The notes beneath the pieces are model-generated. The model saw nothing but the letters and a program-made list of their open reading frames with translations. It did not search any database and was not told the DNA's origin. This document shows, in pieces, positions 1-50,016 of a stretch of 50,016 bases of DNA. The first letter of the stretch is position 1. Every line of letters begins with the position of its first letter. This DNA comes from Planctomycetia bacterium (lineage in GTDB: Bacteria > Planctomycetota > Planctomycetia > Pirellulales > UBA7805): contig JAIOQB010000260.1 of the NCBI GenBank assembly GCA_021413585.1, forward strand, positions 1-50,016. Reading direction: 5' to 3'. The translations under genes were made by a program, and so were the position numbers.

Positions 1-4
1 GACG

Positions 5-313
5 TTGTACATCGAGCCTGGCTCGCCCTGGCAGAACGGTTATGCCGAGAGCTTTCACAGTCGGCTGCGGAGCGAACTGCTCGACGCCGAGGTCTTCGAG
101 AACGTGGCGGCCGCCCAGTCGCTGGCCGCGAATTGGCGTAGTGACTACAACCACCATCGGCCCCACAGTGCTCTTGGTTATCGCACCCCAGCTGAGTTCG
201 CCGCCGGTTGTGCTACTTCCGCTACGGCTTCGGCTACGCCTCAGCCTACGCTCCAGCAGCACAACCGACTTCCTGCAGGAGGCTTACCCGTTACCCAACC
301 CGTACTCTCATAA
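5..313 (+). mobile_element. IS3-family transposase OrfB C-terminal fragment (rve integrase core), truncated by window start
   Basis: Translation YIEPGSPWQNGYAESFHSRLRSELLD...WRSDYNHHRPHSALGYRTPAEF matches the conserved C-terminus of IS3-family OrfB integrase-core domains; ORF runs off the 5' window edge. Confidence 0.8.
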
Positions 314-622
314 CCCCTGGTACTAAAAATGGGGGCATTCCAAGGCTACATGACACTTGAGTTCGACGGCCCGCGCCTCCAAGAAACCGTGCATGACGCG
401 ACCGGCACGGTGCTGTTTGAATCCACATTCGATGCGTAGCCCGGTCGATGGCATTCTGAATTAAATGCCATGAGGCGACTGCGCGATGTGCGGCTCTTTT
501 GTCCCGCGAAGACTTGAAGTTTCCAATTCCAATCGTTCTAATCGATATTTAATTGCCAGGCGGCATCGCATTCCCACGCTGCAATTCCACTTTCTTTTCC
601 AACGCGATGGCAAGGTCGCAAT

Positions 623-1771
623 ATGGGGGCTGGTCAGATGGAATTGACTGTCTTGGTATATCTGAAAGACGTCGACACGCGCGTCCTCTGGCCCAGTCTA
701 TTGTCGCAGGCCGAAGCGTCGATTGCGAAGTCGCTACCAACCGGTGTGCGCACGTTTGAAGTGCTTTACACCACTTCGCTGGAAAGCGCGGAAGCGAAAC
801 TCAACCAATTGTTCAGCGAGCGGCCTTGCGCCGCCGTCATACTACTGTCCGACGCATTGCTCGATCCGGACGACTCCTGGCGTGTCGAATGGCGCGCGAC
901 CTCGGCGATGAAGTGTTTGCGAGACGAGTACGCAGACCACCACTATCTCTCTTTGGCAGTGGGCAATGACGACCGGCGGGTGCCCGACGTCGACATCATG
1001 CTGAACAAGCGTTGTAACTTGAGAAAGCTGTTGGCGGCCTTGAATCTGTTGATCGACCGTGCGAGATACTACTCGCGCCCCGCGAAATGCCCAGAACCAA
1101 GCGGGCTTAAAATTCGCGCGATTAACAGTCAAGCCGAGCTGCGCGACGCGTTCAAGCTTCGCTATGCCGTTTATCGCGTCATGGGATATTTAAGCGAAGA
1201 TGCGATGGACATCGAGCAATTGATGGAGTTGGACGGTTGCGATTGCTGGTCAAACCATTTTGGCGCCTTTGTAGCCCAACCCGACGGCTCGCAAACGTTG
1301 GTGGGCACGGCTCGCCTGATCATGACTCGCAACTACGATGACCGCTATAAGCACTGGACAAACAGCTCGGCCACGACGTATTCACTAAAGAAGTTGTTGG
1401 AAAGAAGGAAGTCGGAACTGGTCAACTTTCGACTGCCTATTTTTCTCACGCTACCGCTAAACGATGAAATGACCAAGGCATTTAAGTCCATTTGGCCGTG
1501 GGCCGAATTGAGCCGCGTGATCGTGGCGCCTGAGTATCGCGGGGCGGAAATCGGGCGTAGCATTATTGAGTTCGCGGTCAGTGAGGCCGACCGGCTGAAT
1601 ACCGAAAGTGTCCTGCTGGAATGCCTGGAATTGCACCGGCCGATGTATGAGAAAATGGAATTCCAGCCGCTGGGACGCGGCGGCGTGGTGATGGGAGTCG
1701 GAAAGACGATGGTCGGCATGCAGCGAATGCATCCAAAACTAGCGGAAATATGCCAGACGGAAAAGACGTAG
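623..1771 (+). CDS. GNAT-fold N-acyltransferase (autoinducer-synthase/N-acyl amino acid synthase-like) with ~150-aa N-terminal extra domain
   Basis: 382-aa ORF; C-terminal half has FKLRYAVYRVMGYL...GTARLI and VIVAPEYRGAEIGRSIIEFAV motifs typical of the GNAT acyl-transfer fold (FeeM/exosortase-associated acyltransferase-like). Confidence 0.6.
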   Translation: MGAGQMELTVLVYLKDVDTRVLWPSLLSQAEASIAKSLPTGVRTFEVLYTTSLESAEAKLNQLFSERPCAAVILLSDALLDPDDSWRVEWRATSAMKCLRDEYADHHYLSLAVGNDDRRVPDVDIMLNKRCNLRKLLAALNLLIDRARYYSRPAKCPEPSGLKIRAINSQAELRDAFKLRYAVYRVMGYLSEDAMDIEQLMELDGCDCWSNHFGAFVAQPDGSQTLVGTARLIMTRNYDDRYKHWTNSSATTYSLKKLLERRKSELVNFRLPIFLTLPLNDEMTKAFKSIWPWAELSRVIVAPEYRGAEIGRSIIEFAVSEADRLNTESVLLECLELHRPMYEKMEFQPLGRGGVVMGVGKTMVGMQRMHPKLAEICQTEKT

Positions 1772-1892
1772 GCGGTGGTTAGGACCTGGATCTTTGGCGT
1801 GGGGCGATGATCGGAGAACTCAGGCTGGAGCGCGGAACCGCCTGCGTCTGCTGATCCCATGTCAGTTGAACTTTGAACATGAGAATCACCGC

Positions 1893-3611
1893 ATGGCAAC
1901 AACGCAAAATGGTCCGTCGCGACCGCTGGTATTCATTGGCTCCTCTTCGGAAGGCATTGACGTCGCCATGGAAATCCAGGCGGCGTTGGTAGACAAATGC
2001 GACGTCATTGTTTGGAACCAATTCTTTTTTCACCAGGGTCAGGCATTTCTCGAAGGACTGACCTCGCAGGTGGACAAATTTGACTTTGCCGTATTGGTTT
2101 TCACTCCCGATGACTCTGTGAACGCGCGGGGCAAGGTGGGCCCAGCGCCACGCGACAACGTGCTCTTCGAACTGGGATTGTTCATGGGAGGCCTGAGTCG
2201 GAGCCGGACGTTCGTCATCTATGAGGATTGCGAGGGGTTCAAGATACCCAGCGATTTGGCGGGCATTGCCTATGCCTCATACCGCCGGTCCGAAGTGGTC
2301 CCGCTGACGGCGTCGCTTGGCCCTCCGTGCCTGGGGATACGCAAGGAAATTGTCACGCTCGGCCTGCGCAAGCGGTCGTTCCAACAGGAGACTCTGCCCC
2401 CGCCCACCAGCCCAAAACAGGGCGACATCGAAGACAAAGTGGGCAAGCTCGTCGACGAACATAGCGACATCATCGGCGCCTCCGAGGCGCCTCCGGGAAT
2501 GGAACTGTGGTATGAGCAGTTGCGGCCGGTGCTGCGGCAATCGGTTTACTACACCACGCCTACGTATTGGCTCGATACGAACCTCAATGTGTTGGATTGG
2601 AATATCGCCTTTGATCTGGTGTTTTCGGAGATCGCGCCGATCTTGCAGTATCGCCACGTCAACGAGTTGATTGCCCGCCTTGCGAACTACGACGCCGTGT
2701 TCAATCACGCGCGCGAATTTTCTCGCCGGGTCAACGATGGGGAAATGCCCGCCTGCGACATCGAGCCATTGGTTTACCAGTCCGCCCGCTATGGTGACGT
2801 GCGGATGTTGAAGGTTGCAACGCAATTGCATGATATTGAAGGAAGCCTGCGCGGTTGGAATGTTTCGTTGCTTTTGCAGCAGTTGGACTGGGAACTATTC
2901 CAACGGCTACTCGAAGAGCGCATCAACGACGACAAGATGTGGAGCGTCTATGCGTCCGCGTATGATCGCATCTTGACGGGCTATCCCCCTTATCAAAAGC
3001 TCTTGAGCGACGTGGCCTCGGTGGTCCCCGCTTCGGCCGCCATGGTGCTCGATGTGGGGGCTGGCACCGGGAACTCCACAGGAGTGCTGCTGGAGAGGGG
3101 GTTTTCGGTGGTGTCCCTGGAAAAGAACGCGACGATGATCGATCATCTGCGTGCCCGACATTTCGACGCTGCCAAGCATCGCATTGTAAAAGGCTCGGCG
3201 GACACCCTGCATACTTTGCGCAGTATCCAGGATGGAATTTTTGACGCGGTCATTCTCGTCAACGTGTTGTACGGCCTGGACGATCCACTTGCGTGCCTGA
3301 AGGGGGTAAATCGCGTCTTGAAGCCTGGCGGCGTTGTGGGCTTGTCGACGACGCACTCGGCGATTTCACTTGATTTATTGTTGGCGAATATAAAAACGTG
3401 GCTGATGAGCCAGAATTTGTTCGATAGCTTGCAGGATGACTACGACAAGTTGTGCGAGGTTAATATCCGAATCGAGCACACCATCGCGCGACGACATTCT
3501 GCCGACAATTACCGCGAAATGCTCCGCGAAGCCGGGTTTACCATCGAGCGGTGCGAAGATTACACGTACCAGGGTGCCGTCATGTTGGTTCATGCACGAA
3601 AGTTGGGGTGA
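1893..3611 (+). CDS. TIR-like (pfam10137/COG4271-type) nucleotide-binding domain fused to class I SAM-dependent methyltransferase
   Basis: N-terminal VFIGSSSEG...DFAVLVFTPDD...PRDNVLFELGLFMGGLSRSRTFVIYE...KIPSDLAGIAY matches the TIR-like CAP12-type domain signature; C-terminal VLDVGAGTGN...VLKPGGVVGLST is a Rossmann SAM-MTase motif I/post-I; likely start at Met34 of the listed ORF (ATGGCAACA at 1893). Confidence 0.7.
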   Translation: MATTQNGPSRPLVFIGSSSEGIDVAMEIQAALVDKCDVIVWNQFFFHQGQAFLEGLTSQVDKFDFAVLVFTPDDSVNARGKVGPAPRDNVLFELGLFMGGLSRSRTFVIYEDCEGFKIPSDLAGIAYASYRRSEVVPLTASLGPPCLGIRKEIVTLGLRKRSFQQETLPPPTSPKQGDIEDKVGKLVDEHSDIIGASEAPPGMELWYEQLRPVLRQSVYYTTPTYWLDTNLNVLDWNIAFDLVFSEIAPILQYRHVNELIARLANYDAVFNHAREFSRRVNDGEMPACDIEPLVYQSARYGDVRMLKVATQLHDIEGSLRGWNVSLLLQQLDWELFQRLLEERINDDKMWSVYASAYDRILTGYPPYQKLLSDVASVVPASAAMVLDVGAGTGNSTGVLLERGFSVVSLEKNATMIDHLRARHFDAAKHRIVKGSADTLHTLRSIQDGIFDAVILVNVLYGLDDPLACLKGVNRVLKPGGVVGLSTTHSAISLDLLLANIKTWLMSQNLFDSLQDDYDKLCEVNIRIEHTIARRHSADNYREMLREAGFTIERCEDYTYQGAVMLVHARKLG

Positions 3612-3899
3612 TGGCGGCACCCTACCCCGGCTGTGATAATCCGGCCGTGGTTGGTGTTGAAAGACGACGATGGTTATTTTTCCCGGACTGGAAGCCATCG
3701 AATCGCCGCCGCGATTGCGGCTGGTTTGGACGCGGTGCCTTGTGTTGTATGCTGTCCTCCTTCGTGCGGCCTCATCCGAAGTAGGGAGGAGCAATTATTC
3801 CACTGACTTGAGCGTGTCCGTTCCGCCATCTGCATCTTCGTTTTTTCGCCGAGGGCCGTCAAGATTTGACCATCGCCAACCCACACAGGAGGACACGCG

Positions 3900-4307
3900 A
3901 TGGCCAACAAGATTCGAGACGCGAAGCGGGAGGCTTTTTGGCGGCGGGTGCTGGGACGGCAGCGTAATGGCGGGCATTCCATCCGGACGTTCTGCCGTAG
4001 CGAGAAGCTCCGCGAGCCATCGTTCTATGCCTGGCGGCGGGTGATTGCCCAGCGTGACGCGGAGCGGTCGCCGCGACGCTCGATGTCCAGCAACAGCCGG
4101 AAGCGGCGACGTGTCCGTCGCCCAACGCCCCGGCGAGCATTCGTGCCCGTGGTGCTCGGCGGCAATCAGCCGCCGGAGCCAGCCGGCATCGTGCTTGAGC
4201 TTCGCGGCGGACGACGACTCCTCCTGTCGGAGTCGATGCCCGCTGCCCGGCTGGCCGAATTGATCGGCGCCCTGGAATCGGCGCCGCAGCAGGAGGCCGC
4301 ATCGTGA
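3900..4307 (+). CDS. tnpA: IS66 family accessory protein TnpA (Orf1)
   Basis: 135 aa, helix-turn-helix-like N-term, ...FYAWRRV... motif, overlaps start of tnpB by 4 nt (ATGA). Confidence 0.7.
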   Translation: MANKIRDAKREAFWRRVLGRQRNGGHSIRTFCRSEKLREPSFYAWRRVIAQRDAERSPRRSMSSNSRKRRRVRRPTPRRAFVPVVLGGNQPPEPAGIVLELRGGRRLLLSESMPAARLAELIGALESAPQQEAAS

Positions 4308-4639
4308 TCGGGACTGTATCAGCCGGGAAGGATGTCCAGGTCTGGGTGGCCACCATGCCCGTCGATATGCGGAAGAGCTTCGACGGCCTGGCCGAAGTGG
4401 TCCGTAGCTTCCTGGGCCAAAACCCGCTCTCAGGCAGCCTGTTCGTGTTCCGCAACCGCAATGCGCAGCGCGTGAAGATCCTTTGGTGGGACCGCGATGG
4501 CCTGGCGATCTACTACAAGCGCCTGGAGCGGGGCACGTTTCAATTCCCGGCCAGCGGCGCGAAGTCTGTCAACATCGACAGTGCGCAGCTCATGCGGCTC
4601 TTGAGCGGAATGAAACTGACGGCGCGGCGCGCGTCGTGA
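4304..4639 (+). CDS. tnpB: IS66 family accessory protein TnpB (Orf2)
   Basis: 111 aa; MIGTVSAGKDVQVWVATMPVDMRKSFDGLAEVV...FVFRNRNAQRVKILWWDRDGLAIYYKRLERGTFQFP is the highly conserved IS66 Orf2 sequence. Confidence 0.9.
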   Translation: MIGTVSAGKDVQVWVATMPVDMRKSFDGLAEVVRSFLGQNPLSGSLFVFRNRNAQRVKILWWDRDGLAIYYKRLERGTFQFPASGAKSVNIDSAQLMRLLSGMKLTARRAS

Positions 4640-4692
4640 AACGTTTTCTTGCCACGCGGAACCTTTGCAACCGTTGCGTGTTCTAATAGGGC

Positions 4693-5607
4693 ATGAGCAA
4701 GGACGCCCCCATCGAAGTTGCCGAGTTGCCCGACGATCCACAGTTGCTGAAACAGCTTCTTGTTCAGCGCGAGGCAGTGATCGAACGTGTGAGGCATGAA
4801 GCGGCCGAGCGGATTCAGTCGCTTGAAGAGCGCATGGCCGCGATGGAAGCGGAACACAAGGCCGCCATCCTGGCCATCCTGCGGCGCTACTACGGTCCCC
4901 GCAGCGAGCGCTTCGACCCGCGGCAACTGCTGCTCTTCGGCCAGTTGATCGACCAGATGCCGCTGGACGAGGCGGGCGAGGAACTGACCACCCGCCGGAT
5001 CAAGAACCGCCACAAGCACGGCCGGCAGCAACTGCCCGACACGCTGCCGCGGATCGAGATCGAGCACGACCTGCCGGACGCCGAGAAGCCGTGCCCCTGC
5101 TGCGGCGAGCTGCGGCAACGGATCGGCCAGGACATCAGCGAGCAGCTCGAGTACTTCCCGGCCAGCTTCCAGGTGCTCAAGCACGTCCGCCCCAAGTACG
5201 CCTGCCCGAAGTGCGAGCAGGATGGCTACAACCCGCAGATCGCGGCGGCGCCCAAGCCGCCGCAGCCGATCGAGAAGGGGTTGCCGGGGCCGGGCCTGCT
5301 GGCCTATGTGGTCACGAGCAAGTTGGGAGACCATCTGCCGCTCTATCGGCTCGAAAAGATCTTCTCCCGGCAGGGGGTCCAGATCGCGCGGAGCACGATG
5401 TGCGCCTGGATGCAGGGGGGCGGCGACTTGGCCCGGCCGCTGGTGGACCTGAGGATCGGGCGCATCAAGCAATCGCGCGTGATCCACACCGACGACACGA
5501 CGGTTCCCGTGCAGGAGCGGGGCCTCACCACGGCCGACGGCCGGGGCAAGTGCAAGACGGGCCGCATCTGGACGTATCTCGGCGACGGCGCCAATAGGAT
5601 CGCCTGA
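4693..5607 (+). pseudogene. tnpC: IS66 family transposase TnpC, C-terminally truncated (~300 of ~510 aa)
   Basis: Leucine-zipper N-term, CPCCGELRQRIGQD...KYACPKCEQDG zinc-ribbon, HLPLYRLEKIFSRQGVQIARSTMCAWM core; ORF stops at 5607 well before the normal C-terminus. Confidence 0.85.
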
Positions 5608-5658
5608 CTCGTCATCTCCTTTCCAGGCAACAGTGCGCCACCGATTGAGTTCAGGCCG

Positions 5659-5994
5659 CTACGATGCTTTTTCCGGCCTCGATAAGATCGTCGCGTCTAC
5701 TGTCGCCGTCGCCATTGTTATTGGCTTGATCGCGGAGACAATCCGCGACACTCGCTTTGGGGTGATCGGCTGGCGGGTGGTAAGGCCCATGATCGGAAAC
5801 ACCAGGCCTTGCCGGTCCACCCGCGGGGTCTTCAGCAGGAACTCGGCGAAGTCGGGCGTCATCGGCAACAGCCGGTCTTGTCCTCCTTTGTCCGCCTCGG
5901 CGTAGATGCGCAGGCGGGGCCGGCGCCCCGATAGGTCGACCATGATGGGCATGTCGGCGTCCCACGAGAAAATCAGAGACTCCTCCAGCCGCAA
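5659..5994 (-). pseudogene. possible tyrosine-recombinase (integrase) catalytic-domain fragment
   Basis: 111-aa ORF with ...ADKGGQDRLLPMTPDFAEFLLK... resembling the TKTGK.R.VPL..EL..LL segment of phage-integrase family catalytic domains; no full-length protein. Confidence 0.3.
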
Positions 5995-6056
5995 GCTCGA
6001 CCGCCAAAGGCCTTCCAGGTAATCACGCGGCGCGATGCTGGGACGTCTCAGGCCTG

Positions 6057-6779
6057 CTAACTGGGAAAGGCGACGTCGTGATATATCTCCTGCACGTCGT
6101 CGCAGTCGTTGAGCATTTCGAGAAACTTCTCAAATTGGGCCTGGTCTTCCGCGCTGAGGGTCTTGGTGGCACGCGGCAGGAATGTGATCTCCTGGGTTTC
6201 CAGGTCGACATCCGGGAAGGCCTTCAGCAGGGCCGTCTTGGCTTTGTAGAGTTCGGCGGGCGGGGCGAAGATCGTGATGTGGCCATCCTTGCTCTCGACC
6301 TCTTCGACGGCCACGTCCGCGGCAAACATCGCGTCCATGACTTGCTCTTCGTTGTCTCCCTTAAAGGAGAGAACGGCCACATGGTCGAACGACATGGCGA
6401 CGGAGCCATTGGCGGCCAGTTTGGAATCCGTCTTGGTGAAGCAATTGCGGACCTCGGAGATCGTGCGCGTATTATTGTCGGTCAAGCAATCGACGATGAC
6501 CTGGGATCCGCCGGGGCCAAAGCCTTCGTAACGAGCCGACTGGAAGTCCTCGCCCCCAGCACCGCTCGCTTTCTGGATCGCCTTTTCAATCACATGGCTG
6601 GGCACCTGCTCCCGCTTGGCCTTTTCGACCATGCTGCGCAGGGCCGGGTTGGCTTCGACATTGGGCACGCCATTCTTGGCCACCACGTACAATTGCTTGC
6701 CGTACTTGGCATACAGCTTCGACTTCTGCGCAGCAGTCTTGAAGATCGACTGCTTGCGCTTTTCAAACATTCTTCCCAT
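6057..6779 (-). CDS. yebC: YebC/PmpR family DNA-binding transcriptional regulator
   Basis: 240 aa; N-term MGRMFEKRKQSIFKTAAQKSKLYAKYGKQLYVVAKNG and overall length/architecture match YebC/YeeN family. Confidence 0.9.
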   Translation of the reverse strand: MGRMFEKRKQSIFKTAAQKSKLYAKYGKQLYVVAKNGVPNVEANPALRSMVEKAKREQVPSHVIEKAIQKASGAGGEDFQSARYEGFGPGGSQVIVDCLTDNNTRTISEVRNCFTKTDSKLAANGSVAMSFDHVAVLSFKGDNEEQVMDAMFAADVAVEEVESKDGHITIFAPPAELYKAKTALLKAFPDVDLETQEITFLPRATKTLSAEDQAQFEKFLEMLNDCDDVQEIYHDVAFPS

Positions 6780-7127
6780 GCGATATCTGCCTCTTTGAGT
6801 GACCCAACGCGATGGCGCACCGAATTCAAAATACCGCCTTCCAACTATCGACTGCCCCCTAAGTGAATAGTAAAGCTAGCACAGATAGATGAGATTGGGC
6901 AGGGTTGGTCATGGCGTTAAACCGCCTGTGCCGTCAGGGAGAAGGTCGGTCAGTGGGTTATCCTGCTTTGTTGACTTGCTAGCAAGTCGGGGCATGTCTG
7001 GACTTTACTGATCGCGTCGAATTATGGATATTCCGCCCCCTCAGCGCCGATTGGCCCGACGCCGATTAGCTCGTCATCTAAAATTCTTGCTGCACGTCCA
7101 TTCAAGGCGCGGGAGCCAAAGGGTGCC

Positions 7128-8321
7128 ATGATGAAACTTTACCGCTGGTTGATACTCTGTACGGCTGCACTGTTGATGACAGCGCCGAGCTTGGCGCGAG
7201 GGGCCGAATCCGATCGGGTTGCTTCGGACCAGCATATTGAATCCGTGCCCGAGACCCCCGACGCGGATGATGACGCTCCATCATCCGCCGGCGTCCCTTT
7301 GTCGGTCTATGTTCCCAATCTGGATCCTGGTTTTCAATTGAGTGCGGGCTTCCTGTATCTGAGACCCGGCGCCGACAACTTGGGCTACGCCACCATCACG
7401 ACTTTTCTCCCGATTCAAAATCCCCAGTGGGCCGTTCAGGCGCTCGATCCGGAAAACCAACCCGGCTTCAGCGTGGGTGCCCGGCGTATCCTTCCCTGCT
7501 CCGGCCAAGATATCCAGGCCAACTGGGAACATTTGCGGAGCAGCGACTCGGCTTCCGTGGCCGTGAGCGATCTCGACACGCAATGGATTTCTCCCTTCAA
7601 CCAAACAGGGCCGTCCACTTCCGAGACGGCCAACGAGGTTGGCATTTTCCACTTCAAAGCGGCGCAGGCACAAGTGGACTTTGACTACGACATGGTGAAT
7701 CTCGACGTGGGCCAGACGCTGAGCATTGGCTCGAACACGCAGGTTCGACTATTCGCGGGCTTGTCCTTCGTCCGGCTGAGAGAGCAACTGATCTCGACGT
7801 TTTTTAACGACCCGAACATCGACCCTGTGCCCCCGGTCGTGGCCCCTGCCAACCCGGGCCTTAAGTACATAAGCTTGAACAACACGTCGACCTATACGGG
7901 CGTGGGACCACGGCTGGGTTTTTCCACGCAGTACAACCTGTCTCATGGATTTACGTTGATGGGCCAATTGAGCGGCGCAATTCTGGAGGGGTGGATGCAG
8001 CCCGCGCAGTACGCCTTCTCGGGGGTCTACGACGACAGGGTCGACAGCGAGCGGATCAGCAGCGACAGCGTGATGCAGGTTGTCTATGCCAGCGATGCCA
8101 AACTGGGCTTAGGATACACCCGTCCGTTGGGCAAGGTTCATGTCTTGAGTCTGGAAGCCGGCTTCAAGGCCGCGGTCTATGTCAACCCGTTCTCCACGTA
8201 TGAGACCAGCACCAATGTTCTGCCTCTCGACATTGGTTCTCTGTCGACCAATAGCATGCGGCATACGCCGAGCGACTTCACGCTAAGCGGATTGTACGCG
8301 ACGTGTGGCTTGCAGTGGTGA
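7128..8321 (+). CDS. secreted/outer-membrane protein (signal peptide; possibly porin-like)
   Basis: 397 aa with cleavable signal peptide MMKLYRWLILCTAALLMTAPSLARG; beta-rich, aromatic C-terminus ...CGLQW. Confidence 0.5.
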   Translation: MMKLYRWLILCTAALLMTAPSLARGAESDRVASDQHIESVPETPDADDDAPSSAGVPLSVYVPNLDPGFQLSAGFLYLRPGADNLGYATITTFLPIQNPQWAVQALDPENQPGFSVGARRILPCSGQDIQANWEHLRSSDSASVAVSDLDTQWISPFNQTGPSTSETANEVGIFHFKAAQAQVDFDYDMVNLDVGQTLSIGSNTQVRLFAGLSFVRLREQLISTFFNDPNIDPVPPVVAPANPGLKYISLNNTSTYTGVGPRLGFSTQYNLSHGFTLMGQLSGAILEGWMQPAQYAFSGVYDDRVDSERISSDSVMQVVYASDAKLGLGYTRPLGKVHVLSLEAGFKAAVYVNPFSTYETSTNVLPLDIGSLSTNSMRHTPSDFTLSGLYATCGLQW

Positions 8322-8425
8322 CCAGCGCGGCACCTTCAGTTCAGCGTGCCCCTTGCATGAGTATCGGACCTTGGATATGAGTATAGGTCCGTCCATAAAT
8401 GCAGGAATCCGCGGAGCACACGAAC

Positions 8426-8902
8426 ATGAAGCCAAAGAACACCATCTGCCTCTGGTTCGATAAGGACGCTGAGGCGGCGGCGCGATTTTATGCCGCCACC
8501 TTTCCCGATAGCAAAGTGACCGGGGTTCACAAGGCCCCCGGCGACTACCCGAGCGGCAAGCAGGGGGATGTGCTGACGGTTGAGTTCACCGTGGTGGGGA
8601 TTCCCTGTTTCGGCATCAATGGCGGGCCGATTTTCAAGCACAGCGAGGCGTTCTCTTTTCAAATCGCGACCGACACGCAGGAGGAGACGGACCGCTACTG
8701 GAATGCGATCGTCGGAAATGGCGGCGAGGAAAGTCAGTGCGGTTGGTGCAGGGACCGCTGGGGCCTCTCCTGGCAAATCACCCCGCGTACGCTGACCGAC
8801 GCGCTGGCGGCGGGTGGCGCTGAGGCAAAGCGCGCTTTTCAGGCGATGATGACCATGAGGAAGATCGACATCGCTGCCATCGAGGCAGCGCGGCGGGGCT
8901 GA
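8426..8902 (+). CDS. VOC family protein (PhnB/3-demethylubiquinone-9 3-methyltransferase-like glyoxalase fold)
   Basis: MKPKNTICLWFDKDAEAAARFYAATFPDS...CGWCRDRWGLSWQI matches PhnB-like VOC proteins; start taken at internal Met of listed ORF. Confidence 0.8.
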   Translation: MKPKNTICLWFDKDAEAAARFYAATFPDSKVTGVHKAPGDYPSGKQGDVLTVEFTVVGIPCFGINGGPIFKHSEAFSFQIATDTQEETDRYWNAIVGNGGEESQCGWCRDRWGLSWQITPRTLTDALAAGGAEAKRAFQAMMTMRKIDIAAIEAARRG

Positions 8903-9014
8903 GGTGGACACGAGGCCCTGGGAATCCCACCACCCGCGGCCTATTGGTGATACACTGCCCCTTTTGGTCCGCCAACCCGGTTCCTTGGGTCGATAGGCCC
9001 AACTGGAGAGCGCC

Positions 9015-9713
9015 ATGACAGAACCGACATCGCCGAATATTGTTACTCGTGATGTGTGGGAGCGGGCGCGTGCGGAACTGCTGGTCCGGGAGAAGGCGCA
9101 TACGCGTGCCGGCGACGCCTTGGCCGCCGCGCGCCGACGTCTGCCGATGACGCCGATGGACGACGTCACTGTCGTGGGGCCAAACGGCCCGTCTCCTCTG
9201 AGCGACGTGTTTGGAGGCCGGCGCATACTAATCGTCTATTTCTTCATGTGGAAGAAAGGCGCGCCACACCCCAAGCAGTGCGAGGGATGTACGCACAGCC
9301 AGACGGCCTTGGACGCCCAAGTCCGCGCCTATCTCGAAGCACGCGACGTTACTTACGCCGTCTTCAGCAGCGGTCCGCTCAATGAGATTATCGCGTACCG
9401 GGATTTCATGGGCTGGACGATGCCGTGGTACTCGACCGCCGACTCCGGAGACGCGCTGAAGACCCGAGACGGCGGCGACCTCCGCTGCTACTTGAAGGCG
9501 GGCGATCAGGTGTTCCAGACGTACGAAACGAAATGGCGCGGGATCGAGGCCATGTTGCCCACGCTGCAGTTGCTCGATTTGACTCCGTATGGCCGGCAGG
9601 AAACGTGGGAAGACTCGCCTCCCGGCTGGCCGCAGGACAAAGCTGGCTCGTGGTGGCGACGTGACGGCCGCCCCATTGCCCAGTGGCCCCTCACCGATGC
9701 AAAGGTCGATTAG
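9015..9713 (+). CDS. DUF899 family thioredoxin-like protein
   Basis: 232 aa; ...RILIVYFFMWKKGAPHPKQCEGCTHSQ...YAVFSSGPLNEIIAYRDFMGWTMPWYS... characteristic of DUF899. Confidence 0.8.
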   Translation: MTEPTSPNIVTRDVWERARAELLVREKAHTRAGDALAAARRRLPMTPMDDVTVVGPNGPSPLSDVFGGRRILIVYFFMWKKGAPHPKQCEGCTHSQTALDAQVRAYLEARDVTYAVFSSGPLNEIIAYRDFMGWTMPWYSTADSGDALKTRDGGDLRCYLKAGDQVFQTYETKWRGIEAMLPTLQLLDLTPYGRQETWEDSPPGWPQDKAGSWWRRDGRPIAQWPLTDAKVD

Positions 9714-10638
9714 AAGCAAACTGCGCTCCTGCCCGCTTCCCGGCTCATGCGTGATGTGATCGTTCCGGTGGTGAACGTCAACGTCCCGGCGGCTACGGCC
9801 GATCTCGGTCGATGTGACCGACGCGTGTTAGCTGGGTACAAACGCGCCGTCATGTTAGAAAACGGTCCATGGATGAATGGATTCAGAAAACGTACGGCCG
9901 GCGGGACGATGGGGCGCCAAAATGAGGGGGCTCGGATATGAAAGGCCATGTCTCTCTACTGGGCACCTGGCAGGCTAGAAGGAACGGATCGTCCGGAGGG
10001 CCGCTTTCCTAGAGCGGCGGCCGGTCAGACCGGCTGAGATGATTGTGCTACCTCCTCCGTCGCTTACTTCTGGATCGAGACGGCGATGTTGGTCAAGTTC
10101 GTCCGCATCTGGGTGACGAGCGCGGTGAGCCGGGTGGTACTCCCCCTGAAATGACAGAGCGGCACTACGCTGCTTGGATCGCTTCTCTCCGTTGGCAACA
10201 GAGTGGACTTTTTCCGTCGAGTGTGACCCCCGTTTGGGATGGACTTTCGTTTGGAGTGGCCGGCGGCGCCGGTGCGAACTCTTAACAATTCGTTCCACCC
10301 GCTGCCACCCGCACGCGACCCGCGCGATTATGTCGCTCGCGGCCGCCCTTCTGACTTCCCGCGCGGGCACCGCCGCTCGCACATCCCGCAAATTCCGTGC
10401 AAACGCATGTTAATCCAGTCCGCACAATCGCTTGGCCAAAAGTCTGTGGGTCTTAGCAGTTGTGCCGCTAAACATATTGGCTTGCGCTCTTTCCGGTCGA
10501 AACAGTCGAGAAGATTTAGTGCCTAACCCAAGACTCCGTCGCCCCGCGGCAGGCGAGTCGCCGTGGCGACCCGGCCCGCTCCCGCAGGGAGGGAGTACGG
10601 GATAGGCACAGTTCCTCTGGTTCTCTTAAATCCGCACC

Positions 10639-18632: not shown

Positions 18633-18719
18633 GGAAGTCATCCGGCTGGATGAGGACCCTGTCTCGAAAACAGGCGTCCCGATACATCGGGATTGTGGGT
18701 TCGAGTCCCACGGCTTCCG
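18633..18719 (+). tRNA. tRNA-Ser (CGA), type II
   Basis: CCTGT-CTCGAAA-ACAGG, long variable arm, GTGGGTTCGAGTCCCAC, 87 nt. Confidence 0.75.
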
Positions 18720-18722
18720 CAC

Positions 18723-18795
18723 AGTCCTGTGGCCTAGCGGCGAAGGCAGCTCCCTTACAAGGAGACGATCGGTGGTTCGAGTCCACCCAGGACTA
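18723..18795 (+). tRNA. tRNA-Val (TAC)
   Basis: perfect acceptor AGTCCTG/CAGGACT, loop CTTACAA, GGTGGTTCGAGTCCACC. Confidence 0.75.
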
Positions 18796-18837
18796 CTGCG
18801 AAATTGTACTCCTCACGCTCCGCGTGAGGGAAAGCAT

Positions 18838-18913
18838 GCAGGCTGTAGGCGGGAGACTGAAGACTGGAGGAAGAAATGATTTCCTCCAGTCTTCAGCCTC
18901 CAGTCTCAAGTCT
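18838..18913. repeat. inter-tRNA hairpin repeat H8 (itself flanked by short palindromes CCTCACGCTCCGCGTGAGG 18808-18826 and CATCACGCGGAGCGTGATG 18919-18937)
   Basis: gcaggctgtaggcgggagactgaagactggaggaagaaatgatttcctccagtcttcagcctccagtctcaagtctacc. Confidence 0.7.
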
Positions 18914-18949
18914 ACCCCAGGCATCACGCGGAGCGTGATGGGTACTATG

Positions 18950-19022
18950 GCCCAGGTACGCCAACGGCAGAGCGGCTCGGCTTAAACCCGAGTGATTGCA
19001 GGTTCGACTCCTGCGCTGGGCA
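18950..19022 (+). tRNA. tRNA with Leu anticodon TAA but type-I (short variable arm) body, A73
   Basis: GCCCAGG-TA-CGCCAACGGCAGAGCG-G-CTCGG-CTTAAAC-CCGAG-TGATT-GCAGGTTCGACTCCTGC-GCTGGGC-A; 73 nt. Confidence 0.6.
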
Positions 19023-19064
19023 CAGGGAGATGTGCGATGTGCGATGGTGGATGTAAAAACGCGG

Positions 19065-19137
19065 GCCCAGGTACGCCAACGGCTGAGCGGTCTGGCTTAG
19101 AACCAGATGTTTGCGAGTTCGAATCCCGCCCTGGGCA
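19065..19137 (+). tRNA. tRNA with Leu anticodon TAG, type-I body, A73
   Basis: GCCCAGG...TCTGG-CTTAGAA-CCAGA-TGTTT-GCGAGTTCGAATCCCGC-CCTGGGC-A; same D-arm family as 18950. Confidence 0.6.
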
Positions 19138-19183
19138 CTTACGTAGTTCTTCAATCGCAAATCATCAATCGCAAATCACAAAC

Positions 19184-19258
19184 GTCCTCGTGGAGCAGTC
19201 CGGAGTGCTCGTCTGGTTGTCAACCAGAAGATCGCGGGTTCAAATCCCGCCGGGGACG
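19184..19258 (+). tRNA. tRNA-Asp (GTC)
   Basis: GTCCTCG/CGGGGAC, TCTGG-TTGTCAA-CCAGA, GCGGGTTCAAATCCCGC. Confidence 0.8.
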
Positions 19259-19263
19259 CTGGC

Positions 19264-19346
19264 GGCAGGCTGGAGACTAGAGGCTGCAGGAAGGACGCGC
19301 ATCGCGTCCACTTCTACCTCCAGCCTACAGTCTCAAGCCTACAGCC
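19264..19346. repeat. inter-tRNA hairpin repeat H9
   Basis: ggcaggctggagactagaggctgcaggaaggacgcgcatcgcgtccacttctacctccagcctacagtctcaagcctacagcct. Confidence 0.7.
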
Positions 19347-19352
19347 TCTTGA

Positions 19353-19428
19353 AGCACGGTACGCAATCTGGAAAAGCGGCGAAGCTCAAACCTTCGTGAT
19401 TCTGTGGGTTCGACTCCCATCCGTGCTA
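19353..19428 (+). tRNA. tRNA with Leu anticodon CAA, type-I body, A73
   Basis: AGCACGG-TA-CGCAATCTGGAAAAGCGG-CGAAG-CTCAAAC-CTTCG-...GTGGGTTCGACTCCCAT-CCGTGCT-A. Confidence 0.6.
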
Positions 19429-19431
19429 CTA

Positions 19432-19517
19432 GCAGGCGGGAGACTTGAGGCTTGAGGGGTGAGAAAACAAAGCGCGTTCCATTTCCTCAGGCCTACAGCC
19501 TCAGGTCTCAAGCCTAT
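19432..19517. repeat. inter-tRNA hairpin repeat H10
   Basis: agcaggcgggagacttgaggcttgaggggtgagaaaacaaagcgcgttccatttcctcaggcctacagcctcaggtctcaagcct. Confidence 0.65.
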
Positions 19518-19522
19518 CCTCC

Positions 19523-19604
19523 GCGTCGGTTGGGCATTGGCAAGCCTCAGTGGCCGTAACCCACTCGCCTTCGGGCTTTGCAGGTTCAACTCCTGCCCGG
19601 CGCA
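19523..19604 (+). tRNA. tRNA-Tyr (GTA), type II
   Basis: AGTGG-CCGTAAC-CCACT, long variable arm CGCCTTCGGGC, GCAGGTTCAACTCCTGC. Confidence 0.7.
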
Positions 19605-19608
19605 CTGA

Positions 19609-19782
19609 CTAGGCTGCCTTTCGCATTGCCAGTTCGTGAATGATCAAACCGACCCCGACAAGGCAGAAACAAACGGCAGCGATAATTTTCCCAATACTGT
19701 GATCCCCGTTGGCGCTGATACCCAGAGCCGGGCCAACGGCACCGGCCAGCACGCCACCAATGAGGATCTTTAGCTTGTTCAT
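19609..19782 (-). CDS. small membrane protein (GlsB/YeaQ/YmgE transglycosylase-associated family-like), 57 aa
   Basis: MNKLKILIGGVLAGAVGPALGISANGDHSIGKIIAAVCFCLVGVGLIIHELAMRKAA; two hydrophobic helices with Gly-rich pattern; below the 60-aa ORF-track cutoff. Confidence 0.5.
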   Translation of the reverse strand: MNKLKILIGGVLAGAVGPALGISANGDHSIGKIIAAVCFCLVGVGLIIHELAMRKAA

Positions 19783-19872
19783 TCGGCGTCTATGACTTGA
19801 TTGTCATGGATCCTGCGGGACCAGTTCATTCATCATAACGCTCGTTGCAGGAGCCGCAAAGACAATAACTTA

Positions 19873-19945
19873 GGCCCGTTCGTCTATCGGTTGAGGACAC
19901 CAGCCTCTCAAGCTGGAAAGATGGGTTCGATTCCCATACGGGTCA
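19873..19945 (+). tRNA. tRNA-Glu (CTC)
   Basis: paralog of 16749 tRNA; CCAGC-CTCTCAA-GCTGG; GGGTTCGATTCCCAT. Confidence 0.75.
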
Positions 19946-19949
19946 CTGA

Positions 19950-20034
19950 GGCAGGCTGGAGGCGTGAGACTGGAGGTGGGAGGAAACTGCACTCGTTCTA
20001 CAGACTCCAGCCTCAAGCCTACGGCCAGACGATG
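19950..20034. repeat. inter-tRNA hairpin repeat H11
   Basis: gcaggctggaggcgtgagactggaggtgggaggaaactgcactcgttctacagactccagcctcaagcctacggcc. Confidence 0.65.
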
Positions 20035-20101
20035 CAGGGGGGCAGGTGCCCAACTGGCTTTCATATGGCCGGTGCGCCCGGTTCGATACCGGGACCTGCA
20101 A
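20030..20101 (+). other. tRNA-like remnant (perfect T-arm and 6-bp acceptor pairing, no canonical D/anticodon arms)
   Basis: ...gcaggtgcccaactggctttcatatggccggtgcgCCCGGTTCGATACCGGGacctgca. Confidence 0.3.
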
Positions 20102-20165
20102 CTAGCAAATGCCGCCGCCGACCTGTGAGGGAGGATGAAGGCCGCACGCGGAAGCAGCGACATGA

Positions 20166-20234
20166 CGCGGGTGGGCCAGTGCTCAACGAGGTCTCATAAG
20201 CCTCGTCCGCCGGGTGCGACCCCCGGACCCGCCA
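20166..20234 (+). tRNA. tRNA-Met (CAT); variant T-loop TGCGACC
   Basis: GAGGT-CTCATAA-GCCTC anticodon arm; CCGGG-TGCGACC-CCCGG; 6-bp acceptor. Confidence 0.5.
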
Positions 20235-20240
20235 CTGACA

Positions 20241-20318
20241 GAGGCTGGAGACTGGAGGCTTGAGGCGGGGGGCACAAAAGCAGTTTTCCTACAGCCTACA
20301 GTCTCAAGCCTTCAGCCT
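20241..20318. repeat. inter-tRNA hairpin repeat H12
   Basis: gaggctggagactggaggcttgaggcggggggcacaaaagcagttttcctacagcctacagtctcaagccttcagcct. Confidence 0.7.
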
Positions 20319-20324
20319 AAACAC

Positions 20325-20401
20325 GACCGGGTACGCAAACTTGGCAAAGCGATCACGTCGAGAGCGTGATGATTTTGTGGGTTCGACGCCCACCCCGGTT
20401 A
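20325..20401 (+). tRNA. tRNA with Leu anticodon GAG, type-I body, A73
   Basis: GACCGGG-TA-CGCAAACTTGGCAAAGCG-ATCACG-TCGAGAG-CGTGAT-...GTGGGTTCGACGCCCAC-CCCGGTT-A. Confidence 0.55.
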
Positions 20402-20405
20402 CTGA

Positions 20406-20490
20406 AGCAGGCTTGAGGCTGAAGGCTATAGGCTGAAGGAAAAAACGTCATCCGTAAATCCCTCCAGCCTAAAGTCTCAAGCCTCATGCC
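20406..20490. repeat. inter-tRNA hairpin repeat H13
   Basis: agcaggcttgaggctgaaggctataggctgaaggaaaaaacgtcatccgtaaatccctccagcctaaagtctcaagcctcatgcct. Confidence 0.65.
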
Positions 20491-20497
20491 TATCAAC

Positions 20498-20568
20498 GGG
20501 CTGCTCGTCCAACGGGAAGACCCCTGGCTTGCAACCAGGAAATCGGGGTTCAACTCCCCGGCAGTCCA
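20498..20568 (+). tRNA. tRNA-Ala (TGC) with G3:U70
   Basis: GGGCTGC/GCAGTCC acceptor carries the Ala identity pair G3:U70; CCTGG-CTTGCAA-CCAGG; CGGGGTTCAACTCCCCG. Confidence 0.75.
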
Positions 20569-20573
20569 CTGAG

Positions 20574-20647
20574 AGAGGCTGGAGGCTAGAGACCTGAGGC
20601 GGGAGGAAGAAACGTCCTCATGCCTACAGCCTCAAGTCTCAAGCCTG
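20574..20647. repeat. inter-tRNA hairpin repeat H14
   Basis: gagaggctggaggctagagacctgaggcgggaggaagaaacgtcctcatgcctacagcctcaagtctcaagcct. Confidence 0.7.
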
Positions 20648-20651
20648 AAAC

Positions 20652-20741
20652 GGAAGGTAGCCGGATACGGCTAGCCGGGCCGGTTTGCTAAACCGTGCGA
20701 CCCCGAAAGGGGTCATGAGGGTTCGAATCCCTTGCCTTCCG
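20652..20741 (+). tRNA. tRNA-Ser (GCT), type II
   Basis: CCGGT-TTGCTAA-ACCGT, variable arm GCGACCCCGAAAGGGGTCAT, GAGGGTTCGAATCCCTT; 90 nt. Confidence 0.75.
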
Positions 20742-20748
20742 CTTTTTG

Positions 20749-20827
20749 CAGGCTGGAGACTTGAGGCGGGACGAAGAAAAGGCAAAACACCTTCGTCCTC
20801 CAGCCTACAGTCTCAAGTCTCAAGCCT
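20749..20827. repeat. inter-tRNA hairpin repeat H15
   Basis: gcaggctggagacttgaggcgggacgaagaaaaggcaaaacaccttcgtcctccagcctacagtctcaagtctcaagcct. Confidence 0.7.
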
Positions 20828-20833
20828 GCCCAC

Positions 20834-20908
20834 GGTGTCTGTAGTGTAGCGGTTTCTGCACGTCTGGCTGTGAACCAGAAGGTGGCGGTTCGACTCCGCC
20901 CAGATACC
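20834..20908 (+). tRNA. tRNA-His (GTG) with genomically encoded G-1 opposite C73
   Basis: g-GTGTCTG...TCTGG-CTGTGAA-CCAGA...GGCGGTTCGACTCCGCC-CAGATAC-C. Confidence 0.8.
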
Positions 20909-21050
20909 CCTATGAAGAAAATGACGAATGTCTAAGCACGAATGACGAAGAATGGGCGCGAACTTATTGCCGCCCTGCTTCGTCAGTAGGGCATTCGGAC
21001 TTCCTTCGACATTCGGATTTAGAAATTAGTCGTTAGATATTGGAACCACC

Positions 21051-21647
21051 ATGATTCCCAAGGTACTTCAGCGCCCGACTTTGGTGCTTAACCGCAACTG
21101 GCAGCCTGTCAGCGTGGCCACGGTGGCCCGCGCGCTGGTGATGCTGTGGAACGAGACGGCCCGCGTGGTGGACCCAGCTGACTTTCGGCTCTATAGCTGG
21201 GCCGATTGGTCGCGGCTGGCTCCGCGCGAGGGGGACGCCGTCGTGCGGGGCTGTTCGCTGCACTTGCGGGCGCCGGAAGTGGTTGCGCTGAGCGACTACG
21301 ACCGGTTGCCGACGGCGGCCGTGACGTTCAGCCGGCGGAACATCTTCAAGCGGGACCACTACACCTGTCAGTATTGCGCTGCCCAGCCGGGAAGCGAGGA
21401 GCTGACGCTGGACCACGTGGTGCCGCGCTCGCAAGGTGGCCAGTCGAGCTGGACGAACTGTGTGCTGGCGTGCGTGGAGTGCAACCGACGGAAGGCTGAC
21501 CGGACTCCCGATCAGGCGCGAATGCACCTGCGCAAGCCGCCGATCCGCCCGACCTGGAAGCCGCTCTACGCGCAGCACCGGGTGCGGATCGAAAGCTGGT
21601 CCAAGTTCGTCAGCGAGGCGTACTGGAACATTAGGCTTGAGACTTGA
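21051..21647 (+). CDS. HNH endonuclease
   Basis: 198 aa; ...HYTCQYCAAQPGSEELTLDHVVPRSQGGQSSWTNCVLACVECNRRKADRTP = HNH motif with Zn-binding cysteines; sits inside the tRNA array. Confidence 0.85.
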   Translation: MIPKVLQRPTLVLNRNWQPVSVATVARALVMLWNETARVVDPADFRLYSWADWSRLAPREGDAVVRGCSLHLRAPEVVALSDYDRLPTAAVTFSRRNIFKRDHYTCQYCAAQPGSEELTLDHVVPRSQGGQSSWTNCVLACVECNRRKADRTPDQARMHLRKPPIRPTWKPLYAQHRVRIESWSKFVSEAYWNIRLET

Positions 21648-21726
21648 GGCTGGAGACTGGAGGAAAGTAGAAAAGAAAAGTCGTCCCTATTCTTCCTCCA
21701 GCCTACAGTCTCAAGCCTACAGCCTG
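21636..21726. repeat. inter-tRNA hairpin repeat H16 (begins within last codons of HNH gene)
   Basis: ggcttgagacttgaggctggagactggaggaaagtagaaaagaaaagtcgtccctattcttcctccagcctacagtctcaagcctacagcct. Confidence 0.7.
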
Positions 21727-21734
21727 CCCGTGTC

Positions 21735-21830
21735 AGGCTGGAGGAGTAAGGCTGGAGACTGGAGGAAAGGGAAGGGGATCGAATCGGCTTCGTATCTTTC
21801 CTCCCGCCTACAGTCTTCAGCCTACAGCCT
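21735..21830. repeat. inter-tRNA hairpin repeat H17
   Basis: caggctggaggagtaaggctggagactggaggaaagggaaggggatcgaatcggcttcgtatctttcctcccgcctacagtcttcagcctacagcct. Confidence 0.7.
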
Positions 21831-21836
21831 CCCCAC

Positions 21837-21906
21837 ACGAGCGTGCTCCTGGGTGAGCAGCCAGCCTCCAAAACTGGCGCACGGGGTTCGACTCAACGCG
21901 CTCGTG
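21837..21906 (+). tRNA. tRNA-Trp (CCA), imperfect T-stem and 31:39 C.A
   Basis: ACGAGCG/CGCTCGT perfect acceptor, D-stem GCTC/GAGC, CCAGC-CTCCAAA-ACTGG, GGTTCGACTC T-loop. Confidence 0.5.
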
Positions 21907-21910
21907 CTTT

Positions 21911-21985
21911 TGAGGCTGGAGGCTGGAGACCTGAGGCTGGAGGATGAAAAACCTCTCAAGTCTCACAACTCAGACCTCAAGACTA
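21911..21985. repeat. inter-tRNA hairpin repeat H18
   Basis: gaggctggaggctggagacctgaggctggaggatgaaaaacctctcaagtctcacaactcagacctcaagactacc. Confidence 0.65.
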
Positions 21986-21989
21986 CCAC

Positions 21990-22063
21990 GCCGACGTGGC
22001 TCGACTGAGAAAGGCGCCTGTCTTGTAAACAGGACCATGCTGTTGCGAATACAGTCGTCGGCC
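21990..22063 (+). tRNA. tRNA-Thr (TGT); T-loop variant TGCGAAT
   Basis: perfect acceptor GCCGACG/CGTCGGC, CCTGT-CTTGTAA-ACAGG, GCTGT-TGCGAAT-ACAGT. Confidence 0.65.
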
Positions 22064-22148
22064 CCATACCCAACCATCCCGATGGTTCAATTCCCGGTCG
22101 GGGTAGTAACGCAACCAATGAAACCAAGAGAAACAAAGATGATCGCAT

Positions 22149-22220
22149 GGCCCGTTGGTGTTCTGGATGGCATTGCAGCCTCCGAAGCTGCAGGATCAGG
22201 TTCGATTCCTGGACGGGCTA
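22149..22220 (+). tRNA. tRNA-Arg (CCG)
   Basis: GGCCCGT/ACGGGCT acceptor, GCAGC-CTCCGAA-GCTGC, TCAGGTTCGATTCCTGG. Confidence 0.6.
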
Positions 22221-22242
22221 CTCATGGCGATGGACGTGCATC

Positions 22243-22644
22243 ATGGAGACATTCATTCGTTTTCAAACCTCGATAAGGTGTACCTTCACCGGTAGGCCAT
22301 TGGGTATTTTTCGCGCGGCGGGTTACGTCAAGCACGCATACCGGATCTCAAGCGACACCGCTGAGCGGATTCAGGAAGCGATTGCGTGGTTCAATGTAAA
22401 CTTGCCGGCACCGACGCTGCATGGCAGAAAAGCTCCCCGCAGTCTGTTCTGGTTTCGATCGGACGCGGCGGAGGCTGTTGTCCGGGCGAGCGACCTCATT
22501 GAACTGCTGCAAGCCGAAGACGTGGAAGTTGAAGCGCAGCGAACGGCAACCCCGGGAGCGATCGTTTACTCGGACGTAATGCAAGTTGCCGCGATACCAG
22601 ACAGGAAGCTACGACGATTTACCATCCATGCCCTGCGAGTGTGA
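22243..22644 (+). CDS. hypothetical protein (133 aa) embedded in tRNA array
   Basis: Listed ORF 22147-22644 overlaps tRNA-Arg(CCG); first ATG downstream of the tRNA is 22243 (METFIRFQ...); no recognisable domain. Confidence 0.35.
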   Translation: METFIRFQTSIRCTFTGRPLGIFRAAGYVKHAYRISSDTAERIQEAIAWFNVNLPAPTLHGRKAPRSLFWFRSDAAEAVVRASDLIELLQAEDVEVEAQRTATPGAIVYSDVMQVAAIPDRKLRRFTIHALRV

Positions 22645-22701
22645 CGGACGGCACAGCAGAATTCGAATCTGCAAGACGGGGTTCGACTCCTCGGCGGGGA
22701 A
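22630..22701 (+). tRNA. tRNA-Arg (TCG)
   Basis: GCAGA-ATTCGAA-TCTGC anticodon arm, CGGGGTTCGACTCCTCG T-arm; 1:72 mismatch. Confidence 0.5.
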
Positions 22702-22708
22702 CTGGGAC

Positions 22709-22783
22709 AGGCTGGAGGCTGGAGGCTGTAGGCTGAAGGAAGTTGGAACCTCTTCTTCCTCCAGTCTCCAGCCTACAGCCTAA
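22709..22783. repeat. inter-tRNA hairpin repeat H19
   Basis: caggctggaggctggaggctgtaggctgaaggaagttggaacctcttcttcctccagtctccagcctacagcct. Confidence 0.7.
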
Positions 22784-22786
22784 CAC

Positions 22787-22859
22787 GTCCTCGGAGTGTG
22801 CCGGAGTCGCACGCGACATTGCGAAGGTCGAAGATTGGGTTCGATTCCCAACGAGGGCA
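22787..22859 (+). tRNA. tRNA-Arg (GCG)
   Basis: GTCCTCG/CGAGGGC acceptor, CGACA-TTGCGAA-GGTCG, TTGGGTTCGATTCCCAA. Confidence 0.55.
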
Positions 22860-22974
22860 TTTTTATGCAAGCAACATGGTGCCGCCGGGCCAGCGGCACA
22901 CTGACTCGGCGCCGAGCATGCTCGGTGGCCGGCGCGGTGTGTTCCGGACATGGGATATAACGAGGGCGGCGCCA

Positions 22975-23048
22975 GCGTGGTTAGCTCAGTTGGAATGAGC
23001 ACCAGATTCACACTCTGGCTGTCACGGGTTCGACTCCCGTACCACAAC
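22975..23048 (+). tRNA. tRNA-Val (CAC)-like, possible pseudogene (two acceptor-stem mismatches)
   Basis: canonical D-arm TAGCTCAGTTGGAATGAGC, CCAGA-TTCACAC-TCTGG, perfect T-arm ACGGGTTCGACTCCCGT, but acceptor GCGTGGT vs ACCACAA pairs only 5/7. Confidence 0.45.
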
Positions 23049-23490
23049 GCAGGCTGAACACCTGCTCGATGCGTGCGAAAGCGCGCACCACCAAGCCCAA
23101 GGGCGGCGGGCGTTTGATCGGTCGGCCATTGCCAGGGCCATGTGTTGTCGAAGGCGGGGCTTCCAACGAGCGGACTTCGGTCCGCTTCAGGTTGAACCTG
23201 CAAGAGACTCCTGTGTCTTGGCAGTGGCAGCATGGACGAGTGCCATGTAGTGCGTGGATTCAGCTTTCACACGCCAGCGGAAGATGACGGACGAAGCCGG
23301 CTCGGAGGTCAGCGTGCAATGCACGTTGGCCGAAGTGCCGGAAGAAGCCGCCTGACACCGGTGGCACGTGGCAGCTCAAGCAGCACTCCGCTACTCGCGC
23401 CGTGTGACCGGCAAACGCTTTGTCTCCTGAGGGTATTTTTCAAACAACCGTTTTTCTTCATAGTGTCTGTGCGTTGAAAGTAGGTGGTAT

Positions 23491-24597
23491 ATGGTGTTCC
23501 TGAAGCGAATCAAGATCCGCAGCTACGAAATCGGCCTGCTTTTCAAGAGTGGCGAGTTCAAGGGCCTGCTGGCTGAGGGGACGCACTGGCTGCTTGACCC
23601 GTTTGGCCGGGTCCGCGTCGAGGTCGTCTCGCAGCGGCAGCCGTGGCTGGCGCACGAGAAGCTCGATCTGATCGTCAAGTCGGGTGCGCTGGCCGCCCGC
23701 GCTGAGGTTCTGGACCTGAAGGACCACCAGCGGGCCCTGGTCTGGATCGACGGTCGGTTCAGCCATGTGCTGCCGCCGGGTCAGTTCGCCTACTGGACTG
23801 GCAAGAGAGACGTGAAGGTCGAAGTGGTCGACGCGCGGACGGTGCGCTTCGAGCACGCGGACCTGAAGGTCATCACCCGGTCGCCTATGGCGGACCGACT
23901 GCTGGACGTCTGCGCGCTCGAGCGGAACCATGTCGGTGTCCTGTTCCAGGACGGCCGTTATGTGGACACGCTCGCGCCGGGCCTGTACGCCTTCTGGCGG
24001 AACACGCAGGAGGCGAAGCTCGTCGAGCTGGACATGCGCGAAACGATCATCGACGTCGGTGGTCAGGACATCATGACCAACGATAAGGTCACGCTGCGGC
24101 TGAACGCCGTGGTGGCGTACCGCATCGTCGATGCTCGGCAGTCGGTCATCGCGACCGATGACGCCAAGCAGGCTCTGTACCGCGAGGCGCAGCTCGCGCT
24201 GCGCGCGGTCGTCGGCGCTCGGGAGTTGGACGCGTTCTTGACCGATAAGGACACGGTGGCTCGCGAGGTCGAGGAGCAGCTTCGCGTCCGCGCCGGCCAG
24301 TTGGGTCTGGAGGTCGCTTCGGTAGGTGTGCGCGACATCATCCTGCCAGGCGAGATGAAGGACCTGATGAACAAGGTCACGGAGGCCAAGAAGGCCGCCG
24401 AGGCCAACCTGATTGTCCGTCGCGAGGAAACGGCCGCCATGCGCAGCCAGGCCAACACGGCCCGACTGCTGGCCGACAACCCGACGCTCATGCGCCTGCG
24501 TGAGCTCGAAGTTCTCGAAAAGGTCGCCACGTCGAGCAAGCTCAACGTGATCCTGGGCGAGAAGGGGTTGGCGGATCGCGTGGTCAATCTGTTGTAG
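23491..24597 (+). CDS. SPFH/Band-7 domain protein (slipin-like)
   Basis: 368 aa; central DNVTLRLNAVVAYRIVDARQSVI...ALYREAQLALRAVVG and coiled-coil C-term typical of SPFH family. Confidence 0.75.
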   Translation: MVFLKRIKIRSYEIGLLFKSGEFKGLLAEGTHWLLDPFGRVRVEVVSQRQPWLAHEKLDLIVKSGALAARAEVLDLKDHQRALVWIDGRFSHVLPPGQFAYWTGKRDVKVEVVDARTVRFEHADLKVITRSPMADRLLDVCALERNHVGVLFQDGRYVDTLAPGLYAFWRNTQEAKLVELDMRETIIDVGGQDIMTNDKVTLRLNAVVAYRIVDARQSVIATDDAKQALYREAQLALRAVVGARELDAFLTDKDTVAREVEEQLRVRAGQLGLEVASVGVRDIILPGEMKDLMNKVTEAKKAAEANLIVRREETAAMRSQANTARLLADNPTLMRLRELEVLEKVATSSKLNVILGEKGLADRVVNLL

Positions 24598-24750
24598 GGA
24601 AGCTATTGGCTGTCGGCTGTCGGCTTTCAGTGGTCGACAACATCGCCCCCGGTTCCAGCAATGGACCGGGGGCGTTTTTATGCGCCCCTTAGGGCGTGGT
24701 ATCATGGGCAGACTCTGAACTGGTCACTGGAATAGTTGAGGATCAGCGTG

Positions 24751-25200
24751 ATGCAAATCTGGGTAGATGCCGACGCCTGCCCCGGCGTGATCAAGGAGTT
24801 GCTATTCCGCGCCGCGAATCGAACCAAGACCAAGGTCACGCTGGTCGCCAACCAACCCATGCACACGCCGCGCTCCGAGTTCATCGACCGCTTGCTCGTC
24901 CCCGGGGGGATGAACGTCGCTGACCGGCGCATTGTGGAATTGGTCGAGCCGGGCGATCTGGTGATTACGGCTGACATTCCGCTGGCTGCGGACGTGGTCG
25001 CCAAAGGGGGGCAGGCTCTCAACCCACGCGGCGAGTTGTACACTCATGCCAACGTCGGCGAGCGGCTGGCGGTGCGGAATCTGTTGGATGAACTGCGCGG
25101 AGGGGGCCAGATCACGGGAGGACCGGCGAACTTCAACGCCAAGGATCGCCAGGCGTTCGCCAATCAACTCGATCGCTGGCTGACCGCGGCGACGAGATAA
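24751..25200 (+). CDS. yaiI: YaiI/YqgE (UPF0178/DUF188) family protein
   Basis: [34 protein letters not shown]...[17 protein letters not shown] matches DUF188 signature. Confidence 0.8.
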
Positions 25201-41160: not shown

Positions 41161-44100
41161 GTGAGAACGCTCATGCGACTCCACAAGATTCTGGCCGCGC
41201 CGGCAAGGGCCCAGTTCGGATTCAAAGATGGGGGAATCACGGCACACGGCTATCGCCTCGGCACGGTGCTGGCCCTGGCTGGGGCCACGCTGCTGTTTAC
41301 TACCGCATCGCGGGGGGCGGACTACGGCCTCAACGGAGGGACTTCCGGCACGCCTCTGGACTGGAACAATTCCGCATCTTGGTGGCAGTTTAGCAACGCC
41401 GCCAACCAGCAGGTTCCCGGCTCTGCGGACAATGCATGGGTAGGAGCGTGGTGGGACACGGGCGGCGGGGCGTTCTTTCCTCAATCAACTTATACCACCC
41501 TCTCCAGCGGTGCTTTACAGGTTCACGACCTCAATCTGGCCATCAACAACCGCGATCAAAACTCTCAGGCCCAGGGCACACTCAATGTCACAGGCGCGTC
41601 CACTTCACTAGGTGTTCTGGGCAGCCTCAACATGAACATTTGGGGTAATCAGAATGGCAATGTTTCCGGCACGCTCAACATCGACGCCGCGACAATCAAT
41701 GTCAGCAATGATTCCAACATCGGCACGGGCGGCGGTCTTAATTCGGCCAACGTCAGCATCTCGAATGGCGGGCAATTGAACTTCGCCAATAATCTAAATG
41801 TGGGCACGGATCGTGGCGTCAGGGGGACAAACATCACGCTGAGCGAAACGTCGCAGCTAAACGTATTAAACAGCCTGAACCTTAACGGCACGTTCAACAT
41901 CGGCCCCAGCGCGCAGGTAAACATCGGCAACGACCTGAACCTGCGGGGCGGCAACTGGTACGACGAAGGCCTGGGCGCGAACAGCGTGGCGGCCTACAAC
42001 CTGCCGCTGACTTCGACGCCGACCGCCGGGATGGTCTCGTTCGGCCGCAGCCTGACGATCGCCAACGGCTACAACCAAAACGTCAGCCTGACGGTCGACT
42101 CCGGCGCTACCACGGCCAGCTACAGCGGCGGCCTGTACATCGCCAGCGGCGATTACGCCAACCACGGCACGCTCAATCTCGTCGGCGTAGCGGCCGCCAA
42201 CCGCACGATGAACTTCGCCGGCGACCTGCAGATGTCCTACGGCAATGCCCGCGGGGATACCACCAACGGGTCGTTCGCCACCTTAAACCTCAACAACGAC
42301 GGTTCGAATAACTTCGGCGCCATCGTGAACATCGCCGGCAACCTGTGGGCCGGTTACACAAACAGCAACCGCGACCAGCAGAACAGCGCCGCCGCGATCA
42401 ACGTCAGCTCGAAGTCGCAGTTGAACCTCACCGGCGGCCTCTTCCTCAACGGCTCGGGAAGCTGGAACGGGGCTAGCGTGAACGGTTCAAACTGGGATCC
42501 GGCCAACTACACCTTGAATCTGGCCAACACGCCGACCAACGGCACGGTGTCGTTTAACGGGGGTCTGAATCTGACCACCAACGACAACTACGGCAACGTC
42601 AGCCTGACCGTGGGCAGCGGCAGCGCTACGACGATTAACGCCACCCAGTTCAACATGGCCCAGTCGTATTCGAGCCAGGGAACATTCACGATGGGGGGGA
42701 ACCACGTCCTGCACGTCTCGGCCAACGACAGTTATATGGCCACCGGCGGCAGCGACTATGGCAGCGGCTACTCCAATAACGCCACGTTGAATCTCAGCAA
42801 CACGGCCCAACTGAACTTCGACGGCAACCTGACGATGGGCATGGACCGCACCAGCCACGTCAACCAGGTGAACGTCAATCTGGCCAACTCGTCGCAGCTC
42901 AACATCGGCAACAGCCTGACGTTCAACGGCACGTTCAACATCGGCCCCAGTGCCCAGGTAAACATCGGCAACGACCTGAACCTGCGGGGCGGCAACTGGT
43001 ACGACGAAGGCCTCGGCGCGAATAGCGTGGCCGCCTACAACCTGGCGCTGACTTCGACGCCCACGGCCGGCATGGTCTCGTTCGGCCGCAGCCTGACGAT
43101 CGCCAACGGCTACAACCAGAACGTCAGCCTGACGGTTGACTCCGGCGCCACCACGGCCAGCTACGCCGGCGGCCTGTACATCGCCAGCGGCGACTATGCC
43201 AACCACGGCACGCTCAATCTCGTCGGCGGAGCGGCCGCCAACCGCACGATGAACTTCGCCGGGGACTTGCAGATGTCTTACGGCAATGCCCGCGGGGATA
43301 CCACCAACGGGTCGTTCGCCACCTTAAACCTCAACAACGACGGTTCAAACAACTTCGGCGCGATTCTCAACGTCGCCGGCAACCTGCTGATCGGTTACTC
43401 CAACAACGACCAGAATCAACAAAACAGCGCCGCTGAAATCAACATTAGCTCGCAGTCGCAATTGAATATCGGTGGCAGCGTTTATTTCCGCGGCTCGGGT
43501 GCGTGGAACGGCTCCACCTTTGGGACGACCAGCTACAACCTCGGCCTCGCCGCCGCGCCGACCAACGGCGCGATGACGTTCGGCGGAGGGCTGAATATCG
43601 CCGACACCAATTTCAACAAGGCGGCGGTGACGTTTACCGGTACGGGGACGGTTTCCGCCCACGGTGACGTCAACGTCGCCACCGGCTATCGGACGGGCGG
43701 CTCGTTGACGCTCGACGGCGTGAGCATCAGCTCCAACGGCAGCGGCCGTTTCGCCACTGCCGGCGACAGCGGCGATCCGACGAACCATCCCAACACGGCC
43801 ACCGTCACGCTGCTCAATGGCGCGTCGCTGAGCTTCAACAATCAGACCCAACTCGGCAACGGCGGCAGCTCTTCCGCTTCGATTACCGGCAATGGAACTT
43901 TTGACGCCGGCAGCAATTTCTACAACAGCGGTCGAGTGGTCGCCAGCGGCGGGACGCTCAATGTCAACTACGGTAACCTGAACACCCCCAGTAGCGGCTG
44001 GAACGGCAACCTGCAGGCGGACGGCACGCAAGCGGGGTGGTATGCCACGGACGGCGGCCTGTTGGCCATGAAGAACGCCACCGTCGCCAACGGCGCAACG

Positions 44101-46524
44101 AAAGTGATCTGGGGCGAGAACGCCAGCCTCAGCTCTCTCAGTACAAATAGTCTCGTCAACAGCGCACAACTCACGGCCGCATTCTCTGGCAGCGGCGGCA
44201 GCGCGGCGATCAACGGCGTGCTGATCGCGCCGAATCTCGTGACCGGCCTGACCAACACCATTGGCGTCTGGGACTTCCGCTCGATGGGAGGCCTGTCGTT
44301 CACCGACGGAACGCTCACGTTCCGCTATGACGATGCTTTGGCCGCCAGCCTAGGCGCCGCCACCAACGCCCTGGAGATTTTTCAGTTCCAAGCCGGCAAC
44401 TGGACCTTGATCAGCGGCGCCTCGGCCAGCGGCAACCTCATCAGCACCACGGCCAACATCGTTGCCAATTTCGGCTCGGGCTCCTATTTCGCCATCGCCA
44501 CCGCGGGGGGCGCGGGCAGCGTTCCGAGCACGACTCCCTACGTCGGCACCCGCGCGACGACGGAAATCTATGCCACCAGCGCGAACGTCGACTGGACGAC
44601 CGATCCGGGTTGGTACAACCGCGATCGCAACACGCTCGTCGGCGCCCCGCAAGGGCGGGACAACGTGCACATCGGCAGCGGCACCGGCACCACGGTCGCG
44701 CTGAGCGACGGTCAGAGCTACCAGGCGGGCAACCTGTACATCGGCCTGTCCGACGACAACAACCCGGCCTCGAACTACAACTGGGCCAACGGCACGCTTA
44801 ACATCAGCAACGGCTCGACGCTGAATGTCGTCGGCAACGTGCAGGTAGCCAGTTGGAGCGACAATACCACTAACGGCACGCTGAGCCTGGATGGCGCCTC
44901 GACGATGAATGTCGGCGGCGCGCTCTATCTGGCCAATAACAACAATTCGACCGCAACGCTCAATCTGGCGAATGGCTCGATACTGAACGTTGCCGGCGGC
45001 GCCATCCTGGGACACGGCACCAAGTCGGTCAATATTGACGCCACGTCGCAGTGGAACCTGACCGGGGGCACGCTGTACCTCGACAACGACCGCTACACCT
45101 CGGACGGCGCCAACGGCTCGTTCAAGCTCCCCTTCGCCAGCACTCCGACCGGCGGCAAGATTTCGGTCACGGCGGCCACCAGCTTGGCGATCCGCGATCA
45201 GTGGGGCAACGACGCTTCGCTCACGCTCGACGGAAGCGCCAACGGCATCACGTTCAACAATCTCTACCTGGGCACCGACGTCAACACCAGCAACGTCGCC
45301 ACACTCAACGTCGCCGGCGCCACGGTGACGTTCAACGGCAACGCCGAACTGGGCAGCCACTATGGCGAGAATGGCGGCCGCTGGAACAACGCCTCGGCCA
45401 CCGCCGTCAACGTCACCAGCGGCGGCGTGCTAAACATCGGCGGCAACGTGACCGCCGGCGGCTGGAGCAACAACGCTCAGACTTCGTCCACGATCGCGAT
45501 CGCCGGCGATTCCCAGCTCAACATGACCGGGACCAACATGCGGCTGGACCTCAAGGCGGGCAATTATTCCATCGCCTTCGCCAACACGCCCACCAACGGC
45601 AAGTTCTCCGTCAGCCCCACGACCAATATCTGGATTGCCAACGCCGAGGACAATTTCACTTTCCAAAGCACGCTCACCATGGCCGCCGGTTCCAACGTGC
45701 AGTTCAACACGCTGACGATGGCGTGGGACAACGCGTCCCAAAACTCCACCGCCAACCTGAACATCGGCAGCGCGTCGAACGTGACGTTCACCGGGCCCGC
45801 CTACATGGGAGGCCGCAGCGCCTGGGCGAACCAAGGGCAGGGGGTGGTCAACGTCAGCGTGGCGGACGGCAGCGTCCTGAACTTCGGCAACACCATGTTC
45901 ATGGGTGGGCAGTCGAGCCTCGACCTCCACGACAGCGGCCGGGTGAACGTCGCCGGCGACGTCTATCTCGGCGGACAAGGCTCCGCGACGAACATCACGC
46001 TGGGCGCCTCCTCGCAAATCAACATGACCGGCGCGGGCCGCGCGCTCGCCTTGGCCGACGGCGACTACAGCGGCTACGTGTTCACCAACACCCCGACCGA
46101 CGGCCAGTTCTCCGTCACGCAGAGCACGAATCTCTTCGTTCGCCCGCAGGCGGCCAACGCGACGGTGGCGTTCGGCCCCGGCTCGAACATCCAATTCAAC
46201 AACCTCTACCTGGGAACCGACGTTAACACCAGCAACACCGCCACGATGAATCTTTCGGCCGCCACCGTCACGTTCAGCAGCAATGCCGAGTTGGGCAGCC
46301 ACTACGGAGATAACGGCGGCCGCTGGAACAACGCCGCCAACACGGCCATCAACGTCGCCAACGGCAGCGTGCTCAATTTCGGCGGCAACGTGACCGCCGG
46401 TGGCTGGAGCAACAATGCCCAAACGACCTCCACCATCGCGATCGAAAGCGACTCCCAGATCAACATGACCGGCAACAACATGCGGCTGGACCTCAAGGCA
46501 GGCAACTATTCCATAACACGCTGA
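41161..46524 (+). CDS. giant repetitive surface protein, N-terminal ~1787 aa (Asn/Gly/Thr-rich beta-strand repeats; autotransporter-associated beta-strand repeat type)
   Basis: Signal-like N-term; dozens of ...TLNL.N.S.LN..GNL..G... repeats; ORF ends at 46524 where reading frame shifts. Confidence 0.75.
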   Translation: MRTLMRLHKILAAPARAQFGFKDGGITAHGYRLGTVLALAGATLLFTTASRGADYGLNGGTSGTPLDWNNSASWWQFSNAANQQVPGSADNAWVGAWWDTGGGAFFPQSTYTTLSSGALQVHDLNLAINNRDQNSQAQGTLNVTGASTSLGVLGSLNMNIWGNQNGNVSGTLNIDAATINVSNDSNIGTGGGLNSANVSISNGGQLNFANNLNVGTDRGVRGTNITLSETSQLNVLNSLNLNGTFNIGPSAQVNIGNDLNLRGGNWYDEGLGANSVAAYNLPLTSTPTAGMVSFGRSLTIANGYNQNVSLTVDSGATTASYSGGLYIASGDYANHGTLNLVGVAAANRTMNFAGDLQMSYGNARGDTTNGSFATLNLNNDGSNNFGAIVNIAGNLWAGYTNSNRDQQNSAAAINVSSKSQLNLTGGLFLNGSGSWNGASVNGSNWDPANYTLNLANTPTNGTVSFNGGLNLTTNDNYGNVSLTVGSGSATTINATQFNMAQSYSSQGTFTMGGNHVLHVSANDSYMATGGSDYGSGYSNNATLNLSNTAQLNFDGNLTMGMDRTSHVNQVNVNLANSSQLNIGNSLTFNGTFNIGPSAQVNIGNDLNLRGGNWYDEGLGANSVAAYNLALTSTPTAGMVSFGRSLTIANGYNQNVSLTVDSGATTASYAGGLYIASGDYANHGTLNLVGGAAANRTMNFAGDLQMSYGNARGDTTNGSFATLNLNNDGSNNFGAILNVAGNLLIGYSNNDQNQQNSAAEINISSQSQLNIGGSVYFRGSGAWNGSTFGTTSYNLGLAAAPTNGAMTFGGGLNIADTNFNKAAVTFTGTGTVSAHGDVNVATGYRTGGSLTLDGVSISSNGSGRFATAGDSGDPTNHPNTATVTLLNGASLSFNNQTQLGNGGSSSASITGNGTFDAGSNFYNSGRVVASGGTLNVNYGNLNTPSSGWNGNLQADGTQAGWYATDGGLLAMKNATVANGATKVIWGENASLSSLSTNSLVNSAQLTAAFSGSGGSAAINGVLIAPNLVTGLTNTIGVWDFRSMGGLSFTDGTLTFRYDDALAASLGAATNALEIFQFQAGNWTLISGASASGNLISTTANIVANFGSGSYFAIATAGGAGSVPSTTPYVGTRATTEIYATSANVDWTTDPGWYNRDRNTLVGAPQGRDNVHIGSGTGTTVALSDGQSYQAGNLYIGLSDDNNPASNYNWANGTLNISNGSTLNVVGNVQVASWSDNTTNGTLSLDGASTMNVGGALYLANNNNSTATLNLANGSILNVAGGAILGHGTKSVNIDATSQWNLTGGTLYLDNDRYTSDGANGSFKLPFASTPTGGKISVTAATSLAIRDQWGNDASLTLDGSANGITFNNLYLGTDVNTSNVATLNVAGATVTFNGNAELGSHYGENGGRWNNASATAVNVTSGGVLNIGGNVTAGGWSNNAQTSSTIAIAGDSQLNMTGTNMRLDLKAGNYSIAFANTPTNGKFSVSPTTNIWIANAEDNFTFQSTLTMAAGSNVQFNTLTMAWDNASQNSTANLNIGSASNVTFTGPAYMGGRSAWANQGQGVVNVSVADGSVLNFGNTMFMGGQSSLDLHDSGRVNVAGDVYLGGQGSATNITLGASSQINMTGAGRALALADGDYSGYVFTNTPTDGQFSVTQSTNLFVRPQAANATVAFGPGSNIQFNNLYLGTDVNTSNTATMNLSAATVTFSSNAELGSHYGDNGGRWNNAANTAINVANGSVLNFGGNVTAGGWSNNAQTTSTIAIESDSQINMTGNNMRLDLKAGNYSITR

Positions 46525-46526
46525 CG

Positions 46527-49500
46527 ATGGCCTGGGACAACGCATCGCAGAACTCCACCGCCAATTTGAACTTCGGCATCGCGTCGAACGTAACCTTCAC
46601 CGGGGCGGCCAACCTGGGAGGCCGCAGCGCCTGGGGGAATCAAGGGCAGGGGATCGCGCACGTCAGCGTGGCGGACGGCAGCGTGGTGAACTTCGGCAGC
46701 GCGGTGTTCATGGGTGGCCAGTCGAGCCTCAACCTCAATAGCAGCGGCCAAGTCAACGCCGCCAACGATGTGTACTTTGGCGGACAGGGCTATGCGACTA
46801 CCGTCACGCTGGGGGTCGCGTCGCAGCTCAACATGACCGGCTCCGGGCGCACGTTGGCTTTCGCCGACGGCGATTACAGCAGCCTCAAGATCAACAATAC
46901 GCCGGCCGGTGGCAGGATCTCGGTTACCTCGAGCACGAACCTGAATGTCCGCCCGCAGGGAGCCGACGCGACCGTGGCCTTCGGCGCCGCATCCAACGGG
47001 CTGCAACTCAGCAACCTGTTTCTGGGAACCGACGTCAACAGCAGCAACACCGCCAATCTAAACGTCGCGGGAGCCACGGTCACGTTCAGCGGCAGCGCCG
47101 AACTGGGAAGCCATTACGGCGACAACGGCGGCCGCTGGAATAACGCCGCCAATACGGCGATCAATGTCACCAACGGCGGCGTCCTCAACATCGGCGGGAA
47201 TCTCACCGCCGGCGGCTGGAGCAGCAATGCCCAAACGAGCGCCGCGCTGAACGTCGACGCCACGTCGCAGATCAACCTGACCGGCAAGAACAACCGGATC
47301 GACATCAAGGGAGGGACCACCACCGCGCAGTTCACCAACACGCCCACCAACGGCGCGGTGTCGCTGCAGGCCCAGTCGCATACCAACGCGGGGACCGATC
47401 TTTGGCTCTCCAACGCGTTGGACAATTTTCCGCTCAACGCCCGGCTCAATTTTGCCGCCGGCACGAACGTCCAATTCCACAACCTGCGGATGGCCTGGGA
47501 CAATGCCTCCGCAGGATCGCAGCCGACGATGGGTCTGCAAGGCGGGGCGCAGGTCACGTTCACCGGCGACAGCTACATCGGCGGCAACCCCGGCAACCAA
47601 GGAAGCGCAGTGATCACCGGCAACGGCACGCTCACATTCAACCAAACGCTCAACATGGGCCGCACGCACGTCGAGGCCAACGGCGGCACGTTGACGTTGA
47701 ACTTTCCGTCGTATAACCGGACCGAAACGTCCAACGTGATGAACACCCCTGTCGGCACCGGGCTGGGGGCCAACAGTTACGCCGGCTGGTACGCCAGCAA
47801 TGGCGGCAAGCTGGTGCTGCCCAACCTGACGGTCACCAACAGCACCAGCCAACTCGATTGGGGCGATGTCAGCAACAACGCGATGGACATCAATCGAAAC
47901 GTCAACAGCATCCGCCTGACCAACCTCAACGTCACCGGCGGCGGAACCAACAACCTGGGCATCTCGCTCTTGGACGTGAACAACGCCGAGACGTTCTCCG
48001 GCTTGCACGGCGCGATCGGCATTTGGAAGTTCGATCCGACGGGGGGACTCAATATCACGTCGGCATTGATGGCGTTCCGCTACGACACGGCGGCGATGGC
48101 CGCCCTGCAGTTGCCCGACTCCAGCTTCAACCTGTACGAAAACTTCGGCACCGGCTGGAAGCTGCTGCAGAGTTCGCCCCAGGATCAGGGGAACCATTTG
48201 ATCAGCGGCACCGGCACGCTGATCAACGCCAACGGTCCGTATCCCTACGTGCAGTTCGCCATCGCCCAAACGGTGGCCGCTTCGGGGGGCGTGGTCTGGA
48301 ATGGTGCCAGCAGCGGCCCCGGCGACAACAACTGGACCACTGCGGCCAATTGGGTGGGCAATGCGGCCCCCACGCCCGGCTCGAACAACGATCAGGATCT
48401 CGTTCACTTCGCCGGCAGTCAGCGGACCAGCGCCGTCAATGATTTCGCCCCCGGATCGTCGTTCTCCGGCATCTTGTTCGGCCAGGACGCCACCGCTTCC
48501 TTCTCGCTCACGGGCAACGCCATCGTGCTCAACGGCGATGTCACCAACAGCTCGAACCTCAGCCACAATATCGCCCTGAACATGGCGCTGGCCCACGCGA
48601 CGACCGTGGTGGACAGCGGCAGCAACAACAACCAGGTGGTCACGCTCAGCGGAAACCTCAGCGACAACGGCGGCCCGGCCGGCATCACGAAGCTCGGCAA
48701 TGGCAGCACGCTGGTCCTCTCCGGCAGCAACACCAACACGGGGGCGATTCTGATTTCTGAGGGGACGGTGAGCGTCGGCTCGATCGGCATGGGGGGAGCC
48801 GCCAGCAACCTCGGCGCGGCCAGCAACGCCGCCAGCAACCTCGTGATGGACGGCGGCCGGTTGCAGTACACCGGCGCGGGGGACACCACGGATCGCAACT
48901 TCACGATCAACAACGGCAAGGTGGCCACGTTCGACATCACCAACGCCGCGGCCAAGCTGGTGCTCGGCGCAGCTTCCAACGTCTCCACCGGCACCTTGAC
49001 CAAGACCGGAGCCGGCACGCTGGCGCTGACCGGCCAGAGCCAGTACACCGGAGCAACCACGGTCACCGGCGGCGCGTTGTCCGTCGGCGACGGCGGCAGC
49101 GGCAATTCGCTGGCCACCTCCGGCATCACGTTCTCCAACGGCGCGAAGTTGATTTTGAATCAATCCGACAGTTCGACCTTCTCCACACCGTTTAGCGGCG
49201 CGGCGGGACTGATTAAGGACGGCACCGGCACGGTCACTTTGCCGGGGGTCGCCGGCAGCTACACCGGTGCGACCGAAATCAAGAATGGCACGCTGCGGCT
49301 GGTGCCCGCGTCGCCGGTGTCCAACGGGCTGCAAGCCTGGTTCGCGGCCAATAAGAACGTGACCACCAGCGGCACTCAAGTGACCACCTGGGGAGACATC
49401 TCGGGCAACGGCCACGACGCCGTGCTCGGCGCCAACACGTCGACTCTGGCAGCCGGGCAGATCAACGGGCTGCCCGCCGTGCAGTTCCGCAATAGCTGGC

Positions 49501-50016
49501 TGGACATCAACACCAACATGACCGTGGGCTCGGAATACATCGTCGTCAAGTCTGGGGCGTACACGTACGATCCGGGCAACCCCAATCACTTTGGTCCCGA
49601 CTGGAGCGCGGCGATTGGGCGTCAGGACGGCGGGGGCTGGTTGTTCTGGCCCGGCCAAACCGGTTTCTGGGATGGAAACAGCCCCAGCGCCGTTTCGCAG
49701 AATGGCACTCCGCTAGCCTCCTACACCGTCAACGGCCTGACCAATGTCGACCAGTACATGGTGCTCAAGGTCGACACCAACAACGTCGCCAATACGCTTT
49801 ACACACTCGGCCGCAACGGCGGCTGGACGAATGGTTATCTGGACGTGGCCGAGGTGCTGGCCTTTGACCATGTGCTGACCTCCGGGGACGAGGCGAAGGT
49901 GGGCGGCTATCTGGCGACGAAGTACGGCATCGGCACCGCATACGCTCCCTACTCGCTGCCGGACGCTCTGCCGGCGAACACGCCAGTCTCGATCAGCACC
50001 GGCGCCACGCTCGACA
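46527..50016 (+). CDS. continuation of giant surface protein in a different frame (PATR-type repeats + C-terminal LamG/ConA-like domain), runs off window end
   Basis: Manual translation from 46527 is open to the window end: ...TLTMAWDNASQNSTANLNFG..., TKLGNGSTLVLSGSNTNTGAILISEGTVSVG, TLTKTGAGTLALTGQSQYTGATTVTGGALSVGDG (PATR), then LQAWFAANKNVTTSGTQVTTWGDISGNGHDAVLG...(LamG-like). Confidence 0.7.
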   Translation, partial: MAWDNASQNSTANLNFGIASNVTFTGAANLGGRSAWGNQGQGIAHVSVADGSVVNFGSAVFMGGQSSLNLNSSGQVNAANDVYFGGQGYATTVTLGVASQLNMTGSGRTLAFADGDYSSLKINNTPAGGRISVTSSTNLNVRPQGADATVAFGAASNGLQLSNLFLGTDVNSSNTANLNVAGATVTFSGSAELGSHYGDNGGRWNNAANTAINVTNGGVLNIGGNLTAGGWSSNAQTSAALNVDATSQINLTGKNNRIDIKGGTTTAQFTNTPTNGAVSLQAQSHTNAGTDLWLSNALDNFPLNARLNFAAGTNVQFHNLRMAWDNASAGSQPTMGLQGGAQVTFTGDSYIGGNPGNQGSAVITGNGTLTFNQTLNMGRTHVEANGGTLTLNFPSYNRTETSNVMNTPVGTGLGANSYAGWYASNGGKLVLPNLTVTNSTSQLDWGDVSNNAMDINRNVNSIRLTNLNVTGGGTNNLGISLLDVNNAETFSGLHGAIGIWKFDPTGGLNITSALMAFRYDTAAMAALQLPDSSFNLYENFGTGWKLLQSSPQDQGNHLISGTGTLINANGPYPYVQFAIAQTVAASGGVVWNGASSGPGDNNWTTAANWVGNAAPTPGSNNDQDLVHFAGSQRTSAVNDFAPGSSFSGILFGQDATASFSLTGNAIVLNGDVTNSSNLSHNIALNMALAHATTVVDSGSNNNQVVTLSGNLSDNGGPAGITKLGNGSTLVLSGSNTNTGAILISEGTVSVGSIGMGGAASNLGAASNAASNLVMDGGRLQYTGAGDTTDRNFTINNGKVATFDITNAAAKLVLGAASNVSTGTLTKTGAGTLALTGQSQYTGATTVTGGALSVGDGGSGNSLATSGITFSNGAKLILNQSDSSTFSTPFSGAAGLIKDGTGTVTLPGVAGSYTGATEIKNGTLRLVPASPVSNGLQAWFAANKNVTTSGTQVTTWGDISGNGHDAVLGANTSTLAAGQINGLPAVQFRNSWLDINTNMTVGSEYIVVKSGAYTYDPGNPNHFGPDWSAAIGRQDGGGWLFWPGQTGFWDGNSPSAVSQNGTPLASYTVNGLTNVDQYMVLKVDTNNVANTLYTLGRNGGWTNGYLDVAEVLAFDHVLTSGDEAKVGGYLATKYGIGTAYAPYSLPDALPANTPVSISTGATLD

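Follow-up and report, generated by a model that had tools for sequence, protein, structure and literature searches.

Time and again, a conserved core to which exchangeable killing modules are attached has proved to be the mark of a genuine immune system; examples are CBASS, Pycsar, Thoeris and the accessory effectors of type III CRISPR. To our knowledge, all of these systems signal with nucleotides. Alternation between two transmembrane helices (2TM) and a TIR domain also defines the effectors of Pycsar and CBASS. The pair of genes analyzed here, designated A and B, resembles several of these systems in part and is apparently undescribed. A comparison with PADLOC-DB v2.0.0, proposed in an earlier note on this DNA, returned no complete known system, and no described system was matched by both genes. 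The GNAT encoded by gene A had no match in that database, and gene B was matched domain by domain by generic TIR effector, PDC-S35 and mad2/methyltransferase models. The searchable literature contained nothing relevant on an architecture of GNAT plus TIR/PAS-like/methyltransferase.

The window, which is the whole stretch of DNA that was analyzed, has 50,016 nt and is an entire contig of 50,016 bp. Genes A and B were both present in its ORF list where the earlier note had placed them. The features of the locus are as follows.

5 to 313, forward strand: IS3-family transposase, 3' part of the gene with the rve_3 integrase core (Pfam, E=3.1e-26, covering 7-67 of the 67 profile positions)
623 to 1771, forward strand: gene A, two-domain acyltransferase, constant partner of the cassette (ORF, 382 aa)
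638 to 1072, forward strand: N-terminal domain of gene A, residues ~6-150 (AF2 secondary structure, invariant columns)
1109 to 1768, forward strand: GNAT domain of gene A, FeeM/LuxI-like branch, residues ~163-382
1893 to 3611, forward strand: gene B, fusion of TIR, PAS-like and SAM methyltransferase domains (572 aa from the ATG)
1920 to 2363, forward strand: PF10137 (Cap12/PycTIR-type) TIR domain, putative NADase, residues ~10-157 (Pfam)
2169 to 2171, forward strand: putative catalytic Glu of the TIR domain, E93 (by SfSTING mapping)
2364 to 2459, forward strand: Pro-rich, low-confidence linker from the TIR domain to the constant scaffold (pLDDT <50 at residues 163-173; LPPxPP consensus)
2460 to 2885, forward strand: signature middle domain, residues ~190-331 (AF2 topology, invariant columns)
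2889 to 3608, forward strand: class I SAM-dependent methyltransferase, residues ~333-572 (Pfam Methyltransf_11/23/25, ~1e-15)
3900 to 5607, forward strand: decayed IS66-family element downstream of the cassette (three ORFs)
3900 to 4307, forward strand: IS66 orf1-like (weak HTH_Tnp_1 match)
4304 to 4639, forward strand: IS66 TnpB_IS66 (Pfam, E=3.2e-36)
4693 to 5607, forward strand: truncated IS66 DDE transposase (DDE_Tnp_IS66 profile positions 1-99 of 284 only, plus zf-IS66 and LZ_Tnp_IS66)

Since the window spans the entire contig, the IS3 transposase gene is interrupted where the contig stops, and its label as an IS3 fragment in the earlier note is not supported. The IS66 element is decayed, as had been claimed, and its transposase is truncated because the DDE_Tnp_IS66 match stops at position 99 of the profile. 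The GC content of the cassette (0.51-0.59) was lower than that of the IS66 element (0.62-0.68). The flanking insertion sequences and lower GC in the window, together with the patchy phyletic spread of the cassette, are signs of horizontal acquisition. A terminator scan of the cassette yielded nothing informative. Two small ORFs in the region had motifs that were noticed by eye, one ParB-like (3633-3806) and one integrase-like (5659-5994); neither had Pfam support.

Gene A is annotated by NCBI as only 304 aa, compared to 382 aa for the ORF. Orthologues covered 95-98% of the 382-aa ORF; the extra N-terminal domain that the earlier note had attributed to this GNAT is therefore genuine, and all 32 homologues had two domains (length 360-520 aa). 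The AF2 model (pLDDT 91.2, pTM 0.88) predicted a flavodoxin/receiver-like (beta-alpha)5 fold for the N-terminal domain. In this domain, D77, which follows strand 3, was invariant, and R119, D122 and D124 were nearly invariant. The first ~150 residues had no match in Pfam and no sequence match in the PDB, and a divergent TIR fold was rejected (hhalign probability 0.1% against TIR). The remainder of the protein passed the threshold for FeeM-type N-acyl amino acid synthases (PF21926; 33.5 bits vs a cutoff of 27), in agreement with its fold, and Acetyltransf_5, _7 and _1 also matched residues ~160-370. FeeM was both the best structural and the best Pfam match, and AHL synthases were likewise nearest. 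FeeM and AHL synthases are synthases of small-molecule signals. Gene A differs from FeeM and LuxI synthases in its additional flavodoxin-like domain and in its acyl-CoA/pantetheine motif A (invariant E295-L-S-R298 and R306-G307), which resembles that of acyl-CoA GNATs.

The ORF of gene B (1794-3611, forward strand) opens at a TTG and has 605 aa; however, the ATG at 1893 is the likely start because orthologues begin approximately 10 residues before the sequence VFIGSS. Fifteen full-length orthologues were 47-61% identical to gene B. Taken with the E-values of the matches, this full-length conservation places the assignments far beyond chance. The AF2 model of gene B had a pLDDT of 84.7. The N-terminal region scored 100.1 bits with PF10137 (CAP12-PCTIR_TIR), for which the threshold is 24.7 bits (E=1.1e-28, spanning positions 2-117 of the 119 in the profile), and the best PADLOC TIR effector model reached 5.6e-45. 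A sequence search of the PDB returned Cap12 (9lmq, 6.8e-20), SfSTING (7un8, 1.1e-17) and PycTIR (8jsj, 1e-14). The NADase-site residues of SfSTING are F6, S10, W33, F37, R78, N80, E84 and D110 (PMC9402430); they correspond to F14, S18, W41, F45, R87, N89, E93 and D121 of gene B. All 8 residues were thus kept, including the equivalents of the catalytic E84 and the trans-acting D110. R87, N89, E93 and D121 were invariant in 16 sequences, F14 and W41 were nearly so, and S18 and F45 were conserved in the window protein. Conservation of the full site with its trans-acting Asp would imply an NADase gated by oligomerization.

The closest solved TIR is that of CBASS Cap12 (TIR-STING, SfSTING 7UN8), with which gene B has these eight residues in common. 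Cap12 likewise has an N-terminal TIR followed by a ligand-sensing module, and its activation is driven by oligomerization, which the conserved Asp suggests for gene B. In contrast, gene B has no STING or SAVED domain. No CD-NTase gene was found beside the cassette in the window or in the related loci examined, and the NCBIfam Cap12 models matched only the TIR (model positions 2-123), with 112 bits vs a cutoff of 450. Pycsar also has a TIR of the PF10137 type (PADLOC PycTIR, 2.2e-33), consists of two genes with an enzyme adjoining an effector, and has effectors in which TIR and transmembrane helices alternate on a constant ligand-binding module. However, the cassette has neither a nucleotide cyclase nor a cNMP-binding domain; its partner enzyme is the FeeM/LuxI-like GNAT, and its constant module is the PAS-like domain plus SAM methyltransferase. 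The TIR is N-terminal in gene B but C-terminal in PycTIR, and the PADLOC PycTIR model matched gene B in the TIR part only (positions 140-286).

The middle domain had no match to any Pfam family (including PAS) and no PDB sequence match. It carries the motif PTYxLDxNLNxxDWNIAF, and 25 invariant columns span its TIR, 2TM and DUF4062 variants. In the AF2 model it consists of two helices followed by a PAS-like beta2-alpha4-beta3 unit, and the order of two strands, four helices and three strands over residues 224-330 would fit a PAS fold, which has a five-stranded antiparallel sheet flanked by helices. The domain is termed PAS-like here from its AF2 topology only. When the complete model of gene B was used in a fold search, generic methyltransferases were the sole matches, a result uninformative about the PAS-like domain. 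Methyltransf_11, 23, 25, 12 and 31 all scored above Pfam cutoffs on the C-terminal part, and the Pfam calls for both genes agreed with the domains named in the earlier note. The SAM-binding site is intact in sequence (WSxYAxxYD helix, motif I D387-x-G-x-G-x-G393-N, E410 and N457), with D387, G389, G391 and G393 invariant and E410 nearly invariant. In the fold search, run with Foldseek against the PDB, the matches were to small-molecule methyltransferases (3l8d, TM1293, Coq5, CysG, CouO/NovO and CmoA) at target-normalized TM-scores of ~0.65-0.74. The catalytic and cofactor motifs of both the GNAT and the methyltransferase were invariant across the effector variants.

A profile of the middle domain matched 393 representative clusters, 148 of them at E<1e-30. 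Fusion of a TIR to the methyltransferase was as uncommon as supposed (~15-20 clusters among 5.8 billion proteins). A contig scan with back-translated patterns, which were generic methyltransferase motifs, listed 80 loci, of which 13 were true relatives. Co-occurrence of the two genes had been set beforehand as a refutation test, and of the 43 distinct loci that could be decided, 40 had a GNAT gene directly upstream of the middle-domain/methyltransferase gene and in the same orientation. The pairs were found in Planctomycetota, Phycisphaerales, Bipolaricaulota, Alphaproteobacteria, Methylococcaceae and soil metagenomes, and the genes flanking them were unrelated. The idea of defence-island cargo did not hold as a general rule, as neighborhoods in other genomes were heterogeneous, often housekeeping, as in L005 (GlnRS/ABC transporter) and L131 (ClpP/trigger factor), and defence-like only sometimes.

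The terminal modules on the middle-domain/methyltransferase scaffold were 2TM, PF10137 TIR, TIR_2, DUF4062, SIR2_2, Peptidase_C14 caspase and pYEATS. The two transmembrane helices were the commonest, and some proteins combined two or three modules (P0188 has TIR, caspase and TIR_2). Classes were assigned by reference-based and Pfam classification; single-linkage clustering of the N-terminal regions merged unrelated modules. In a neighbor-joining tree of the core, the TIR clade of the window was nested among 2TM forms, and PF10137, TIR_2, DUF4062 and caspase each appeared at more than one place. On this phylogeny, the module has been swapped repeatedly. The earlier note suggested that the system could modify nucleotides or NAD. 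Action of the methyltransferase or GNAT on NAD, nucleotides or the TIR product is not supported, given the replacement of the TIR with membrane, protease and SIR2 modules: because the TIR is exchangeable while the methyltransferase is constant, the methyltransferase substrate cannot depend on the TIR.

Thoeris (ThsB TIR plus ThsA SIR2-SLOG) resembles the cassette in its TIR and SIR2 NADase modules and, under the mechanism proposed below, in a small-molecule signal between two proteins. However, the TIR produces the signal in Thoeris, whereas in the cassette it is the output, since transmembrane or caspase modules take its place. The cassette has no SLOG/Macro sensor, and neither gene had a PADLOC or Pfam match to ThsA (SIR2/TM plus SLOG or Macro) beside ThsB. 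The effector-swapping NTP-dependent conflict systems of multicellular prokaryotes (Kaur, Burroughs, Iyer, Aravind 2020/2021) have the same repertoire of caspase, TIR and transmembrane modules and a similar host range, and the Peptidase_C14 modules of the cassette are related to their caspases, which NCBI names "EACC1-associated type". In contrast, the cassette lacks an EACC1 component and any NTPase core, be it STAND, vWA-MoxR or another, and those papers do not mention a core of GNAT plus methyltransferase.

Genes A and B probably represent some sort of system for conflict or cell death, and the chances seem evenly balanced that the pair is a conflict cassette that works by abortive infection (immune or regulated cell death). 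The conflict system suggested by the earlier note gained strong comparative support, as the same core of GNAT plus scaffold occurs with 2TM, TIR_2, DUF4062, SIR2 and caspase. Several points count against a conflict cassette. The most frequent module, 2TM, might alternatively be a plain membrane anchor; PADLOC contained no complete matching system; some loci have the scaffold but no GNAT; defence-island context is inconsistent; and no copies of the cassette were found on phages, plasmids or IMG/VR viral contigs.

In the proposed mechanism, the constant core would be the FeeM/LuxI-like acyltransferase, with its private flavodoxin-like N-terminal domain, and the PAS-like domain joined to the methyltransferase. 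The module fused to the PAS-methyltransferase scaffold would be the exchangeable killing device, which in the window is a Cap12/PycTIR-type TIR NADase. A trigger is probably read by the N-terminal domain of gene A, after which the GNAT would make an N-acylated small molecule, either acyl-amino-acid-like or a SAM-derived amide. The PAS-like/methyltransferase module of gene B would bind this product and oligomerize, bringing TIRs together so that D121 of one completes the site around E93 of its neighbor, as in SfSTING filaments. The assembled TIRs would then deplete NAD+. Through methylation, the methyltransferase may either activate the signal or quench it, the latter being the role that ring nucleases have in type III CRISPR. 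The analysis shows which domains are present, that their catalytic motifs are intact, that the two genes are paired across genomes and that modules have been swapped repeatedly; we infer an immune role, a diffusible acyl signal and this direction of information flow. The specific step from a GNAT signal to a PAS-methyltransferase receptor is tentative, and we lean somewhat against it; signal-sensing effectors do not usually have a receptor in which the active site of an enzyme is completely preserved.

Cofactor motifs that are intact in both enzymes would be more in keeping with active catalysis than with passive reception, which counts in favor of a guard or modification-state sensor. In such a sensor, the GNAT and methyltransferase would continuously modify a cell target or metabolite, or the methyltransferase would report SAM occupancy, and the effector would fire when a phage disturbs this state, for example with a SAM lyase or by depletion of acyl-CoA or acyl-ACP. 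Three loci (L011, L092 and L134) had no GNAT, so the scaffold is able to exist alone. Methylomonas lenta had an effector-less branch in which the methyltransferase was paired with a different GNAT, suggestive of an ancestral enzymatic partnership. However, the GNAT is kept beside the scaffold almost invariably with all effector types, which argues for a dedicated two-component information flow, and no candidate target gene was conserved in the neighborhoods. We regard a guard sensor as unlikely.

Ordinary small-molecule or lipid biosynthesis is a decidedly unlikely alternative. The GNAT would make an N-acyl amino acid by a FeeM/OlsB-like reaction, which the methyltransferase methylates (to a methyl ester or N-methylated aminolipid), with N-terminal 2TM as a membrane anchor and the TIR of the window clade as a regulatory nucleotide-binding or oligomerization domain. 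Such a pathway would fit the FeeM match of gene A, the resemblance of the methyltransferase to small-molecule enzymes, the prevalence of 2TM and the several loci amid housekeeping genes. Weak NCBIfam matches to OlsB (2.6e-3), OlsG (4.5e-5) and PmtA (1e-5) also fit, but all were far below cutoffs; an OlsB/OlsG aminolipid pair was rejected at 17.5 and 23.3 bits, respectively, against a cutoff of 350 each. The stieleriacine N-acyl-tyrosine cluster of planctomycetes, in which four NAS genes accompany a C-methyltransferase resembling SfmM2 (PMC7293339), is organized differently from the cassette. Biosynthesis also leaves unexplained why an anchor would give way to a caspase, to SIR2 or to any of three TIR types, singly or combined, and why a complete NADase site with its trans-acting Asp is conserved.

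The ligand domains of LuxR are PAS/GAF-like. The PAS-like receptor and the position of the GNAT in the LuxI/FeeM structural neighborhood would also suit LuxI/LuxR-like signaling at the population level, in which a diffusible acyl signal is coupled to death or dormancy in kin control or development rather than phage defence. The receptor would act through suicide or arrest where LuxR acts through DNA binding; gene B differs from LuxR in having cell-killing modules plus a methyltransferase in place of a DNA-binding output. Hosts such as Planctomycetota and Acidobacteriota have complex lifestyles, and caspase modules of this type occur in conflict systems of multicellular prokaryotes (PMC7159879). 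Against this, LuxI-type Autoind_synth (PF00765) did not match the gene A protein at E<=0.01 and matched the GNAT partners in L013 and L016 at E ~0.05-0.08 only, the cassette has no export or uptake gene, and effectors that are exchanged again and again are seen more typically where host and parasite are in an arms race. Population signaling is, in our view, improbable. That the window copy is inactive cargo without present function, stranded between a decayed IS66 and the IS3 that is incomplete at the edge of the contig, is very improbable: no sigma-70-like promoter was found at the cassette, but the scan is ill-suited to planctomycetes, and both ORFs are full length compared to orthologues with all invariant catalytic residues intact.

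A conflict cassette of this kind, compact at two genes and ~3 kb, would follow the logic of the known immune systems with other chemistry, that of an acyltransferase of the quorum-sensing/N-acyl-amino-acid-synthase class and a SAM methyltransferase. It may, although we consider this rather doubtful, be the founding example of an immune pathway with a non-nucleotide messenger, N-acylated and amino-acid-like or SAM-derived, which a synthase of the FeeM/LuxI type would supply. The messenger would be read by a PAS-like/methyltransferase receptor, which would then methylate it, maturing or silencing it, and drive interchangeable TIR, SIR2, caspase or pore effectors. If true, this would extend immune signaling to a novel class of messenger and give TIR, SIR2 and caspase effectors a further mode of gating, and it would link quorum-sensing enzymology to cell-autonomous immunity, with quorum-type chemistry turned inward.

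The cassette consists of two genes, gene A (a two-domain acyltransferase with a FeeM/LuxI-type GNAT domain, referred to with its homologues as the GNAT) and gene B (a fusion of a PF10137 TIR domain, a middle domain and a class I SAM methyltransferase), with insertion sequences on both sides:

623-1771: gene A, 382 aa, co-directional with gene B
1794-3611: gene B, 605 aa from a TTG or 572 aa from the ATG at 1893
Downstream of the cassette: decayed IS66, with TnpB_IS66 and a transposase cut off past profile position 99 of 284 (Pfam)
Upstream of the cassette: 3' end of an IS3 transposase that runs past the contig edge (Pfam)

The ORFs and the Pfam matches bore out the earlier description of a GNAT, a TIR-methyltransferase fusion and a decayed IS66, except for its "IS3 fragment", an element cut off by the contig edge. 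Since gene B orthologues start about ten residues ahead of the "VFIGSS" motif, the ATG at 1893 is the probable translation start, and gene B residues are numbered from it unless stated otherwise. The public record seems to differ in its starts. It gives gene B as 605 aa from the TTG, where the orthologues favor 572 aa from the ATG at 1893, and it deposits the GNAT at 304 aa, which drops half of a conserved N-terminal domain, where the orthologues back 382 aa. Within positions 1-6000, GC content was 0.51-0.59 for the cassette, less than its surroundings, 0.62-0.68 for IS66 and about 0.58-0.63 for the chromosome. The three are unlike each other in composition, which fits separate horizontal arrivals. 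Small ORFs at 3633-3806 and 5659-5994, between the cassette, IS66 and yebC, resembled on visual inspection remnants of ParB-like and tyrosine-recombinase genes, and had no Pfam support at E<=1.

The window is one complete 50,016-bp contig of a Planctomycetia MAG, and outside the cassette and its insertion sequences it is normal planctomycete chromosome, with genes for a sulfatase, GH2, GH127, a Legionella_OMP-type porin and YebC. Five long ORFs had no Pfam hit at E<=1e-5; they may encode proteins particular to planctomycetes, or be in part spurious reading frames in GC-rich DNA:

10516-12714, minus strand, 732 aa
12575-14002, plus strand, 475 aa
33499-35124, plus strand, 541 aa
41161-46524, plus strand, 1787 aa
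47058-49658, minus strand, 866 aa

Pfam placed two domains in gene B, a PF10137 CAP12-PCTIR_TIR domain (E=1.1e-28, residues 46-163 in 605-aa numbering) and a match to class I methyltransferase families (about 1e-15, residues 413-600 in the same numbering), separated by about 200 residues with no Pfam match. PADLOC matched the TIR (up to 5.6e-45), the methyltransferase generically, and nothing else in gene B. The AlphaFold model was confident (pLDDT 84.7) and contained the following:

About 12-156: flavodoxin-like TIR
After the TIR: disordered Pro-rich linker
Two helices, then a two-strand/four-helix/three-strand unit of PAS topology (224-330)
333-361: long helix
384-570: Rossmann-type methyltransferase

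The unit at 224-330 is PAS-like in predicted topology only. The methyltransferase resembled small-molecule methyltransferases and kept motif I and other SAM-binding residues. The TIR belongs to the Cap12/PycTIR family and aligned with solved members of both types. The NADase pocket of SfSTING comprises F6, W33, F37, L47, S10, R78, N80, the catalytic E84, and D110, which is supplied in trans by the adjacent TIR (PMC9402430). After correction for the deposited chain's 8-residue offset, and with L47 left out, all eight equivalents were conserved in gene B (F14, W41, F45, S18, R87, N89, E93 and D121), and R87, N89, E93 and D121 were invariant in 16 orthologues. With this eight-residue site conserved, the TIR is in all probability a functional, oligomerization-gated NADase.

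Gene A scored 33.5 bits against Pfam FeeM (cutoff 27) and also matched several GNAT families over residues of about 160-370, while residues 1-155 had no Pfam match. Its AlphaFold model (pLDDT 91.2, pTM 0.88) was predicted to have a (beta-alpha)5 domain at 6-150 followed by the GNAT at 163-381. No relative of the N-terminal domain was found in Pfam or among PDB sequences, and a comparison came out against its being TIR-like. In this domain D77 is invariant and lies directly past strand 3, and an R119/D122/D124 cluster is nearly invariant; the place of D77 is the one that the phospho-acceptor occupies in receiver domains. Only 32 matches make up the GNAT family, every one with the same two-domain build. 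PADLOC had no match for gene A.

A search of 5.8 billion proteins returned 15 full-length TIR/middle-domain/methyltransferase orthologues (47-61% identity) and a bigger group that carries the middle domain and methyltransferase, hereafter the scaffold, without the TIR. In the first six contexts, whether the TIR was present or absent, the GNAT lay directly 5' of the scaffold gene on the same strand (6/6), among unrelated neighbors. When GTDB genomes and JGI metagenomes were scanned, with tblastn to follow, the GNAT was upstream in 40 distinct loci and missing from 3 (L011, L092 and L134), and another 9 loci were too short to tell. The earlier note had named beforehand, as a refutation, that the two genes never occur together, and with 40 such loci this decisively fails. 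Hosts include Pirellulaceae, Planctomycetaceae, Phycisphaerales, Bipolaricaulota, Undibacter and Methylococcaceae; GNAT-less L011 is from an Acidobacteriaceae genome. The GNAT was also retained beside scaffolds bearing TIR_2 (L013), DUF4062 (L016) or caspase plus TIR_2 (L131-L133).

Several loci had features of their own. In L132 (5446-7008), the GNAT beside the caspase plus TIR_2 variant reaches 520 aa through about 130 additional C-terminal residues, and an 8-nt overlap of its gene with the effector gene start suggests coupled translation. L011 (4748-5191) and L134 (6558-6953) have, in place of a GNAT, a 131-147-aa ORF without a Pfam match directly upstream of a caspase-only scaffold gene. 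A distant effector-less branch (L018, L020 and L021) has a middle-like domain and methyltransferase in 368-403 aa. In L021 (5983-8399, Methylomonas lenta NZ_LUUI01000076.1), a 426-aa protein of another GNAT type (Acetyltransf_1) lies directly 3' of this gene, and the pair sits within a co-directional run of ORFs without Pfam matches. This arrangement may be an ancestral enzymatic pairing.

Searching 1.84 billion proteins with a profile of the middle domain alone gave 393 representative clusters, of which 148 scored E<1e-30. Modules, the exchangeable terminal domains, were surveyed in the best 150 of the 393 clusters plus fetched loci, a biased sample from three different searches in which counts are indicative only:

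Two transmembrane helices (2TM): about 55 clusters, the commonest module
Peptidase_C14 caspase: about 25 clusters
TIR_2: at either terminus of the scaffold, at times doubled
DUF4062, SIR2_2, pYEATS and PF10137 TIR: further modules on the scaffold

L011 shows the caspase His and Cys motifs "HYSGHG" and "DCCYSG". The scaffold caspases are related to those labeled "EACC1-associated type" by NCBI. One 1004-aa protein (P0188) combines PF10137 TIR, caspase, scaffold and TIR_2. Stacking was also seen in P0178, P0197 and the 875-aa P0298-P0309, the stacked forms including caspase, scaffold and C-terminal TIR_2. In a neighbor-joining tree of the core, subject to the same sampling bias, the TIR clade of the window (18 sequences) was nested among 2TM forms, and every module type was found at more than one place. 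In P0247, a prokaryotic YEATS domain (PF20305, 1.4e-15) replaces the killing module. Eukaryotic YEATS domains are acyl-lysine readers, which is suggestive given an acyltransferase partner.

Neighborhoods were mixed, with some loci near defense-like genes and others (L005 and L131) plainly housekeeping. The setting of L007 (9556-16324) is defense-island-like: its 2TM-type cassette adjoins a 1248-aa kinase plus AAA_16 protein and a Septu-like pair of AAA_15/AAA_21 ATPase and HNH, with an IS200-type Y1 transposase upstream. L134 includes a Zeta toxin gene. In L003 (9853-10656), an MBL-fold hydrolase weakly matching the anti-Pycsar Apyc1 family lies directly 3' of a TIR-type cassette; it could be signal-degrading or a coincidence. 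A search for copies on phages, plasmids and viral contigs found none.

A constant core whose modules rotate among membrane disruption, NAD destruction and proteolysis is the hallmark of abortive-infection and conflict systems, and Pycsar and CBASS effectors alternate between 2TM and TIR exactly as this scaffold family does. We therefore consider it likely that the cassette is a conflict or cell-death system. Routine biosynthesis of acyl-amino acids or aminolipids, with a membrane anchor, is a weak alternative, since it leaves the caspase, SIR2 and TIR modules and the intact NADase site unexplained. The cassette lacks the CD-NTase and the STING or SAVED domain that define CBASS, and the cyclase and cNMP domain that define Pycsar. 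It likewise falls outside Thoeris by the defining tests of that system, and it matched no system in PADLOC v2. The earlier proposal of an NAD- or nucleotide-modifying system was dropped: the methyltransferase stays constant while the TIR is swapped, so it cannot process the TIR product.

In the most economical model, the FeeM/LuxI-like GNAT would make or sense a signal, the PAS-like/methyltransferase part would act as its receptor and oligomerize to switch on the fused effector, and methylation would mature or quench the signal. The LuxI/LuxR pair, a GNAT-fold synthase with a PAS/GAF-like ligand domain, offers an analogy, with no homology claimed. We hold this specific mechanism only tentatively. 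Its rivals are a guard or sensor of modification state, in which both enzymes would be used catalytically, and a population-level signal tied to death or dormancy. Immunity through a non-nucleotide acyl messenger appears rather unlikely. No description of a GNAT plus PAS-methyltransferase core was found in full-text literature, including the effector-swapping work of the Aravind group, a coverage that is incomplete and leaves a prior description possible. We rate the cassette as a likely two-gene, effector-swapping conflict system, in itself a known sort, with an unprecedented enzymatic core.

Follow-up and report, generated by a model that had tools for sequence, protein, structure and literature searches.

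Leucine tRNA genes with short variable arms in a tRNA array of a Planctomycetia bacterium

Four genes within a tRNA array of a Planctomycetia bacterium are real tRNA genes with leucine anticodons and short variable arms; they were found in a stretch of 50,016 nucleotides, which was analyzed as a whole and is called the window here. With a probability of roughly 0.6, we regard them as supernumerary leucine isoacceptors of a lineage in which the variable stem-loop was shed while the bacterial tRNALeu body is otherwise intact. This large and conserved lineage, which occurs in arrays of Planctomycetota and in many phages, is apparently undiscussed in the literature, where the sole documented bacterial exception has so far been treated as a Streptomyces rarity.

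Structure of the four tRNA genes

The four genes are listed below with coordinates to the discriminator base A73, followed by those of the ARAGORN calls.

18950..19022 (ARAGORN 18950-19023), plus strand: tRNA-Leu(UAA), 73 nt; variable loop TGATT (5 nt); mismatch G7-G66
19065..19137 (ARAGORN 19065-19138), plus strand: tRNA-Leu(UAG), 73 nt; variable loop TGTTT (5 nt); T-stem mismatch A52-C62
19353..19428 (ARAGORN 19353-19429), plus strand: tRNA-Leu(CAA), 76 nt; variable loop TGATTCT (7 nt); U15 in place of the A15 of the family
20325..20401 (ARAGORN 20325-20402), plus strand: tRNA-Leu(GAG), 77 nt; variable loop TGATTTT (7 nt); A26

The calls agree with the preliminary description of this DNA, which had reported tRNAs of these four anticodons with arms of 5-7 nt, cloverleafs of 73-77 nt, and an A73 discriminator. 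Given gene lengths of 73, 73, 76, and 77 nt to A73, a long arm cannot fit. The cloverleaf is the minimum free energy (MFE) fold of the Leu(UAA) gene, and a refolding with a canonical long arm (a stem-loop of at least 10 nt), which had already been sought in vain, appears in none of the MFE and centroid folds of the four genes. In the same array, the variable region measures 15-20 nt in three Ser genes and 14 nt in the Tyr gene.

The D arm common to the four genes consists of U8 and A9, a 3-bp stem (CGC/GCG), and a loop of the form A14A15...GG...A-N-A; the shared D arm described earlier is thus borne out in these elements but not at position 26, which is A rather than G in the GAG gene. A14, G18G19, U48, and A73 are present in all four genes, A15 and the A at 20a in three each (the exceptions being the CAA gene and the UAG gene, which has U at 20a), and CCA is encoded in none.

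The Rfam tRNA model (RF00005; gathering score, 29) gives 46.8 bits for the UAA gene, 54.6 for the UAG gene, and 44.6 for the CAA gene. The GAG gene is called by ARAGORN but goes unreported by this model even at E ≤ 10; its anticodon loop reads U32 C33 GAG A37 G38, and this UC-GAG-AG loop is kept in 51 of 70 Leu(GAG) orthologues. A hidden Markov model (HMM) of the short-armed family, built without any sequence of the window, matches exactly four sites in the window, which are the UAA (E = 4e-15), UAG (1e-16), CAA (8e-18), and GAG (6e-14) genes, and the next-best tRNA of the window scores only 21.7 bits. Within the family, the four copies rank at the 15th to 70th percentile of scores.

Conservation of the family

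The family set comprises 300 distinct short-armed Leu sequences, in which 95% of the stem positions are paired. In a MAFFT alignment of 110 family sequences, 96.7% of the cells pair, and 19 of the 20 pairs have changed on both sides. The covariation score of 0.616 compares with 0.198 in shuffles, none of 500 of which reaches it, and, with the partners slid, with no more than 0.131. A14 is invariant in this alignment and G18G19 and the T loop are conserved, while A15 is less strict; U8-A14 is likewise conserved in the family, the last base of the variable loop is U (U48) in about 98% of the members, and A73 is found in 294 of 300 (98%). The anticodon loop is canonical (U33 and A37) in three of the four lineages, the Leu(GAG) lineage having C33, and most CUN-reading Leu genes in the arrays carry A37, not G37. 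Conserved positions together with strong compensatory covariation indicate conserved RNAs and not decaying pseudogenes. Judged from these substitution patterns, the four genes of the window belong to a large family that is under structural selection.

Organization and surroundings of the array

The array and the features in and around it are as follows.

16492..16522, plus strand: GC-rich hairpin followed by a T run, a terminator-like site 68 nt 5' of the first tRNA gene
16590..23048, plus strand: tRNA array of 33 genes (ARAGORN) in one orientation, 6,459 bp, 5.1 genes per kb, 18 amino acids
17425-17497, plus strand: tRNA-Ile(UAU), a member of the array (Rfam, 66.5 bits)
19609..19782, minus strand: 57-aa hydrophobic open reading frame (ORF) with a weak Transgly_assoc match (E = 0.004)
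21051..21647, plus strand: HNH endonuclease gene inside the array, between tRNA-His and the next tRNA gene (Pfam HNH, 1.3e-14; PHROG HNH endonuclease, 7e-34)
23491..24597, plus strand: SPFH/Band-7 protein gene directly 3' of the array (Pfam Band_7, 7e-31)

L-arrays, or tRNA array units, are defined as 20 or more tRNA genes in one orientation with 2 or more per kb (Tran et al. 2016, PMC4758250), and the array of the window, with 33 genes at 5.1 per kb, is one. It probably forms part of an L-array that is common to many Planctomycetota and some tailed-phage contigs and has its own HNH gene. Trp and Cys genes, both of which occur in most related arrays, are absent. The Leu(CAG) slot is likewise empty of a tRNA gene; the place that a long-armed tRNA-Leu(CAG) takes in related arrays, as inferred from synteny, is occupied by the 57-aa ORF, which has no homologue in the collected array loci. 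A hairpin insert known from related arrays is not present in the window.

The hairpin 5' of the array belongs to a leader, GCCCGGTGTCAC...GACAYCGGGC-TTTTT, that precedes tRNA-Phe in about 45 of the 57 arrays with upstream sequence (an estimate by eye). An Rfam search of the leader gave no match; the hairpin is a candidate terminator, attenuator, or operator conserved in these arrays. Homologues of the SPFH/Band-7 gene lie 3' of the arrays in 14 loci. Direct repeats are found immediately 5' of the array in the window, as they are just 5' of the Anabaena L-array (Santamaria-Gomez et al. 2021, PMC8421152).

The array is flanked in the window by genes for a sulfatase, GH2 and GH127 enzymes, and an outer-membrane protein and by an IS66 fragment. 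A phage genome was considered as the origin of the window and rejected: when the array was compared by megablast with 50,697 phage records, the only match was a weak one to a tRNA-Ser. On account of the flanking genes and the near absence of phage matches, a bacterial chromosome is preferred. The preliminary description had spoken of charging by a host LeuRS, as would suit a phage genome, and this picture gives way to that of an array on a bacterial chromosome that appears to spread horizontally within Planctomycetota.

At a distance of 10 kb from the array, there is a tandem of units resembling Y RNA and tRNA. A candidate Ro60/Rsr gene beside these repeats was discarded, as its product has no TROVE domain and no match among solved structures.

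Relatives in bacterial genomes and phages

A pattern scan of genome contigs yielded at least 120 loci, almost all in Planctomycetota; the pattern was derived from the four window genes themselves, and the counts therefore describe the short-armed lineage and not all tRNALeu. Each of the listed loci has a syntenic array, mostly of 20-39 tRNA genes, with a few loci represented by fragments only. The gene order of the window array matches that of at least 120 genome loci and of two viral loci (L003 and L006), and this order is kept across orders of Planctomycetota. Stieleria sedimenti ICT_E10.1, Thalassoglobus neptunius KOR42, and Rhodopirellula baltica are examples of planctomycetes with such arrays. 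The architecture is thus not restricted to the window; it is common among these relatives, with one published bacterial precedent, in S. coelicolor. Among the listed loci, short loops (≤9 nt) are found in 95 of 106 CAA, 68 of 70 GAG, 55 of 55 UAA, 52 of 52 UAG, and 21 of 78 CAG genes. Most arrays retain one long-armed Leu(CAG), and Ser and Tyr genes in the listed arrays stay long-armed apart from single exceptions. HNH homologues occur in 46 of 132 array loci (genome scan and first viral scan together); they lie on the same strand as the tRNA genes, in most cases between His(GUG) and Trp(CCA). Some genes in related arrays have disrupted anticodon loops.

Between genomes, the tRNA genes are approximately 75-87% identical while the spacers do not align, and the genomes that bear arrays have no flanking genes in common. 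In the viral contig L006, the syntenic array adjoins tape-measure and tail-fiber genes. These comparisons of gene order and context, together with the embedded HNH gene, support an array that is mobile and spreads horizontally. The short-armed Leu lineage also occurs in cultured phages, i.e., Mycobacterium phage Wildcat, Gordonia phage Boopy, and crAss-like phage cr111_1, and on IMG/VR and jumbo-phage contigs; the phage members score 34-55 bits with the family HMM. The plasmid collection gave no match to the family consensus, and E. coli genomes gave none to the long-armed Leu(CAG) of the arrays.

It is rather unlikely that the four genes, or the array as a whole, are nonfunctional remnants of a cluster gained by horizontal transfer, neither expressed nor charged and in slow decay. 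Kim et al. (2016, PMC4807772) termed planctomycete clusters of this kind degenerate, with low Cove scores, and the L-arrays studied in other bacteria are poorly transcribed, being almost silent in normal growth (PMC8421152). Every copy in the window also has a small blemish (G7-G66 in UAA, A52-C62 in UAG, U15 in CAA, and C33 together with the failure of the Rfam model in GAG), Leu(CAG), Trp, Cys, and further members found in related arrays have disappeared from this one, and the disrupted anticodon loops of some related genes would fit decay as well. Against this reading stand the compensatory covariation and the near-invariant tertiary positions across divergent genomes, the identity of the tRNA genes next to spacers that do not align, the gene order conserved across orders of the phylum, and the unexceptional ranks of the window copies within the family.

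Descent from long-armed tRNALeu and probable leucine identity

Alignment of the short-armed sequences with two long-armed references, E. coli leuV and the array-borne Leu(CAG), shows essentially one difference, a deletion of 47a-n; U44 G45 ... U48 are kept. Column for column, they share with leuV U8, the 3-bp D stem, A14 A15, G18G19, the A-N-A end of the D loop, U44 G45, U48, the T loop, and A73. Unlike canonical long-armed bacterial tRNALeu, such as leuV, they lack the 47a-n stem-loop, have A rather than G at position 9, and have the D stem CGC/GCG instead of GCG/CGC or GUG/CAC; moreover, the CUN readers have A37, not G37, and the GAG lineage has C33. Variable loops of 5, 6, 7, 9, 10, and 11 nt occur within the CAA lineage, e.g., TGATCGTCT and TGACATGTCT. 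A classifier restricted to unpaired and tertiary positions assigned 197 of 289 sequences (68%) to long-armed Leu. A figure of 73% assigned to Leu by full-length profiles was set aside, as members of intermediate length in the training set had inflated it. With the long-armed Leu class restricted to loops of at least 13 nt, the short-armed sequences score below 15 against every full-length isotype profile, including that of long-armed Leu(CAG), while true members mostly score 45-64; these scores rule out a recent derivation from another isotype of the array and say nothing positive on Leu. As read from the alignment, the short-armed lineage descends from long-armed tRNALeu by loss of the variable stem-loop.

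Among 290 genes with the family D arm and A73, 277 have Leu anticodons, and most of the exceptions are genes in which an insert breaks the anticodon loop. The preliminary description had offered two readings of this body, namely leucine tRNAs of unusual architecture and a switched identity that would recode Leu codons. All of the in silico evidence fits the first (A73 in 294 of 300, the identity set, the leuV alignment, and Leu anticodons in 277 of 290), and recoding is unlikely. A switch would mean that another synthetase charges the short-armed body, so that Leu codons are partly recoded or mistranslated; this has very little probability in our estimation. The hallmark long arm is indeed missing, and the full-length profiles score the body poorly against long-armed Leu(CAG) and weakly against Tyr, Gln, Glu, or Thr. 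However, all five Leu anticodons occur on one body, so its identity must be independent of the anticodon, which leaves LeuRS, SerRS, or AlaRS, the synthetases whose recognition has this property. SerRS requires a long arm and G73, and AlaRS requires G3:U70. The family has neither G73 nor a long arm, A73 being present in 98%, and the 3:70 pair is G:U in only 1 of 300 members and otherwise C:G or U:A. In addition, no other array isotype fits (scores below 15), the body is hardly ever found with an anticodon other than Leu, the same arrays contain a long-armed Leu(CAG), and it would be toxic to recode six codons by way of supernumerary genes.

The four tRNAs most likely still carry leucine, as their sequences suggest. 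In E. coli, leucine identity is set by A73 and elements of the elbow, not by the long arm or the anticodon; the set comprises A73, A14, A15-U48, G18G19, and A at 20a, the long arm is dispensable for leucylation, and a minimal arm-less tRNALeu is still charged (PMC9976931). The LeuRS of S. coelicolor charges a natural short-armed tRNALeu(CAA), which the E. coli LeuRS does not, and this system needs a special LeuRS domain (LSD) and does not use A73 (PMC6614811). In view of the failure of the E. coli enzyme and the requirement for the LSD, compatibility with the planctomycete LeuRS cannot be assumed.

We infer the expression, leucylation, and translational use of the short-armed tRNAs, and likewise the reason for their arm loss. 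The array would be transcribed as one polycistron, from which the tRNAs would be cut out and then completed by the CCA-adding enzyme of the cell, which is invoked because no CCA is encoded. The single LeuRS of the cell would charge them with leucine by reading A73 and the elbow of the D and T loops (U8-A14, A15-U48, G18G19, and A at 20a). The UAA and CAA tRNAs would then decode UUA/UUG, the UAG tRNA CUN, and the GAG tRNA CUC/CUU, which together are all six Leu codons. By analogy with published tRNA counts of other planctomycetes, the array Leu genes would be supernumerary: a planctomycete genome has 5 Leu genes when its tRNA genes number 44-46, and 8-12 when it is rich in arrays (PMC4807772, Table S3).

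A role away from translation, with the tRNAs acting as decoys, regulators, or amino-acid donors off the ribosome, is barely probable. The conserved hairpin leader, the Y-RNA-like tandem 10 kb away, and the cryptic appearance of arrays in other bacteria (PMC8421152) would agree with it, but conservation extends to the anticodons, which form a complete set for decoding Leu, the loops have U33 and A37 in three of the four lineages, the T loops and acceptor stems are conserved as use by EF-Tu and the ribosome would require, and the arrays as wholes cover 18-20 amino acids.

Loss of the variable arm

Neutral loss of the arm would be sufficient, because bacterial LeuRS does not need the long arm. 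A rather unlikely reading is that the loss was adaptive, i.e., that the array is a mobile backup tRNA set whose Leu members dodge a factor recognizing long-armed (class II) tRNAs, such as a tRNA-cleaving defense or toxin nuclease, or that the short arm averts mis-serylation by SerRS in a new host. This reading refines and does not contradict the preferred one, that of supernumerary leucine isoacceptors that shed the stem-loop, because the tRNAs would still carry leucine. It is favored by the concentration of the lineage in two settings, the tRNA clusters of phages and an array that spreads horizontally, and by the fact that only Leu sheds the arm, which is retained in Ser and Tyr, where the synthetases require it. 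The conserved and very unusual C33 of Leu(GAG), together with the A37 of most CUN readers, recalls the anticodon-loop changes by which phage tRNAs evade anticodon nucleases, as reported in eLife (PMC10264068); VapC52 is reportedly a tRNase cutting in the variable loop, and human SLFN11 is reported to select class II tRNAs (cited in PMC13056530). On the other hand, one long-armed Leu(CAG) is retained in most arrays, and nothing within the window ties the array to a defense system. We know of no bacterial nuclease that is specific for long-armed tRNALeu. The bacterial Schlafen characterized to date cleaves several short-armed tRNAs, and does so in the anticodon arm (PMC13056530).

In its fullest form, which we likewise hold to be improbable, the short arm would be an evolved device for escape and orthogonality: a pan-phage tRNALeu lineage would be chargeable by any bacterial LeuRS and unseen by arm-reading host factors (defense nucleases, toxins, and SerRS), and the planctomycete array, with its HNH gene and hairpin leader, would be a domesticated, stress-induced, nuclease-resistant backup decoding set.

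Comparison with known systems

The closest precedent is the type I tRNALeu(CAA) of S. coelicolor (Fan et al. 2019, NAR, PMC6614811), which resembles the window genes, in a comparison by description only, in being bacterial and having a Leu anticodon and a short variable loop (5 nt in S. coelicolor; 4-5 nt for the type I tRNALeu). It coexists with long-armed tRNALeu and a single LeuRS, is leucylated, and depends to an important degree on U8-A14 (PMC6614811). Two of the window genes have the same loop length of 5 nt and two have 7 nt. The S. coelicolor tRNA is encoded by one essential housekeeping gene for UUG, whereas the window has four probably supernumerary genes in an array that appears mobile. 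Coexistence with a long-armed tRNALeu is seen in the related arrays, through Leu(CAG); the window array has no CAG gene. Our search of the literature on short-armed Leu tRNAs in phages, arrays, and mycobacteriophages found only the S. coelicolor paper (PMC6614811). A full set of short-armed Leu isoacceptors kept under structural selection in at least 120 array loci goes beyond a Streptomyces rarity. Its natural intermediates of 5 to 13 nt provide material for studying LeuRS recognition without the arm, and the lineage bears on why Leu can shed the arm while Ser and Tyr retain it and on the selection behind mobile tRNA arrays and phage tRNAs.

The array resembles L-arrays (PMC4758250, PMC8421152) in its single orientation and neighboring homing-type endonuclease and probably in its supernumerary genes and horizontal spread, and it shares with the degenerate tRNA gene clusters of Planctomycetes (PMC4807772) a canonical tRNA-Ile(UAU) within the cluster. 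It differs from published L-arrays in that the order of the planctomycete array is conserved across the phylum and an HNH gene lies inside the array of the window. The regulation and function of L-arrays are known for Anabaena only. No mention of short-armed Leu genes was found in the available portions of these three reports.

Animal mitochondrial tRNALeu and engineered arm-less E. coli tRNALeu resemble the window genes in their short loop, A73/A14 identity, and leucylation (PMC9976931); mitochondrial tRNAs differ in having a dedicated LeuRS and relaxed structures, and the minimal substrates from E. coli are artificial.

In mycobacteriophages, Gordonia phages, crAss-like phages, and jumbo-phage contigs, the same lineage is annotated plainly as tRNA-Leu, and we found no published comment on the short arm; isotype-aware tRNA annotation may mark such genes as mismatches or pseudogenes. 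The tRNA-Leu genes of the phage clusters (Wildcat, Boopy, cr111_1, and IMG/VR contigs) are 73-78 nt long and have U8 A9, a D stem of 3 bp, and an AAA..GG..AAA D loop. These clusters differ from the array of the window in that they belong to true virus genomes with unrelated hosts (Actinobacteria and Bacteroidota), have another gene order, and in some cases encode CCA. The variable loops of their tRNA-Leu genes are TGTTT or TGATTAT with A73, as in the lineage described here, and Ser and Tyr tRNAs in the same clusters are long-armed.

Structure of the short-armed tRNA-Leu genes

ARAGORN places 33 tRNA genes at 16590-23048 of the window, all on the + strand. Four of these have leucine anticodons and, in the ARAGORN structure parse, a variable region of 5 or 7 nt:

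18950, +, tRNA-Leu(UAA), variable region TGATT (5 nt)
19065, +, tRNA-Leu(UAG), variable region TGTTT (5 nt)
19353, +, tRNA-Leu(CAA), variable region TGATTCT (7 nt)
20325, +, tRNA-Leu(GAG), variable region TGATTTT (7 nt)

Each cloverleaf has a 7-bp acceptor stem, a 3-bp D stem, normal anticodon and T arms, and a short variable loop, whereas other genes of the same array have variable regions of 15-20 nt (three Ser genes) and 14 nt (Tyr). The genes span 73-77 nt to A73 and therefore leave no room for a hidden long arm; thermodynamic folding gave the short-armed cloverleaf for three of the four and a long arm for none (0/4). The Rfam tRNA model (gathering score 29) scored UAA, UAG, and CAA at 46.8, 54.6, and 44.6 bits, respectively, and missed the GAG gene even with the cutoff relaxed to E ≤ 10. 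A family profile HMM, trained on 106 relatives with the window sequences left out, matched the window exactly at the four genes (E 8e-18 to 6e-14), the best other tRNA reaching only 21.7 bits. The preliminary description of four Leu-anticodon tRNAs on a short-armed body is thus borne out by ARAGORN, by Rfam for three genes, and by the HMM for all four, as are the A73 and the common D arm; a long variable arm, which by that description would refute it if re-folding produced one, was absent from all four.

The anticodon loop of Leu(GAG) (20325-20401, +) reads U32 C33 G A G A37 G38. U33 is near-universal in tRNA, and G37 is usual for bacterial CUN-reading Leu tRNA; C33 is kept in 51 of the 70 Leu(GAG) orthologues among the matches listed, and A37 takes the place of G37 in most array Leu genes that read CUN.

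Conservation and distribution

Relatives were sought in two collections with a degenerate pattern made of the common D arm, the anticodon loop, and the T arm, which picked out 12 viral contigs and at least 120 loci in bacterial contigs (one genome per species). The genome loci among the matches listed are nearly all from Planctomycetota (Planctomycetaceae, Pirellulales, Thermoguttaceae, Isosphaeraceae, Gemmataceae, and Kuenenia) and include the isolates Stieleria sedimenti and Thalassoglobus neptunius.

Table. Short-armed genes (variable loop of 9 nt or less) by leucine anticodon, among the genome-locus matches listed
CAA: 95 of 106
GAG: 68 of 70
UAA: 55 of 55
UAG: 52 of 52
CAG: 21 of 78

The Ser and Tyr genes of these loci are long, single exceptions apart. 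Among the matches listed are 300 distinct short-armed sequences, with A73 in 294, U8 A9 in 88%, a variable loop ending in U in about 98%, canonical T loops, and 95% of stem positions paired by many pair types per position. In an independent MAFFT alignment of 110 sequences, 96.7% of the cells of the specified cloverleaf are paired, and both sides have changed at 19 of 20 pairs; the covariation score of 0.616 exceeds that of shuffles (0.198, with 0 of 500 as high) and of partners slid by 1-3 columns (at most 0.131). Because ARAGORN preselects cloverleaves and the loci were fished with a pattern made from these same genes, these numbers describe this lineage only. Within it, the family statistics exclude unconstrained decay, and the window copies rank at the 15th to 70th percentile of family scores. 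The feature is real and goes beyond a curiosity of the window.

A relaxed pattern retrieved 53 viral contigs of 6 to 497 kb, in which 92 short-armed and 70 long-armed Leu genes occur side by side and every Ser and Tyr gene has the long arm. When deposited phage genomes were searched by BLAST with the family consensus, annotated tRNA-Leu genes came up in phages of Mycobacterium, Gordonia, Bacillus, Acinetobacter, and others; such sequences are thus in public databases under the name tRNA-Leu. Examples are:

Mycobacterium phage Wildcat, short-armed tRNA-Leu genes of 74 and 73 nt
Gordonia phage Boopy, short-armed tRNA-Leu genes of 75-76 nt
crAss-like phage cr111_1, short-armed tRNA-Leu genes of 78 and 75 nt

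These share the architecture of the window genes and score 34-55 bits with the planctomycete-derived HMM. A literature search found no paper discussing short-armed phage or array tRNA-Leu, the sole match for "type I tRNALeu" being a study of Streptomyces coelicolor.

Descent and amino acid identity

The four genes align column for column with E. coli leuV and with the long-armed Leu(CAG) of related arrays (U8, the 3-bp D stem, A14 A15, G18G19, the A-N-A end of the D loop, U44 G45, U48, the T arm, and A73), from which they differ by removal of the extra stem-loop. Loops of 5, 6, 7, 9, 10, and 11 nt occur in the CAA lineage (e.g., TGATCGTCT and TGACATGTCT) and look like stages of shrinkage; phage contigs carry 10-nt and 13-nt forms alongside 5-nt ones.

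In a naive-Bayes isotype test that was trained on the other array tRNAs and made blind to the anticodon and the variable region, true members mostly scored 45-64 and short-armed Leu scored below 15 in every class, which rules out recent anticodon mutants of another isotype; the test cannot tie short-armed Leu to Leu(CAG), since the Leu(CAG) class consists of one paralogue whose stems are peculiar to it. With unpaired and tertiary positions only, 197 of 289 short-armed genes were classed as long-armed Leu; of the four in the window, UAA and CAA fell there, UAG tied with Gln, and the unusual anticodon loop of GAG made its assignment weak.

A Leu anticodon is present in 277 of the 290 genes that combine this D arm with A73; in most of the others, an insert breaks the anticodon loop. 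As five anticodons share one body, identity must be anticodon-independent. Three synthetases ignore the anticodon: LeuRS, SerRS, which needs a long arm and G73, and AlaRS, which needs G3:U70 (PMC9976931). The 3:70 pair of the family is C:G or U:A and never systematically G:U. Of the three enzymes, LeuRS is the one left. An identity switch that recodes Leu codons, the alternative raised in the preliminary description, is unlikely; the four genes would instead yield leucine-accepting tRNAs that jointly read all six Leu codons.

In E. coli, leucine identity lies in A73, A14, A15-U48, G18G19, and A20a, the long arm is not part of it, and a minimal tRNALeu without the arm is still charged (PMC9976931). 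The LeuRS of S. coelicolor charges a natural short-armed tRNALeu(CAA), on which E. coli LeuRS fails and in which A73 is unused (PMC6614811); given this failure, planctomycete LeuRS can only be predicted to charge the short-armed tRNAs. The arm was probably lost because bacterial LeuRS can do without it, perhaps helped, speculatively, by selection in mobile elements for compactness or for escape from arm-reading factors.

The array as a probable mobile module

Each listed locus has an array, mostly of 20-39 tRNA genes (a few are fragments only), in essentially the gene order of the window: Phe Glu Pro Ile Lys Ile(UAU) Lys Thr Gly Pro Asn Ser Gly Gln Gln Ser Val, then Leu(UAA) Leu(UAG) Asp Leu(CAA) Tyr Glu Leu(CAG) Met Leu(GAG) Val Thr Ala Ser Arg His [HNH] Trp Thr Arg Arg Arg Cys. 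Other features in and around the window array are:

1794-3611, +, fusion of a CAP12/Pycsar-type TIR domain and a SAM methyltransferase, possibly defence-related
4693-5607, +, truncated IS66 transposase
17425-17497, +, canonical-looking tRNA-Ile(UAU), 66.5 bits
19609-19782, -, 57-aa hydrophobic ORF
20033-20102 and 20166-20235, +, two CAU-anticodon genes of 70 nt with a very small D arm
21051-21647, tRNA strand, HNH endonuclease gene inside the array (Pfam 1e-14, PHROG 7e-34)
23491-25200, +, SPFH/Band-7 gene (23491-24597, directly 3' of the array) and DUF188 (YaiI/YqxD) gene

tRNA-Ile(UAU) is rare in bacteria and is present in most related arrays. The 57-aa ORF occupies the slot that holds long-armed tRNA-Leu(CAG) in related arrays, matches Transgly_assoc weakly (E 0.004), and has no homologue in the fetched related loci. 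The Rfam tRNA model missed both CAU genes, one of which matches the tymovirus tRNA-like element (26 bits); CAU genes of 69-72 nt recur at this slot in many related arrays.

Among the matches listed, HNH homologues occur in 46 of 132 loci, in the orientation of the tRNA genes and usually in the His-Trp interval, and SPFH homologues hold the same position as in the window in 14, a recurrence that could mean either that the SPFH gene and the array are functionally linked or that insertion favours this site. Apart from these two genes and the tRNAs, the window flanks match almost none of the listed loci. In the viral contig L006, a syntenic array directly follows tape-measure and tail-fibre genes. 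The array therefore appears to be a mobile module, present also on a tailed-phage contig. The window itself is no phage genome. The array is flanked by ORFs for a sulfatase, glycosidases of families GH2 and GH127, an outer-membrane protein of Legionella type, and an aminotransferase, as well as by the IS66 fragment and TIR fusion, which lie 11-15 kb to its 5' side. A search of 50,697 phage records gave the array no near relative.

The array is most likely a supernumerary, horizontally acquired tRNA operon. Published Leu-gene counts fit a supernumerary array: planctomycetes with 44-46 tRNA genes have five, and array-rich ones have 8-12 (PMC4807772). "Degenerate tRNA gene clusters" with a canonical tRNA-Ile(UAU) were reported in Planctomycetes by Kim et al. 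2016 (PMC4807772), and "tRNA array units" have also been described (PMC4758250), as have "L-arrays", which are passed on horizontally, lie next to a homing endonuclease, and are switched on under translational stress in Anabaena (PMC8421152). The feature is a variation on short-armed tRNALeu, L-arrays, and phage tRNA clusters, not a new kind of system.

A hairpin insert of 22-24 nt (YCGGGCACCG-N8-10-GGTSG) lies in about 15-20 array tRNA genes (Leu, Thr, Gly, Pro, Phe, and Arg) of related loci, e.g., L023:7105, L023:7210, L047:4597, L120:2632, and L021:6841, either in place of the anticodon or within the D loop. Possible readings are a mini mobile insert, an intron-like element, and a scar left by an endonuclease; a motif search of the window found no copy.

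Leader, spacers, and repeats

Sequence elements around the array and downstream of it are:

16492-16522, +, GC-rich hairpin and T run, GCCCGGTGTCAC..GACATCGGGC-TTTTT, just 5' of the first tRNA
16529-16583, 14-nt direct repeats TGCGCTCGTTTGA and TGCGCTCGCTTGA, between this hairpin and tRNA-Phe
16668-22781, spacers, most of them hairpins of about 80 nt built of degenerate heptads
16570, 32772, 33149, and 33348 (+) and 31339 (-), 9-mer TTGCGACTT
32580-33400, +, Y-RNA-like region, a tandem of three or four units that each carry tRNA-like T and D arms

Most of 57 related arrays (about 45 by visual estimate) keep the leader hairpin sequence 5' of tRNA-Phe, often preceded by TTGCGCTTGTGACRC. The leader matched zero Rfam families and may serve the array as a promoter, attenuator, or operator.

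The spacers carry AGGCTGG, AGGCTTG, or AGACTGG on the 5' arm and the complements on the 3' arm, forming 30 inverted-repeat pairs; all 71 double-heptad matches fall within the array, and six or more are found in only five other loci among the matches listed (the related arrays L046, L022, L068, L081, and L090). These hairpins may be processing signals or a small repeat element.

The five copies of TTGCGACTT, against 0.42 expected in the window, include one directly 5' of the array and three at the 3' ends of Y-RNA-like units, which may be a shared motif or coincidence. These units are framed by CCCGTACCCAACGGCA...CTACAAAC and CGCTTTTGCGACTTGTACGGG. Rfam gives a YrlA-like match at 32682-32759 (36.4 bits, E 8e-6, below the gathering score of 69) and a second, sub-threshold one at 33060-33133. 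Just 3' of the units are a 541-aa ORF (33499-35124), in which no TROVE/Ro60 signal was found, and an AAA ATPase gene. The Y-RNA-like region is shared with the related array locus L022.
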